A stretch of DNA of 64,000 nt from a virus. Its lineage: Duplodnaviria; Caudoviricetes. The stretch is taken from IMG/VR virus record IMGVR_UViG_3300022848_000005; one strand, given 5' to 3'. Under the pieces are notes generated by a model that was given only the letters and a program-made list of their open reading frames with translations, was not told the origin of the DNA and made no database searches. Both the position numbers and the translations under genes were made by a program. Position 1 is the first letter of the stretch; the number at the start of each line of letters is the position of its first letter. Below are positions 1 through 64,000 of the stretch, piece by piece.

Positions 1-1
1 T

Positions 2-532
2 CTGACTGTTACCAGCTTTGCCTACCTTTTGTCCAGTAATCATTGCGGAATTTAAAATACTGTTCCATTGTTCTTCCCAGTCTGGGTTAGAAGTATCGTT
101 CCAGTTAATTACTGTGTTGCTGATATTTTTTCCAGTGCCATCTCTGAGAGTTTCTGTAGTACTTAGAGCCTGAAATTTCAGGAATCCGCTGCCTGGTATA
201 CTGCGCTTAGGGTTATAGCTAACTAGCCGTGCTAGTCGCAGAATACTGTCTCTGCGCTCAGCAGTATCAATAAAGTTTTCACGGGAGTTTAAGTCTGCTC
301 TAAATGCTAGACTTTGTCCCATGTATGCAATTAAATCTATTAGAGCGATGTACTCACTTGATTCAGTAAAATCATTGAAGTCTTCAGGATAGTAAAGTTG
401 TAGATAGTCAATCATAGACTTTCGCAGAGTCGAGAAATCGTAACTCTGGAAGTCTGCCTCCCTGAAACTTTGATAGACTTTTTTCCAGTCTTCTGCGGCT
501 AAAAGCCCTACTTGTCGTTCGTTTATCGCCAT
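2..532 (-). CDS. gp6: Baseplate wedge subunit, T4 gp6-like (5' part; runs off the window start)
   Basis: My own translation from ATG at 532: MAINERQVGLLAAEDWKKVYQSFREADFQSYDFSTLRKSMIDYL...LIDLIAYMGQSLAFRADLNSRENFIDTAERRDSILRLARLVSYNPKR, the typical gp6 N-terminus. It lies next to gp25. Confidence 0.8.
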   Translation of the reverse strand, partial: MAINERQVGLLAAEDWKKVYQSFREADFQSYDFSTLRKSMIDYLQLYYPEDFNDFTESSEYIALIDLIAYMGQSLAFRADLNSRENFIDTAERRDSILRLARLVSYNPKRSIPGSGFLKFQALSTTETLRDGTGKNISNTVINWNDTSNPDWEEQWNSILNSAMITGQKVGKAGNSQ

Positions 533-578
533 ATTAAGTATACCTTTAAGTATTTATTGCAATTAAAATGTGCTACTT

Positions 579-959
579 TTATAAGTTGCCTACGCTAAGA
601 CCTTGAGATTCCTGATCAAATTGCAGTAGCAGAGACTCTGTAATGTCCTCTGCTAGGTAGGATAAATCTAACTCTACCTGCACTCCTTGCTCATACTCTA
701 CTACGTTTACACTGTTTACAGCTATTCTGGGGTCGTAACTTGCAATAGCCCGTATATCATCTATAATTGCCTGTTTAGTTGTGTCAGTAAGTGGGTCAAA
801 TACAATACTCCAGAGATTACTACCAAAATTTGGATTATGCAACTTCTCACCTTTTCTTATATGAAAGTGGTTGATTAGATCCTGTTTTGCTAATTCAAAA
901 TCAGTGTAGCGAATCTTTCTAGTATTATTTACTGTGCTGAACCCTTTATATGTTATCAT
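579..959 (-). CDS. gp25: Baseplate wedge subunit, gp25-like
   Basis: 126 aa with DLINHFHIRKGEKLHNPNFGSNL and YDPRIAV motifs of the gp25/GPW family. Confidence 0.85.
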   Translation of the reverse strand: MITYKGFSTVNNTRKIRYTDFELAKQDLINHFHIRKGEKLHNPNFGSNLWSIVFDPLTDTTKQAIIDDIRAIASYDPRIAVNSVNVVEYEQGVQVELDLSYLAEDITESLLLQFDQESQGLSVGNL

Positions 960-1756
960 TTCTTAACTCCTAATACGCTTATACCGTAAGCACCATGTTG
1001 TGCTAACGAGTCTGCTAATTTGTTTGATGTGTTTCCTGGCTGTGCGACTGTACGCCACTGTTTAGCGGCCGCTGGTCCCAACTTAGTACTTACTGCCATC
1101 ATTGCCCCTTGTAGTTCGGCAGTATCAGTAGGTTTTATGCCACCGTTGGACTGCATTTTGTTAAAAAATCCTGACAATGCATTCTTAAATCCTGTTTCCT
1201 GAGCTTTAGGGTTATTCAGAAAACCAGCCTTGTTTCCTGGCATGCTTCCTCCCTTCCAGCTCGACGGGTTGTTTACTATTTCAGAGGCGGATAACTGTCC
1301 TAATCTAAACTTATCACCTACTCCAGACTGAAGCATTCCAGCCTCTTGTAACATACTAGGATCCATTTTAAACTTTCCTAATAGTCCGTCGACGTCTGTG
1401 TTATATCTGCCTTCGGCAAAACCGGTGTTGAAGTTTGCAAGTTCTGTTGTTAGTCCGTCTAGTTGCCCCGCATTCAAGTTACCGAGCTCCTGTAAACCAC
1501 CATCCTTATTAAGCTGGTCTATGGACTGTTGAAATTTACTGGCGAGATCATCTGGCAAGTCTATGCCATCAGCTAATACTTCATTAAGTTGGTCAAACCC
1601 TTCTTCGGGAACCTCTAATGTTGCAAGTTGTCCAGAAAGTTTGGCAGTAATGCTATCGAAACCCTTAAAGTTTTTTATTTTATCAAATCCCTTTGTTACC
1701 TTGCTATCTAGTTTGGGATCATTAAAAAGAACATCTGCCTCTTCTGTTAAAGCCAT
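956..1756 (-). CDS. Hypothetical baseplate-associated protein, possibly a degenerate lysozyme-like C-terminal domain
   Basis: 266-aa ORF overlapping gp5 and gp25 in one operon. Function is inferred from position only. Confidence 0.5.
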   Translation of the reverse strand: MALTEEADVLFNDPKLDSKVTKGFDKIKNFKGFDSITAKLSGQLATLEVPEEGFDQLNEVLADGIDLPDDLASKFQQSIDQLNKDGGLQELGNLNAGQLDGLTTELANFNTGFAEGRYNTDVDGLLGKFKMDPSMLQEAGMLQSGVGDKFRLGQLSASEIVNNPSSWKGGSMPGNKAGFLNNPKAQETGFKNALSGFFNKMQSNGGIKPTDTAELQGAMMAVSTKLGPAAAKQWRTVAQPGNTSNKLADSLAQHGAYGISVLGVKK

Positions 1757-3321
1757 TATAATAGATTCCTGTAAAATCTAGCAATTTGCTCTGGTGTCTT
1801 AGGGTTAATTCTGCGAGGGTATGGTTCGTGTGTAGGTACCCAATTTAATATAGACTCTATACTGGGCTCTTTTTCTTCCTGCCAGATAACACCATCGCTA
1901 TTAACTACATCTGTGTACTTTTCTTTAGGCAACTTTTCTACAACAGGACTGCTTGGGGCTGGGCCACTATTAAGATTTATAGTGGATCCCTGGTAATTAA
2001 GAGTGGCGGCACAGTTCCAACCACTTGACGTCGTTGAATTTAATGCAATAGAACCATCAGTAAGCATAGTAAAGTCCTCGCCCTGATGCATTCGTGTGGT
2101 TTTTAGACTCTTCATATACATATCAGTAGTTTCTGTCTTAATTTTGTTCTTACCACGTATGTTTACTTCATTGCCTGCTTCTAGATTAATGTTGTTATCT
2201 GCACGTAAGTTAAGGTCTAGACCTGTTCTAATGTTTAGACTGTTATTACTAAAGATTGTTATCTGTCCGACAGCGTCTATCTCTATCCAGGCTAGACCGT
2301 TAGCATGCTGTATATGTATAAACTCTTCTGTGTCATGCATGGTGATCTGATGACCACGACTTGATCTGATTCGCACAAGGTTGTTTTGTCCTGCTACATC
2401 GCCATCATCCATAGTAAGGCTGTGACCGCCTCGCCTTGCTTTGTTGCCTTTGTTTACGTAATCTTTAACTTCGTCTGATTCGGCAGTTCCTGCTTTTAAT
2501 TTTCTAACAAGGGTAGCGTCTTGGGCTATGTCTTTACGGGTTCTGCCAGGAGTGCTAAAACCAAATACCTGACTAGGGGTATCTCTCTGTGCGCTACTAG
2601 TAATAGGTCCACGGTCTTTATCGTTCTGTATTCCTTGTACAATAAACTGTTTGTACAGGTCTTCGTGAATGCCCCTAGTTGAACCATAGAATGTTTCCAT
2701 CACAGACTCTTCTCCGTTACCGGCACCATCTTGATTCTGTGTTTTAAATTGCACTTCACCTACAGGAAACTTGATTCCTTCTAGGTCACTGGGGTTTTCA
2801 GTAAACCACTGTGTTAGACTTTCCTGAAAAGCTGGTATCATCAGATCGCTCTGGTACTCAGCACCAAAGTTAACTACACTACCGTTCTGGTCATTATAGC
2901 TTCTAGAACCTATACTAGGTACCATGTGGTTCTTAAGGGGTTCAGGAATGCAACCTATCCAGTATGCCTTGTTAATATCATGTTCAGCGAAGATAATCAT
3001 AACCCTAACACCTATATCAGGCGGCACCATCCAGAAGCCGTAGCTCTGTTGTGTTTTGTCGTATCTCTTGCCTTCTTCCGATGCGTTCATGTTTGTAAAG
3101 CCCATAAAAGGACTTAGGTACTGGCAAATTACCCAGCCGGTGGGATCCTCGGGATTAACACTGCCCAATGATGGTATGTAAACCTGAAGTCTGCCGTTTC
3201 TAGAATAATCTATGTTATTCTTTATAACTCCTATCCAGGGCCCAGCACTAATTAAATCTCCGGAATGTACCGACTGAAGATTTTTTATACTTGCAAATTT
3301 TTCTGTGTTATTAACCGCCAT
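1756..3321 (-). CDS. gp5: Baseplate hub/spike protein, gp5-like (OB fold plus beta-helix)
   Basis: GRLQVYIPSLG...YGFWMVPPDIGVRV...YWIGC OB-fold signature, then GHSLTMDDG / IRSSRGHQITMHD / WIEIDAVGQITIFS repeats. Confidence 0.75.
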   Translation of the reverse strand: MAVNNTEKFASIKNLQSVHSGDLISAGPWIGVIKNNIDYSRNGRLQVYIPSLGSVNPEDPTGWVICQYLSPFMGFTNMNASEEGKRYDKTQQSYGFWMVPPDIGVRVMIIFAEHDINKAYWIGCIPEPLKNHMVPSIGSRSYNDQNGSVVNFGAEYQSDLMIPAFQESLTQWFTENPSDLEGIKFPVGEVQFKTQNQDGAGNGEESVMETFYGSTRGIHEDLYKQFIVQGIQNDKDRGPITSSAQRDTPSQVFGFSTPGRTRKDIAQDATLVRKLKAGTAESDEVKDYVNKGNKARRGGHSLTMDDGDVAGQNNLVRIRSSRGHQITMHDTEEFIHIQHANGLAWIEIDAVGQITIFSNNSLNIRTGLDLNLRADNNINLEAGNEVNIRGKNKIKTETTDMYMKSLKTTRMHQGEDFTMLTDGSIALNSTTSSGWNCAATLNYQGSTINLNSGPAPSSPVVEKLPKEKYTDVVNSDGVIWQEEKEPSIESILNWVPTHEPYPRRINPKTPEQIARFYRNLL

Positions 3322-5792
3322 TATTGATTAAATCCTGTTTTAAAACTGCCAGTCTGAATTGCACGGGTTTGTGCTTTGGTCAGAGCAGTCTGGTTTTGAG
3401 AGGCTGTTTGTGTGGCAGGGGCACGGGCGTTTGTGTTGGCCGCTAACCCCGTAAACACACTGGATCCGTTAGATGTAACTATGTTTGACTGTATGCCTGG
3501 TATTCCTGCAGACAAATTGTCTGCGTCAGACTGCAACGCAGGCATATTGGCCGCTAACCCCGTAAACACACTAGTACCAGGACTAAAAGAGCTTAGGCTT
3601 CCAGCAATTGTGCTTCCTATACTGGTTACGTTACCGCCTGATTTCTTAGGTTCTGTGCCTAGTCCAGGCTGATTAAACAACCTAACGGTAGTTAGTACCT
3701 GTGTGAACTGACCACCACTAAAGTTGCTGTTGACTTCAATAATCTTGTACACTCCGCTATACGCACTGTCAAAATATGCTGGGTTATTAGATTTTACTAA
3801 CATTCCAGTATTTTCGTCCCAGTCCTGTGGGCTCTTATAATTTATAAGACAGGTAAGTTCGTCTTCAGAGTTTAAGATGTTTAAACTATTACCTGCAATA
3901 ACATTTTCGTTGTATCCTACCAAAAAGTCAGGATCCCCTATAATAGTTAACTTAACTTCCACCATGTCTCCCATGGAGTTTGTATACTGATTGTTAATTA
4001 GTACTCTGTCGTCCTGTTGTTCGTAATCACTGGATTCCGTAGCCTGTCCACTTTCAATATCAGCATTTGTGTTCTCTGACTGCTGTGGCTGGATACCACT
4101 AGTTGTTTGTGAATCACCAGCATCTGTTTTCGATACTCTATTTCCAGTGTCACCAGAACGAGTAACCTCGCCAGATGCCAATACATATTTGGCAGGATTG
4201 CCCAATACTTGCTGATAATACAAAGCATCAAACTTTATATTAAAGTCTATTACAGAATCGTTTTTTCCTGTAAAGATATAGTCGTAACGCTTAACCGGTT
4301 TAGTTTCTCCCCAACCCGGATAGGATGCAACAGTTCTATTAGAGACGTTATACTTTGATATCACAAAGGTGTTTTCCCTGGCATACTTCTGTAGACTAAC
4401 GTTAAACTGTTTAATTGTTTTTTTATTTCTTGTCCTAAACCAACTTAATGGCTTTCCAACGTCTTCAGATAGTTTTTCTAATGCCGCCTGCTTGACTTTG
4501 GGATCAGTCATATTCCCTATCTTGTTAATATTTTCTGGACTTAATTTCTGAGACTTTATGTAACTACTCTGTTGTATAATTATTGTGTTAATCATCTTAA
4601 TAATATTTGTGCCAGCACTAAAATCAATTTTTATATCCCCTGACGGTATCTTTTTCTGTGCGTCAATAAATGCATGACTCGCTGTTACATCAAATGCGCC
4701 TTGCGGTGTGGGCACCATAGATGTTTTGTCAGCAGACTTAACATCGTTGTTAAACTTAATGGGGGCGTTTTTTATTTCGTCGTCTATCTCAAATTTTATT
4801 GTGTGGCAAAAATTGTCGCCAGCAACAATATCAGGATCTGCTTTCTTTTGTTTTTCCAGAGATACCTTGTAGTAGTTGTTATAGAATTCTGTTAAATCGT
4901 TAAAGAAATCTCCCACAGTCTTGCTTTTACTGCTGAAGTTTTCGTGTATGCTACACTCATTACTAAACAAGGCACTGTCGCTATATGCAACTGCTTGCAC
5001 ATCGTACTCACCACCTGACTTGCTTACTCTGTGTTGTATTTCTGTAAATTTAATAGGAGTAATAAAAGGCACACTACTTTCTTTAAAGGTATTGCTGTCT
5101 TCTATATTATCATATCCTTTAAACTGTATAGATAGAGAATAGGGCACATCTAGATAGTTCTTTATGCCCATATCCTGACATAAAGCCAGTAACCTATTAA
5201 AAAACGTAAGACCGCCGGGCTCTGTAATAGTAAAATTAATTGATGTTGCATTTGAACCACCAGTGACTTTGTTAAGTCCAATTATACTATTCAGATCTAA
5301 ATCGTCAATGTAGAAGTCAACATCAAAATATGCGGCTCGGCGTTCTTTTAGGATACCACCAGACGCTATCATTATGTTTTGATCTAAAGAGTCATAGTCG
5401 CCGTCATTAAATGCGTTCAACATGTCAGGAGTCATTACACCCAGTTTAATATTATATGTGTAATTTAAAAACTCGTTAAGTGGGTTTTTTCTTATTCCAC
5501 TAGTGCCTTGTTGGGTAACTAGGTTTTTGTCACCGTGATCAAATACGCCTGCAGGATCAAACTTGCTTACAAGGTTTACTGCACTGCCAAGGTCCGCAGG
5601 TATTATACCACCCGCTAGGTTAAATGGTGACGGTGCCCGAGGCTCTTTAGGTGGTTGCGCATCAGCCTGATTAGCTAGCCCAACGGGTCCTATATTGCCA
5701 CCGTTACTGCCTGCTATACCTGCGCCTGACGTAGATGTGGTAACGTTTGGATTTAACCTACGCTGTTGAGCGGCACTTAATCCATCAGCCAT
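3321..5792 (-). CDS. Baseplate hub/tail-associated protein (gp27-like position)
   Basis: 823 aa between the gp53-like gene and gp5, with NPLNEFLNYTYNIKL, LTIIGDPDFL and YSGVYKIIEVNSNFSGGQFTQVL motifs seen in myovirus hub proteins. Confidence 0.5.
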   Translation of the reverse strand: MADGLSAAQQRRLNPNVTTSTSGAGIAGSNGGNIGPVGLANQADAQPPKEPRAPSPFNLAGGIIPADLGSAVNLVSKFDPAGVFDHGDKNLVTQQGTSGIRKNPLNEFLNYTYNIKLGVMTPDMLNAFNDGDYDSLDQNIMIASGGILKERRAAYFDVDFYIDDLDLNSIIGLNKVTGGSNATSINFTITEPGGLTFFNRLLALCQDMGIKNYLDVPYSLSIQFKGYDNIEDSNTFKESSVPFITPIKFTEIQHRVSKSGGEYDVQAVAYSDSALFSNECSIHENFSSKSKTVGDFFNDLTEFYNNYYKVSLEKQKKADPDIVAGDNFCHTIKFEIDDEIKNAPIKFNNDVKSADKTSMVPTPQGAFDVTASHAFIDAQKKIPSGDIKIDFSAGTNIIKMINTIIIQQSSYIKSQKLSPENINKIGNMTDPKVKQAALEKLSEDVGKPLSWFRTRNKKTIKQFNVSLQKYARENTFVISKYNVSNRTVASYPGWGETKPVKRYDYIFTGKNDSVIDFNIKFDALYYQQVLGNPAKYVLASGEVTRSGDTGNRVSKTDAGDSQTTSGIQPQQSENTNADIESGQATESSDYEQQDDRVLINNQYTNSMGDMVEVKLTIIGDPDFLVGYNENVIAGNSLNILNSEDELTCLINYKSPQDWDENTGMLVKSNNPAYFDSAYSGVYKIIEVNSNFSGGQFTQVLTTVRLFNQPGLGTEPKKSGGNVTSIGSTIAGSLSSFSPGTSVFTGLAANMPALQSDADNLSAGIPGIQSNIVTSNGSSVFTGLAANTNARAPATQTASQNQTALTKAQTRAIQTGSFKTGFNQ

Positions 5793-5795
5793 GTC

Positions 5796-6101
5796 TTAGA
5801 GTCCTAATGCACTGTTAACAGTGTCTTTGTTGGGAATATAGATTGTTGTGCCAGTGGCAAAATCAAAAATAGGATCACGTAGTGTATTAGGGTTACGTGC
5901 CATAAACACCCACCATAAATTAACATCCTGATACAAGTCAAACGCCATTAAATCTGGTCTGTACTTGTAGGTTTCTGTAATCATGTATTCTATATCACCA
6001 CGGTTTGCTGGGATCTTCCTGTAGTTTAGTACGTCCAAATACTTGTTGTTGACAACATTGGTATTGAAGTAAGGACTTGATCTTTTATAGGTGACAGACA
6101 T
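5796..6101 (-). CDS. gp53: Baseplate wedge protein, gp53-like (LysM-like)
   Basis: YKYRPDLMAFDLYQDVNLWWVFMARN...DPIFDF...IYIP motif. Confidence 0.7.
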   Translation of the reverse strand: MSVTYKRSSPYFNTNVVNNKYLDVLNYRKIPANRGDIEYMITETYKYRPDLMAFDLYQDVNLWWVFMARNPNTLRDPIFDFATGTTIYIPNKDTVNSALGL

Positions 6102-7069
6102 TATAAGAATCCTCCATTGCCTTTAAGCAGTGAGCCCTTACTAAAATCTTCCCAGGTAAACTTGTTAGCTATAGTGCTTCTACTGTATACCGGCTGTAGA
6201 CTTACTTGTATCGACGACTTTGTTGGGATCCTGGCTCGCTTGCTAGAGGACTGTACCCGTCTGACTTGTCCGGGTGTTTGGAATTGTGCGCCAAGTTGAT
6301 TAGTAATTGTGCTTGTGCTCGTGGCTAATCCTGTTTGTAATGCCTGCAATTGCGGCGGTAATATACTGCCTAACACAAGAGTATTAGTTGTTAACCCAGG
6401 CTGTACTGTGCATTCTATATAGTCTGTGTTGCTAGGCATTGTGTGAGTAAAGTTAGTTACTACACAAGAAACATGAGGCAGATAATAATCACCGTATCCA
6501 TCTATATAAACGATTGGAGGCGGGTTGCCTGAATTAGGTCCACCGTAGAACATCTTGGTTGCTGATCTAAAAAACCATATCATGCCTAAAACATACCGTG
6601 CCTGATCTTCTGTCTGTGCAGTGAAATCTGCACTAATGCTGATAGCACCTACCTCACTGTTATTGTAAAAGTAGCTAGGGAAGTTGCTGTGTGTGGGTGT
6701 CAGTGACCCGTAACTTGCATTGTGTGTTACAGCAATATTAGGAGTAAAAGGAAAAACCACTCCGTTGGCTTCAGATAATGCACTCATTGGGCCTGTACTA
6801 AAATCAAAGGGACCTGCTAGAGGAGCAGTTACTTTGACTTTCCAGTCATTTTCTGCGGCTAGATTACCGCCCTGAATACTACCAAAGAATACTTCTGGCA
6901 AGCTGTCTGACCGCTTTCTTTTCCCCCCAGGCATAAGATTGTTAATGTTTAGTCTTGATAGACTGGGGTTACTAATTAATTCTGTGGCCTTTTTGGCTAT
7001 GTCCTGTGCTTGGCCAGTTATCCCGTTGGATTTATTGGTTAAGTTGGACAAAAAATTCTTAAATGGCAT
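6101..7069 (-). CDS. Baseplate tail-tube initiator/cap, gp48/gp54-like
   Basis: VVFPFTPNI, ISISADFTAQ and NPPPIVYIDGYGDYYLPHVSCVVTNFTHTMP motifs, in the baseplate operon. Confidence 0.55.
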   Translation of the reverse strand: MPFKNFLSNLTNKSNGITGQAQDIAKKATELISNPSLSRLNINNLMPGGKRKRSDSLPEVFFGSIQGGNLAAENDWKVKVTAPLAGPFDFSTGPMSALSEANGVVFPFTPNIAVTHNASYGSLTPTHSNFPSYFYNNSEVGAISISADFTAQTEDQARYVLGMIWFFRSATKMFYGGPNSGNPPPIVYIDGYGDYYLPHVSCVVTNFTHTMPSNTDYIECTVQPGLTTNTLVLGSILPPQLQALQTGLATSTSTITNQLGAQFQTPGQVRRVQSSSKRARIPTKSSIQVSLQPVYSRSTIANKFTWEDFSKGSLLKGNGGFL

Positions 7070-7137
7070 GGGGTTTCCTTTGCATTATGTATTTATTGGT
7101 GTTATAATATGCTAATATAAAGAAGGTAAATAATAAC

Positions 7138-8046
7138 ATGCGCAAAAAGAATTATCTTAATAACAAAGACATATTAAAAGAAATACACAAATCAAAGAAT
7201 ACCTACTGTTATTTTAGCGATCCCAGTATTGCAGATTATGACATGATCCTACTTAACGTAGATAAAATTCATAAAACAAACATTAAAGAAGCACTTAAAC
7301 TACGTGCTGACCGTCTATCAAAACTTGCGGTTGAAGCGGCACAGGCAGCAGATCCCAAGACAAAGGTTAAATTAGACGAATTTAAAATAAAGGCCGGTAG
7401 TATTCCTGTTACTGATTTGATATTTAGAGTTATGACTTTTGAACATATCCCGCTTAAGGAACCTAAAAAATCTTTGAGCAAGGGAGAGACTGTCGATGAA
7501 GACGAAGTAGAAGTAGTTGAAGAGTACGAACCAGATCCAGCTAAAAGAGCTAAAAAATTTCGTGCAAAGTATCTTAAATTAAACTTCCCACCGTTCTTTC
7601 ATTACAAAATTAACGAAGAATGCGAGCCTTATTTGGTGGGTAAGAGTCATTGGAAGGGTGAGTTAGACACAGGTGAGTTTTGCAAAGAGCACGGCACCAT
7701 GACCAACAAACTAGCACACATGTTTATGAAACTGTGCGAGCGTTATGCTACTCGTAGTAACTGGCGTGGATACACATACAATGACGAGATGCGTAGCCAG
7801 GCATTGCTACAGTTAGCACAAATAGGGTTACAGTTTGACGAGTCTAAGTCACAAAATCCTTTTGCTTACTACACTGCCGCTATTACAAACAGTTTTACCA
7901 GAGTATTGCACATCGAAAAGAAAGTTCAGAGCATACGTGATGACATACTAGAGATGAATAACTTTACGCCTAGTTCTACTAGACAGAACGCAGAGGTCTG
8001 GGAACGAGAAGAAGGACGTAATCATCCTGGTAAACTTAACTCTTGA
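7138..8046 (+). CDS. gp55: Late-transcription sigma factor, gp55-like
   Basis: NYLNNKD, YATRSNWRGYTYNDEMRSQALLQL and FDESKSQNPFAYYT motifs; sits upstream of gp47-gp46 as in T4. Confidence 0.75.
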   Translation: MRKKNYLNNKDILKEIHKSKNTYCYFSDPSIADYDMILLNVDKIHKTNIKEALKLRADRLSKLAVEAAQAADPKTKVKLDEFKIKAGSIPVTDLIFRVMTFEHIPLKEPKKSLSKGETVDEDEVEVVEEYEPDPAKRAKKFRAKYLKLNFPPFFHYKINEECEPYLVGKSHWKGELDTGEFCKEHGTMTNKLAHMFMKLCERYATRSNWRGYTYNDEMRSQALLQLAQIGLQFDESKSQNPFAYYTAAITNSFTRVLHIEKKVQSIRDDILEMNNFTPSSTRQNAEVWEREEGRNHPGKLNS

Positions 8047-8070
8047 CATTTGTCCTAGATGCTGTAAAAT
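8043..8070 (+). promoter_or_regulatory. Sigma70-like promoter for gp47
   Basis: TTGACA (8043-8048), 16-nt spacer, TAAAAT (8065-8070). Confidence 0.5.
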
Positions 8071-8076
8071 TATAGC

Positions 8077-9090
8077 ATGCCTGCATTTAAACGAGCCGCA
8101 GTATTTACGGATATACACTTTGGATTAAAGTCTAACAGTCAGTTGCACAATGATGACTGTTTAAACTTTGTTGACTGGGTTATTAAAACAGCAAAAGAAA
8201 AAGAATGTGATACCTGTATAATGATGGGAGACTGGCATAATAATCGTGCAAGTATAAACATTGTTACACTTAACTACAGTCTTAAAGCCCTAGAACGTTT
8301 AGGCAAGGCGTTTAACCGAGTGTTGTTTATCCCTGGCAATCACGACTTGTACTACAGAGACAAACGTGAGGTGCAGTCAGCAGAGTGGGCTAAACATATC
8401 CCTAATATTCAAATAGTCAATGACTTTTATAATGAAGATGATATTGTAATTGTGCCTTGGTTAGTAGGTGACGAGCATAAAAAGATACCTAAGATGTCTG
8501 GCAAGTTTATGTTTGGACATTTTGAGTTGCCTAATTTTTATATGAATGCTATGATACAGATGCCAGATCATGGTGAGATAAAAAATGAACACTTTGGTGG
8601 CATAGAGCATGTGTTTAGTGGACACTTCCACAAACGTCAAACACAAGGCAATATCACATACACAGGCAATGCCTTCCCTCACAACTATGCAGATGCAGGA
8701 GATGATGATCGTGGTTTAATGATACTGGACTGGTCAGGTGAGAAGGAATTTATCAGTTGGCCCGATCAACCTAGTTACCGTGTGTTTGACCTTAGTCAAA
8801 TAATAGATCATGCAGACACATTACTAAGACCTAACATGCATGTTAGGGTTAACTTAGATATTGAGATCAGTTACGAAGAAGCAAATTTTATTAAAGACAC
8901 CTTTGTAGGCACACACAAACTACGTGAGATTACGTTACTGCCTAAAAAGAACGAACACAGCAATCAAGCCACTACCGCTGTGCGGATAGAGTTTAAAAGT
9001 GTAGATCAAATCGTAACAAATCAGATCACAGCTATTGACAGCAATCAGTTTGACAAGAAGTTATTGTTAGACATCTACCAAAATTTATAG
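8077..9090 (+). CDS. gp47: Recombination endonuclease subunit, gp47/SbcD/Mre11-like
   Basis: Metallophosphoesterase motifs DIHFG, GDWH, GNHD, GHFE and SGHFH. Confidence 0.9.
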   Translation: MPAFKRAAVFTDIHFGLKSNSQLHNDDCLNFVDWVIKTAKEKECDTCIMMGDWHNNRASINIVTLNYSLKALERLGKAFNRVLFIPGNHDLYYRDKREVQSAEWAKHIPNIQIVNDFYNEDDIVIVPWLVGDEHKKIPKMSGKFMFGHFELPNFYMNAMIQMPDHGEIKNEHFGGIEHVFSGHFHKRQTQGNITYTGNAFPHNYADAGDDDRGLMILDWSGEKEFISWPDQPSYRVFDLSQIIDHADTLLRPNMHVRVNLDIEISYEEANFIKDTFVGTHKLREITLLPKKNEHSNQATTAVRIEFKSVDQIVTNQITAIDSNQFDKKLLLDIYQNL

Positions 9091-9096
9091 TATAAT
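9068..9096 (+). promoter_or_regulatory. Sigma70-like promoter for gp46
   Basis: TAGACA, 17-nt spacer, TATAAT (9091-9096). Confidence 0.5.
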
Positions 9097-9104
9097 ACAA
9101 ACCT

Positions 9105-9371
9105 ATGTTCAAGATTACTGATATTAGTGTGAAAAATTTTATGAGCGTTGGAAACAGCACTCAGGGTATTCGGTTTGACAGAAATGACCTAACACTTGTA
9201 CTGGGGCAGAATTTAGACCTAGGTGGTGATGACACAGGCGCACGTAATGGTACAGGCAAGTGTCTTTGTATAAATACATTAGTAAAAGTTCGAAATACAG
9301 AAACCGGCGAAGTAACAGAACTTACTATGGGAGAATTGTATAATGCCGCGGTGGGACAACAGCCTAAATGA
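9105..9371 (+). CDS. gp46: gp46 (SbcC/Rad50-like ATPase) N-extein of 52 aa fused to a split-intein N-fragment
   Basis: KNFMSVGN...LTLVLGQN...GARNGTGK Walker A motif, broken after Lys and continuing as CLCINTLVKV (intein block A). Confidence 0.9.
   Translation: MFKITDISVKNFMSVGNSTQGIRFDRNDLTLVLGQNLDLGGDDTGARNGTGKCLCINTLVKVRNTETGEVTELTMGELYNAAVGQQPK
9261..9368 (+). mobile_element. Split intein N-fragment, 36 aa
   Basis: Cys1 codon TGT at 9261; CLCINTLVKVRNTETGEVTELTMGELYNAAVGQQPK then a stop codon. Confidence 0.85.
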
Positions 9372-17231: not shown

Positions 17232-18917
17232 ATGGCTTGGAAAAAATATTTTAAAATAAGCAATGACGTAGATACTGGGTACATTTCAGAATCTGCTAAA
17301 CCGACCCCTGGATTCCGTAACTATCAGAGCCAACTACCTGAAGTTTATATCGGACACCCTAATCGTGTTGAGCGTTATTCTCAGTACGAGCAAATGGACA
17401 TGGACTCTGAAGTCAATGCGGCTCTAGACACTATCGCAGAGTTCTGTACTCAGAAGAATATTGAAAACAACACTGCTTTTGACCTTGTATTCAAAGAAAC
17501 GCCTAGTGATAGCGAAATTAAAATTATTAAAGAACAACTGCAAAACTGGTGTAGTCTAAACAAACTAGACCAACGTATGTTTAAGATGTTTAGGAACGTG
17601 TTAAAGTACGGTGACCAGGTATTTGTTAGAGATCCAGAAACATTTGAAATGTACTGGGTTGAGATGTCAAAGATTGTTAAGGTCATTGTTAACGAAAGCG
17701 ACGGCAAAAGACCAGAGCAGTATGTTGTTAAAGACCTAAACCCTAACTTTCAGAACTTAACAGTTTCAGCAGTTACCACCAGCGATGTATATACCAACCG
17801 CCCACAAGTAGGTGGTCCTAATGGTGCTTACATACAACCCAATGCACCTTATGGTAGCGGTGGCTCACGTTTTACTAATGCACAAAACGAGTCTGTTGTT
17901 AATGCTGAACACGTTGTACACACTAGTCTGACAGAGGGGTTAGATGTTAATTGGCCCTTTGGAAATAGCATTTTAGAGAACGTTTTTAAAGTCTTTAAGC
18001 AGAAAGAACTACTTGAAGACGCTATTATTATATACAGGGTACAAAGAGCCCCAGAGCGTAGAGTATTTTATGTTGATGTGGGTAACATGCCAGCACATAT
18101 GGCTATGGCATTTGTTGAGCGTGTTAAAAACGAGATACATCAACGTAGAATACCAACACAAACTGGTGGCGGCACTAACATGATGGATGCCACATATAAT
18201 CCACTCAGTATTAACGAAGACTATTTCTTCCCACAGACCGGAGAAGGTCGTGGGTCTAAAGTAGAAACACTACCAGGTGGGCAGAACCTAGGCGAGATCG
18301 ACGACTTGCGTTTCTTTACAAACAAGTTGTTTAGAGGCCTACGTATTCCTAGCAGTTATTTGCCAACTGGTCCAGAAGATGGTTCACAATCTGTAAGCGA
18401 TGGGCGTGTAGGTACTGCACTTATTCAGGAATGGAGGTTTAATCAGTATTGTAAACGTCTACAGCGCATGGTTGTCGAAAAACTTGACACAGAGTTTAAG
18501 ATGTTTATGCGTTGGCGTGGCATCAACATAGACAACAGTTTATTTGATTTACACTTTAACGAACCACAAAACTTCAGTAGAAACAGACAAGCAGAGCTAG
18601 ATAACACCCGTATTAATGCGTTCTCTAATTTAGAAGCAGTGCCCTACTTAAGTAAACGCTTTATGTTACAGCGGTTCTTGGGTCTTAGTGAAGAAGAAAT
18701 GCGTGATAACGAAGAGCTCTGGAAAGAAGAAAATGGTACAGATGCTGTACCAGGTATGGACGCAGGATTACGTAGTGTTGGCGTTACGCCAGCAGGTATT
18801 GACGCTGACTTAGAAGTAGCGACTCCTCCAGAGGTACCAGAAGAGAATCCAGAAGCTAACGTAGACGTACCAGCAGGCCCAGAAGCATCTGCAAGTCCGG
18901 TTCCGGTCAGACAATAA
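17232..18917 (+). CDS. gp20: Portal protein
   Basis: YEQMDMDSEVNAALD, LLEDAIIIYRVQRAPERRVFYVDVGNMP and EDYFFP...GRGSKVETLPGGQNLGEIDD motifs. Confidence 0.95.
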   Translation: MAWKKYFKISNDVDTGYISESAKPTPGFRNYQSQLPEVYIGHPNRVERYSQYEQMDMDSEVNAALDTIAEFCTQKNIENNTAFDLVFKETPSDSEIKIIKEQLQNWCSLNKLDQRMFKMFRNVLKYGDQVFVRDPETFEMYWVEMSKIVKVIVNESDGKRPEQYVVKDLNPNFQNLTVSAVTTSDVYTNRPQVGGPNGAYIQPNAPYGSGGSRFTNAQNESVVNAEHVVHTSLTEGLDVNWPFGNSILENVFKVFKQKELLEDAIIIYRVQRAPERRVFYVDVGNMPAHMAMAFVERVKNEIHQRRIPTQTGGGTNMMDATYNPLSINEDYFFPQTGEGRGSKVETLPGGQNLGEIDDLRFFTNKLFRGLRIPSSYLPTGPEDGSQSVSDGRVGTALIQEWRFNQYCKRLQRMVVEKLDTEFKMFMRWRGINIDNSLFDLHFNEPQNFSRNRQAELDNTRINAFSNLEAVPYLSKRFMLQRFLGLSEEEMRDNEELWKEENGTDAVPGMDAGLRSVGVTPAGIDADLEVATPPEVPEENPEANVDVPAGPEASASPVPVRQ

Positions 18918-18931
18918 TAAATAATACTATT

Positions 18932-19150
18932 ATGTTACTAAACGAATTCTTAAAGAAAGATGAAGGCGAAAGTTACCCTAGTAATAACGATGATAACAGC
19001 GTTTATAAACTAAGTGACTTACGTAAGACCAGGCTCACATTGGCACAATTAAATAAGCTCAGGAATATAAGGGACGTTAAAAAAATTGAAAAATCTAAAA
19101 AAATAGAAGACGTTAGGCAACAATATAAGCCCGCACCACAGTCAATGTAA
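18932..19150 (+). CDS. Small head protein (prohead core region)
   Basis: 72 aa between portal and core genes; RKTRLTLAQLNKLR motif; follows a TAAATA. Confidence 0.55.
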   Translation: MLLNEFLKKDEGESYPSNNDDNSVYKLSDLRKTRLTLAQLNKLRNIRDVKKIEKSKKIEDVRQQYKPAPQSM

Positions 19151-19272
19151 TAGCAAAAAGTTATTTGTTTTAGTGTTTTCACACTAAAACTACCCAAAAA
19201 ACCTCCTTTTTGCAGTGTAAATCTGCACCTCCGTTAAATACTACTATAATACTACTATAGGAGTAACTTCGC

Positions 19273-19923
19273 ATGAGTACAAAGTATGAACAGTTGATTG
19301 AATATATCATCAACGAAGAAGAGGATAAGGCAAAAGCACTCTTCCATGATATCGTAGTTCAAACTAGTCGTGACATCTATGAGAATCTAATTGACGAAGA
19401 CGATTTTTCTGAAGAAGAAACAGTGGATGACATGTCAGATGCTATCGAAGCTGATGAAGAAGGTATCAGTGAAGAAGACGACGAGATGGACATGGACGAC
19501 GAAGAAGAGTCAGAAGAGTCAGAAGAGTCAGAGCCAGAAATTGAAGATCGAGTTATGGATCTTGAAGACGCATTAGACCAACTCAAAGCTGAATTTGATG
19601 CCATGTTGGACGATGACGGCGACAAAGAGCCTGAAATGGACATGGAACTGGATATGGGTAACATGGGCGACCAAGAAGAGTCAGTAGAAGAACATGAAGT
19701 TGTTAGAGAATATGTTGATAAAGTTGCTCAGCCTGCTAATAATTCAGAAGCTGTCACATCACCAGTTGCTCGTAAGAACGACATGGGCGGTAAAGCAGTT
19801 GATCCTACCGGTGAAGAAAACGGTGGTTCTACTCCTAAGGTCGCACCAGGTAAGTCTTACAAGAATACCGCTGGTGGCAAAGCACCTTTAGAAAGAGCAC
19901 CTGCCGCTAAGACAGGTGAGTAA
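19273..19923 (+). CDS. Acidic prohead core protein (gp67/gp68 position)
   Basis: Very D/E-rich; IEDRVMDLEDALDQLKAEF motif; lies upstream of the protease. Confidence 0.6.
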   Translation: MSTKYEQLIEYIINEEEDKAKALFHDIVVQTSRDIYENLIDEDDFSEEETVDDMSDAIEADEEGISEEDDEMDMDDEEESEESEESEPEIEDRVMDLEDALDQLKAEFDAMLDDDGDKEPEMDMELDMGNMGDQEESVEEHEVVREYVDKVAQPANNSEAVTSPVARKNDMGGKAVDPTGEENGGSTPKVAPGKSYKNTAGGKAPLERAPAAKTGE

Positions 19924-19946
19924 TTAGAGTTAACTAAGGATAAACA

Positions 19947-20570
19947 ATGACATTACTTAAAGAACATTTAACATTTGATGCGGCCCGTATGGTAACAGAA
20001 GGCTCTGACGATGGTAAAGATATGTTTATGAAAGGTATTTTCATTCAGGGTGGTGTTAAGAATGAAAATAAACGAATTTATCCTGTTTCAGAAATCTCTA
20101 ATGCAGTCAGTACTGTCAATGAACAAATTAAGGGTGGTTACTCCGTTTTAGGCGAAGTTGACCATCCAGATGATTTGAAAATTAACTTAGATCGTGTTAG
20201 CCACATGATTACTGAAATGTGGATGGACGGACCTAATGGTTTTGGTAAATTAAAATTATTACCAACCCCAATGGGACAATTAGTAAAAACTATGTTAGAA
20301 TCGGGCGTCAAACTTGGTGTAAGTTCTAGAGGCAGTGGTCAGGTCTCAGAATCATCAGGAGACGTTAGCGGTTTTGAAATTGTAACAGTAGATGTAGTTG
20401 CACAACCAAGTGCTCCTAACGCATATCCAACAACTGTGTATGAAGGGTTGATGAATATGAGGGGCGGACACAAGGTTCTCGAAATGGCAGCTGATGCCGG
20501 TGCAAATCAAAAAGTACAGAAGTACTTAAAAGAGCAAGTAACACGCTTAATTAAGAACTTAAAAATTTAG
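19947..20570 (+). CDS. gp21: Prohead protease
   Basis: GIFIQGGVKNENKRIYP, LGEVDHP, RVSH, LGVSSRGSG and DVVAQPSAPNA motifs. Confidence 0.95.
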   Translation: MTLLKEHLTFDAARMVTEGSDDGKDMFMKGIFIQGGVKNENKRIYPVSEISNAVSTVNEQIKGGYSVLGEVDHPDDLKINLDRVSHMITEMWMDGPNGFGKLKLLPTPMGQLVKTMLESGVKLGVSSRGSGQVSESSGDVSGFEIVTVDVVAQPSAPNAYPTTVYEGLMNMRGGHKVLEMAADAGANQKVQKYLKEQVTRLIKNLKI

Positions 20571-20579
20571 GAGATCCGT

Positions 20580-21677
20580 ATGTTAGAAGCAATCAAACCA
20601 TTGCTAGATAGCGGAATTATTAACGAAGAAACAGAGATAGCAATTAATGAGGCGTGGGAAGCAAAACTTTCTGAAGCTAAAGAAATTGTTCGTTCTGAAC
20701 TCCGTGAAGAGTTTTCGCAACGCTATGAACATGACAAATCCGTCATGGTTGAGGCTTTAGACAAAATGGTCAACGAGTCTTTATCTAAAGAACTTCAGGA
20801 ATTCGCTGAAGACAAGAAGAGATTAGCAGAAGATAGAGTTAAGTACAACACAAAGATGTCTGAAACAGCAGATAAGTTTAAAGGCTTCTTAGTTGGTAAA
20901 CTAACCGATGAACTCAAAGAGTTACGTGAAGACCGCAAGACAATGGCTGGTACAATGGCCAAAGTTGAGCAGTTCGTTATTCGTCAACTTGCTGAGGAAC
21001 TTAAAGAATTCGAACAGGACAAGAAAGCCATTGTGGAAACAAAGGTCAGACTTGTTACTCGAGCGAAGGAAAAGTTAGATGAACTTAAGACTAAATTCGT
21101 TGCTAGATCTTCCGCATTAGTTAAAGAAACAGTTGCTACAAATCTAGAGTCTGAGTTAACTCAACTCAAAGAAGACATCCAAACAGCTCGTGAGAATATG
21201 TTTGGGCGTAGATTGTTTGAAGCATTTGCAGGCGAATTTGCTGGTACTCACTTAAATGAGAATCAGGAGATTAAAAAACTTATGAGCATTATTGCTCAGA
21301 AGGATGTGAAACTTGCAGAAGCTACACAATCACAAGAGGAAGCTAAGAAATTAGTTGAATCTACAAAGAGCGAAATTAAAGTCATTAAGGAATCTAGTGA
21401 GAGAAAAGAAACACTCAATGGATTACTTAGTACATTAAACAAAGAGAAAGCCACGGTAATGCGTGACTTGCTCGAATCAGTGCAGACCGATAAACTTGGA
21501 TCTGCATTTGACAAGTATTTGCCAGCAGTACTTAATAATTCCAAGATCGAACACGCCGCAAAGCACGTTCTTTCAGAGAACAAAAAAGTAGTAACTGGTG
21601 ATAAAATCACTGCAAAAGACGTTGTTAAGGAAGATGGCACTAATATCATCCAACTAAAGCGTTTAGCAGGGCTATAA
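20580..21677 (+). CDS. gp22: Prohead scaffolding protein
   Basis: Long E/K coiled coil between protease and major capsid gene; FGRRLFEAF motif. Confidence 0.85.
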   Translation: MLEAIKPLLDSGIINEETEIAINEAWEAKLSEAKEIVRSELREEFSQRYEHDKSVMVEALDKMVNESLSKELQEFAEDKKRLAEDRVKYNTKMSETADKFKGFLVGKLTDELKELREDRKTMAGTMAKVEQFVIRQLAEELKEFEQDKKAIVETKVRLVTRAKEKLDELKTKFVARSSALVKETVATNLESELTQLKEDIQTARENMFGRRLFEAFAGEFAGTHLNENQEIKKLMSIIAQKDVKLAEATQSQEEAKKLVESTKSEIKVIKESSERKETLNGLLSTLNKEKATVMRDLLESVQTDKLGSAFDKYLPAVLNNSKIEHAAKHVLSENKKVVTGDKITAKDVVKEDGTNIIQLKRLAGL

Positions 21678-21708
21678 ATTAATAAATTATTATTAGGAGA
21701 AAACTGAA

Positions 21709-22893
21709 ATGTCAGATAATTTACTAGAAGGCCGTTGGGGTGAGACCAAAGAAGCTCTGTTAGAAGGTTTACAAGGTTCCCGCCGTACAACAATGTCTTC
21801 CATATTGGAAAACACAAGAAAGCACTTAGCAGAATCCGCCACTGGCGGTGCAACAACTAGTGGTAACGTTGCAACTCTTAACCGAGTTATTCTTCCCGTA
21901 ATTAGACGAGTTATGCCAACTGTTATTGCCAACGAAATTGTTGGAGTACAGCCAATGACTGGTCCAGTTGCACAGATTCACACATTACGTGTGCGTTACG
22001 CTGAAACAGCAACATCTACAGCAAGTGCACCGTTTAATACAAACACAACATCAGGTGACGAAGCACTTTCACCATTCAAAATTGCCACAGCATACTCTGG
22101 TTCAACATCAACTGGTCGTGCAGACAGCACAGCATCATTTGAAGGTTCACCAGGACGTAAGATCAACGTTCAGATCTTAAAGCAAGTTGTTGAAGCTAAA
22201 ACACGTAAGCTATCAGCTCGTTGGACATTTGAAGCCGCACAAGACGCACAGTCAATGCACGGTTTAGATGTTGAAGCAGAGATTATGGCTGCATTAGCTC
22301 AAGAGATCACTGTTGAAATTGACCAGGAAGTACTTGGTTCTTTACGTAGCCTTGCGGCAACTGAAGAAACATACAACCAGGCAGCAGTATCTGGTACAGC
22401 TACTTACGTTGGTGACGAGCATGCCGCATTGGCAGTTCTTATCAACAGAACAGCAAACAAGATTGCACAAAGAACAAGACGTGGTGCAGGTAACTGGGCA
22501 GTTGTTTCCCCAGCCGCACTAACAGTTTTACAGAGTGCAACAACATCAGCTTTCGCACGGACAACTGAAGGCACATTTGAAGCACCTACAAACACTAAGT
22601 TTGTTGGTACACTAAATGGCGCAATGAAAGTTTATGTTGATAGCTATGCAAGTGACTCAACCGCAGTTCTAGTTGGTTATAAGGGTTCAAGCGAGGCAGA
22701 TGCCGCGGCTTTCTATTGCCCATATATTCCATTAATGAGCAGTGGAGTTGTTCTTGATCCAGCAACGTTTGAGCCAGTAGTTGGCTTTATGACTCGCTAC
22801 GGATACGTAGAGCTCACAAATTCCGCTTCATCGCTCGGTAACGCCGGCGATTATCTGGGTGAAATTGCCATAAGCAATTTGTCCTTCTCATAA
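21709..22893 (+). CDS. gp23: Major capsid protein
   Basis: RRVMPTVIANEIVGVQPMTGP, VEAKTRKLSARWTFEAAQD, TRRGAGNW, FYCPYIPL and FMTRYG motifs. Confidence 0.97.
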   Translation: MSDNLLEGRWGETKEALLEGLQGSRRTTMSSILENTRKHLAESATGGATTSGNVATLNRVILPVIRRVMPTVIANEIVGVQPMTGPVAQIHTLRVRYAETATSTASAPFNTNTTSGDEALSPFKIATAYSGSTSTGRADSTASFEGSPGRKINVQILKQVVEAKTRKLSARWTFEAAQDAQSMHGLDVEAEIMAALAQEITVEIDQEVLGSLRSLAATEETYNQAAVSGTATYVGDEHAALAVLINRTANKIAQRTRRGAGNWAVVSPAALTVLQSATTSAFARTTEGTFEAPTNTKFVGTLNGAMKVYVDSYASDSTAVLVGYKGSSEADAAAFYCPYIPLMSSGVVLDPATFEPVVGFMTRYGYVELTNSASSLGNAGDYLGEIAISNLSFS

Positions 22894-22945
22894 TTGTAGA
22901 AGTCAAAACGCAACAAAAAATTCCTGTTCGGAATGGGATACAAGG

Positions 22946-22969
22946 AAGGGGTCGCAAGGCCCCTTTTTT
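22946..22969 (+). terminator. Intrinsic terminator after gp23
   Basis: AAGGGGTC-GCAA-GGCCCCTT followed by a T run. Confidence 0.85.
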
Positions 22970-22977
22970 GTGGCTAA

Positions 22978-23121
22978 AAGAAGCAGTCAGCAGAAACCAT
23001 CGCTAAAAAAGCAGAATTATTGCGTGGACAGCCCAGAGAGAAACGTTATTGTCAACATTGTGACAGGCAGATCTCACTTGGTTGGTACAATAGACACAGT
23101 GACAACTGTAAGTCAAAATAA
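22978..23121 (+). pseudogene. 3' remnant of a homing endonuclease gene
   Basis: Start-less frame KKQSAETIAKKAELLRGQPREKRYCQHCDRQISLGWYNRHSDNCKSK*, resembling a NUMOD3-like repeat plus a CxxC..H..C zinc tail; preceded by an in-frame TAA. Confidence 0.6.
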
Positions 23122-23122
23122 C

Positions 23123-23153
23123 TTGACTTAACTCCCGACTTACTGTATAAATA
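23123..23153 (+). promoter_or_regulatory. Overlapping sigma70-like and T4-late promoter driving the riboswitch leader
   Basis: TTGACT, 17-nt spacer, TATAAA; the same -10 extends to TATAAATA. Confidence 0.65.
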
Positions 23154-23159
23154 TATATA

Positions 23160-23210
23160 CGTTCAGGCAATAGCCCGGAAGTAGACTTTACTATTAGTCG
23201 AAGGAACGCA
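23160..23210 (+). promoter_or_regulatory. Glutamine riboswitch aptamer 1 (glnA class)
   Basis: CGTTC-[GGC AATA GCC]-CGGAAGTAG-[ACT..AGT]-CGAAGGAACGC: three-way junction with the E-loop consensus. Confidence 0.8.
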
Positions 23211-23215
23211 TTATC

Positions 23216-23267
23216 ATCGTTCATCTCAAAAGAGACGGAAGTAGGTAATGGTTACCGAAGGAACGCA
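23216..23267 (+). promoter_or_regulatory. Glutamine riboswitch aptamer 2 (glnA class)
   Basis: ATCGTTC-[TCTC AAAA GAGA]-CGGAAGTAG-[GTAA TGG TTAC]-CGAAGGAACGC. Confidence 0.85.
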
Positions 23268-23294
23268 CCTAACTGTAAGAAGGAGGGTGTTGAC

Positions 23295-23396
23295 ATGACA
23301 TTGTGGACTCGATATTGTAGAGCTCATGCACAACAAGACTATCATAAGGCTTGTATGCTTAAATTGTTTCTGTTACGTGCATTTGTACACTACTAA
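23295..23396 (+). CDS. 33-aa small protein downstream of the riboswitch
   Basis: AGGAGG at 23281-23286, then MTLWTRYCRAHAQQDYHKACMLKLFLLRAFVHY*, then a terminator. It is below the ORF-track length cutoff. Confidence 0.7.
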   Translation: MTLWTRYCRAHAQQDYHKACMLKLFLLRAFVHY

Positions 23397-23413
23397 TAAG
23401 TAAGCATCAATTT

Positions 23414-23440
23414 AAGGGATCGAAATTTGATCCCTTTCTT
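23414..23440 (+). terminator. Intrinsic terminator after the small ORF
   Basis: AAGGGATCGA-AAT-TTGATCCCTT followed by TCTT. Confidence 0.7.
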
Positions 23441-23577
23441 ATGGCTTCATAATCTATAAATACTACTGTTCAGTAGTTAGGTAAACAGGAAAATTTTTCC
23501 TGTCCAAACTGACTTATGCTGTTCCCACAGCGTAGCGACTAGAACTCGCATTGGACTTCTTAACAAGGAGAAAACAA

Positions 23578-24012
23578 ATGGGAAGACCTATTAAAACTGC
23601 CGAATCAGTTGGCGGCAATCTTAAAGTAGCATCAGCATCAACAGCATTACCAATTGGTTCAAATGCTCTAAGTGGCAATCAAATAGTTATGAAAGCATAC
23701 ATTACAGGCGGTAGTGTTCAAGACACAACACTAGTTCTACAAAAAGGAACAAAGAAATTCCGTTGTACAAATAGTGATGGAACCGAGTCTCTGCAATTAA
23801 CATCAGTAGTGCATGGTTCATTAGCACAAGGACAATGTCAGATTACTGGTACAGATAGTGCCGGTGGTACTTACTTTGCAAGTAAAATTACAGGACGTCA
23901 TTTTCATGTAGGCAATCTTGGAACAGGATCACAATTTGCAGTTGGTGATAAGGCTTTATTAGTCGCATCAGGACCAGAAGCAAATGTAAGTGTTTCAGTA
24001 CCGAACAGTTAA
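23578..24012 (+). CDS. Hypothetical virion (head decoration-like) protein
   Basis: ATG after AAGGAG (MGRPIKTAES...), downstream of a late-promoter motif. Confidence 0.55.
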   Translation: MGRPIKTAESVGGNLKVASASTALPIGSNALSGNQIVMKAYITGGSVQDTTLVLQKGTKKFRCTNSDGTESLQLTSVVHGSLAQGQCQITGTDSAGGTYFASKITGRHFHVGNLGTGSQFAVGDKALLVASGPEANVSVSVPNS

Positions 24013-24027
24013 TATTTTTTTAACAGT

Positions 24028-24064
24028 AAAGGCTACAGTGATAATTACAGTGTAGCCTTTTTTT
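24028..24064 (+). terminator. Intrinsic terminator
   Basis: AAAGGCTACA...TGTAGCCTTT followed by a T run. Confidence 0.75.
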
Positions 24065-24649
24065 ATGACACCAATAGCATTTATTATCGGAAACGGACGT
24101 AGCAGACTAGATGTAGACCTTAATACACTACGAGGTCGAGGCATGACCTACGGCTGTAATGCACTATACCGGGACTTTGTTCCTGACGTACTGATAGCAA
24201 CTGATAACGGTATTGCTAAAGAAATACAAGAATCAGGATATGCTAACACAAATAGATTCTATACCAGAAGACCACAAGAAGGATCAGGAGCGAAACCTAT
24301 AGAATACAATTATGGATGGTCAAGTGGACAAGTTGCACTAAGTTATGCCGCCCACGCAAAGCACAGTTATTTGTATATGATTGGATTTGATTTAGCAGGG
24401 CTTGACAGCAATACCAAGTTTAATAATGTATATGCAGGCACTGACCACTATAAAAGATCGGAAGAGCGAGCAACATTTTACGGTAACTGGTTAAAACAGA
24501 TACATCAAACAGCTACAGAGTTTAAAAATACAAGGTTTGTTAGGGTAATTTCAGAGTCTGGATATGAGCCACCAGAGCTTGGTCCTTTAAAAAACCTGCA
24601 ACACATGTCTACAACTGACTTTAAAACTGTACTAAATACATTGAAATAG
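24065..24649 (+). CDS. Hypothetical protein, Maf/DUF115(MptE-like)-type fold
   Basis: FIIGNGRSR, YGCNALYRDFVPDVLIATD, SSG and YMIGFD motifs. Confidence 0.55.
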   Translation: MTPIAFIIGNGRSRLDVDLNTLRGRGMTYGCNALYRDFVPDVLIATDNGIAKEIQESGYANTNRFYTRRPQEGSGAKPIEYNYGWSSGQVALSYAAHAKHSYLYMIGFDLAGLDSNTKFNNVYAGTDHYKRSEERATFYGNWLKQIHQTATEFKNTRFVRVISESGYEPPELGPLKNLQHMSTTDFKTVLNTLK

Positions 24650-24660
24650 GTAGAAAAAGA

Positions 24661-25314
24661 ATGTCCACAACCAAACGAGTTTCCGGTGATTACCATATAA
24701 GTTCAGTAGATGTAAGTACTGATAATGTTATTATTACGACACACACAGTTACGGTTAACGGTAACCTAACAGTTACGGGAACAACTACATCTGTTGAAAC
24801 AACTAACACAGAAGTATCAGATAACACAATTACGCTTAATAGTGGCGAGGCTGGTGCGGGCGTTACTGCTGGAACAAGTGGTATTGAAGTTGAACGAGGA
24901 TCTTTAACAAACGCTAAATTTGTTTTTGATGAAACATCGGACACCTGGCAAGTTGATAACGGAACAGGATCATTAGCCACTGTTCTTACGGTAGGCGGTG
25001 CAGGTATTGCCAGCGTTGTTGAAGACACAACGCCCCAACTAGGCGGTAATTTAGACATTAACGGTTTTAATATTACTAGTTCAAGATCCAACGAGGATGT
25101 CGTTATTGATCCTAATGGCACTGGTAAACTGGAAGTAGCAAGTGAACTAAAATTATTGGAAGTAGGGAGCGATCCCTCAGCAGTAGCAACACATACTTTT
25201 GTTTATGCAAAGAATCCGGGTGCAGGGCAAACAGGATTATATGTAGCAAACGCTACAAGAACAGACGAAGTAGCCTCAAATAAGAGAGCTAGATTATACG
25301 GATTAATTTTTTAA
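24661..25314 (+). CDS. Virion structural/fibre-related protein
   Basis: T/G/N-rich; NGNLTVTGTTTSV..DNTITLN..GIEVERG module shared with the large fibre. Confidence 0.6.
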   Translation: MSTTKRVSGDYHISSVDVSTDNVIITTHTVTVNGNLTVTGTTTSVETTNTEVSDNTITLNSGEAGAGVTAGTSGIEVERGSLTNAKFVFDETSDTWQVDNGTGSLATVLTVGGAGIASVVEDTTPQLGGNLDINGFNITSSRSNEDVVIDPNGTGKLEVASELKLLEVGSDPSAVATHTFVYAKNPGAGQTGLYVANATRTDEVASNKRARLYGLIF

Positions 25315-25326
25315 TAGGAACATAGA

Positions 25327-25635
25327 ATGGCAATAGAAAATACAGCAGTAGGTGCTACCAATACAGACATTTACACCTCAACCGGAGAGACTTGTGCTAT
25401 AACCATGTATTTTTGTAACTATAGCGGTGCAGGTAGGACTATATCTTTATACGTAGTACCTAGCGGAGACAGTGCCGATAATACTACTATTATTATTAAA
25501 GATGTTGCAATTACTGCATCCGACACATATATATTATCTGGTGACAGGATAATTCTTGATAATGGCGACAAAGTTATTGCCATTGCTGACGCAGGCTCGG
25601 CTATAACTGCAACAGTAAGTTATGTGAGCGTATAA
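25327..25635 (+). CDS. Small virion structural protein
   Basis: 102-aa beta-rich ORF with an RBS in the structural operon. Confidence 0.55.
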   Translation: MAIENTAVGATNTDIYTSTGETCAITMYFCNYSGAGRTISLYVVPSGDSADNTTIIIKDVAITASDTYILSGDRIILDNGDKVIAIADAGSAITATVSYVSV

Positions 25636-26054
25636 TGGCTAAACCAGGAAAATACGTAAAGAATCCTGAAGTTGCTGGTGCTGGTGCTGGTGCGATTAGG
25701 ATACCGGTAGGAACATCAGCTGATCGACCTACAGCGCCAATAAACGGACAGTTACGCTACAATACAACAGCTAACGTGATGGAGATGTATGTTAACAGTG
25801 CATGGGCGACACTTGGTGTAGTTGGCTTAGTGACTATCACAAAAGACACATTTACCGGTGACGGTTCCACCACAGCATACACGATGTCAATTAGTGTTGC
25901 AAACGAGCAAGATATTATTGTGCATGTTGGTAATGTTCACCAAAACCCAGATGTTGCTTACACAATAAGTGGGACCACACTTACATTTACGAGTCCTCCA
26001 CCAGATACGCATACAATTATAGTACAGCACGGTTACAATAGTACTAGTGCGTAA
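25635..26054 (+). CDS. Virion structural protein
   Basis: IRIPVGTSADRP..GQLRYNT module plus FTGDGSTTAYT..VHQNP..YTISGTTLTF module. Confidence 0.6.
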   Translation: MAKPGKYVKNPEVAGAGAGAIRIPVGTSADRPTAPINGQLRYNTTANVMEMYVNSAWATLGVVGLVTITKDTFTGDGSTTAYTMSISVANEQDIIVHVGNVHQNPDVAYTISGTTLTFTSPPPDTHTIIVQHGYNSTSA

Positions 26055-26064
26055 AGGATAAAAC

Positions 26065-29000
26065 ATGGCAATTGGCAGAATATCAGGAGCCATGCTAAAA
26101 TCTAACCTAGAACGTTTAGGTGTGGATATTGCAGTAGACACTGATTTATTATACCTAGATGTTACTAACAATCGCATTGGTATTAATGAAGCAAGTCCTA
26201 CCAAAAGCCTACAAGTCGATAACGTTACTATAGAAGGCAGTCAGATACGAAGCACAAGCGGTGCTTTAGACTTGGGATCTAATAGTAATATTTCAGTAAC
26301 AGGCGGATCCAATGGACAAGTTTTAACAACTGATGGTAGCGGCAACTTAACCTGGACATCTATTAGTTCAGACGGTCTGACTATAAATTTGGGCATTCCA
26401 GAAGATAGCTCATGGTCTGATGGAGCAATTAACACTTGGTCAGAATCTACATTGTTGTCTAATGCACATGATGACACCAACGAGTGTATGCTTAATATTA
26501 TTAACAACACAGCCGTTGCTAACATGGACTTTACTGCTGATGTAACATCAGGTGGTGCTGGTACATCAGTTACGCTAACTATTATTACTGCCGGGAATCC
26601 TAATAGGTATGACATTACCTGGGGCGATGGCGATACCGACTCAAACCAAACTGATTCAACGCCAACGCACACTTATGCTACTAATTCAGGATCACCATTC
26701 GATATTACTGTTAGAGCATATAATAATGGTGGTAGTGGTACTTGTAGCGAAACAAGTAAGACACGTACATCATACATTATTATATACACAGCAGATCCTG
26801 TTGTAACTTTTGCGGCCTATACAGCAAGCTCAGGTGGGAGTGCTATTACACAATGGGACGATGGCGACACAGTTTACTTTGAAAATACAACCACAAACAC
26901 AAGTGGTGCAACAGTTCAGTATACTTGGGACTGGGGCGACGGTAGTAGTGACGATGTAGTATCGAGCGATGCATCTGCAGGTGGAGTAGGCGGCGCCAGA
27001 ATAGCACATACATTTACTGCCAGCACAGAACAAGAACAAACAAGAACAGTAACACTTACATTGGATAGTCACAGCACGGCATTGCCTGCATCTGTACCAA
27101 CAAGTGACAATACTGCTCATAAAATTTATGACACACATACCCCAACAGTGTCGTTAAGTGCATCTACGGGCGTTAACGAAGAAGGAACAAGTGGATTACC
27201 AATTACGTTTACTAATAATACAGAAAGCTCAATTGGTAGTTTTGCAACATATGGTATCCAATACCAGTATCAATGGGGTGACGGCACATCCGATAATACA
27301 GTAAACGTTGGATCAGGAAGTAGCGGAGATACTGGTGGCACAATTAGCCACACATTTGCGTTAAGCTCAGGTGACCAAGCAGATGGAACAGCGCAGGACT
27401 TTACTGGTAACCTAAGAGTTATTAGCAACCATACTAGTTCACCGTTTATTAGTTCAACATTTACGGTACACGTAGAGCCAGATGTTAGAGCAAACATTGC
27501 GGCAACAGCAGTAACAATTAGTGATAGAAATGGTGACAACCAGTATGACTTGTATGACTTTACAGATTTAAGTGGCAACAATCGTGCGCTAGTACGTGCA
27601 ACTAATACATCACAAAATGGTGATGATTATGAATACGATTGGGCAGACGGTGGCACAAACGATACCGTCACAGAAGATGGATCAGCGTCAGGTAGTATAG
27701 GAGCAACATTAGATCATAACTATGCAGGCGAATCAACAGACAACTATAATTTAAGTTTTACTGCAAATGGCCAACCAGACATTACGTTACAAACAGATAC
27801 TGATAGTAGTATAACATTTACATTAAACGCTGTGCCTTCAACACCGGCTAATTTAAGCACAAAGTCAATCACACTGTCTGACAGTGTACAAGGAACAAGT
27901 CCAAAACTATGTGCTTCCTTTACAGACAACAGTGATTCAAATCCTCTAAGTGCAGGTGCAAGTCTGCAAACTACCACAGCAAGAAGGTACACCTCAGGTA
28001 CTATTGATACAAGTGTTGTAGACAATGCTTATAACGGAGCATCAGGAACACTAAGTGCTAGTATTAACGGTGTTACTACAGGCAGCAAAGCATTTAGCAC
28101 ATCAACAGGAGAAAATGGAACGTTTACAAGTCTTGTTGTTAGTGGACAACTTGATGCACACGATAGCATCAGCTCAAGTACGTATCCAACAGGATTCTAT
28201 CAAACATTTGACGCTAAAATTACACAAGCACTTAGCAGTTATACTGTGGGTGTTAATGATCAGAGACTTGAACACAGTGCAACAGGTAATACAAATTATG
28301 TAAGTGTTGTATATGATGATATTACAAGTGTACCAAGTATAGTGTCCGCAGGTACGCTAATTGAAGGCACAGGTGGAACTAAACGATATATTTCGGGTAT
28401 TCCATATTACAATTCAGGATCGCCAACAGTTGTTTTGAGCAGTGTACAAATAAGCAACCTGACAGGACAAGCATATTCGGATGTGTCTAATCCTGTTGAA
28501 GTAGATTCTGCATCAAATCAAGAAGGCACATCAAGTGCAGGAACAACCGATACTGATTACAGCTATAGCAATATAGATGGCGCAAGTACTATGTTGTCGG
28601 TCGGTATACCAGTTACAGACACAGGGGTTGGCGGAGCATACACAATAGGTAACTTAACTATTCCTATTACAGCCAGTTCAGTAAGAACAATAGACAGAGT
28701 TCAGGTACGTGCGAGGAACTGTAATGGTGTAGGTAGTTACAGTGCAAACACAACCAACGTACAAGTACACAAGTCAGCACAAAGTGGTATCAGTGAGATT
28801 GCTGTTGCAGTGTCTGACGATTTAGGAGCAGGATTTGACGATGATGGTGTTAGGGTATTCGATTTTAGTGCCGCTACAACAGACAACCCAAGTTACACTG
28901 GCTCAACCAATTTCTACACAAACAGTCCTTACACAGAAGCAAGCGACCTTGGTGTTGAAGGCACAAAAGAAGCAACTATTAGATTAGGTGTTTTGAAGTA

Positions 29001-29454
29001 TGATGTTACAGATTATAGTTCAGGATATCTTCCAGTAGGCCCAGACAGAAGCAGTGACACCGGAACACAATACTTTACATTTGCATTTAGACGTACCACA
29101 ATGGCAAACTTTGACATTAACATAACAAGTGCAAGCATTGCAGGGTTATGGATAGCGGCACCGGGTACTGGTATTGATTCAGCGTCAGGGATTAACGGCT
29201 GGCTAGACGCAAGTACAACGTATGGCGGCTCAGGTGTACCGGGCTCTAACACAGGCAGTGGTGGTAATGGATCTAATGGATGTGCGTTTACATCTGGCGA
29301 TAGAATTGCTGCCAGCACGTCACTTAGTGGTGGTTATACAATGACACTTGGTAGTGAGAACGGCACGAACGCAACAGGCAATGTTGTGTTGGTAAGAATA
29401 GCATTAACAAGTGGTCAAAGTGTCACAGCACTCAGCGTAGGAGTGGCAAGCTAA
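26065..29454 (+). CDS. Large virion protein with PKD-like Ig repeats
   Basis: 1129 aa, S/T/G-rich, with repeated W[GA]DG..H motifs (ITWGDG, WDWGDG, YQWGDG, YDWADG). Confidence 0.65.
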   Translation: MAIGRISGAMLKSNLERLGVDIAVDTDLLYLDVTNNRIGINEASPTKSLQVDNVTIEGSQIRSTSGALDLGSNSNISVTGGSNGQVLTTDGSGNLTWTSISSDGLTINLGIPEDSSWSDGAINTWSESTLLSNAHDDTNECMLNIINNTAVANMDFTADVTSGGAGTSVTLTIITAGNPNRYDITWGDGDTDSNQTDSTPTHTYATNSGSPFDITVRAYNNGGSGTCSETSKTRTSYIIIYTADPVVTFAAYTASSGGSAITQWDDGDTVYFENTTTNTSGATVQYTWDWGDGSSDDVVSSDASAGGVGGARIAHTFTASTEQEQTRTVTLTLDSHSTALPASVPTSDNTAHKIYDTHTPTVSLSASTGVNEEGTSGLPITFTNNTESSIGSFATYGIQYQYQWGDGTSDNTVNVGSGSSGDTGGTISHTFALSSGDQADGTAQDFTGNLRVISNHTSSPFISSTFTVHVEPDVRANIAATAVTISDRNGDNQYDLYDFTDLSGNNRALVRATNTSQNGDDYEYDWADGGTNDTVTEDGSASGSIGATLDHNYAGESTDNYNLSFTANGQPDITLQTDTDSSITFTLNAVPSTPANLSTKSITLSDSVQGTSPKLCASFTDNSDSNPLSAGASLQTTTARRYTSGTIDTSVVDNAYNGASGTLSASINGVTTGSKAFSTSTGENGTFTSLVVSGQLDAHDSISSSTYPTGFYQTFDAKITQALSSYTVGVNDQRLEHSATGNTNYVSVVYDDITSVPSIVSAGTLIEGTGGTKRYISGIPYYNSGSPTVVLSSVQISNLTGQAYSDVSNPVEVDSASNQEGTSSAGTTDTDYSYSNIDGASTMLSVGIPVTDTGVGGAYTIGNLTIPITASSVRTIDRVQVRARNCNGVGSYSANTTNVQVHKSAQSGISEIAVAVSDDLGAGFDDDGVRVFDFSAATTDNPSYTGSTNFYTNSPYTEASDLGVEGTKEATIRLGVLKYDVTDYSSGYLPVGPDRSSDTGTQYFTFAFRRTTMANFDINITSASIAGLWIAAPGTGIDSASGINGWLDASTTYGGSGVPGSNTGSGGNGSNGCAFTSGDRIAASTSLSGGYTMTLGSENGTNATGNVVLVRIALTSGQSVTALSVGVAS

Positions 29455-30737
29455 TGGCTATATCAGATACACAAAAAGTTGATTACTTGTGGAAGAAACT
29501 AGGTTACTCAGCAACTAAATCAGACACAAACGCTAACAAAAAAGCACCAAACGAAGCGATAGCCAGCCCGCTGTTAATGCGGTTTGATACAATGTGGTCG
29601 CAAAGTGGAAATATTCCCGCCACATTGCCAGGTAGTAGCTCAAGCGTAGTTACAGTATACCCAACAAGCGCACCGAGTGAGTGTACTCTTGATGGCACAT
29701 CTACTGCCAATAGAACTTGGAAAACAGGATTAATTAATTGGATTAGCCCGGAGTTTGGGTCAACGTATCAAGCAAAAATTTATATTCATACTGCTAGTGA
29801 TGCCGCAGGAGCATCAGGCGGCGACCAAGTATTTGCAACTGGTTCAGGCAATGATGACGAATGGTTCTTCGATTATCAGTCTGGCGTACTGCACTTTATT
29901 GGTGATAACTTACCCAACGGCATTAGTTTTTCAGGCAAGAGTGTTTACATAAGTGGCGGAAGATATATAGGAAACATAGGCACTGGGCTGAACGCAACTG
30001 ACTTTGGTGACTTCACCACAAGTGGGTCACCACAAACAACTTTAACTAGTGCTGTAACAAACTCCGATATAGGTTTAGATCCTAACGGAACTGGTCAAGT
30101 TATAATCAATGGCACTAATGCATTAACTGTGCCCTCAGGGACTACTGCACAGCGACCAAGTGGTAGTACAGGTGATATACGTGTTAATACTTCTACTGGT
30201 TATTTAGAATACTACGATGGCAGTGATTGGCAAGACTTGGCCCCTGCCACAGGTAGTCATACGTTAGATACTTTTGCTGGTGACAGCAGTACAGTAGTTT
30301 TTACACTGAGTGCATCAACAACAACTAACGATGTGCTTATAACACACAATGGTGTTGTGCAAGTAGCAACGACAGCATTTTCAATATCAGGAACCACACT
30401 AACATACACAGAAGCACCCCGGTCAGGCGACGTTATTGAAGTACGATATCTTAGTACTGCTTATAGTCCAGGTAGTGTTATTAAAGATGCAGACAATGAC
30501 ACAAAAATACAGACTGAAGAAACAGCAGACGGGGATACAATACGTTTTGATGCCGCTGGCACAGAAGTCGCAACAATGACCGATACTGTTACTGCATTTG
30601 CAACAGCAGTAAGAGTCGCTAACATGACCACTACTGCTAGGAACGCACTGAGTCCTGCAAACGGATGGGTAATTTACAATACGTCTGATAACAAATTTCA
30701 GGGGTATGCAAACGGTGTTTGGGTAAATTTTCACTAA
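29454..30737 (+). CDS. Virion structural protein
   Basis: QKVDYLWKK and EWFFDYQSGVLHF motifs plus fibre-type modules. Confidence 0.6.
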   Translation: MAISDTQKVDYLWKKLGYSATKSDTNANKKAPNEAIASPLLMRFDTMWSQSGNIPATLPGSSSSVVTVYPTSAPSECTLDGTSTANRTWKTGLINWISPEFGSTYQAKIYIHTASDAAGASGGDQVFATGSGNDDEWFFDYQSGVLHFIGDNLPNGISFSGKSVYISGGRYIGNIGTGLNATDFGDFTTSGSPQTTLTSAVTNSDIGLDPNGTGQVIINGTNALTVPSGTTAQRPSGSTGDIRVNTSTGYLEYYDGSDWQDLAPATGSHTLDTFAGDSSTVVFTLSASTTTNDVLITHNGVVQVATTAFSISGTTLTYTEAPRSGDVIEVRYLSTAYSPGSVIKDADNDTKIQTEETADGDTIRFDAAGTEVATMTDTVTAFATAVRVANMTTTARNALSPANGWVIYNTSDNKFQGYANGVWVNFH

Positions 30738-30924
30738 TTAACTAAATACTGATGTGAAGAGTGCAATGCTCTTACTTAACCTAAAATAATTATTCTCCCA
30801 TAATAATACGCTATTTGCTAAATTGGCAACGTCGAACCATTTTGGACTTTTTTGGTAAATAATATTACTATCTATACTCAGATGAGGTAGATTGAATTTT
30901 TAGCTAAAAATTAGGGAGAAACAA

Positions 30925-33900
30925 ATGGCTGTTACAAGAATTAAAGCGAATCAGATTTCTGATTCAGCAGTCGAATCTGCAAAACTTGCAGATTTAGCAA
31001 TTACCGCAGGAAAATTAGAAAACAACTTAACATATGGTTCGAATCTAACAGTTACTGGCAACTTAATAGTTAACGGGACCACAACAACAGTTGATTCAAC
31101 TAACACAACAGTGGCAGATCCAATTCTATTGCTTTCAAAAGGAGCAACTGGATCAGGCACAGTTGATGCAGGTATCGTTGTTGAAAGGGGAGACGACAAC
31201 AACGTTGCCATATTATGGGACGAGTCAGCAGACCAGTTTGTCGTAGCTGTCACAGCAAGTGAAGCAGGTTTAACGGCAGGTAACGTTACACTAACAAGTT
31301 ACGCAAACTTACAGGCAGGGACACTTACTGCAAGCGCACTTGACGTAACCGGTACGCTCGATATTGATAACATTCAGATCGACGGTAACACAATGAGTAG
31401 TACAGATACAAACGGTGCAATTAACCTAACACCAAACGGCAGTGGTGAAGTTGTTATTGCAACTGCTACAGTCAGTGACTTGACAGATAACAGAGTTGTT
31501 ATTGCAGGCACAAGTGGTGCACTTGAAGATGACACAAACTTCACGTATGATGGCACTAACTTAACAGTCAATAGTGCAGTTGTTACTGATTTGACTGACA
31601 ATAGAGTTGTTATTGCTGGTACTTCAGGAGCACTTGAAGATAGCGCAACCTTCACGTATGATGGCACTAACTTAACAGTCAATAGTGCAATTGTTAGTGA
31701 TTTGACTGACAATAGAGTTGTTATTGCAGGCACAAGTGGTGCATTGGAAGATGATGCAAACTTTACTTGGGATGGTACAGACTTAAATCTTACTGGTGGC
31801 TTGAATGTTACTGGTGATTTAGCAGTTGACAATATTGCAGTTAATGGCAATGCTATTACATCAACTGACACAAATGGCAATATTACAATTACACCAGATG
31901 GTACAGGTGATTTAGTACTTGACGGATTAAAATTCCCACAAGCAGATGGTACAGCAGGATATGTTCTTACAACAGACGGTAGTGCTCAACTAAGTTGGAC
32001 TGATTCAGCCTCAGTTGTTGTAGATGATACAACACCTCAACTAGGTGGTTCGTTAGATGTTAATGGACAAGCAATTGTGTCCGTATCAAACGGTGATATT
32101 GAACTTACTCCACATGGATCAGGTGAAGTTGTTATTGCAACTGCTACAGTCAGTGACTTGACCGATAACCGTGTTGTTATTGCAGGCACAAGTGGTGCAC
32201 TTGAAGATAGCGCAAACTTCACGTATGATGGCACTAACTTAACAGTCAATAGTGCAGTTGTTAGTGATTTAACTGACAATAGAGTTGTTATTGCAGGCAC
32301 TTCAGGAGCACTTGAAGATGACGCAAACTTTACATTCAATGGTACTATATTAGCACTAACAGCCGCAATGGATATTACTGGCGACCTAGATGTTGATAAC
32401 ATTAACATTAATGGTAACGCAATCACCAGTACTGACACAAACGGCATAATATCAGTTGCTCCAAATGGTACAGGTACAATCGACCTTGGCGGCACATCTA
32501 CAATTGTTAACGTTAACGGAACAACAGGTTCATCAGGCTCAGGACTTGGTGCTTTAGTAGTTGACGGCGGCATGGGTGTTGCTGAAAACTTACATGTTGG
32601 CGGAAACGCTGTTATTACTGGTAACTTAACTGTTGAAGGTACTACTACAACAGTTGACTCCGTGACAACACAAGTTGTTGATCCAATCTTCCAGATTGGT
32701 GGTGCGGCAGGTGGTGCGGCCCTATCAGCAGACGACAACAAAGATAGAGGTATGTCTGCCAAGTATCACACAGGCAGTGAAGAAAGGACTGCTTTCTGGG
32801 GATTTGACGATTCCACAGGTAACTGGACATTTGTTCCAGTTGCTACAATCACAAGTGAAGTTGTGGCAGGAACCAAAGGAACACTTGATGTTGGTAGTAT
32901 TTTAAATGCTAACCTAACAAACAATCGTGTTGTTATTGCAGGCGCAAGTGGTGTGTTGGAAGATGACACAAACTTCACGTATGATGGCACTAACTTAACA
33001 GTCAATAGTGCAATTGTTAGTGATTTGACTGACAATAGAGTTGTTATTGCAGGCACAAGTGGTGCATTGGAAGATGACGCAAACTTTACATTCAATGGTA
33101 CTATATTAGCATTAACCGCCGCTATGGATATTACTGGTGATCTAGATGTTGATAATGTCAATATTAACGGCAATGCTATTACATCAACTGACACAAATGG
33201 CAATATTACAATTACACCAGATGGTACAGGTGATTTAGTACTTGACGGATTAAAATTCCCACAAGCAGATGGTACAGCAGGATATGTTCTTACAACAGAC
33301 GGTAGTGCTCAACTAAGTTGGACTGATTCAGCCTCAGTTGTTGTAGATGATACAACACCTCAACTAGGTGGTTCGTTAGATGTTAATGGACAAGCAATTG
33401 TGTCCGTATCAAACGGTGATATTGAACTTACTCCACATGGATCAGGTGAAGTTATTCTTTCAACAGCAGTTGTTAGTGATTTGACAGATAACAGAGTTGT
33501 TATTGCTGGTACTTCAGGTGCACTTGAAGATAGCGCAAACTTCACGTATGATGGCACTAACTTAACAGTCAATAGTGCAGTTGTTAGTGATTTAACTGAC
33601 AATAGAGTTGTTATTGCAGGCACAAGTGGTGCACTTGAAGATGACACAAACTTCACGTATGATGGCACTAACTTAACAGTCAATAGTGCAATTGTTAGTG
33701 ACTTAACAGATAACCGTGTTGTTATTGCAGGCACTTCAGGAGCACTTGAAGATAGCGCAACCTTCACGTATGATGGCACTAACTTAACAGTCAATAGTGC
33801 AATTGTTAGTGACTTAACAGATAACCGTGTTGTTATTGCAGGCACTTCAGGAGCACTTGAAGATAGCGCAAACTTCACTTATGATGGTACATCACTGGCA

Positions 33901-35667
33901 GTTACAGGTAACATTGCTATTGATAACCTTACATTAGATGGCAACGATATCACAGCATCATCAGGTGGTAAAGTTACTATTAACGATGCAGGTGCTGACA
34001 TTGACTTTATAGTTGAAGGCGACTCCAACACAGGATTGTTCGTGGTAGATGCAGGTGCTGACTCAGTAAGCGTTGGTACAGCAACTCAAACAGTAGGCGC
34101 AACATTTAAAGTTGGCGCAGTGGACTCAATGGTGATTCCACTTGGATCAACTGCACAACGTCCTGGTACAGGTGTTGATGGTATGTTGCGTATGAACGAC
34201 TCAACAAAGAAGATGGAATACTACATTGACAGTGAGTGGAAAACTGCTGACTCTGCATTTACAGTTATTGCCAGTCAAACATTTGATGGTGATGATTCAA
34301 CAGTAGCATTTACACTTAGTGAGGCACAAACAACCGCAGGTTGTGTTGTTAGTATCAACGGTGTTTTGCAGTTGCCAACAACAGCATACGGTGTTAGTTC
34401 AGCAACATTGACATTTACTGAAGCACCAGCAACAGGTGATAAGATTGAAGTTAGGAAACTAACAACCACAACAACAGTTACAGAACTGGATATAACTGCA
34501 AACAACTCAACAGATGAGACAGTATACTTAACATTTGTTGATGGGCCGACTGGTTCTCAGGAATTTGAGTCTGACACTGGATTAACTTATAATCCAAGTA
34601 CTAACACATTAACAACCTCAGTATTCTCTGGTAATGTAACTGGTGATGTAACTGGTGATGTAACTGGTCAACTTACAGCACAAAACATCCGAGTTGGTGT
34701 TACAGGTGCTAACGAGATTGATACAACAAGCGGTGGATTAACAATTGATTCAGCAGGCGGAACAGTTACAGTTGATGATAACTTGATTGTTAGCGGTAAC
34801 TTTACTGTAAACGGCACTACAACAACAGTAAGTACAACAAACACTGTAGTTTCAGACAACCTTATGGAATTAAACAACGGTGCGGGAAGTAACGCTAACG
34901 ACAGTGGTATTGTTATTGAGCGTGGTAGTACAGGCGATAACGCATTTATGGGTTGGGACGAGTCAGCTGATAAGTTTATTGTTGGTACAACAACAGCAAC
35001 TGGTGCAAGCACAGGTGATTTAACAATTGCTACTGGAACACTTGTTGCAAACCTAGAAGGTGATGTAACTGGTGATGTAACTGGTAATGCAGATACAGCA
35101 ACAACAGCAACAACAGCAACAACAGCAACAAATGTTACTGCGACTGCAAACGACGCAACAAATGAGACTGTATACGTCACATTTGTTGACGGTGTAAGTG
35201 GTGGTCAAGGTATTGAGACTGACACTGGATTAACTTATAATCCAAGTACTAACACATTAACAACCTCAGTATTCTCTGGTACTGCTACAACAGCACAATA
35301 CGCTGACTTGGCAGAGATGTACGCTAGTGATACAGAGATTGAAGCAGGTACAGTGGTACACTTTGCTGGTCACGGCAAAGTAGCAGTTTGTGATGTTGAT
35401 ATGTGTTCTAAAGTTGCAGGTATTGTTTCGACAGATCCTGCTCACTTGATGAACAGCGCACAGGAAGGCACACCTTTAGCATTAGCTGGTCGAGTACCAT
35501 GTAAAGTCGTTGGACCTGTTAACGCAGGTGACTTGATGGTGTCAGCAGGCGGTGGCAAAGCTAGGGCAGAAGCAAACCCAAGTTTAGGCACAGTTATTGG
35601 TAAAGCAATTGAAGATTTCTCAGGCGAAGGGGAAGGCGTGATAGAAGTTCTAGCATTAATGATGTAA
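30925..35667 (+). CDS. Long tail fibre-like protein with internal repeats and a C-terminal chaperone/peptidase G2-like domain
   Basis: 1580 aa with repeated fibre modules; ends YADLAEMY...ALAGRVPCKV..GDLMVS..VIGKA..GVIEV. Confidence 0.7.
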   Translation: MAVTRIKANQISDSAVESAKLADLAITAGKLENNLTYGSNLTVTGNLIVNGTTTTVDSTNTTVADPILLLSKGATGSGTVDAGIVVERGDDNNVAILWDESADQFVVAVTASEAGLTAGNVTLTSYANLQAGTLTASALDVTGTLDIDNIQIDGNTMSSTDTNGAINLTPNGSGEVVIATATVSDLTDNRVVIAGTSGALEDDTNFTYDGTNLTVNSAVVTDLTDNRVVIAGTSGALEDSATFTYDGTNLTVNSAIVSDLTDNRVVIAGTSGALEDDANFTWDGTDLNLTGGLNVTGDLAVDNIAVNGNAITSTDTNGNITITPDGTGDLVLDGLKFPQADGTAGYVLTTDGSAQLSWTDSASVVVDDTTPQLGGSLDVNGQAIVSVSNGDIELTPHGSGEVVIATATVSDLTDNRVVIAGTSGALEDSANFTYDGTNLTVNSAVVSDLTDNRVVIAGTSGALEDDANFTFNGTILALTAAMDITGDLDVDNININGNAITSTDTNGIISVAPNGTGTIDLGGTSTIVNVNGTTGSSGSGLGALVVDGGMGVAENLHVGGNAVITGNLTVEGTTTTVDSVTTQVVDPIFQIGGAAGGAALSADDNKDRGMSAKYHTGSEERTAFWGFDDSTGNWTFVPVATITSEVVAGTKGTLDVGSILNANLTNNRVVIAGASGVLEDDTNFTYDGTNLTVNSAIVSDLTDNRVVIAGTSGALEDDANFTFNGTILALTAAMDITGDLDVDNVNINGNAITSTDTNGNITITPDGTGDLVLDGLKFPQADGTAGYVLTTDGSAQLSWTDSASVVVDDTTPQLGGSLDVNGQAIVSVSNGDIELTPHGSGEVILSTAVVSDLTDNRVVIAGTSGALEDSANFTYDGTNLTVNSAVVSDLTDNRVVIAGTSGALEDDTNFTYDGTNLTVNSAIVSDLTDNRVVIAGTSGALEDSATFTYDGTNLTVNSAIVSDLTDNRVVIAGTSGALEDSANFTYDGTSLAVTGNIAIDNLTLDGNDITASSGGKVTINDAGADIDFIVEGDSNTGLFVVDAGADSVSVGTATQTVGATFKVGAVDSMVIPLGSTAQRPGTGVDGMLRMNDSTKKMEYYIDSEWKTADSAFTVIASQTFDGDDSTVAFTLSEAQTTAGCVVSINGVLQLPTTAYGVSSATLTFTEAPATGDKIEVRKLTTTTTVTELDITANNSTDETVYLTFVDGPTGSQEFESDTGLTYNPSTNTLTTSVFSGNVTGDVTGDVTGQLTAQNIRVGVTGANEIDTTSGGLTIDSAGGTVTVDDNLIVSGNFTVNGTTTTVSTTNTVVSDNLMELNNGAGSNANDSGIVIERGSTGDNAFMGWDESADKFIVGTTTATGASTGDLTIATGTLVANLEGDVTGDVTGNADTATTATTATTATNVTATANDATNETVYVTFVDGVSGGQGIETDTGLTYNPSTNTLTTSVFSGTATTAQYADLAEMYASDTEIEAGTVVHFAGHGKVAVCDVDMCSKVAGIVSTDPAHLMNSAQEGTPLALAGRVPCKVVGPVNAGDLMVSAGGGKARAEANPSLGTVIGKAIEDFSGEGEGVIEVLALMM
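31477..33888 (+). repeat. Eleven copies of a 37-aa (111-nt) repeat in clusters of 3+2+2+4
   Basis: DLTDNRVVIAGTSGALED(S/D)(A/T)(N/T)FTYDGTNLTVNSA(I/V)VS, counted in the translation. Confidence 0.95.
31846..33453 (+). repeat. 285-nt direct duplication (31846-32130 and 33169-33453)
   Basis: The two copies look identical by visual alignment. Confidence 0.9.
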
Positions 35668-35758
35668 GACTTCTAAATGTAGTGGGTAAGAGGGGGGACA
35701 AATGTTCCCCCTTTTATTTTGGATAGTAAATACATGTAACTTTCAAGAGACTAATAAT

Positions 35759-36613
35759 ATGGGATTAACAAGACCTAAGGCGTCGCAGATTAATTTTGAC
35801 CTAACAAATATCAGCGACCCTGTAATACGACTAAATTCAGACAAAACAGGCGCCAACGACACAGACGTTGGTTTTATATTTGAGCGTGGATCAACAGGTG
35901 ATAATGCCGTTTTTGTATGGGACGAGAGTGCAGGTAGTTTTGTTGTGGGGACTACTACAGCAACAGGCACAAGCACAGGTAATTTAACAATTACTACTGG
36001 AACACTTGTTGCAAATCTAGAAGGTAATGTGACTGGTAATGCAGATACAGCAACAACAGCAACAAATGTTACTGCAACTGCAAACAACGCAACAGATGAG
36101 ACTGTATACGTCACATTTGTTGATGCGCAAACTGGTTCTCAGGAAATAGAAACTGATGTTGGATTGTATTACAATCCAAGTACTAACACGTTAACAACCT
36201 CAGTATTCGATGGTACATCAACGTCAGCTCAGTACGCTGACTTGGCTGAGCTCTATGTATCTGATGTTCAGTATGAACCAGGAACAGTTTTAATATTTGG
36301 TGGAGAACATGAAGTTACCTTAAGCAAAAGTCCAAAAAGTAATAAGGTAGCAGGGGTTGTATCTACTGCACCGGGTATTCTTATGAACAAAGACTGCGTT
36401 GGAGACTACGTAGTCGTATTAGCATTAGCTGGTCGAGTACCATGTAAAGTAAAAGGTAAAGTTACTAAAGGTAGTATGATGGTTACCAGCAACATCGAAG
36501 GCGTTGCTGTAGCAAACAACAATCCTGCTATAGGAACAGTAATAGGAAAAGCACTGGAAGAGTACAACTCTGACGAAGTTGGTGTGATTGAGGTTGTAGT
36601 GGGTAGACTCTAA
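35759..36613 (+). CDS. Short fibre paralogue sharing its C-terminal modules with 30925-35667
   Basis: ATG at 35759 (MGLTRPKASQ); same ERGSTGDNA, TYNPSTNTLTT and YADLAE..ALAGRVPCKV modules. Confidence 0.7.
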   Translation: MGLTRPKASQINFDLTNISDPVIRLNSDKTGANDTDVGFIFERGSTGDNAVFVWDESAGSFVVGTTTATGTSTGNLTITTGTLVANLEGNVTGNADTATTATNVTATANNATDETVYVTFVDAQTGSQEIETDVGLYYNPSTNTLTTSVFDGTSTSAQYADLAELYVSDVQYEPGTVLIFGGEHEVTLSKSPKSNKVAGVVSTAPGILMNKDCVGDYVVVLALAGRVPCKVKGKVTKGSMMVTSNIEGVAVANNNPAIGTVIGKALEEYNSDEVGVIEVVVGRL

Positions 36614-37335
36614 TGCAAAAACTCTATCGTACCAACTACGAAGGTGAGTTTGTAGTAGACGGATTTACTGTTCAAGGTGGCACACGCACTGAAAATCGAG
36701 TCTTTATACCAAACACTATAGTTAACAATGCACATACTACAAATGCGATTGTAATTGGCAACGGTATCTCTAGAGCTAAACTAAATCTTAAAAAAATAGA
36801 AAATCATAGTGGCGGACATCTGGGTAAGCATCGTTTACAAAGTTATGGATGCAACGCAGTCTACCGGGATATGTCACCTGACTTTTTAATTAGCACTAAT
36901 AATTTTATGGTAACTGAGCTTGTAAACAGCGGTTACACGAAGGATCATATAGTTTTAGCCAATGCTACAAATTGTAGGATGCATGCTGGGGAGTTACATC
37001 TTATCCCGTATGGCATTAACATAAGCGCAGGTGCAATGGCTACATATATGGCATGTTTTGACGGACATAAAAAAATATACCTACTTGGTTTTGATAATCA
37101 TAACGGTATAAACAACAACAACATTTATGCTGGTACAAAAAACTATCAAGATTCTTCATATCCTGCGAGAAGTCAAAAATGGGAAGGGCAAATGACTCGG
37201 TTATTCAACACTTACGACGACGTAGATTTTGTCTGGATACTAGGAGGCACAACTATTTTTCCAGAAGAATGGAAATATTGTCTTAACTTAAGACAGGCAT
37301 CTCAGCGAGATCTTGTGCTAGAAGCAGACCTATAA
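36613..37335 (+). CDS. Hypothetical protein, paralogue of 24065-24649
   Basis: VIGNGISR, YGCNAVYRDMSPDFLISTN, SAG and YLLGFD motifs. Confidence 0.55.
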   Translation: MQKLYRTNYEGEFVVDGFTVQGGTRTENRVFIPNTIVNNAHTTNAIVIGNGISRAKLNLKKIENHSGGHLGKHRLQSYGCNAVYRDMSPDFLISTNNFMVTELVNSGYTKDHIVLANATNCRMHAGELHLIPYGINISAGAMATYMACFDGHKKIYLLGFDNHNGINNNNIYAGTKNYQDSSYPARSQKWEGQMTRLFNTYDDVDFVWILGGTTIFPEEWKYCLNLRQASQRDLVLEADL

Positions 37336-37758
37336 TACTTGTTTTATAGTTTCTAGTTTTTCTTTAACCACATCAAAATTAAATGTTTTCCAAACACCTG
37401 GGTGTAACGGCTTAGGATGATCTTCTATGTGTACCCAACAATACCCTTTGTGTTCGTGGTTTAGTATGGGCGTAAACTCAGTTGCAACGGACAGTAGTAC
37501 TGTGTGATATACAAATTTTTGATTTTCGCTAGTAAACGTCTCTATGGGTATAATTTTATCATATATGATCTTTTGACCCAATTCTTCTTCGCACTCACGC
37601 TCTAGTGCCTGTACTGTAGACTCACCGCTCTCAAATTTGCCACCAGGAAGACCCCACGTGTTGCCGTAACTGCACTTATCTCTTAACAAGAATAAGTATC
37701 TTCCAGTATTATTTGATCTTACTAATGCACCACAACTGTTTATATTGCGAGGCTCCAA
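37330..37758 (-). CDS. NUDIX hydrolase
   Basis: Nudix box WGLPGGKFESGESTVQALERECEEELG. Confidence 0.9.
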   Translation of the reverse strand: MEPRNINSCGALVRSNNTGRYLFLLRDKCSYGNTWGLPGGKFESGESTVQALERECEEELGQKIIYDKIIPIETFTSENQKFVYHTVLLSVATEFTPILNHEHKGYCWVHIEDHPKPLHPGVWKTFNFDVVKEKLETIKQVL

Positions 37759-39152
37759 AAGCCCTCCTTGTATTGACCTTCATAAGACCTAACCCACGTT
37801 GAGCCAGTCCACTTAAATTGATAATTCGTATTTAGGTTGCTTACATAATGTATGCCTGCTTCGGTGCTTGCGTCAAAACTAACAGACCAACGACTGCCAT
37901 CGTATTCAATAATATCATTTTTCCCAGCAATTGGATCGTCAGTACTGCTGTCTGGCTCTAGGCCTTTCCAGGCATCTGCACCGTCAAAATTGTTGGCATC
38001 ACCTATAGCATTAATAAGCAAATATCTAGTACCTGCGGTAGGAGCACTTAAGACACTGTTTGGTCCTACTCTTTCCGGATCTATAATTGCGTTTACGGGA
38101 TTAATGTCATTTGTTGGCACTGTATCCTCATCTATTGTGACCAGCAACAAACTTTCATCTGTGGGGTGTAATGCTACTGTGCCCACAACTTCGGACCCGT
38201 TTTCGTCAGTTTCAAGTCTAATTTGACTGATTCCGGCCCTTAACTCTCCAAAAAGGTTAATAAAACTAGGCCAATCAGTCCTAGTGCCTACTTTAGTTAC
38301 AGTAGTGTCTCCTATACTGCTAGTGGCTTCTGTAACGGTGTCTTCTAACTTCAGTAACTGCGCCTGCCCGTTGAGGTATAATACCCCATAGTTTTGAGGA
38401 GAGATTCTTTTTCGTGTTATTAAGTTGCCAACATCTTGAAATAAACTAGGATCAAATTCACCTTGCATATCCCATATACCAGTGGCAATCCGTTCAATAA
38501 CACCAAGTTTTTTAACTTTAGCAGGTGCGCTTATAAAGATAGGTATCTCAAATGTTAGTGTAGCATAATCAATATTATCGTCTACGCCTTGCGGTATCGA
38601 CCTATTAGTCCACAATGTATCTATTAGGTTTACAGTACTTAGACTAGTCCAGTCAACATAATTGTCTGTGCTTTGTATTTCTAAACTAGGGTTAAACAAT
38701 ACCAGCATTTGTTCCAGTATCTGTAATTTTTGTTCTGTGTTACTTGTCCATATATCTGCTTTTAATGTCAGTCTATACGGTACAGGCATCATTCGCTCAA
38801 TAGTAAATGCATTGCCTTGTATGTTTAAGTAACTGTCTGTATCTGGGTCGTACTTGCGTTCCCTAACTCCAATCTTACTAATAAAGTTTGGTTCTTGTAC
38901 ACGTTGTCTGTCGTACTGTAAGCCACTTATGTAGCAACTAATCATTGGCACATTCGACATTGTGTTTTCGCTGTTGCCACGCAGTATCTGCGAACCCTGT
39001 CTTGAAACGTCACCGTATCGTACAGGCACTCTCTGTAAAACTCTGGAATTGTTTTCGTCCTTGCCAAACTGTACTTCAAAATTTGATAAGACCCTTATAA
39101 ATTGCAATAAGAATCTACGTATTTGTTCATCATAAAAAAATGCTTGAGACAT
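37740..39152 (-). CDS. gp15: Tail sheath stabiliser/terminator, gp15-like
   Basis: FFYDEQIRRF, VPVRYG, MPVPYRL..DIWTSN and QILEQMLVLFNPSLEI motifs. Confidence 0.75.
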   Translation of the reverse strand: MSQAFFYDEQIRRFLLQFIRVLSNFEVQFGKDENNSRVLQRVPVRYGDVSRQGSQILRGNSENTMSNVPMISCYISGLQYDRQRVQEPNFISKIGVRERKYDPDTDSYLNIQGNAFTIERMMPVPYRLTLKADIWTSNTEQKLQILEQMLVLFNPSLEIQSTDNYVDWTSLSTVNLIDTLWTNRSIPQGVDDNIDYATLTFEIPIFISAPAKVKKLGVIERIATGIWDMQGEFDPSLFQDVGNLITRKRISPQNYGVLYLNGQAQLLKLEDTVTEATSSIGDTTVTKVGTRTDWPSFINLFGELRAGISQIRLETDENGSEVVGTVALHPTDESLLLVTIDEDTVPTNDINPVNAIIDPERVGPNSVLSAPTAGTRYLLINAIGDANNFDGADAWKGLEPDSSTDDPIAGKNDIIEYDGSRWSVSFDASTEAGIHYVSNLNTNYQFKWTGSTWVRSYEGQYKEGFWSLAI

Positions 39153-40360
39153 TATTCGTTATCTGCCTTAGGTGTGAGTACATCGCTGAGTCCTTGACGC
39201 TCGTCATACGTCTTGCCGTCAATCGTTGTATATGTGTTAGCGTTATTAACAAACCCGCTACGTTGTGTTTGATTGCTTGCACCTGGTGTAAGACTTGTTC
39301 TAACATCGTCCTCAACCTTAACCCAACGTGTTCCGTCGTATCTAAACAAGCGATTTGGTTTGTAGTCTAAGCGTAGTGCAAAGTCGCCTTGCACAGGATT
39401 TGTTGGGAATGTAGTGCCTGAGCTTACTGGGAAGCCATTTGGTGCTAATCCATCGCCAGCCAAGTACCCTTGTGTATCACGTCTTGGCGTTACACGAGTT
39501 AGGTCTGAACTGTTTACAGAATCATCACTTGCCAGACTTGTATCATCAGCAGTCTTACCTTTAGGATTAAGGGCTTTACCGTTTTCGTCAGTAGGCACTA
39601 CATAGAATCTACTGGTATCATAACCGCTTTCAGGAACTTCCGCTTCTGCCTGTGCAACAATAGCGTCATTAATTTCAATATTCTTATTGTATTGACTTAG
39701 TAAGTCTGACAGAGATGTGTCCGAACCTGTTGGATTATACTCCTCGTCAGTACTACCCTTAATCTTATTAATAATATCCTTGTATTCTTGACTGTCCACT
39801 AGCGGTGTTACTTTACACCGCCATAAGTGACTCCACCAACTAGCACCAAAGCCTTGTGCGTCCCTAGTTGCGTCTTGTATAACATAATATCTTTTAAGCG
39901 TGGCAGGTACTTCGTCGTCAAGTGGATGATAGTCTACTAAGTTTTGAAACTCTAAGACGTCACCATTCATGAGCTTACGTCCTAGTATATTAATCATTTG
40001 GTTATAGTGGAATGTTATGAAGACAGTATCACCCGCATTCATTAAACCAAACTGTGTTAAATCAAAGTCTTGACTTACGGGGGAGTAAACACCACGCATA
40101 TTGTAAATGCTGGTATCATACTTGCGGTCTCTGTTCTCTAAGAACAAGAAATCCTGTATGTTTTTTTCACTTTGATTAGTGTAGTTTGGTGCTGTCGCAT
40201 CTGCTAGATCACCCGTTTCTCCACTAGCCGCATCTGGACCTAAATATTTGTGTACATTTATACCAACCCCACCCACCGTAAACATCTCGTTGATGTTCTG
40301 ATCAAAGAATTTGTAGTCTGCGGTATGCTTACCGTCTTTCCATAAGCTAAGTCTGGGCAC
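39152..40360 (-). CDS. gp14: Neck protein, gp14-like
   Basis: IQDFLFLENRDRKYD, FDLTQFGL and LGRKLMNGDVLE motifs. Confidence 0.7.
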   Translation of the reverse strand: MPRLSLWKDGKHTADYKFFDQNINEMFTVGGVGINVHKYLGPDAASGETGDLADATAPNYTNQSEKNIQDFLFLENRDRKYDTSIYNMRGVYSPVSQDFDLTQFGLMNAGDTVFITFHYNQMINILGRKLMNGDVLEFQNLVDYHPLDDEVPATLKRYYVIQDATRDAQGFGASWWSHLWRCKVTPLVDSQEYKDIINKIKGSTDEEYNPTGSDTSLSDLLSQYNKNIEINDAIVAQAEAEVPESGYDTSRFYVVPTDENGKALNPKGKTADDTSLASDDSVNSSDLTRVTPRRDTQGYLAGDGLAPNGFPVSSGTTFPTNPVQGDFALRLDYKPNRLFRYDGTRWVKVEDDVRTSLTPGASNQTQRSGFVNNANTYTTIDGKTYDERQGLSDVLTPKADNE

Positions 40361-40391
40361 TATTTTAGTCCTTATTGCTATATTTAGCTGA

Positions 40392-40420
40392 TTGACAACT
40401 GGTCGGAATGGTTGTATAAT
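40392..40420 (+). promoter_or_regulatory. Consensus sigma70 promoter
   Basis: TTGACA, 17-nt spacer, TATAAT. Confidence 0.8.
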
Positions 40421-40452
40421 ATATGATAACTAATAAAAACAGTGAGGATATT

Positions 40453-41577
40453 ATGGCAAAGGCAAGATTTGAGGTACCTAAATTAAGCAAACTTAAGTTT
40501 GATGCTGACCTAATTGCTACCTGGGCACCAGAAGAACGAAAACATCAAGTTGGTAAGTTCTTAAATCATTATGGATATTCATATAGTATAAAAGAGTTAA
40601 AGAAACACATAGCGAGGTGGATGCAAAGTACACTTGAGTACGATCCAAAAGATGTTGCTAATTTAGTTTCTGGACCAGATGGTTGGTTTCCTGGTACCTT
40701 AGGGCGTTTGGGCAAAGCCCGGTCTGATGGGTGGGTGTTTGATAAGCATGAACTTGCGTATATTAAGACTGAAATTAAACATTACCTAACAAAGTGTCTT
40801 GTTAACGCTGAGGTCTCTCCTGGTCCTGCAGTAGGCAAGACACTGCCTGAGCTCACTATTCAGGATAGAATTAAACTAAAAATTAACGAACATATCGGAC
40901 ACTTTGAAGAACAACAGGATTTATTAGCAACCAAGAGTAAGGTTGATCCTGAAGCATTCGCCTATTTAAAGAAAGAGAATGTGTCACAGAATATGCTTAC
41001 TAGCATAGCACAACCTTTCATTGAGCGTATGATTGAATGGCAGGAAGCCAAAGCAGGTACTTGTGAGGATCTTAAAGAAGGATACAGTCACTGGCAAGCA
41101 AAGGATTACAAAAAGTACTTTGCTTTTGTTGAAGCAATACTAGCAGACATCGAAGCCTACGCTAAAACTAAAAAGGCTGTTAAGGTTAATAGGGTTAAGA
41201 AAGCACCCAACAAGCAGAAGATTGTTAGTAAAGTCAAGTATGCTAAAGACAATACACAATATAAGATTGCTAGTGTAGATCCTTTACAAATTATAGGTGC
41301 AACTGAGTTGTATGTGTTTAATGTTAAGACACGAAAACTAGGCAAGTACGTAGCTGACGAACATATGGCTACATTAAATGTTAAAGGCACAACTATTACA
41401 GGGTTCGATACACAAACAAGTACACAAAAGACTTTACGTAAGCCTGAAAGACAGTTGCCTGACTTTATGGGATCCAGTAAAACAGCAAAGCGCAAGTTTT
41501 TACAGGGTATTAAGAGTGTAGAGATACCATGTAATGGTAGGTTAAACTCTGACACTATTCTATTACATGTACAATAA
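40453..41577 (+). CDS. Conserved T4-like hypothetical protein (early promoter)
   Basis: ATG after GAGGA; C-terminal IIGATELYVFNVKTRKLGKY..VKGTTITGFD..QKTLRKPE..GRLN motif. Confidence 0.6.
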   Translation: MAKARFEVPKLSKLKFDADLIATWAPEERKHQVGKFLNHYGYSYSIKELKKHIARWMQSTLEYDPKDVANLVSGPDGWFPGTLGRLGKARSDGWVFDKHELAYIKTEIKHYLTKCLVNAEVSPGPAVGKTLPELTIQDRIKLKINEHIGHFEEQQDLLATKSKVDPEAFAYLKKENVSQNMLTSIAQPFIERMIEWQEAKAGTCEDLKEGYSHWQAKDYKKYFAFVEAILADIEAYAKTKKAVKVNRVKKAPNKQKIVSKVKYAKDNTQYKIASVDPLQIIGATELYVFNVKTRKLGKYVADEHMATLNVKGTTITGFDTQTSTQKTLRKPERQLPDFMGSSKTAKRKFLQGIKSVEIPCNGRLNSDTILLHVQ

Positions 41578-41599
41578 ATACATGTAACAGGATTATATA

Positions 41600-42355
41600 A
41601 TGGCCACACTTATAGAAAAACGACAAGAAATAGAAGAGTACATTAACCTAAGACTAGGTGGTCAGATGGTTGATGTTGAGTTAGATAAGGAGCATTATGA
41701 CCTTGCTATTAATAGGTCACTAACGAGATATAGACAGCGAGCTGAAAATTCTCAGGAGGAAAGTCATGCTTTCCTAGCTCTAAACAAAGATCAAAATGAG
41801 TACATACTACCTAGTGAAATACAAGAAGTACGTCAAGTGTTCAGACGTGGTATAGGTAGTACATCAGGCACAACAGCAAGCCAGTTTGAACCGTTCTCTA
41901 GCGGGTACCTTAACACATATATGTTAGTTGCTGGTAGAGTAGGTGGTTTATTAAACTATGAATTGTTTTCACAATATCAAGAATTAGCAATGAAAATGTT
42001 TGGTGGATTTATTAACTTTACATTTGACAGAAGTACAAAAAAACTTACTATTGTGCGTAAGGTCCCACAGGGCGGCGAAGACGTGTTACTTTGGACATAT
42101 AACTTTAAACCAGATATAACTATACTCAATGACCATATGATTTTTCCCTGGGTACAAGATTATTCTTTAGCACTTGCAAAACACATGTTAGGTGAGGCAA
42201 GAGAAAAGTTTGCACAGATTGCTGGACCGCAAGGTGGCACCAGTTTAAACGGTGCAAGTTTAAAGAGCGAAGCACAAATGGAAATGCAAACACTAGAGCT
42301 TGAAATTCAGAACCAGATGACTGGCACTCAGCCAATGTGGTGGGTTACCGGCTAG
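41600..42355 (+). CDS. gp13: Neck protein, gp13-like
   Basis: LRLGGQMVDVELD, Y.LALAKHMLGEAREKF and GPQGGTSLNG motifs. Confidence 0.85.
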   Translation: MATLIEKRQEIEEYINLRLGGQMVDVELDKEHYDLAINRSLTRYRQRAENSQEESHAFLALNKDQNEYILPSEIQEVRQVFRRGIGSTSGTTASQFEPFSSGYLNTYMLVAGRVGGLLNYELFSQYQELAMKMFGGFINFTFDRSTKKLTIVRKVPQGGEDVLLWTYNFKPDITILNDHMIFPWVQDYSLALAKHMLGEAREKFAQIAGPQGGTSLNGASLKSEAQMEMQTLELEIQNQMTGTQPMWWVTG

Positions 42356-42402
42356 CCTTTTGTATACTTTTGTACTATAATAACTAGATGCAAAAATAAA
42401 TT

Positions 42403-42471
42403 ATGCCTAAAATTGCCGACTTAGAAGTTACCCCAAATCCAAACGCTAGGAAATTTGTACTTATATTATGA
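42403..42471 (+). pseudogene. 22-codon duplicate of the nfu 5' end, with its stop overlapping the sufB start (ATGA)
   Basis: [22 protein letters not shown]; 55 of 60 nt identical to 43990-44049. Confidence 0.85.
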
Positions 42472-43904
42472 ATACAGCAATTGATAACATTGTGAATCAG
42501 CCGTACAAGGCTGGATTCCACACCGAAATCGAGACGGATTCAATGGCTCGTGGTTTGAGCGAAGATGTTATTCGAACGATATCGAGCAAGAAGAATGAGC
42601 CAGATTGGTTGTTAGAGTTTCGTCTTAATGCTTACCGTCATTGGTTGACGATGACAGAGCCAAAATGGCCAAACGTGAGATATCCAAAAATTGATTTTCA
42701 GGACATAATTTATTATTCGGCACCGAAGTCTAAGGCGACCAAGAAGTCCATGGATGAGGTCGATCCAGAGTTATTGAAAACTTTTGAGAAGCTTGGTATT
42801 CCTATGAATGAGCGTGCGGCTTTGGCAGGCGTTGCTGTGGATGTTGTTTTTGATAGTGTTTCTGTAACGACCACCTATAAAGAAAAGTTAGCGGAATACG
42901 GGATCATATTTTGCTCGTTCTCGGAGGCGGTCAGAGACCATCCAGATCTGATTAAGAAGTACCTTGGCAGCGTTGTTCCTTATACCGATAATTTTTATTC
43001 TGCATTAAATTCAGCGGTTTTTACGGACGGTTCGTTTTGTTACATCCCCAAAGGTGTGAAGTGTCCGATGGATCTGTCGACTTACTTTCGCATCAATACT
43101 CAGGACTCGGGTCAGTTTGAAAGGACTCTGATTGTCGCAGAAGAGGGCAGTCAGGTGTGTTACCTAGAGGGTTGCACCGCACCTCAATTTGACACGAATC
43201 AATTGCATGCGGCGGTGGTTGAGCTCATTGCTCTTGATGATGCGGATATTAAGTATTCCACTGTGCAAAATTGGTATGCCGGAGATGAAAATGGCGTTGG
43301 TGGTATCTTTAATTTTGTGACTAAGCGAGGATTGTGCAAAGGTAAAAACTCCAAGATATCTTGGACCCAAGTGGAGACTGGATCAGCGGTGACTTGGAAA
43401 TACCCCTCGTGTATTCTTCTTGGCGATAATTCGGTGGGTGAGTTTTACTCCGTAGCGCTTACTAATCACATGCAACAAGCGGACACTGGAACAAAGATGT
43501 TCCATATTGGCAAGAATACCCGCAGCCGCATTATCAGTAAGGGTATTTCAGCGGGAAAATCTAATAATAGTTATCGTGGTTTGGTGAAGGTGTCACCTAA
43601 AGCCGATGGCGCTCGTAACTATTCTCAATGCGACTCTATGTTGATTGGCGATCTTTGTGGTGCCAATACATTCCCTTACATCGAGGTCGCCAACAAGAGC
43701 TCGATCGTAGAGCATGAGGCAAGCACATCAAAAATTGGTGAAGAGCAGATGTTTTATTTTTCGAGTCGAGGTATCGGTTCTGAAGAAGCTGTTTCTATGA
43801 TTATTAATGGATTCGTTAGAGATGTATTTATGCACTTGCCCATGGAGTTCGCGGTCGAGGCAACAAAATTACTCGGCTTAAAACTGGAAGGAAGTGTTGG
43901 ATGA
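42468..43904 (+). CDS. sufB: Fe-S cluster assembly scaffold SufB
   Basis: Full length: [57 protein letters not shown], ending KLEGSVG. Confidence 0.97.
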
Positions 43905-43978
43905 TTATAAAGAATGCAGAAACGATCCTAAGTGTACATAACCTCGTCGCTAGTATTGATGGCACTCAAAAAACTTAA
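43901..43978 (+). pseudogene. sufC: 5' stub of sufC (25 codons)
   Basis: ATGA overlap with the sufB stop; [25 protein letters not shown] resembles SufC N-termini and is truncated before the Walker A motif. Confidence 0.7.
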
Positions 43979-43989
43979 GTAAAAAAATT

Positions 43990-44559
43990 ATGCCTAAAAT
44001 TGCCGACTTAGCAGTTACGCCGAATCCAAACGCTAGGAAATTCGTACTCAAAGAACCTATAACCTATGGTGTGGCCAAGTCATATGAGTCAGCGGAAGAA
44101 GCGGTTGGGGATGAACTTGCGTCTAGTTTGTTTCAAATAGAGAGTGTGGTATCTGTTTTTTATGTCGATAATTGGATTACGGTGACGCAAGACGGCAGTG
44201 CTGATTGGAAAGATTTGATGCGCTCTTTGGCCGAACCAATTCGTTTGGCCCCTGTTGCAACTCAGGTTTCGGAGGAAGCATCGAAAACTGCCACATGGCT
44301 TCAAACGGATGAATCCAGTCTTTCCGAAACGGAACGGGCTCAGCTTGTGCAAATCAATGAATTGCTAGATGACCGTGTGAGGCCATACCTTCAAAGTGAT
44401 GGCGGTGATCTCTATGTTGTAGGCTTAGAGGATAACGTTTTAAGTGTCCATTATCAGGGCGCATGTGGTAGTTGCCCCAGTTCCTTATCTGGAACACTCG
44501 CTGGTATTGCCAGTTTAGTAAGGGAAATCGATCCTAACATCGAAGTTGTAGCGGTATAA
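43990..44559 (+). CDS. Nfu/NifU-like Fe-S carrier (NifU_N scaffold plus NifU C domain)
   Basis: [20 protein letters not shown] and VRPYLQSDGGD..YQGACGSCPSS motifs. Confidence 0.9.
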   Translation: MPKIADLAVTPNPNARKFVLKEPITYGVAKSYESAEEAVGDELASSLFQIESVVSVFYVDNWITVTQDGSADWKDLMRSLAEPIRLAPVATQVSEEASKTATWLQTDESSLSETERAQLVQINELLDDRVRPYLQSDGGDLYVVGLEDNVLSVHYQGACGSCPSSLSGTLAGIASLVREIDPNIEVVAV

Positions 44560-44634
44560 GCTAGAACTGAATGACTTGAGCAACTGGCTAATTTTTCTGT
44601 TTAATTTTATTTCTACTTGTGTTATAATCTATCT

Positions 44635-45258
44635 ATGATTATAGGAATATGTGGGCTGATTGGAACCGGCAAAGACACCGTTGCAGATTACTTGGTAAAT
44701 TTTCATGGTTACAGACGTGATAGTTTTGCTAACCCACTTAAAGATGCTGTTAGTACAATATTTGGTTGGGATAGAGATCTTGTGGAAGGCCGTACAACAA
44801 TGGCTCGCCAATGGCGTGAGCAAGTTGACGAATGGTGGTCGCAAAGACTAGGCATACCCAACTTAACTCCTCGTTATGTCTTACAACAGTGGGGTACCGA
44901 AGTTGTGCGTAAGAGCTTTCACGATGATACCTGGATTGCAAGTTTAGAAAACAAAATACGTAAAAGTAAAGACGACTCTGTTATTACAGATTGTAGGTTT
45001 CCTAACGAGATAAAAATGATTAAAGGTCTGGGCGGCAAAGTTCTCCGTGTTAAACGTGGGGAAGATCCTGTATGGTACAATACCGCAATAGCCGCCAATA
45101 ACGGGGACAAACAAGCAGAGGATCAGATGCACACCCACTTTAAGGTACACATTAGCGAATGGGCGTGGGCAAGTGCAGACTTTAATTATACTGTATTAAA
45201 CAACGGCAGTATAGATGAGCTATATGAAGTACTTAAAAATCTGGTAGTATCTCACTAG
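44635..45258 (+). CDS. gp1: Deoxynucleoside monophosphate kinase, gp1-like
   Basis: MIIGICGLIGTGKDT, SFANPLKD, PRYVLQQWGTEV and VITDCRFPNE motifs. Confidence 0.9.
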   Translation: MIIGICGLIGTGKDTVADYLVNFHGYRRDSFANPLKDAVSTIFGWDRDLVEGRTTMARQWREQVDEWWSQRLGIPNLTPRYVLQQWGTEVVRKSFHDDTWIASLENKIRKSKDDSVITDCRFPNEIKMIKGLGGKVLRVKRGEDPVWYNTAIAANNGDKQAEDQMHTHFKVHISEWAWASADFNYTVLNNGSIDELYEVLKNLVVSH

Positions 45259-45580
45259 GTCGCCAACCTAGGTTCATATTACTTATATCAACTCCGCAAT
45301 TTAAACACACACTGATTAGGTTACTCTTATTGTTGTTGCCTAAATCTCCATCCACGTGCCAGACCATAATTTGTGCCTTGCTTTTAGAGTTGAATCCGCA
45401 CTTCTCACATTGACTCTTTTTCTTATATCCTGCTTGGTGCCACGCAGGTATTTTTGAAGGTTCTTTTCTACGAAGCCTAATACAAGAATCGCACCTAGAT
45501 CTATAGTAAATCTTGTCGTGTTTTTTGTAGTTTACAGCTACTTGGTTCCTATTACAGGCTGGGCATATTCTGCGTTGCAT
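45233..45580 (-). CDS. Small zinc-finger HNH-type protein
   Basis: CPAC..CDSC, CEKCGF and WHVDGDLGNNNKSNLISVCLNC motifs. Confidence 0.7.
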   Translation of the reverse strand: MQRRICPACNRNQVAVNYKKHDKIYYRSRCDSCIRLRRKEPSKIPAWHQAGYKKKSQCEKCGFNSKSKAQIMVWHVDGDLGNNNKSNLISVCLNCGVDISNMNLGWRPSEILPDF

Positions 45581-45642
45581 GTAGTTATTTAATAGATACC
45601 TTTAAAAGGGCGACTAATAGGTGCCATTTTGCTTATAATCAA

Positions 45643-45648
45643 TAAATA
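45643..45648 (+). promoter_or_regulatory. T4-type late promoter core TAAATA (representative of many)
   Basis: The same motif lies just upstream of structural genes at 17202, 18918, 19235, 23457, 24633, 30743, 41575, 48936, 49639, 52210 and 57990. Confidence 0.7.
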
Positions 45649-45678
45649 CTACTAATTAACATATTGAGGATTATTACA

Positions 45679-48600
45679 ATGGCATTAATTTCACCTGGAG
45701 TAGATGTAACTGTTACTGACGAGAGTAACTATGCGCCAAATCAATTGGGGACTATCCCTTTAATTGTTTTAGCCACAGCACAGGACAAATTAAACACTTC
45801 TAGCGTAACAGCAATAGCAACTACCGCCGCAAATGCAGGCAAGTTAGTAGCCGCTACAAGTCAGAGAGAATTAACAAGCCTATTCGGTACTCCAACATTC
45901 TATAAGACAAGTTCAGGAACCCCTATTCATGGTTATGATATTAATGAATATGGATTGATGACTGCTTATAGTTTACTAGGTGTATCCAATAGAGTTTATT
46001 GCATCAGAGCAAATGTAAACACAGCCGAATTAGTTGGAACAACAGTACGTCCTACTGGAAGCCCATCTAATGGAACTTATTGGTTAGATTTAACAGACAC
46101 TCTATGGGGCATTTTTGAATGGAATAGTGCTACACAGGCATTTACTAACAAAGTGCCTACAATTTTAGCAAGCACCTCAGATTTAAGTGGTGGTGTACCT
46201 AAAACAAGTATTGGTAGCATTGGCGATTATGCCGTGGTTACAACAAATACAAACAATCCAATTTACTACAAGAAGTACAATAATACTTGGGTACTAGTAG
46301 GCAGCATAGGTTGGCAGACTTCTAGCCCAACTATTGCGGCAACAACTGCTAACCCAACACTAACTTCTTCAAACGCAGTTATCATTAACGGCTCAACAGT
46401 TACGTTAACTGGAACAACAGTTTCTAGTTTGGTAAGCGATATTAATACTGCATCGGTTACTGGTATTACAGCATACGCTAGTGCCACAACCGGCATACTG
46501 CATATTTTTGCAGACGCCACTACAACATCAGATGGCAGTACAGCAGACGGTGCAATTATTATTAGTAACAGTGTAGGAACCCCATTAGCAGATTTAGGCA
46601 TCACAGCAGGTACGTTCTACAGACCAGCACTAGCTCAGACAGCTCATACAAGTGTTCCTACTTGGAAGACTAACGATACAGCTTCTAGACCAACAGGAAG
46701 TGTTTGGATTAAAACAACCACTGCTAATGTTGGTGCAAGTTTTGACGCTAGTGTTTACTCTAGCACAACAGATGCATTCTCAGCAGTAAGTGCTCCTGTT
46801 TACGAAAACGACCAGTCAGCAAACGCAACTCTGGATGCTACTGGTGGTGGTAAAAACATTGGTGCTAGTAGTGTTTACGTACAATACGATGCACTAGAAG
46901 ATGACTCAGCTACTTACAAGCTATATAAGCGTTCAGCAACTGGTAGCACCACAATTACAGGTAGTGTTGCTAACCCAGTACTAACAGCCACTAACACATT
47001 TACTATTCAGCAGAGTGTGCCAGCCAGTAGCACACTAAGCACAGCACAAACAGTTACACTAAGTGGTACTGATGCGGCGTCTTTGGTGTCAGATCTACTA
47101 GCATTAGGACTATCACAAATTACTGCTAGTGTAAACAGTGCAGGTAAAATTGTTATTAACCACACAGGTGGTGGCGTTATAGTATTAAAGAATACTGCAG
47201 GAACACCGTTAACAACTGCTGGTATTACAACTTCATTATCAAACGTTAAAGCGGGAAATAATTCAGACTTGGTTGCAAGTAACTGGATCCCATTAACATA
47301 CACAGCAAGTTTAGCAGTACCAAGCGCAGATCCTGTAACAGGTACACTTTGGTACTATAACGCTGTTGATGATGTTGACATTATGATACATAACGGGACA
47401 GACTGGAAAGGGTACCAGACACTAGCCGCTGATGCAAGGGGCTATGATTTAACTGCTACTGATCCAGATGGTGTTATTGTCGCCGCAAGTGAACCAATTG
47501 CACAGTCAGATGCATCAGCACTAGTAAGTGGAGACCTTTGGTTAGATACAAGCGATTTAGAGAACTATCCTAACCTTTACAGATACGATGCTACTGATTC
47601 TAATTGGACATTGATTGATAATTCAGATCAAACATCAGAGAACGGTATTTTGTTTGCAGATGCACGTTGGGACACAGACGGAACAACAAATCCAATTACT
47701 GGTGACATCCCACTAATTACAAGTTTGTTGGCATCTAACTATACAGACTTAGATGTTCCAAGTGCCGCACTTTATCCACGTGGAACTTTATTGTTTAATA
47801 CACGTAGAAGTGGTTACTTAGTTAAAGAGTTTAAGAACGACTACTTTAATTCAGATGACTTTGCAGGATCTTTACCAACAATTAAAGATGCTTGGGTTAA
47901 TAAGGCAGGCAACAAGTCAGACGGCTCACCTTACATGGGTAGAAAAGCAGTCAGACAGGTTGTGGTAGCCGCAATGAAGTCTGCATTAGACAGTAACACA
48001 GAGATCAGAGAAGAGCAACAGGTATATAACTTAATTGCCGCTCCTGGCTATGAAGAGTTAACTGCTAATATGATTAGTCTAAATAACGATAGACGTAACA
48101 CCGCATTTATTGTTGCAGACACCCCAATTAGACTTGCCCCAAGTGCTACTGAAATAAGCAACTATAATAATAACACTGGCACATGGTTCGGCGAAGGCGC
48201 AACATCAACTGATGCCTATGTTGGGTTATATTATCCATCAGGACAGAGTACTGATTTATCAGGTAGCACTATTGTTGTTCCACCAAGTCATATGGCATTA
48301 CGCACAATGATCAGAAGTGACGATGTGAGCTTCCCTTGGTTTGCACCAGCAGGTACGAAACGAGGTCTAGTTGACAACGCCACACAACTTGGTTATGTTA
48401 GTTCATCCACTGGTGAGTTTGTGTTAGCAGGCTTAACAGAAGGTGTAAGAGATAGTCTATATGAAAATAAGATTAATCCAATTACATTCCTTCCAGGAAT
48501 TGGTTTAACAATTTATGGTCAAAAAACACGTGATCCAAACGCACCAAGTTCACTTGATAGAATTAATGTTGCAAGACTTGTTGTTTATATGAGAACTAAC

Positions 48601-48879
48601 TTAAACACATTAGCAAAACCGTTTGTGTTTGAGCCCAACGACAAGTTAACTAGAGACGAAATTAAACAAATCGTCGAACAGTTATGTAACGACTTGGTTG
48701 CTAAGAGAGCATTAAGCGACTATGTTGTTGTATGTGATGAAACAAACAACACACCAGTTAGGATTGATAGAAACGAACTATACGTAGACGTTGCTATTGA
48801 GCCAGTTAAGTCTGCTGAATTTATCTTTGTTCCAATTAGATTGAAGAACACAGGTGAGATTGCAGGAACTAGTGTATAA
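45679..48879 (+). CDS. gp18: Tail sheath protein
   Basis: MALISPGVDVTVTDES, YNLIAAPGY, PWFAPAGTKRG, SLDRINVARL, FVFEPND and VAIEPVKSAEFI motifs. Confidence 0.95.
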   Translation: MALISPGVDVTVTDESNYAPNQLGTIPLIVLATAQDKLNTSSVTAIATTAANAGKLVAATSQRELTSLFGTPTFYKTSSGTPIHGYDINEYGLMTAYSLLGVSNRVYCIRANVNTAELVGTTVRPTGSPSNGTYWLDLTDTLWGIFEWNSATQAFTNKVPTILASTSDLSGGVPKTSIGSIGDYAVVTTNTNNPIYYKKYNNTWVLVGSIGWQTSSPTIAATTANPTLTSSNAVIINGSTVTLTGTTVSSLVSDINTASVTGITAYASATTGILHIFADATTTSDGSTADGAIIISNSVGTPLADLGITAGTFYRPALAQTAHTSVPTWKTNDTASRPTGSVWIKTTTANVGASFDASVYSSTTDAFSAVSAPVYENDQSANATLDATGGGKNIGASSVYVQYDALEDDSATYKLYKRSATGSTTITGSVANPVLTATNTFTIQQSVPASSTLSTAQTVTLSGTDAASLVSDLLALGLSQITASVNSAGKIVINHTGGGVIVLKNTAGTPLTTAGITTSLSNVKAGNNSDLVASNWIPLTYTASLAVPSADPVTGTLWYYNAVDDVDIMIHNGTDWKGYQTLAADARGYDLTATDPDGVIVAASEPIAQSDASALVSGDLWLDTSDLENYPNLYRYDATDSNWTLIDNSDQTSENGILFADARWDTDGTTNPITGDIPLITSLLASNYTDLDVPSAALYPRGTLLFNTRRSGYLVKEFKNDYFNSDDFAGSLPTIKDAWVNKAGNKSDGSPYMGRKAVRQVVVAAMKSALDSNTEIREEQQVYNLIAAPGYEELTANMISLNNDRRNTAFIVADTPIRLAPSATEISNYNNNTGTWFGEGATSTDAYVGLYYPSGQSTDLSGSTIVVPPSHMALRTMIRSDDVSFPWFAPAGTKRGLVDNATQLGYVSSSTGEFVLAGLTEGVRDSLYENKINPITFLPGIGLTIYGQKTRDPNAPSSLDRINVARLVVYMRTNLNTLAKPFVFEPNDKLTRDEIKQIVEQLCNDLVAKRALSDYVVVCDETNNTPVRIDRNELYVDVAIEPVKSAEFIFVPIRLKNTGEIAGTSV

Positions 48880-48893
48880 TTAAAGTACGCATA

Positions 48894-48920
48894 TAATGAG
48901 AGCCACTAGGCTCTCATTAA
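48894..48920 (+). terminator. Hairpin between sheath and tube genes
   Basis: TAATGAGAGCC-ACTAG-GGCTCTCATTA; there is no clear U tract. Confidence 0.55.
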
Positions 48921-48963
48921 TGCAGTAGTATACGATAAATACTACTAATTAGGAGACAGAAAA

Positions 48964-49581
48964 ATGGCAGTAGCAAGTTTAAACAAATTTACGGTACCTT
49001 TAGCTAGTGACCAATCAGCAAGTACACAAGGCTTGTTGATGCCAAAATTAAAGTATCGCTTTAGAGTGAGCTTTGAAAACTTTGGCATTACAACTCCACG
49101 TAGTGAGCTAACAAAACAAGTTATAGATTTTATGCGACCAACAGTTTCACAAGAACGTATGGAAATTCCAATTTATAACTCTAGAATTTACTTAGGTGGA
49201 CGCCCGACCTGGGAGACAACCACAGTTAACCTGCGTGATGACGCCCAGGGTAATGTTTCCAAACTAGTTGGCGAGCAGATGCAAAAGCAATATGACTTTA
49301 TGGAACAGTCTAGTGCGGCATCAGGCATTGACTACAAGTTTATTACAAGATGTGAAATATTAGATGGTGGTAATGGTGCATTTACTCCAACATCATTAGA
49401 GACCTGGGAACTGTATGGCTGCTTTTTAACTAACGTAGCATACGGTGATGTATCATACGGTAGTGATGAACCAATAAGTATTCAGATGACAATTAGTTTT
49501 GACAACGCAATACAGACTCCACTTGGAACTGGTATTGGTACATTGGTTGGAAGAACAATAGGTCAGACAATTACAGGTTAA
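48964..49581 (+). CDS. gp19: Tail tube protein
   Basis: LMPKLKYRFRV, TKQVIDFMRP and ETWELYGCFL..YG..Y..I.MTISFDNA motifs. Confidence 0.85.
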   Translation: MAVASLNKFTVPLASDQSASTQGLLMPKLKYRFRVSFENFGITTPRSELTKQVIDFMRPTVSQERMEIPIYNSRIYLGGRPTWETTTVNLRDDAQGNVSKLVGEQMQKQYDFMEQSSAASGIDYKFITRCEILDGGNGAFTPTSLETWELYGCFLTNVAYGDVSYGSDEPISIQMTISFDNAIQTPLGTGIGTLVGRTIGQTITG

Positions 49582-49602
49582 TTTTAGTATTTTAGCAGAA
49601 TT

Positions 49603-49632
49603 AAAAAGCAGGGTATAAAACCCCTGTTTTTT
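49603..49632 (+). terminator. Intrinsic terminator after the tube gene
   Basis: AAAAAGCAGGG-TATAAAA-CCCCTGTTTTTTT. Confidence 0.75.
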
Positions 49633-49649
49633 TATGGATAAATAATAGT

Positions 49650-50903
49650 ATGGCAAATTTATTATCTGGAGTATTCCAAAAAGCGTTAGGATCAGCTAGT
49701 TCTGTTATTAAAGCAGGCACTGGGTTAAATGTTACTGACAGTTTGGGAAAGCAATTTAAAAGTTTAGCAGACGCCGCAACTACTGCTGATTATATTAAGG
49801 ACTTCAAACACGGACAACGAATGTTTGGAGACAACAACTTTGCGCTGGCTCCAAAACACAGTGCTCTGTTCCATGTTAACATAGAGCTAAACCCAGCATT
49901 TAATCCATTGACCAACGAAGAATCCATAGAGTTGGGTATGTTGGCAAAAAATGTAACATTGCCTGGATTTGCTTATGATACAGAGCAGTTACATGCGTAT
50001 AACAGAAAAGTAAACATTCAGACTAAAGTTAATTACGATCCTGTTACGATAGAATTTCACGACGACACGATTAACTTAACAAAAAAGTTTCATGAGCTTT
50101 ACCTTAAACATTACTTTAGAGACGATGACCACGAGAATGCTGTATATGATCCCAGTTTAAGTGTATATGGTAATAGAACAACTGACAAATGGGGTTATAG
50201 CCAAGCTGGAGACGTACAGGGAAACTTTATTGCTAGGATAAATGTATATAGTTTAAGTCAAAAGACTTTTACACATTATGTTGTGGAAAACCCCATAATA
50301 CAATCATTTAAACATGGCAATCATAATTACTCAGGTGAGTCCTTTATGTCTAGCACAATGACGGTGATGCCTGAACAAATTAGGTACATTGGAGAAGGCA
50401 TAGTAACAAGTGACCAAGTTAGAGGGTTTGGTATTATACATTATGATACTGTTCCGAGTCCACTACAATCATTGGGTGGCAGAGATACTATTATAGGCAA
50501 AGGTGGTGTGTTTAACACCATTGGCGGTATAGGTGATAAGATTGCATCTGGTAACTTCTTAAGTGCCGCCTTAGATGCATATAGGGCTCGTGATACTTTT
50601 AAAAATGCTGATCTTAAAAAAACAGCCCTAAGGGACATCACAGGCTTAGCCACAGACGTATTGCGTGGCAACAACACACAGGGAAAATACTTCTTTCCTT
50701 CAGTCAGCAACTTAGTCGATAAATTTGGCCCAAGCGAGGGCAAGTCTACACCTTCCAGCTCGTCGAATAGTGATATAGTCGGCTCAAGTCCTGCAGGACA
50801 AAATGTAGGATCAGACAACAGTTTTGCTGAGAACAAAGATGCTCGCCGCAATGAACAAATAAACAGAGCGGCAGGACAAGCATCTAACATTAGAACTATA
50901 TAA
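49650..50903 (+). CDS. Second tail-tube-like protein
   Basis: KNVTLPGF, YNRK..QTKVNYDPVTIEFHDD and NPIIQSFKH tube-fold motifs. Confidence 0.6.
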   Translation: MANLLSGVFQKALGSASSVIKAGTGLNVTDSLGKQFKSLADAATTADYIKDFKHGQRMFGDNNFALAPKHSALFHVNIELNPAFNPLTNEESIELGMLAKNVTLPGFAYDTEQLHAYNRKVNIQTKVNYDPVTIEFHDDTINLTKKFHELYLKHYFRDDDHENAVYDPSLSVYGNRTTDKWGYSQAGDVQGNFIARINVYSLSQKTFTHYVVENPIIQSFKHGNHNYSGESFMSSTMTVMPEQIRYIGEGIVTSDQVRGFGIIHYDTVPSPLQSLGGRDTIIGKGGVFNTIGGIGDKIASGNFLSAALDAYRARDTFKNADLKKTALRDITGLATDVLRGNNTQGKYFFPSVSNLVDKFGPSEGKSTPSSSSNSDIVGSSPAGQNVGSDNSFAENKDARRNEQINRAAGQASNIRTI

Positions 50904-50912
50904 GGATTTCAA

Positions 50913-51275
50913 ATGGCAATACCATCCAATTTACCCAACCTTAAAGCAGAATCTACGCCCAATTACTTTAAAAACTTTTTTGTTAAGGAAGGCTACGTTA
51001 CTGACAACCAATACGAAGCACTAATTGGATTGCTTATGAAAAGAACAGCGAACAAAGAGTCCGCTGAGAACTTAGCAGGAGCAATTATACAAGGCTCATC
51101 CCAGCAAGACATCTCGTTTAACGAATTATTTGATTACATTAAAAAAGCAAATACCATAGAGTTAGATGCGTTTTTAGCTTTTTTCCTTAATAATACTCGT
51201 GTGGGAACTAGTTATCTTGGCATAAGTAATCCAGGAAATCAAAATCCATATGTCTTACGCACTATTTTGGTATGA
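50913..51275 (+). CDS. Hypothetical protein
   Basis: 120-aa ORF in the operon. Confidence 0.55.
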   Translation: MAIPSNLPNLKAESTPNYFKNFFVKEGYVTDNQYEALIGLLMKRTANKESAENLAGAIIQGSSQQDISFNELFDYIKKANTIELDAFLAFFLNNTRVGTSYLGISNPGNQNPYVLRTILV

Positions 51276-51706
51276 CCAAATATGCACAAGGCAAATTTCA
51301 TCCAAAAAACGCAAAAAAATATTTAGGCAGACAATTACCAACTTACCGCAGTAGTTGGGAACAACGTTTTATGATGTTCTGCGACACTAATCCTAGTGTT
51401 ATAAGTTGGGCCAGTGAGCCTGTTAAAATACCTTACTTTAATCCTGTTAAAAACAAGCAAACAATATACGTGCCAGACTTTTTAATAGAATATATAGATA
51501 GGAACAAACAGAACCACAAAGAGTTAATTGAAATAAAACCCAGTAATCAAACACTGTTTGAAAAAACTCGCAGTCAGCGTAATAAAGTAGCCTGGGTCAT
51601 TAATCAGGCAAAGTGGCAAGCCGCAGAAACGTGGTGCAATCACTACGGAATAGTATTCCGCATACTGGGTGAAAATGAACTGTTCCACAATGGACGCAGT
51701 AAATAA
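51272..51706 (+). CDS. gp4: Head completion nuclease, gp4-like (TnsA-N PD-(D/E)xK fold)
   Basis: YRSSWEQRFM.FCD, WASEP.KIPY, YVPDF..EIKP and KWQAA motifs. Confidence 0.85.
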   Translation: MTKYAQGKFHPKNAKKYLGRQLPTYRSSWEQRFMMFCDTNPSVISWASEPVKIPYFNPVKNKQTIYVPDFLIEYIDRNKQNHKELIEIKPSNQTLFEKTRSQRNKVAWVINQAKWQAAETWCNHYGIVFRILGENELFHNGRSK

Positions 51707-51710
51707 AAGT

Positions 51711-52193
51711 ATGACAAAAAAGTTAGAAGAGATATTTAATATTACTACTGATGACGTTTCAGAAGAAGAATCAGAAAAGTCTATCCCGGTAAGGAAGGCG
51801 TTTATTGATGATATTAATAGTGCAATTGACAAGATAGACATAGCACTACCTAGGGTTAGAGACCTAGATGATACCAGCGATAGAGAGTTAGATGCCCTAG
51901 CAGACTTAGCGACAGACAAATTCAACGATCTAATGGATCTTGGTATGAATGTTGATAGTCGCTTCAGCGGTAACATATTTCAAACCGCCAGTCAGTTGCT
52001 AGGACATGCTATTACTGCCAAACAGGTTAAACTGGATCGCAAATTAAGAACTGTGGACTTGCAGATTAAAAAAATGCGTCTAGACCAGCAAAATCAGAAA
52101 GGTGGCACTAACGAAGACGCTGAAATAGAAGGCAAAGGTGTAGTGTTAGATAGAAATGCATTGCTCCAAGAAATACTCAAGAACAACAAATAA
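51711..52193 (+). CDS. Putative terminase small subunit
   Basis: MTKKLEEIFN, FNDLMDLGMNVDSR and LQIKKMRLD motifs; the call rests on motif and position. Confidence 0.55.
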   Translation: MTKKLEEIFNITTDDVSEEESEKSIPVRKAFIDDINSAIDKIDIALPRVRDLDDTSDRELDALADLATDKFNDLMDLGMNVDSRFSGNIFQTASQLLGHAITAKQVKLDRKLRTVDLQIKKMRLDQQNQKGGTNEDAEIEGKGVVLDRNALLQEILKNNK

Positions 52194-52232
52194 AACTTAC
52201 AAACCGTGCTAAATACGACATAAGGACCCATC

Positions 52233-52823
52233 ATGAAAACATTTATAGATTACTTAACAGAGGCCGCAGATAAGACATACGATTTTAAAATTAAATTGTG
52301 TTGCGAGCCTGACAAAGACAACCTAGATGCTATGGAGAATGTACTAAAAGCATACGACATGGTATCTATGGGTAAGCCAAAAAGGCTACCAGTTAAAGAA
52401 CATCCAGGCGAATTTCCTAATAGAGGACCTATTGAAGTATACATTATTGACGCAAGTGTACGTATGCCTGTAACACCACCACAACTTAAAGAAATGCTGA
52501 AACAACGAGCTGGTATTAACGAAGCAGATTTGCTTGTGTATACCAAAGGTCAAGACGAGTCCTATGTCGCTGATCAAGGGCAAGAATCAGATGGTGCTCT
52601 ATTAGGAAAAGATTATGACAAGTCAGACAACAGTGAATATGGTACAGAAAAGTTTAAGAACAGCATGTTGAAAGACCTAGAGCCTAGTATTAAACATGAG
52701 TATGCAGATCCTAATACTGAGCGGGGTAAAACCACAAACGACCTTCCGATGGGTGTCCAGAGTCCTATGGGATCTACTGCAAATGCAAATAAGAAGCCAG
52801 AGCATAAAAGTTCTGCTAGGTAA
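52233..52823 (+). CDS. Putative internal head protein
   Basis: N-terminus MKTFIDYLTE resembles the T4 capsid-targeting sequence. Confidence 0.5.
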   Translation: MKTFIDYLTEAADKTYDFKIKLCCEPDKDNLDAMENVLKAYDMVSMGKPKRLPVKEHPGEFPNRGPIEVYIIDASVRMPVTPPQLKEMLKQRAGINEADLLVYTKGQDESYVADQGQESDGALLGKDYDKSDNSEYGTEKFKNSMLKDLEPSIKHEYADPNTERGKTTNDLPMGVQSPMGSTANANKKPEHKSSAR

Positions 52824-52828
52824 GTGTC

Positions 52829-53797
52829 ATGAATAAACGAGAACTTACAAAAGACGAAACGCATGCAATAGCAACAAAAATGGCCAAGGAAGGCTTAAAC
52901 GAAATCGAGGAGAATAGCGTGAGTAACAACGAAGAAGACGTCCAAGCCGAGGAAAGACAGAAAGACCTTACTTGGTTAGAAGACATTAAAAGATTATCAG
53001 GTTTAGCTAACACATACGAAAACAGTGCAGGCGCAATGACTGAGTATAAGGTTGACGAATCTACTGACTCAGATGAAGAAGTAGTTACTGAAGAACAAAG
53101 CCCAGCACAGAAAGCGGCATTTCAAAAGATGCTAGATGCTAAAAAAGGCAAAAAGTCAGACGAAGATGTAGAAGAACAAGTAGAGAAAGCAAGTGGTGTA
53201 AGAGCAGACACGAAGGGCAAAGTAGACAAGTCCGAAAAGAAACACTACCATTGCAAACTTACTAAGGACAAAACGACAAGAGGCGTTCGCATGGTAGCAG
53301 ACGAGGGCGAATCAGAAGCTGACGTTAAAGCAAGATGTAAGCGTGAGAACATGGGTTGGGAACTAAAAAGCATTAGAAAACTCGTCGAGTCTGTTGAAAT
53401 GGAAGGCGAGAAAAAAGATCATGATGGAGATGGAGACATCGACAGCAATGATTACTTAGCCGCTAGAGGTAACGCCATTAAAGCCGCTATTGCTAAAAAG
53501 AAGGGCGATGTTGAAGAAGGACTAGCAGAGCTTGCTGACTTACTTTCACTTGCTGGGTTAAAAGGCAAAGTAGAGTTAGATGAACTTGCTAACAAGCCAG
53601 GGCAGGGAACAAAAGAGACTACAACATACAGTGTTTCAGATGTTATAGACCAAGGCAATGACTTACATGCCAAGTCTAAGCAATACGCAGATAAAGCAAA
53701 GTTGGGTGACAACCCAATGGCTACTGAAGAAGTAGACGTAGTTGAAAACAAACTTTGGAAAGCATATCAAGCAGAATTAGCAGGCGTTAAAAAATGA
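52829..53797 (+). CDS. Acidic putative head/core protein
   Basis: E/K-rich with KRLSGL and LSLAGL motifs and DHDGDGDIDSNDY. Confidence 0.5.
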   Translation: MNKRELTKDETHAIATKMAKEGLNEIEENSVSNNEEDVQAEERQKDLTWLEDIKRLSGLANTYENSAGAMTEYKVDESTDSDEEVVTEEQSPAQKAAFQKMLDAKKGKKSDEDVEEQVEKASGVRADTKGKVDKSEKKHYHCKLTKDKTTRGVRMVADEGESEADVKARCKRENMGWELKSIRKLVESVEMEGEKKDHDGDGDIDSNDYLAARGNAIKAAIAKKKGDVEEGLAELADLLSLAGLKGKVELDELANKPGQGTKETTTYSVSDVIDQGNDLHAKSKQYADKAKLGDNPMATEEVDVVENKLWKAYQAELAGVKK

Positions 53798-54810
53798 AAA
53801 AACTAGCAGAATATTTTACAGAGTCAGAGCAAGGACATATTAGACCGCAAGTGGGTGATATATTTGATATCGTAATTAACGAAGAACTTGCTATTGAAGC
53901 AGATGTGTTAGAATCTACTGAGGATAAACTTGTTCTTGAATATGATGAACGTGGAATATCACTGCTAGAAGGTTTAGATTTAATTGAAGAAGAGGACACA
54001 GTCACCGAAGGCAAGGTAAAAGACCTACTTCTTGACATAGAAGAGCTTACTGACAAAGAGTTTCAGGACAAGTACAATATGTCTAAATTAGATGCTAAGG
54101 AAAAGTTTGATTTAGATGAAATGAGAAAACCTAATGTAATAACTCTAGCCGGTCGGGCCCATGACGCATTTAAAGAACTTAAAGATTATGAAGCAGAAGA
54201 AGTTGATTTTCACAAAGCAATAGATGACCTTGTACATAGAACATTTGGTCACCGCTCTAAAGAAAAGAAGATGGAAGCAGATCTTAGTGAAGCGTCTAAC
54301 AACATTACTAAGATAAAAGACATTGTGTCCAAACAACAAGCAATGAAGATTGATGGCATTATGGTTGATATGTTTACAGCATCAGCAATCAGTCAGATTT
54401 ACAATAAAGTAAATGATACAAATAAGAAAAAGATGGAAGATCTAGACATAACTAAACTTGCAGAACTTGCAATGAAGATGATGGAATCAAAACAATCGTA
54501 TGACAATGTGGTAGAAGACGGTGATGAGTTAGACGAAGCAGAATATCAAGGTCGTGAAGTTAACCTCGGTAAGCCAATGCGTGGCGATGTGGCCAAGTAT
54601 AAGGTCTATGTAAAAGATAAGAAGACAGGTAACGTTAAGAAAGTTAATTTTGGTGATAAGAACATGGAAATTAAACGTGACGATCCTAAGCGTAGAAAGT
54701 CGTTTAGAGCAAGACATGGTTGTGGTACACCAAAAGCCAGCGACAGAACTAAAGCACGTTATTGGTCCTGCCGTATGTGGTCCACAACGCCAGTAAGTAA
54801 AATTATATAA
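53794..54810 (+). CDS. Putative internal head protein with a basic C-terminal module
   Basis: Starts MKKLAEYFTE; ends KVYVKD..VKKVNFGD..RRKSFRARHGC..ARYWSC. Confidence 0.55.
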   Translation: MKKLAEYFTESEQGHIRPQVGDIFDIVINEELAIEADVLESTEDKLVLEYDERGISLLEGLDLIEEEDTVTEGKVKDLLLDIEELTDKEFQDKYNMSKLDAKEKFDLDEMRKPNVITLAGRAHDAFKELKDYEAEEVDFHKAIDDLVHRTFGHRSKEKKMEADLSEASNNITKIKDIVSKQQAMKIDGIMVDMFTASAISQIYNKVNDTNKKKMEDLDITKLAELAMKMMESKQSYDNVVEDGDELDEAEYQGREVNLGKPMRGDVAKYKVYVKDKKTGNVKKVNFGDKNMEIKRDDPKRRKSFRARHGCGTPKASDRTKARYWSCRMWSTTPVSKII

Positions 54811-54812
54811 TT

Positions 54813-55169
54813 ATGAGAGTAAAAGACTTTATAACAGAGATTAAACAAGGAAAAGTCTTAGACTACCAGGAGAGGGCTATACCTGGTGCTAAGACATTCC
54901 CACGTATTGATCAAGGGTATGGACTGTATAGATTTGGACTAGCAATGGCTAGTAGCCCAGACGATATTGGTAACGGGATGCATGAACTTAACAATAGACC
55001 AGTAACACTATGTTATACTAAACAAGAAGAAGAAATTATTAATAAAGCTCTTAAAAAATTAGGGCTTTCATCAGAACAAACTACCAGCAACGGCAGTTAT
55101 GAACCTACCGACACACAAAGTGTTAGCCCGATGCAACCACGTGATGCAGTAAAAAGGAAAAACAAGTGA
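54813..55169 (+). CDS. Putative internal head protein
   Basis: Starts MRVKDFITE. Confidence 0.55.
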   Translation: MRVKDFITEIKQGKVLDYQERAIPGAKTFPRIDQGYGLYRFGLAMASSPDDIGNGMHELNNRPVTLCYTKQEEEIINKALKKLGLSSEQTTSNGSYEPTDTQSVSPMQPRDAVKRKNK

Positions 55170-55474
55170 GAGCAAATGAATTTTTAACTGAGGCAGAGGG
55201 TACTAAGTTAACACCAGAAGAACTTAAAGCTGAGATCGAAGCAAATAAAGCACCATTGGTAACTCCTTCAGGTTGGTCACGTGATAGTAATTCGTTTGGT
55301 GATCTTATTAGACTGGGTTTTATGACCAAAGAGTCAAGACCGTTAAGCGGTTCAGACTATCTAGTAACCCAAACTTATATAGGACCTGGACCAATAACAG
55401 TAGTACATAGTAGTGGCAGAGAAGAAGTTATCAACAAAGGTTGGAAGTTAGAATCTGAGGTAGATTACTCGTGA
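55166..55474 (+). CDS. Putative internal head protein
   Basis: Starts MRANEFLTE; GTG start overlapping the upstream stop. Confidence 0.5.
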   Translation: MRANEFLTEAEGTKLTPEELKAEIEANKAPLVTPSGWSRDSNSFGDLIRLGFMTKESRPLSGSDYLVTQTYIGPGPITVVHSSGREEVINKGWKLESEVDYS

Positions 55475-55629
55475 ACGCAACCGACTTAATTAGAAGCGTA
55501 TTAGATTTAATTGATAGTGTGGTAACAATTACCGCAGGACAAACAATAGACATTAGAGCATCTTCTGCTTTCGGAGAACACTCAATTGGTCCAAGAATGT
55601 CATTAGTCGCATTACCAATAGCAGTATAA
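55471..55629 (+). CDS. 52-aa hypothetical protein
   Basis: GTGA overlap with the upstream stop; MNATDLIRSVLDLIDSVVTITAGQTIDIRASSAFGEHSIGPRMSLVALPIAV*; fills the operon gap. Confidence 0.45.
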   Translation: MNATDLIRSVLDLIDSVVTITAGQTIDIRASSAFGEHSIGPRMSLVALPIAV

Positions 55630-55645
55630 TAGCTAATGGCCGATA

Positions 55646-55837
55646 ATGAAGATATCTGAACTACAAAAATTAGCAGGTATCAGAGAAAAAACATCTTGTA
55701 TGGATATGGAAAACATAAGCCATACCGGTACTGAAAAGGCTAAGATAATGCGTAAGAAAAATATCCAGCCAGGCACACCTGAATGGTTTAAACTTTGGTT
55801 CAGCAGACCATATCTCACAAAAGAAAAGCCTTATTAA
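55646..55837 (+). CDS. Small hypothetical head-associated protein
   Basis: MKISELQKLAGI...IQPGTPEWFKLWFSRPYLT. Confidence 0.6.
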   Translation: MKISELQKLAGIREKTSCMDMENISHTGTEKAKIMRKKNIQPGTPEWFKLWFSRPYLTKEKPY

Positions 55838-56361
55838 GCAACTCGCCTACCAGCACCTAAATACTTTTCCCACTTAGGATCTTTAATTTTAATAGGACTA
55901 TTGCGCCACTTTGATGCCAGTCTCCAGTAGTCTGGTTCGTATGGTTTGTGTATGGGTTTTATTAGTTTGTCTGCTTTAGCATAATTGCATTTTTTACAAC
56001 TAGTAACTACGTTAGTCCATGAAGATTTGCCACCTTTGCTTCTGGGTATAACATGATCGATAGTTAAGTCCTCAAAGTCAAATGTATCCTGGCAGTATTG
56101 GCATTGGAATAAATCACGCAAGTATACGTTAGCTCTACTAAATCTTACATAATGTCTTGGGTTAAAGTATTCTTTGGTAACTGCAACACTAGGTACATTT
56201 AATGTAAGGTTTTCACTGTGTACATGCCAGTCATTATATGTTTCTAACACTTGGATGCGTCCTAAAAACATTAACTTAATAGAGTGTTGCCAGTGTATAA
56301 CTGAGAGAGGAAGTACTGATATTGGATTGTAATCTTTGTTGAGAAGCAAGGTGTGTGACAT
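55834..56361 (-). CDS. HNH endonuclease (McrA-like)
   Basis: RDLFQCQYC, LTIDHVIPRSKGG and WTNVVTSCKKCN motifs. Confidence 0.9.
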   Translation of the reverse strand: MSHTLLLNKDYNPISVLPLSVIHWQHSIKLMFLGRIQVLETYNDWHVHSENLTLNVPSVAVTKEYFNPRHYVRFSRANVYLRDLFQCQYCQDTFDFEDLTIDHVIPRSKGGKSSWTNVVTSCKKCNYAKADKLIKPIHKPYEPDYWRLASKWRNSPIKIKDPKWEKYLGAGRRVA

Positions 56362-56416
56362 AAAAACCCTTTCTAAAAAGTATTTAACACTCCATGGAAC
56401 ACTGGTAAATATTAGT

Positions 56417-57979
56417 ATGTCTAAGTCGCTCGACGGCGTTTTAATTAAAGCCGCACATAAACAAGAAACCTTTACTAAGCCTCAGATAAAAGAACTCATG
56501 ACTTGTATGAATGGCAAAACTGGTTGCGAATATTTTATGAGCAACTACTTTTATATACAGCATCCTACAAGAGGTAAGTTGTTGTACAAACCTTTTGAGT
56601 TTCAAAAGCGCTTAATATCTACCTACAACGATTATAGATTTAGTGTTTCTCTGATGCCAAGACAAACTGGTAAAACAACCACTGCCGCTGGGTACCTGTT
56701 GTGGTATGCAATGTTTGTGCCAGACAGCACAATACTAGTGGCCGCCCACAAGTATGCAGGTGCTCAAGAGATTATGCAACGTATCAGGTATGCGTATGAG
56801 TCTGTACCCAATCATATACGTGCAGGTGTTACCAGTTATAACAAAGGAAGTATTGACTTTGACAACGGGTCACGTATCGTGGCAATGTCTACAACTGAGA
56901 ACACTGGTCGAGGTATGTCTATATCATTATTATACTCAGACGAGTTTGCATTTGTGAGGCCTACTATTGCCCGTGAGTTTTGGACGTCCATATCACCCAC
57001 ACTTAGTACTGGTGGTAAGGCTATTATTACATCAACACCTAACTCAGATGAAGATCAGTTTGCATTTATATGGAAACAAGCAAACAAGAACATTGATGAG
57101 TTTGGTAATGAACAGGAAGTAGGCGTAAACGGTTTTAGAGCATTTAGGTCTGAATGGTGGGAACATCCTGACAGGGATGAGCAGTGGAAACAAGAGGAAA
57201 TAGGGCGTATTGGTGAAGATAGGTTTAGACGAGAACATGGGCTAGAGTTCTTAATCTATGACGAAACTCTTATAGCACCAACTACTCTAATAGAGTTGGA
57301 GTTTAAAGAGCCTGTGTTCAAGCAAGGACAAGTACGCTGGTTTAAACATCCTGAAAAAGACAAAACTTATGTTCTCAGTTTAGATCCTAGTTTGGGAACA
57401 GGTGGCGATTACTCCGCTATACAAATATATGAGTTGCCCACATTAGAACAGGTGGGTGAGTGGCAAAATAACAGAACACCGATCCAACAGCAAGTTAAAC
57501 TACTACAACAGATTACAAGTTTTCTAGCAGAAACAGTTAACAAGAATAACATATACTACAGCATAGAAAACAACTCTATTGGCGAAGCCGCATTAGTAAG
57601 CATTGCCGAAATAGGAGAGGAAAATATTGCAGGAACATTCCTTACTGAGTCCAGATCTCATGGGAACTCTAGTCGATTTAGAAAAGGGTTTAATACTACT
57701 GCACGTAATAAACTAGCCGCATGCGCTAAGTTAAAGAGCCTAATAGAGAGCAAAAAACTAAAAGTACATAGCAAAAATTTAATTAGTGAATTAAAAACAT
57801 TTGTGGCACATGGTGGCAGTTATGCTGCCAAGACTGGTGAAACAGATGACTTAGTAATGAGTTTGGTATTGATAACCCGCATGATGCAGGGATTGCAAAC
57901 ATACGATGCTAGTCTAGACACAGCGTTGAGAGACCATAATGACAGTCTAGAGTTTCCTATGCCCTTTGTGATCTTTTAA
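56417..57979 (+). CDS. gp17: Terminase large subunit
   Basis: PRQTGKTT Walker A, YSDEFAF Walker B, ITSTPN, LDPSLGTGGDYS and DDLVMS motifs; no intein. Confidence 0.95.
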   Translation: MSKSLDGVLIKAAHKQETFTKPQIKELMTCMNGKTGCEYFMSNYFYIQHPTRGKLLYKPFEFQKRLISTYNDYRFSVSLMPRQTGKTTTAAGYLLWYAMFVPDSTILVAAHKYAGAQEIMQRIRYAYESVPNHIRAGVTSYNKGSIDFDNGSRIVAMSTTENTGRGMSISLLYSDEFAFVRPTIAREFWTSISPTLSTGGKAIITSTPNSDEDQFAFIWKQANKNIDEFGNEQEVGVNGFRAFRSEWWEHPDRDEQWKQEEIGRIGEDRFRREHGLEFLIYDETLIAPTTLIELEFKEPVFKQGQVRWFKHPEKDKTYVLSLDPSLGTGGDYSAIQIYELPTLEQVGEWQNNRTPIQQQVKLLQQITSFLAETVNKNNIYYSIENNSIGEAALVSIAEIGEENIAGTFLTESRSHGNSSRFRKGFNTTARNKLAACAKLKSLIESKKLKVHSKNLISELKTFVAHGGSYAAKTGETDDLVMSLVLITRMMQGLQTYDASLDTALRDHNDSLEFPMPFVIF

Positions 57980-58000
57980 ATTTTTTAGATAAATAGATTT

Positions 58001-60433
58001 ATGAGCGAAATTGAACCAATAGCGCAAGGATTATACGACAAATTAAAGAACAGATTTGGCGAAATTGCTATATCTGATGAATCAGCAAAGCCTACTAGTA
58101 TCTTAGAAGATGGGCGCTTCTTTAATTTTGATTTTAAACTAGGAAGTAAAAATTACGGTAATGTTACCATTAGTATTAATGATGGTGACAGTCTAAAAGT
58201 ATTCTTTAATAGACGTATCAGTAAGAAGATGGACGAAGAAGATCGTCCATCATGGTACAAGTTTTTAAAGGCACTACGCAGTTTTTCACGTAGAAACATG
58301 CTGAGGTTCGATACTAGAGATATAACAAGATCCGCATTAACAAAAAAAGAGATTAAAGATATGGCCACCAACGTCGACGTTTACGATAAATCAGAGCTTA
58401 ATCAAATTGCCACAGAAAGCAAGTTATATGGTAGCAAGAAAAGTAGTTACCAAAAAATGGTAGCACGAGAAGGCCAGAATCCTGTTAAAATTATTGTTAG
58501 ACATGCTAAAAATATTGATGAAGAAAAGCATGGCGCAAGAGCAAGGAATATATCAGCAGTTTTCTTAGAAACTCAATCAGGTGAAAGATTTAAACTACCA
58601 TTTATTAAATTGGTAGGTGCAAGAGCCATGGCTAGACACTTAATGAATGGTGGCGGTGTCGGCGATGAGTTGGGAACACATATTGTAGAGCTAGTTGAAG
58701 AGATGGCAGATTTGGGCCAATTTGTTAGACTAATGAAAAACAAACCCTGGGAGAATAGAGAAACTAAGGAAATGATGGAAGCCTCGGTTGACAGATACCA
58801 AGGTGTGAGGGCAACTCTCAATAGTTTAACAGGCCCTAAAGGCTATAGTAAATTTGCAGAAGCATTTAACCCACAAGTTAAAGAACTAGATGAGTTTAAT
58901 GCAGACACTGTTAAAGAAAAGTTTATACAACAGAGCTTCCCAGAAAAATTAGAATCAGCATTGCCGCATGTATACAGTGCGCACAAAGTATGGAGTAAGA
59001 ATATGTCAGAGCAGTTACAACAAGTGCATGAATTTGTGCGTTCAGATGAGTCTGTTCAATTAGGTAAAACACACGGCAACAAGGCTTACTTTGAATCATT
59101 AAGGTTTGTCGACACAAAAGCATTATTAAGAACAGTACTAGAGCAAGTGTCAGATCAAGCAGACGGAGCAATTAAAGAGTTTGCAACCAAATGGGCATCT
59201 CGCCTTAACACTATTGAAGAACAAGTTGACGAATCTTTAAAAGAAGAATATGGTATGGCTGTGCAACTTGCCAAGCAATATATTAAAGGTGTTAAGTCGA
59301 TTAAGGGAGGTCAAGTTGCTGAAGGATCTAATAACGATATTAAAGAGTTGTTCAATGATTGGATGAATAGCGAATATGCCCCGTTCGATGACGACTCAGG
59401 TGATGATAACGCAGTATTCACCAAAGCATTAAACTTTGTTGCAGATCGCATGGATAATCGTTCAGACTCGGAGAGTTATGCTTATAAATTAGCAGATATG
59501 TTTCAGGGTGTTAAGGGTAAAGGTTCAGAGCTAGATGAATATGCAGACTGGGCAGACAGTGTAATTGAAGAAGACGATGAAGTTGACGAAGATCCAATAC
59601 GTGAACTTGTGCTATACATCGAAAACGATGGCCAATTATATCAAATGCAAGGCGAGCCTATTATGCGTAACCTCACTAAGAAGTGGGACAAAGGCGTATA
59701 TGATCATGACAAAGCCAAAACACTTTGGAAGTACTATGCAGACACCGGTGCTAGAAAATATGGCAAAGATTACGGTGCAAATGATGGCTTTAAGATGTTC
59801 TCGCCAGCAGTACGTAGAGCTGTGGCAAGTGAACTAGCAGATAACTGGCATGAAGAACTTAAGGCTGGTAACAAAATGGAAGGTGCTGGTGATGCACCAG
59901 CAGGTTATGACCCACACAGAGATCCTGTATTAACACAAACACCTGCTTATAAAATGAGCATGGGGATTCAGAAAGGTTTGCAGTCAGGCAAGAAAATGTT
60001 TAACAAGTTTAGACAAGGCATAGCAGACAAGATAGCACCTGCTAATAAACAAAATGAAGAGCAAAATGTGGCGGAAGCGGAAGATCATGTTGAACTACAA
60101 AAGCTGATAGGACAACACCTTCCTGTAGGTCAAGATGGCAGTAATGCTATTACAGCACTTACGGGCATTATCGACAATGAAGAGTTAAACGCAGGATTAC
60201 AAGACATTGCCGATAAGCAAGGATCAGACAGTTGTGGTAGACCAGCAGTTTACAAGTATCTACAGGATGCAAATCCAGAGTTATTAAAGTTATTAGACTT
60301 TGGTGACATGACAATGGAAAACTTGGGCGGTGATGCCAGTGAGGAATTTATTAATTCAGTAACTGACCAGAAGAAAAAGAAACACGGCGAAACAACAGCA
60401 GAAGATTTAAAACGGTTAAGCGGATTAATTTAA
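58001..60433 (+). CDS. Large modular hypothetical protein (probably head-associated)
   Basis: 810 aa; GERFKLPF..GARAMARH module and ELVLYIENDG module; ends LKRLSGLI. Confidence 0.6.
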   Translation: MSEIEPIAQGLYDKLKNRFGEIAISDESAKPTSILEDGRFFNFDFKLGSKNYGNVTISINDGDSLKVFFNRRISKKMDEEDRPSWYKFLKALRSFSRRNMLRFDTRDITRSALTKKEIKDMATNVDVYDKSELNQIATESKLYGSKKSSYQKMVAREGQNPVKIIVRHAKNIDEEKHGARARNISAVFLETQSGERFKLPFIKLVGARAMARHLMNGGGVGDELGTHIVELVEEMADLGQFVRLMKNKPWENRETKEMMEASVDRYQGVRATLNSLTGPKGYSKFAEAFNPQVKELDEFNADTVKEKFIQQSFPEKLESALPHVYSAHKVWSKNMSEQLQQVHEFVRSDESVQLGKTHGNKAYFESLRFVDTKALLRTVLEQVSDQADGAIKEFATKWASRLNTIEEQVDESLKEEYGMAVQLAKQYIKGVKSIKGGQVAEGSNNDIKELFNDWMNSEYAPFDDDSGDDNAVFTKALNFVADRMDNRSDSESYAYKLADMFQGVKGKGSELDEYADWADSVIEEDDEVDEDPIRELVLYIENDGQLYQMQGEPIMRNLTKKWDKGVYDHDKAKTLWKYYADTGARKYGKDYGANDGFKMFSPAVRRAVASELADNWHEELKAGNKMEGAGDAPAGYDPHRDPVLTQTPAYKMSMGIQKGLQSGKKMFNKFRQGIADKIAPANKQNEEQNVAEAEDHVELQKLIGQHLPVGQDGSNAITALTGIIDNEELNAGLQDIADKQGSDSCGRPAVYKYLQDANPELLKLLDFGDMTMENLGGDASEEFINSVTDQKKKKHGETTAEDLKRLSGLI

Positions 60434-60443
60434 CCGTTTAGAC

Positions 60444-60472
60444 TTGACTAGATAAATAAAAGTGCGTACACT
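60444..60472 (+). promoter_or_regulatory. gp32 promoter (sigma70-like with an embedded late motif)
   Basis: TTGACT, 17-nt spacer containing TAAATA, then TACACT. Confidence 0.6.
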
Positions 60473-60534
60473 ACTAAACAAGTGTGCGTATTTTAGGCAT
60501 ACATTATGGCAAACTTATTAAGGAGTAATACATT

Positions 60535-61476
60535 ATGGCAACATCATTGGCCGATATCAGAGCAAGACTGCAACAACAAGACACACGATCCGGAAGTAGT
60601 TCAAGTGGGGGTGGCGACAATGCTATCTTTGCACACTGGAACATAAAAGAAGGCGACACTGCAACTATCAGGTTCCTCCCTGATGGCGATCCTAAAAACG
60701 ATTTTTTCTGGGTAGAACGTGCTATGATCCGTTTACCTTTCCAGGGTATTAAAGGACAAGCAGACAGTAAACCCATACAGGTACAAGTACCCTGCGTTGA
60801 AATGTGGGGAGAATCCTGTCCTATCCTAGCAGAAGTTAGAACATGGTTTCAAGACAAGGGTCTAGAAGACATGGGTCGTAAGTATTGGAAGAAGCGTAGT
60901 TATTTGTTTCAAGGTTTTGTAAAAGAGAATCAAATGCAGGAAGACAAAACACCTGAAAACCCGATTCGCAGATTTGTAATTAGTCCACAAATCTTTAATT
61001 TAATTAAGGCAGCACTTCTTGATCCAGATATGGAAGAGTTGCCAACTGATCCTACTAAGGGATTAGACTTTAGGGTAGTTAAGACCACAAAAGGTGGGTA
61101 CAGTGACTACTCTACAAGCAATTGGGCAAGGCGAGAGTCTGCACTAACTTCAACAGAAACTGCGGCAATAGAACAATATGGTTTATTCAACTTAGTTGAT
61201 TTTCTACCTAACCGCCCAGACGAAACTGCACTAAAAGTAATGAAAGAAATGTTTGAAGCATCTGTAGATGGGCAACCATATGATGCAGAGAAATGGGGTA
61301 ATTACTTTAAACCAGCAGGTATGATGCGGACAGCAACAGAAACCAGTACTGCACCAGCGGCAGTGTCAGCACCAGCGGCAGTGTCAGCACCAGCGGCACC
61401 AGTAACAGTAACTACTCCACCAAGTAGCCAAAGAGCAGAAGACATTTTGGCTATGATTAGAAATAGACAAAAGTAA
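60535..61476 (+). CDS. gp32: Single-stranded DNA-binding protein
   Basis: ATIRFLPDG, CVEMWGESCP, YWKKRSY and GLDFRVVKTTKGGYSDYSTS motifs. Confidence 0.9.
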   Translation: MATSLADIRARLQQQDTRSGSSSSGGGDNAIFAHWNIKEGDTATIRFLPDGDPKNDFFWVERAMIRLPFQGIKGQADSKPIQVQVPCVEMWGESCPILAEVRTWFQDKGLEDMGRKYWKKRSYLFQGFVKENQMQEDKTPENPIRRFVISPQIFNLIKAALLDPDMEELPTDPTKGLDFRVVKTTKGGYSDYSTSNWARRESALTSTETAAIEQYGLFNLVDFLPNRPDETALKVMKEMFEASVDGQPYDAEKWGNYFKPAGMMRTATETSTAPAAVSAPAAVSAPAAPVTVTTPPSSQRAEDILAMIRNRQK

Positions 61477-61550
61477 CACAACCTCCTCCTAGTAGTAAGT
61501 AGTTAAAAGTGGGTACCCAGGTGGGTACCTGCTTTAGTACTACGATAAAC

Positions 61551-62135
61551 ATGCTAACACAACTTGATTATGAACTGTTTCCTAACAACCCTGAGGTATA
61601 CAGACTACCGTCAGGAGAACTAGTGGCTAGAATATTTAAAAATGCAACTAGTAGTTTGGATAGACAAGGTTACGAGTTAGCTACACTAGACGAAATAGAA
61701 CAAGCAAATACAATTACAGCATATTGGCGAGAACCTGTAGCAAGGTTCTGTAGCGGAGTAAGTACGTTTGTTCAACAAACAGGCATCAGAGTAGAAGATG
61801 CTGTTCAATATCTATTTTTAAATAGGCACTATGCCCCACAGTTTTACAGTTTAATAAATCTTAGACGTTTTATGAACAGACATGCTTGTTTTAGTTTTAA
61901 GGAGTTAGGCGACATTGGTTCTATAACAGAGTTTCATGAAGTGCCTTACAGTAAAACAGAAGTGCCAATTACAGACAAAGTACATTTTTACCTAACGTGC
62001 GATAAGGTTGTCTGGGAAAAGTTTTTAGATACAACAGTGCATATTAACGAAGTATTACGTGTACTTAAATTATTTCATATAGGATACTATAAAGAAGTCT
62101 TTGAACATAGTAAAACAATAAATGCAAGCATTTAA
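61551..62135 (+). CDS. Sulfotransferase-like protein
   Basis: RIFKNATSS (PAPS-binding-like), WREPVARFCSG and HYAPQ motifs. Confidence 0.55.
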   Translation: MLTQLDYELFPNNPEVYRLPSGELVARIFKNATSSLDRQGYELATLDEIEQANTITAYWREPVARFCSGVSTFVQQTGIRVEDAVQYLFLNRHYAPQFYSLINLRRFMNRHACFSFKELGDIGSITEFHEVPYSKTEVPITDKVHFYLTCDKVVWEKFLDTTVHINEVLRVLKLFHIGYYKEVFEHSKTINASI

Positions 62136-62637
62136 AGAACTAACGTGCCACAGTATTATGTACATACAGTACGAAGTTATGGAGCATCTTGCCAATTACG
62201 AGCTAGAAGAAGGCTGGAACGATATTGACGAAGCAACTTGTCTACGTAGTTGTCCTAGACTCATGCTATACCTGAAAGAACTTAAACTGGCTCCTAGAGA
62301 TATCGCATGTACATACCTTACTGAACACTTAGACTTGCACGTAGATGCCAAGCCGGTAGTGGCTAAACTTAATATACCAATACAACATTGTGTGGGCAAT
62401 ATAAACTACTGGTATGACGAGGACGTAAGTCACAGAAGAACTAAAAAAGATAAATTCAACAGAAACGTTCCTGACTTAGCAGGATGGGTACCAAAGTCTA
62501 ATATTATAACACATCAATTCTTTACAAAACCAATAGTGTTTAACAGCCAAATACCGCATGGTGTTAAAGTTACATACGGTCCACGTATAGTTTTAAGTAT
62601 AACATTTTTTAATGAGCCGTTAAATGAACTGCATTAG
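62122..62637 (+). CDS. Cupin/2OG-Fe(II) oxygenase-like protein
   Basis: LHVDA..LNIPI..PIVFNSQIPHGV..PRIVLS pattern (HxD...H). Confidence 0.5.
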   Translation: MQAFKELTCHSIMYIQYEVMEHLANYELEEGWNDIDEATCLRSCPRLMLYLKELKLAPRDIACTYLTEHLDLHVDAKPVVAKLNIPIQHCVGNINYWYDEDVSHRRTKKDKFNRNVPDLAGWVPKSNIITHQFFTKPIVFNSQIPHGVKVTYGPRIVLSITFFNEPLNELH

Positions 62638-63571
62638 ATTCAAGCACTTTGCAAGACTTAACCCTGACGGCACAGTAAGCCGATGTGGTCACATGGTAAA
62701 ACCTCCTCGTTTTAATTCATTTAATGACATGAATAACAGTGACTGGAACAATAACTTAAAAGATTGGCCTGTCGAATGTGTTAGATGCAAAGTTAGCGAA
62801 AATCAGGGCAAAGAAAGTGTTAGGCAATTCAGTAACAAACAACATGAAGAACTATCTCAAGCTCATAAAGATTATCTAATCATTGGTGGAGTGTTGGATA
62901 ATATATGTAACTCTGCATGTCAACATTGTAATCCACACTTAAGCACAAAGTTTGGCGCCATTGCTAATAATAAGATAATAGTAGACAACACAGATAAATT
63001 TTACAACTTTCCGCAGGAACGTATTGTTAAGTTAGATATTAATGGTGGAGAGCCCACAGCAAGCCCCAACTACAAAAAATTACTGGAGTATTTGCCTGCT
63101 AACGTGCGTTATGTGAGAATAAACACAAACGGCAGTCTACGTATAGATCCAACGCCTTTGCTTAACCGTGGCATTGATGTTACAATAACTATGAGTTTAG
63201 ATGGCATAGACAAAGTACATGATTACTTACGTTGGCCCGTTGTTTGGAAGACATGGTTAAAACAATTTAACTATTACAACGAATTTAAAAACAAGAACTT
63301 CCATTTAGATGTATGGTCAACTATAAGTGCATTAAACCTTAAAGACTATCCTAACATCAAAAAGTTTACAGAAGATAAGGGTGTTAATTGGGCATGGGCA
63401 TTTTTAGAATCACCAGATGTATTAAGCATTAGACACACAAACTTTTTAACTGAACCTGCTAACGAGTTATTTGATGTGGTGGGGACAGAGCAAGACAACA
63501 GTCAGAAACTAACAGCGTGGTTAAAGTACCAGGATACTATTAGAAAAATCAATTACAAGGACTACTTATGA
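62624..63571 (+). CDS. Radical SAM protein
   Basis: CNSACQHC (CxxxCxxC), GGEP, INTNGS and MSLDG motifs, with an N-terminal Cys-rich SPASM-like segment. Confidence 0.9.
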   Translation: MNCIRFKHFARLNPDGTVSRCGHMVKPPRFNSFNDMNNSDWNNNLKDWPVECVRCKVSENQGKESVRQFSNKQHEELSQAHKDYLIIGGVLDNICNSACQHCNPHLSTKFGAIANNKIIVDNTDKFYNFPQERIVKLDINGGEPTASPNYKKLLEYLPANVRYVRINTNGSLRIDPTPLLNRGIDVTITMSLDGIDKVHDYLRWPVVWKTWLKQFNYYNEFKNKNFHLDVWSTISALNLKDYPNIKKFTEDKGVNWAWAFLESPDVLSIRHTNFLTEPANELFDVVGTEQDNSQKLTAWLKYQDTIRKINYKDYL

Positions 63572-63999
63572 AAATAGCAATTACGGGTGGAACTAACGGT
63601 ATAGGTAAGGCATTACTAGAACATTACATTAAAAAAGGACACACTGTGATGGATTACAGTAAACGAAATGGTTGGGATATTATACACCATGAACGTATTG
63701 CTGAACGAGTAGCACAATGTGATTGGTTTTTTAATAATGCACAACAAGGTTATGCACAGACTGAGCTACTGTTTGGTGTATATGAGTACTGGAAGGATAA
63801 ACCAGGCAAAAAGATAATAAACATTAGCAGTATGATGGCTGGAATGACAGTTAGTTGCTTACCGGGTTACGACATGTTAAAGTATCATCATCAAAAGCGA
63901 ACGCTGGAAAGCGCAGTAGAAGTGTTACGAAATAAGATGACTTGGCCACAGCTAGTTACCGTACGACCTGGTAAAGTAGACACACAGGGAGAAGGCGGT
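63568..63999 (+). CDS. Short-chain dehydrogenase/reductase (partial; runs off the window end)
   Basis: My own translation: MKIAITGGTNGIGKA..FFNNA..IINISS..YHHQK..VRPGKVDT (TGxxxGIG, NNA and YxxxK motifs). Confidence 0.85.
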   Translation, partial: MKIAITGGTNGIGKALLEHYIKKGHTVMDYSKRNGWDIIHHERIAERVAQCDWFFNNAQQGYAQTELLFGVYEYWKDKPGKKIINISSMMAGMTVSCLPGYDMLKYHHQKRTLESAVEVLRNKMTWPQLVTVRPGKVDTQGEGG

Positions 64000-64000
64000 G

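Follow-up and report, generated by a model that had tools for sequence, protein, structure and literature searches.

The aptamer class of the glutamine riboswitches and its occurrence in tandem copies have both been published (Weinberg 2010, PMC2864571), as have, for cyanobacteria, an ON-switch model and the tie to small inhibitors of glutamine synthetase (GS) (Klahn et al. 2018, PMC6212724). In Synechocystis, production of the GS inhibitor IF17 is activated by a type-1 switch (PMC6212724), cyanobacteria having no GS adenylylation and using IF7/IF17 instead (PMC6316151, PMC6212724). In marine picocyanobacteria, the downstream-peptide/type-2 riboswitch lies directly before a very short open reading frame (ORF), e.g., the 33 codons of Yfr6 in Prochlorococcus, the product of which is thought to function in nitrogen control (PMC2864571, PMC6212724). 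Glutamine switches have further been reported in aquatic T4-like myoviruses, namely in T4-like cyanophages, e.g., S-CREM1 (PMC9964418, PMC9602691), and in Melnitz and the pelagimyophages (PMC9004378). None of these phage reports identifies a small protein under the control of the switch, that of Melnitz being described within the ssrA region, and the authors of the Melnitz study remark that its host OM43 is without such switches and without glnA (PMC9004378). The statement made in an earlier note on the present DNA that no phage system of this sort had been described therefore does not stand, both in view of this literature and because tandem glutamine aptamers occur in at least 117 IMG/VR contigs.

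The locus considered here, situated in a window of 64,000 nucleotides (i.e., the whole stretch of DNA analysed), belongs to a known kind of system, the novelty residing in the output protein and in the setting of phage and host. With the gifB leader of Synechocystis (PMC6212724), it shares (i) the aptamer class RF01739, (ii) the design proposed for both, where the tail following P1 occludes the ribosome site by pairing and glutamine sets this site free, (iii) an output consisting of a small basic protein (IF17 in the case of gifB), and (iv) an organism without GS adenylylation. It differs from gifB in that two aptamers are present instead of one, in that the peptide is 33 aa long and unrelated in sequence to IF17/DUF4278 (149 aa), and in that it is found in a phage and in heterotrophic Burkholderiales rather than in cyanobacteria. 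The position directly before a very short ORF is common to the picocyanobacterial type-2 switch, whereas the aptamer class is RF01704 there and RF01739 here, the peptide belongs to DUF4278 there and shows no match to it here, and the host phylum is another one. Compared with the switches of cyanophages and Melnitz, the regulated gene is in the present case defined, conserved and common to the chromosome of the probable host clade. In the literature searched, the peptide family, the Burkholderiales switch, the GlnE pattern and the post-capsid position presented below were not found.

The window comes from a large myovirus related to T4 and represents its structural region (Table 1); the capsid protein shares 64-68% identity with its counterparts in jumbo phages, e.g., PA5oct, GAP32 and Phosso. 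The DNA of the window recurs in 18 salt-lake metagenome runs, and no tRNA genes were found in the window. The earlier note had recognised a self-contained cassette composed of a promoter, a tandem riboswitch, a 33-aa ORF and a terminator, which lies downstream of the major capsid gene; every one of these parts could be located and the ends of the unit bounded, and the coordinates of the note all proved correct.

Table 1. Features of the cassette and of its surroundings, in positions of the window.
Feature	Position	Strand	Evidence
Portal	17232		
Prohead protease	19947		
phrog_10922	20580		
Major capsid protein	21709-22893		
Terminator hairpin of the major capsid gene	22940-22971	+	-21.4 kcal/mol, z -4.7, then U run
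Cassette promoter: -35 TTGACT (23123-23128), 17-nt spacer, TATAAATA (23146-23153)	23123-23153	+	Sequence and conservation
Glutamine riboswitch aptamer 1 (type 1, glnA class)	23158-23212	+	RF01739, 48.4 bits, E 1.5e-7
3' tail of aptamer 1 and linker, CAUUAUC, candidate strand of an alternative helix	23209-23215	+	Fold and covariation
Glutamine riboswitch aptamer 2 (type 1, glnA class)	23216-23269	+	RF01739, 61.9 bits, E 2.9e-11
GGUAAUG, P3 5' strand and loop of aptamer 2, candidate partner of the aptamer 1 tail	23244-23250	+	Fold and covariation
Expression platform hairpin: aptamer 2 tail GCACCU (23265-23270) with GGGUGU (23285-23290)	23265-23290	+	-10.7 kcal/mol, z -2.8
Gene for a 33-aa basic, predicted all-helical protein, unannotated family, motif W-T-x-Y-C-R	23295-23396	+	ORF and conservation
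Intrinsic terminator ending the cassette	23414-23436	+	-12.3 kcal/mol, z -3.0, then UUUCUU

The earlier note had described two adjacent aptamers with differing P2 and P3 stems that each still pair, and had proposed a check against the Rfam glnA covariance model. With cmscan, two matches to RF01739 were obtained, both above the gathering score of 35 and both full length (model positions 1-53), with 3 nt between them. According to the model alignment, P1 (CGUUC/GAACG) and the conserved strands of the three-stem junction, namely CGGAAGUAG and CGAAGGAACGCA, are present in both aptamers. P2 and P3 read GGC/GCC and GAC/GUC in aptamer 1, and UCUC/GAGA and GGU/ACC in aptamer 2, i.e., sequences unlike those of the former with pairing intact in each. 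Among relatives, P2 of aptamer 1 exhibits the compensatory variants GGC/GCC, GCC/GGC and UCC/GGA, and aptamer 2 shows almost no variation among phage and Burkholderiales copies, as does the linker to the start codon among the phage contigs. With two complete aptamers of the same class in one leader, the architecture is that of a tandem riboswitch.

The Shine-Dalgarno sequence AAGGAGG (23280-23286) sits inside the hairpin formed with the tail of aptamer 2 and reaches into its stem, the ATG being located at 23295. The pairing of this tail with the segment overlapping the Shine-Dalgarno sequence, as had been put forward from the window's sequence, agrees in its coordinates and covaries across peptide families: in 39 unique linkers, taken from viral contigs that have a tandem switch and different peptide families downstream, 17 compensating stem types were counted, e.g., CACCU/GGGUG, CAUCU/GGAUG, CACUU/GAGUG, CAAUCUU/GAGAUUG and CAUUUUCC/GGAGAAUG, and the mean stem length amounts to 5.7 bp versus 3.7 bp in chimeras. 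This covariation demonstrates the pairing of the tail with the ribosome-binding site in the expression platform. Since the same design has been proposed for the gifB leader of Synechocystis (PMC6212724), the unit is read as a translational ON switch, and we infer the direction of switching from that analogy. The transcript would begin at about 23158-23161 from a promoter near the sigma-70 consensus, in which the late word of T4, TATAAATA, is present as well, and the RNA leader would consist of the two type-1 glutamine aptamers in tandem. At low glutamine, CACCU in the tail of aptamer 2 would pair with GGGUG and the Shine-Dalgarno sequence would be hidden; once glutamine is bound, the tail would be held in the aptamer fold, and the Shine-Dalgarno sequence thereby freed for translation. 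Marine metatranscriptome contigs of relatives cover 23196-23291 with 3 differences, such libraries being liable to contain DNA and therefore not counted as proof of expression.

Aptamer 1 may exert the same kind of gating on aptamer 2, since P3 of the latter offers a pairing partner to the tail of aptamer 1. The minimum free energy structure of 23200-23262 contains the helix between these two strands (-16.4 kcal/mol, z -3.25). Among 34 unique tandems, an A at position 5 of the tail faces a U in 15/15 cases, and a G at this position faces a C in 6/7 cases and a U in the remaining one; in L087 and L109, the first pair is swapped from C1-G to U1-A. The helix is missing from several families. Compared with chimeras, its length is 5.3 versus 4.9 bp, which is a weak control as most sequences have identical strands in this helix, so that only the specific compensating changes speak for it. 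A relay helix between the aptamers is thus offered as a hypothesis; if it is real, the folding of aptamer 2 would need glutamine on aptamer 1, from which a sharper, i.e., steeper, response would result.

The promoter and the terminators were assigned from sequence, folds and conservation; a simple promoter/terminator scan had missed both terminators as well as the promoter of the cassette, for which it demands a T at position 6. The element TATAAATA at 23146-23153 can be read both as a sigma-70 -10 box (TATAAA) and as the late-promoter word of T4. In phage relatives, the -35 and -10 elements are kept with a variable spacer; most phage copies use TTGACT-17-TATAAATA, and the Burkholderiales copies use TTGACA-17 with a varied -10. 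Upstream, the cassette is bounded by the terminator of the capsid gene, which in the closest relatives adjoins the -35 element directly. Downstream, relatives likewise end the cassette with a hairpin and a U run, the stem sequence being another one (GGGGC..GCCCC). As such, sitting between the terminator of the capsid gene and the TATAAATA proper to the next gene (23455), the cassette is self-contained.

Of the four copies of TATAAATA in the window, all on the + strand, at least three are upstream of called genes, with no overall enrichment of the word in the window (4 found versus 5.5 expected). The words at 17200, 21673, 23146 and 23455 stand 24-115 nt upstream of genes, a copy of TATAAATA at 9269 stands 66 nt ahead of the ORF starting at 9343, and TATAAATT precedes the capsid gene on the + strand. 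The four TATAAATA together with TATAAATT may be late promoters of the phage.

Two neighbouring segments deserve description in their own right. The stretch of about 150 nt that separates the terminator of the capsid gene from the promoter of the cassette (22972-23121) is missing in the closest relatives (L089, L111 and L171); this segment contains a 33-codon ORF (23020-23121) with a CxxC...HxxxC pattern resembling a zinc ribbon, possibly the remnant of a gene. After the cassette, an Rfam freshwater-2 RNA (RF02980, 64.7 bits) is located within 23455-23580, between the TATAAATA at 23455 and the start codon of the gene 23578-24012, of which it spans both the Shine-Dalgarno sequence and the ATG. 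The same RNA occurs in relatives (L002, L010, L015, L019 and L020), mostly immediately after the capsid gene or the cassette. From its location in the window and in these relatives, the freshwater-2 RNA is here a phage 5' leader of the gene following the capsid gene or the cassette.

The small ORF itself is retained in 20 distinct coding sequences from phages and bacteria, in frame and with 33-37 codons. Synonymous differences are proportionally more frequent than non-synonymous ones (pS > pN) in 66/66 pairs, with a dN/dS of 0.1-0.76 where computable, and seven residues, namely M1, W4, Y7, C8, R9, A12 and R28, are invariant across 16 sequences. The small basic peptide posited in the earlier note is thereby upheld as translated and conserved. 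As for the emphasis that the note laid on Cys and His, of these residues only C8 is kept and it is replaced in more distant relatives, which makes the emphasis weak and indicates that cysteine chemistry is not essential. AlphaFold2 run with the family alignment predicts a single helix over residues 3-32 (pLDDT 90). A profile search of 1.84 billion representative proteins returned only 14 clusters; Pfam and PHROGs hold no family for the peptide, and the ESM Atlas gave no usable match. For DUF4278 (PF14105), no Pfam match to the peptide was seen even at E 10, while the same run did recover a DUF4278 peptide of phage origin (L096) at 37.5 bits. Against GenBank phages, tblastn found no matches to the peptide or to a peptide of the MTKYQ family described below, and BLAST found no match to the cassette or to a second cassette from L095, a method ill-suited to 50-nt aptamers, so that absence from isolates is not implied. 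Of note, one 72-aa protein of the representative library (P0001) is made up of the peptide family in duplicate, joined head to tail. On the strength of its conservation, the 33-codon ORF is taken to be a genuine gene, belonging to a family without annotation.

A pattern scan for the peptide in one genome per species revealed it in five Burkholderiales contigs, i.e., the SAG AH-141-I18, the MAG TMED22 and three other MAGs. In 5/5 of these contigs, a tandem RF01739 lies immediately upstream, and it is the sole glutamine switch of each genome (1.2-2.1 Mb). The neighbours of the bacterial cassette are cellular, encoding a thioesterase, a PNPOx-like protein, an RraA-like protein, an MFS transporter and a TonB receptor, with nitrogen genes not among them. 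Phage contamination of the bacterial bins was ruled out by these cellular neighbours, by the synteny upstream of the cassette across genomes, and by a search for a phage capsid gene in the peptide-bearing Burkholderiales genomes, where none was found. The unit of switch and peptide is present in 8/29 genomes of the GTDB family and in 2/151 genomes sampled from the order.

Between phage and Burkholderiales copies, the RNA from the P1 3' strand of aptamer 1 to the ribosome site (23200-23291) is 95-97% identical, the coding sequence 60-66% and the promoter about 30%, the phage peptide being 45-55% identical to the host copies. With its homologue in a chromosomal, cellular context, the cassette qualifies as a host-derived auxiliary gene of the phage or as a unit common to phage and host. 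The same phage also has a host-like sufB (42468-43904), the product of which is 94-99% identical to SufB of the cassette-bearing Burkholderiales clade and 79-91% identical to that of the rest of the family, a closeness that points to a very recent capture. From this identity, the small-genome Burkholderiales clade bearing the cassette appears as the likely host, and the phage most likely infects it. Cyanophage psbA is likewise a host-like gene retained by the phage, plausibly so that a process of the host stays controlled while infection proceeds; where psbA encodes an enzyme, however, the captured unit would here be a regulatory RNA plus a mini-protein, and the peptide, unlike the RNA, is far diverged from the host copies. 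Taken as a whole, a stand-alone phage transcription unit made of a glutamine ON switch and a helical mini-protein, either taken from the host lineage or common to it, is the reading that we regard as probable.

In phages, a search for the aptamer-peptide pair, which had been suggested in the earlier note, showed that more than 20 IMG/VR contigs have a conserved copy of the cassette, and, where the capsid gene is present, the capsid protein is 83-95% identical to that of the window. The cassette is missing from 18 other close relatives, several of which have the freshwater-2 RNA right after the capsid gene instead; absent from many related phages, it must be dispensable. Most contigs with a tandem switch carry a Shine-Dalgarno sequence and an ORF of 32-65 codons 18-31 nt downstream, the ORFs falling into several families including DUF4278. 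In 42/42 tandem-switch loci with a capsid gene in the examined DNA, this gene is upstream and on the same strand, and in 39/42 the tandem switch begins no more than about 460 nt past its end. The post-capsid position spans capsid lineages 31-41%, 69-74% and 83-95% identical to the capsid protein of the window. Among loci L081-L197, the slot defined by capsid gene and switch harbours at least six unrelated peptide families, i.e., MTKYQ..NPFYP, MLWLHTIE, MNRFDHLH, MNYRDFE, MTYRPYQW and DUF4278, and the locus of the MTKYQ peptide has the order gp21, scaffold, gp23, peptide, tube-like protein, UvsY, ThyX and UvsW.

Placed under such a switch, the peptide would be an effector of glutamine status. 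GlnE is the adenylyltransferase turning GS off in response to glutamine. A GlnE gene was detected in 0/8 of the riboswitch-bearing genomes versus 18/21 of the others of the GTDB family, which corresponds to an uncorrected hypergeometric probability of about 4e-5; by SufB identity, though, the eight genomes form one clade, so that the pattern may go back to a single evolutionary event. The genomes surveyed are incomplete MAGs and SAGs, and three of them lack both the riboswitch and GlnE. GlnD and a single GS-I gene are each present in 7/8 riboswitch-bearing genomes, the missing one being a different incomplete genome in each case. Beyond this family, a gammaproteobacterial genome with 36% GC (G216, from a class-wide sample of 401; loci L257 and L256) has one tandem switch directly before glnA and a second one ahead of a basic peptide of 43 aa, the latter switch being provided with an anti-Shine-Dalgarno helix of its own; no match to GlnE was found in this assembly of only 0.9 Mb.

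With the host clade devoid of GlnE, GS is the preferred target, and the peptide could, by analogy with the cyanobacterial IF7/IF17, inhibit the GS of the host, a proposal we hold tentatively. An analogue of the GS inactivating factors had also been considered in the earlier note, and the chromosomal occurrence of the peptide family in the GlnE-less likely host clade lends this idea indirect support. About equally likely is a target other than GS in nitrogen metabolism, e.g., PII/GlnK, NtrB, an ammonium channel or GOGAT, or else a process of the phage that should be tuned to the supply of amino acids, such as capsid synthesis. Such a target would accord with the lack of sequence likeness between the peptide and IF7/IF17 or DUF4278, with the presence of GlnD, hence probably of PII signalling, in the host clade, and with the tight placement of the unit after the capsid gene noted above, which would fit a link with late protein synthesis; yet the only lineage-specific loss found to accompany the cassette is that of GlnE, the modifier of GS, the same switch type also precedes glnA in the gammaproteobacterial genome, and the one output characterised for this class of switch inhibits GS (PMC6212724). 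A membrane-active or lysis-timing factor, by which high glutamine late in infection would trigger or delay lysis, is improbable: the C-terminal half of the peptide is hydrophobic (LKLFLLRAF) and the authors of the Melnitz study suggested that its glutamine switch bears on when lysis occurs (PMC9004378), but the hydrophobic run, of about 10 residues and interrupted by K and R, is too short to span a membrane, and in free-living bacteria, where the family is a single-copy chromosomal gene, a role in lysis is unlikely. Least credible of all, the short ORF would not encode a functional protein, being translated as a by-product or acting as a leader, and the unit would be a glutamine-sensing regulatory RNA, for which the far better conservation of the RNA than of the coding part and the lack of a known family could be invoked, against the excess of pS in every pair, the length and frame kept over 20 distinct sequences, the seven invariant residues, the invariant Shine-Dalgarno sequence and ATG, and a terminator directly after the ORF that leaves no downstream gene to lead into.

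Returning to inhibition of GS by the peptide, a broader scheme can be drawn, which is more doubtful than the inhibition itself. In heterotrophic Proteobacteria without GlnE, glutamine riboswitches would drive lineage-specific GS-inactivating mini-proteins, convergent with IF7/IF17, and the phages of these bacteria would carry post-capsid copies of them for nitrogen control late in infection, with a relay between the two aptamers. The phage's own copy would sustain glutamine-dependent control after host transcription fails, in keeping with the role commonly ascribed to auxiliary genes.

Control of GS by small proteins under a glutamine riboswitch has until now been treated as a cyanobacterial speciality. 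The same RNA class is here found to drive an unrelated protein of 33-37 residues in streamlined, GlnE-less Burkholderiales and in phages most likely infecting them. For the glutamine switches of phages, this provides a defined output gene, which the published phage reports had left open, together with a gene order, i.e., capsid gene, tandem switch and mini-protein, that recurs across widely differing T4-like phages, and, for a large and uncultured phage of salt-lake metagenomes, a likely host assignment.

Follow-up and report, generated by a model that had tools for sequence, protein, structure and literature searches.

In cyanophages, psbA encodes D1, a single host-like component of a host machine with many subunits, the rest of which comes from the host. 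Phages have repeatedly taken the gene from hosts, sequence is exchanged between phage and host copies, and the product turns over fast. Viral genes for Fe-S assembly have so far mostly been list entries. In passages of PMC8940887 and works cited therein, Fe-S genes of marine viromes (nifU, sufE and others) are treated as viral auxiliary metabolic genes. Passages of a preprint describe the group C amoC-phages, freshwater phages of 269-285 kb with BJGV01 ammonia oxidisers as hosts, which carry a host-like SufB (bioRxiv 10.64898/2026.06.18.733297). For the cassette presented here, the full history of one such acquisition can be followed.

The window (the whole 64-kb stretch of DNA that was analysed) belongs to a T4-like phage of approximately 289 kb and contains portal, protease, capsid, neck, sheath and terminase genes. 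Between the neck gene and the dNMP kinase gene lie sufB and nfu, which were confirmed as a genuine host-derived Fe-S gene cassette. An earlier note had described both genes as intact at this position and had named the neck gene gp13; the intactness and the position stood, but the neck gene is closer to gp14. The distinct composition of the insert was borne out, with 43.5% GC against 39-40% in the flanks and a GC3 of 45% and 38% against 27-36%. As also claimed, partner genes are lacking: sufA, sufD, sufS and sufU were not found in the 64-kb window, and sufC is present only as a stub of 23 codons. As regards gene context, as distinct from the protein family, the partners would have to be supplied by the host; further suf genes may lie in the part of the phage genome outside the window. 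Host origin, retention of only the scaffold and the carrier within the 64 kb, and genuine phage surroundings are all supported. The features of the locus are as follows.

41600..42355, + strand: gp14-like neck gene for a head-tail adaptor, bordering the insertion site on the left; match to phrog_211 'head-tail adaptor Ad2' (E 2.9e-31)
42376..42381, + strand: TATAAT, which natively lies upstream of the dNMP kinase gene and here precedes the cassette; conserved in relatives (TTTATAATAACTAGATG)
42388..42399, + strand: remnant of the dNMP kinase start, ATG CAA AAA TAA; junction J1 within the microhomology AAA-N-AAATTAT
42394..42461, + strand: direct repeat copy 1, the host nfu leader (from -9) and nfu codons 1-19
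42403..42471, + strand: nfu' leader mini-ORF of 22 codons; its TGA overlaps the sufB ATG (ATGA)
42468..43904, + strand: sufB, intact, 478 aa; PRK11814, 894.7 bits
43901..43978, + strand: stub ORF of 25 codons, sufC codons 1-23 followed in frame by the last two sufU codons and the stop
43961..43970, + strand: deletion junction J3, microhomology GGCACTCAAA (sufC) / GGAACCCAAA (sufU end)
43981..44048, + strand: direct repeat copy 2, start of the full nfu
43990..44559, + strand: nfu, intact, 189 aa; Nfu_N and NifU domains, CGSC at residues 159-162
44562..44634, + strand: 73 nt carrying TGTTATAAT-N6-ATG, the new kinase start; junction J4
44635..45258, + strand: dNMP kinase of 207 aa whose N-terminus was remodelled (MIIGICG...), bordering the insertion site on the right; PF21448
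62624..63571, + strand: radical-SAM protein, candidate Fe-S client; PF04055, phrog_14086

Four open reading frames are chained in the cassette, from the 22-codon nfu' leader through sufB and the 25-codon sufC'::sufU' stub to nfu. sufB overlaps both of its neighbours by ATGA stop/start codons, and the distance from stop to start ahead of nfu is still the native one. The chain sits behind the upstream element of the kinase gene, and the Rrf2-regulated promoter region of the host was lost. This TATAAT, noted earlier as the promoter of the cassette, is indeed present at 42376-42381, and relatives share it as the upstream element that belongs to the kinase gene; by its hexamer it is a putative promoter, for which a -35 partner was not found. 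A TATAAT just before the start codon was rejected as a feature of the window as a whole, since it applies to 5 of the 74 TATAAT sites.

An operon of the donor type was identified on a bacterial metagenome contig (L164), which also carries mutS and mfd. Its gene order is Rrf2-csd-sufA-sufB-sufC-sufD-sufS-sufU-nfu-Rieske. By blastn, window positions 42467-43970 (sufB) and 43961-44561 (nfu) show 96.9% and 95.0% nucleotide identity with L164, which is a contig of the host and not the exact donor. The proteins are 98% (SufB) and 97% (Nfu) identical to those of the host, with five residues differing in Nfu, and the first 347 nt of the phage sufB are nearly identical to the host gene. In the SufB tree, the phage protein is nested within the host clade, and its nearest relatives belong to uncultured small-genome Burkholderiales MAGs with 98-99% amino acid identity. 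The betaproteobacterial origin suspected beforehand was thereby upheld, but its Nitrosomonadales-like character was not, as the Nitrosomonadaceae reach 79-81% and fall outside the clade. AmoA, AmoC and RuBisCO were not found in two species-level host genomes, both incomplete MAGs, and an ammonia-oxidising host was rejected on this ground. HscB was not found in these two genomes either, which was counted towards a dependence of the host on SUF. Through its near-identity to a bacterial contig, the cassette ties this uncultured giant phage firmly to a host.

Inside the cassette, 3769 bp of the host operon, from sufC codon 24 to the last sufU codons, are deleted in frame. The deletion occurred at a microhomology of 10 nt, and the two blastn segments overlap by the same length. 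The start of the host SufC (MIINNAETILSV...) matches the stub, which is 95.7% identical to sufC over 23 aa by tblastn. The first 20 residues of the leader mini-ORF are identical to the host Nfu. The two copies of the 68-nt direct repeat are 93% identical, with five differences; copy 1 is 95.6% identical to positions 13293-13360 of L164 (three differences), copy 2 differs from it at four positions, and both share a derived C. Since the two 5' copies of nfu differ at 5 of 68 nt, time has elapsed since the rearrangement. On the left, the insert lies within the 5' end of the dNMP kinase gene, where relatives read ATGCAAAAACAAATTATAGG, encoding MQKQIIG, and the host nfu leader compared at J1 reads TAAAAAAATTATGCC. 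On the right, at J4, host homology stops 2 nt past the nfu stop codon, and the 73 nt that follow had no match elsewhere in the window or among the fetched loci. By eye, this segment resembles the native spacer between neck and kinase genes to about 57%. A duplicated-promoter (PeSL-like) origin of the cassette was considered and not established; a spacer resemblance of that kind proves nothing.

The 13 closest relatives in IMG/VR have an empty site, in which the neck gene (84-92% identical) is followed directly by the dNMP kinase gene. Neither sufB nor nfu was present at the neck-kinase site in any of the 80 related loci, and in more distant relatives this junction holds assorted small inserts. 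The kinase occurs in its 207-aa form in three variants, and in the empty-site relatives in a 210-aa form starting with MQKQIIG. Phage variants with a 2% divergent kinase still have an intact nfu, and one Tara contig seems to combine nfu with the 207-aa kinase.

Over its full length, SufB of the phage passes the cut-offs of two NCBIfam equivalogs, PRK11814 (894.7 bits, cut-off 717) and TIGR01980 (647.8 bits, cut-off 346.4), and contains SUFBD_core and SufBD_N domains. Eight residues of E. coli SufB are essential in vivo (PMC5571166, a study that used a mevalonate-dependent strain deleted for isc and suf). On comparison with 5awf_A, all eight (R226, N228, C254, Q285, W287, K303, C405 and E434 in E. 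coli numbering) are kept in the phage protein. By homology, it is predicted to join SufBC2D or SufB2C2 and to assemble a cluster; SufB by itself is not known to be active without SufC. For Nfu, both domains score above the Pfam gathering cut-off of 27 (PF08712 70.3 bits, PF01106 66.3 bits), and the cluster-binding CXXC motif, CGSC at residues 159-162, is invariant across the Nfu alignment. A search of the phage Nfu for PF01521, the degenerate A-type domain, had no match and the N-terminus is PF08712 (Nfu_N), so that the protein is not an NfuA in the strict sense.

Between the phage copies and L164, sufB has an omega of 0.061 and nfu one of 0.057. Since the phage genes are compared here with a host contig other than the exact donor, some of this purifying selection took place in bacteria, ahead of the capture. 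On the branch of the phage (and donor), which includes a bacterial part from before the capture, nine nonsynonymous and 17 synonymous changes were counted; neutrality predicts 78% nonsynonymous changes and is rejected (P = 2.7e-6). Over this comparison, both genes show purifying selection, with omega at about 0.06, and sufB does not show the neutral decay that the earlier note had named as a refutation.

Intact sufB genes with no other suf gene nearby were found on at least 33 IMG/VR phage contigs, representing at least 13 lineages or clusters. In one relative, sufB is located between the portal and protease genes, and its closest named homologue is Spiribacter SufB with 86-87% identity. Among these other solitary phage sufB genes, there was no clear case of a following sufC stub. 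The independent occurrence of solitary sufB in many uncultured phages suggests that the component of value to a phage is SufB. In 50,697 GenBank phage records the only plausible match was the 'sufB' of Microcystis phage MaAM05 (MW495066; 72.7% identity), which is not solitary, since the record ends with a panB-panC-sufB-sufC-sufD-sufS-iscU block that contains it. This and the other GenBank 'phage' SufB matches were set aside as bacterial-looking or prophage-flank sequence.

Taken together, the locus is read as a host-derived auxiliary cassette, captured through microhomology and reduced by an in-frame deletion, that sustains Fe-S supply during infection, with a probability of roughly two in three. 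During infection of a small-genome, low-GC member of the Burkholderiales, phage DNA would have joined the host suf operon by microhomology, the joint falling within the opening codons of the dNMP kinase gene of the phage. An in-frame deletion, also at a microhomology, would have removed sufC (from codon 24 on), sufD, sufS and sufU. The infected cell would gain extra SufB, the cluster-building scaffold, and extra Nfu, the [4Fe-4S] carrier; at 98% and 97% identity to the host proteins, these would presumably work with host SufC, SufD, SufS and SufU. Fe-S supply could thus be upheld when host gene expression fails and when Fe-S enzymes of the phage, such as its radical-SAM proteins, need more clusters. 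The limiting or short-lived component would be SufB, and this would account for the many phages with sufB alone. That bacterial SufB is limiting or labile is itself a conjecture.

The earlier note had proposed that the cassette boosts or rewires host SufBC2D for phage radical-SAM clients, and had pointed to one at 62624. That gene exists and carries the CX3CX2C motif (CNSACQHC at residue 95); it scores 30.4 bits on PF04055 (cut-off 29.5), matches phrog_14086, and is the one radical-SAM gene verified within the 64-kb window. For boosting towards such clients, the repeated solitary sufB in unrelated phages gives indirect support, and 'rewiring' found no specific support. Extra SufB may help, or may merely titrate SufC and SufD. 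A more specific version holds that SufB is the rate-limiting or most perishable SUF part during infection, replaced as D1 is, and that the coupled Nfu supplies the phage radical-SAM enzymes. It would explain why at least 13 lineages keep sufB and discard sufC, sufD and sufS, and is put forward here as a tentative and rather doubtful idea.

A misjoining of host reads into the phage contig is very nearly negligible as an explanation. The insert is higher in GC than its flanks and highly similar to an abundant co-occurring bacterium, but differs by 3-5% of nucleotides from every cellular copy, and assemblers create neither a 68-nt duplication with five mismatches nor an in-frame deletion nor a remodelled kinase start. 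Moreover, identical copies of the SufB, Nfu, neck and kinase proteins were found on 12, 14, 22 and 17 contigs, respectively, from three assembly sources (JGI, Logan and ENA), the longest in each case being 289,070 bp, so the cassette is not an assembly chimera. By these protein counts, its junctions, for which the earlier note had feared a lack of spanning reads, appear to recur on many independent contigs; an exact 30-mer over the nfu'/sufB joint had no match in the IMG/VR collection searched, from which the phage itself seems to be missing. More serious, although still improbable, is that the insert is passenger DNA, picked up recently and by accident at a tolerant site, with no role in the phage and too young to decay. 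The assorted inserts at the neck-kinase junction of distant relatives indicate that the site tolerates insertions, and the cassette is missing from all 13 of the closest relatives. It has diverged from the host by just 3-5%, its composition is still host-like and the changes are without A/T bias, but neutral change is difficult to reconcile with nine nonsynonymous against 17 synonymous changes (P = 2.7e-6). The 5' copies of nfu are 7% diverged, by which most of the divergence is probably later than the rearrangement. A passenger is also opposed by a deletion that is in frame with all coupling overlaps kept, by the persistence of intact nfu next to a 2% divergent kinase, and by solitary intact sufB in at least 13 phage lineages.

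The remaining alternatives accept a function for the cassette. Five of the seven SufB residues that differ from the host clade fall within a stretch of 26 residues, 412-437 (P = 5e-4), at the start of the C-terminal helical domain, which in E. coli SufB binds SufC (PMC5571166). Together with the release of the cassette from host Rrf2 control, this would fit a takeover, in which phage SufB competes with that of the host for SufC, SufD and the sulfur donor and clusters pass preferentially to phage Nfu, so that Fe-S supply is diverted from host proteins to phage enzymes or host assembly is throttled. However, N2, M428 and G437 are the sole replacements unique to the phage type, and I413, S432 and L256 are common natural variants. 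With three of the seven replacements (two of them within 412-437) being common variants, the cluster was downgraded as an adaptation of the SufC-binding domain. The catalytic residues of SufB are all intact, and the phage Nfu differs from that of the host by five residues only, with A8 among its phage-specific variants, which makes no private SufB-Nfu pairing evident; a takeover is given a slim chance. A two-step history with the same function is appreciably more plausible, at somewhat less than even odds. Here, nfu would have been acquired first, and a host fragment from sufB to nfu would later have recombined by homology within the phage nfu on the right, with an illegitimate join at nfu codon 20 on the left. 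At J1, the nfu leader meets the start of the kinase gene through a 7-10-nt match, as expected if nfu came first, and only one illegitimate joint is then needed for sufB. The dS of nfu (0.20) is somewhat above that of sufB (0.12), but the difference is not significant without the near-identical first 347 nt of sufB. Against two steps, the host differs from repeat copy 1 at three positions and from copy 2 at four, so that the first copy is not the more diverged; both share the derived C, and no phage with nfu only was found in the IMG/VR Nfu scans, in which a single-protein scan gave no match.

The donor operon, the four joints, the in-frame loss of four of the six captured genes and the translation coupling kept by the leftover stubs can all be read from the sequence. 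In a wider sense, the dozens of unrelated phage contigs that have an intact sufB without its partners yield a testable claim on which step of Fe-S biogenesis limits stressed cells, a question of the SUF field.

When compared with the marine virome Fe-S genes, the cassette likewise consists of single pathway components, which passages of PMC8940887 read as easing a limiting host step. Those cases, as treated there, are at the level of reads or contigs, without donor, junctions or selection tests, whereas a linked scaffold and carrier of known origin are present here. With the group C amoC-phages the present phage shares, according to passages of the preprint, a large genome, betaproteobacterial hosts, a GC content of 36-39% and a SufB grouping with that of the predicted host. 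The preprint's main text is without Nfu or NifU and its passages on SufB without stub or junction anatomy; in the present phage, the operon of origin is resolved along with the four junctions, and the host, judged by the two incomplete MAGs, is probably not an ammonia oxidiser. The E. coli SufBC2D complex (PDB 5AWF) aligns over SufB residues 13-478 (681.8 bits, E 4.2e-204). Its SufB has a dispensable CxxCxxxC insert which the phage protein is without, and sufC, sufD, sufS and sufE/sufU of the phage's own were not found in the 64-kb window. The carrier NfuA of E. coli and the phage Nfu both have an Nfu domain with a CXXC that binds a bridging cluster, but the N-terminus of the phage protein is Nfu_N, as in mitochondrial NFU1, and that of NfuA a degenerate A-type domain. 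The likeness to cyanophage psbA is an analogy only, since the pathway is entirely different and fast turnover is a feature of D1. Sequence exchange with host copies, as in psbA, may have a counterpart in the first 347 nt of the phage sufB, which are nearly identical to the host gene.

The window spans the core structural region of a T4-like phage, with genes for portal, prohead protease, major capsid protein, baseplate, gp15, neck adaptor, sheath and large terminase. The sheath protein (1071 aa) shares 40-48% identity with its counterparts in the jumbo phages PA5oct, Atu_ph07 and Phosso. An HNH endonuclease gene (55834-56361, minus strand) lies directly upstream of the large terminase gene (56336-57979) and overlaps it. 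The insert to the right of the neck gene is composed as follows.

Features of the insert and its left neighbour (window positions)
41600-42355, neck gene, left neighbour of the sufB-nfu insert
42394-42461 and 43981-44048, direct repeat of 68 nt, copies 93% identical
42403-42471, nfu' leader ORF (partial copy of the nfu start), 22 codons, opened by the upstream repeat copy; its TGA overlaps the sufB ATG
42468-43904, sufB, 478 aa, intact
43901-43978, stub ORF, 25 codons; its ATG overlaps the sufB stop and its first 23 residues are the SufC N-terminus
43990-44559, nfu, 189 aa, intact

The earlier note had described an intact sufB and nfu of deviating composition between the neck and dNMP kinase genes, and this was borne out on both counts. 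SufB scored 894.7 bits against an equivalog cut-off of 717, and Nfu has the Nfu_N and NifU domains and the CGSC motif. The insert has a G+C content of 43.5% versus 39-40% in the flanks, and GC3 is 45% and 38% in its two genes, compared to 27-36% in the adjoining phage genes. At either end of sufB a stop codon overlaps a start codon, and the 68-nt repeat consists of the nfu leader and nfu codons 1-19.

A near, not exact, donor was found by scanning metagenome contigs. This contig, L164 (61.5 kb, 44.7% GC), is bacterial, with mutS and mfd flanking a suf operon in the order Rrf2 regulator, cysteine desulfurase, sufA, sufB, sufC, sufD, sufS, sufU (NifU_N), nfu and Rieske protein. The same order was observed in L004 and L005, two species-level MAGs labelled uncultured Burkholderiales, whose SufB shares 94-95% amino acid identity, yet only 80% nucleotide identity.

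Segments of L164 matching the window
8000-9503, matching 42467-43970, 96.9% nucleotide identity
13273-13873, matching 43961-44561, 95.0% nucleotide identity
13293-13360, matching the upstream repeat copy, 95.6% nucleotide identity

The two long segments are separated in L164 by 3769 bp that the phage lacks, and share a 10-nt overlap at the deletion joint, which falls within GGCACTCAAA (sufC codons 21-24) and GGAACCCAAA (end of sufU). The joint is in frame, so that the stub ends on SufU's own last residues, KT-stop, and nfu starts 11 nt further on, as in the host operon. Past its sufC part the stub runs into the host's sufU end and nfu leader, not into unrelated DNA. Homology to the host sets in one base ahead of the sufB ATG and stops two bases past the nfu stop.

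The insertion site was surveyed in 80 IMG/VR loci encoding a relative of the neck protein, none of which carried sufB or nfu between neck and kinase. In the 13 closest relatives (84-92% identity in the neck protein, 82-90% in the sheath) 17 nt separate the neck gene from the kinase gene next to it, and alignment with these empty sites placed the insert within the first codons of the kinase gene. At this point the relatives have TATAAT-AACTAG-ATGCAAAAACAAATTATAGG, which codes for MQKQIIG; in the window, TATAAT-AACTAG-ATGCAAAAATAAATTAT is preserved and runs on into nfu', the left joint lying inside a 7-10-nt match of the kinase start to the host nfu leader. Kinase sequence restarts at ATTATAGG (44638), preceded by a new ATG at the end of a 73-nt segment bearing TGTTATAAT. 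Nothing similar to this segment was found in the window or the fetched loci. The remodelled kinase has 207 aa (MIIGICG) and was found in three variants, versus the 210-aa form of the empty-site phages. Other small ORFs occupy this position in more distant relatives, so the site tolerates insertions, and the neck-kinase junction is a hot spot for accessory genes. The ORFs in question are L095:1049-1756, L109:908-2364, L161:936-2089, L131:8765-9154 and L104:8729-9469. A family of about 129 aa starting with MGNR(I/L)MKI recurs at the junction in distant relatives.

Two orders of events fit these joints. A single capture of sufB through nfu may have been followed by the deletion and by duplication of the nfu start, for which the equal divergence of both nfu 5' copies counts, as expected of a single donor and time; or nfu may have been captured first, with homology in nfu anchoring a second event, an order for which the left-joint microhomology counts. 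That the insert is instead an assembly chimera is highly improbable, as an assembler makes neither a duplication with five mismatches, nor an in-frame deletion, nor a divergence of 3-5% from every cellular copy. The exact proteins also recur, by protein-level matching, on 12 (SufB), 14 (Nfu), 22 (neck) and 17 (kinase) contigs from JGI, Logan and ENA assemblies, the longest being 289,070 bp for all four.

Both captured genes bear the mark of purifying selection in their divergence from L164: sufB differs at 44 nt and 8 aa (dS 0.124, omega 0.061) and nfu at 28 nt and 5 aa (dS 0.20, omega 0.057). When changes were polarised with L004 and L005, the branch to the phage copy, which may partly predate capture, showed 9 nonsynonymous and 17 synonymous changes against 78% nonsynonymous under neutrality (P = 2.7e-6). 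Between the two nfu 5' copies, 5 of 68 nt differ and one derived base is shared, which suggests that a similar amount of change accrued after the rearrangement. The first 347 nt of sufB (42468-42814) contain a single difference to L164 where 13.7 were expected (P = 1.7e-5), suggestive of a later exchange between phage and host by gene conversion. All eight residues not replaceable by alanine in E. coli SufB (PMC5571166) are conserved. Five of the seven residues setting the phage SufB apart from the host clade lie at 412-437 (DNA 43701-43778), the start of the C-terminal domain, which binds SufC in E. coli (PMC5571166); N2, M428 and G437 are unique to the phage type, two of them within this stretch. 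Since several of the replacements are common natural variants, the cluster is weak evidence for adaptation of the SufC-binding domain.

In the SufB tree, a tip group made up of the phage protein and three near-identical metagenome proteins is nested in a clade that also contains L164 and a Burkholderiales MAG protein, the latter found on contigs of up to 574 kb. As the operon predicts, this MAG's accession numbers for Nfu and SufB are five apart. L004 and L005 make up the sister clade, and Nitrosomonadaceae fall outside; the Nitrosomonadales-like origin proposed earlier was thus close, but not exact. Genomes L004 and L005 are small (1.2 and 1.6 Mb), and AmoC, AmoA, RuBisCO and HscB were not found in either, both being MAGs and maybe incomplete. 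For these reasons the host is, within the limits of MAG completeness, probably a streamlined heterotroph relying on SUF alone.

A profile scan of IMG/VR yielded 83 loci with SufB. About 38 have sufC alongside, mostly with sufD and sufS too; at least 33, with at least 1.5 kb of downstream flank, have neither a second suf gene nor nfu within 6 kb. These solitary sufB genes are all intact and form at least 13 clusters, 60-78% identical to each other (within loci L249-L325, for example L263:5971-7428, L249:5989-7428 and L313:5959-7401). In relatives of the window phage (capsid 77-79% identical) sufB lies between the portal and prohead-protease genes (L256:6001-7440, also L257 and L324). The closest named homologue of this SufB is that of the gammaproteobacterium Spiribacter (86-87%), which indicates that it was captured separately, from another host and at a different site. 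Another solitary sufB lies between gp13-like and neck genes, and others adjoin genes for DnaB helicase, DNA polymerase, clamp loader or SbcC. Solitary sufB appears to be a widespread phage gene that was acquired repeatedly. Nfu is rare, with four IMG/VR loci, next to sufU or sufA; it is absent from PHROGs, and sufB-nfu pairing was seen in no other IMG/VR locus. In nine solitary-sufB loci (L258, L260, L262, L263, L266, L270, L271, L312 and L325) an ATG overlaps the sufB stop (ATGA) and opens an unrelated ORF. This overlap resembles the native sufB-sufC joint and may be a trace of a lost sufC start.

The cassette lacks the host's Rrf2-regulated promoter region and is preceded by the upstream element native to the kinase gene; no terminator-like site was found ahead of the kinase gene. 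Ribosomes starting on the nfu' leader would pass through sufB and the stub to nfu, and through this passage along coupled ORFs SufB and Nfu would be made together, with the timing of nucleotide metabolism. Nfu-type carriers bind a comparatively oxygen-stable [4Fe-4S] cluster and deliver it to target proteins (PMC8593673). The phage proteins would work with host SufC, SufD, SufS and SufU; one radical-SAM gene with a CX3CX2C motif is present in the window. That sufB alone has been kept repeatedly and independently is the strongest indirect evidence for the scaffold being of use to a phage on its own.

Fe-S assembly genes have been counted among viral auxiliary genes (PMC8940887), and a 2026 preprint (bioRxiv 10.64898/2026.06.18.733297) lists SufB as one of the host-like genes that large phages of freshwater ammonia oxidisers carry. 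Among 50,697 GenBank phage records no credible solitary sufB was found, and no credible nfu, the four weak matches (25-35% identity) being in unannotated records. The sufB of Microcystis phage MaAM05 was rejected as a solitary phage gene: the end of this record (MW495066.1, 262792-273876) carries panB, panC, sufB, sufC, sufD, sufS and iscU in a row, and this block appears to be of bacterial and not of phage origin. New against this background are the resolved capture history, the scaffold-carrier pairing that gene stubs hold together, and the wide spread of solitary sufB over phage lineages.
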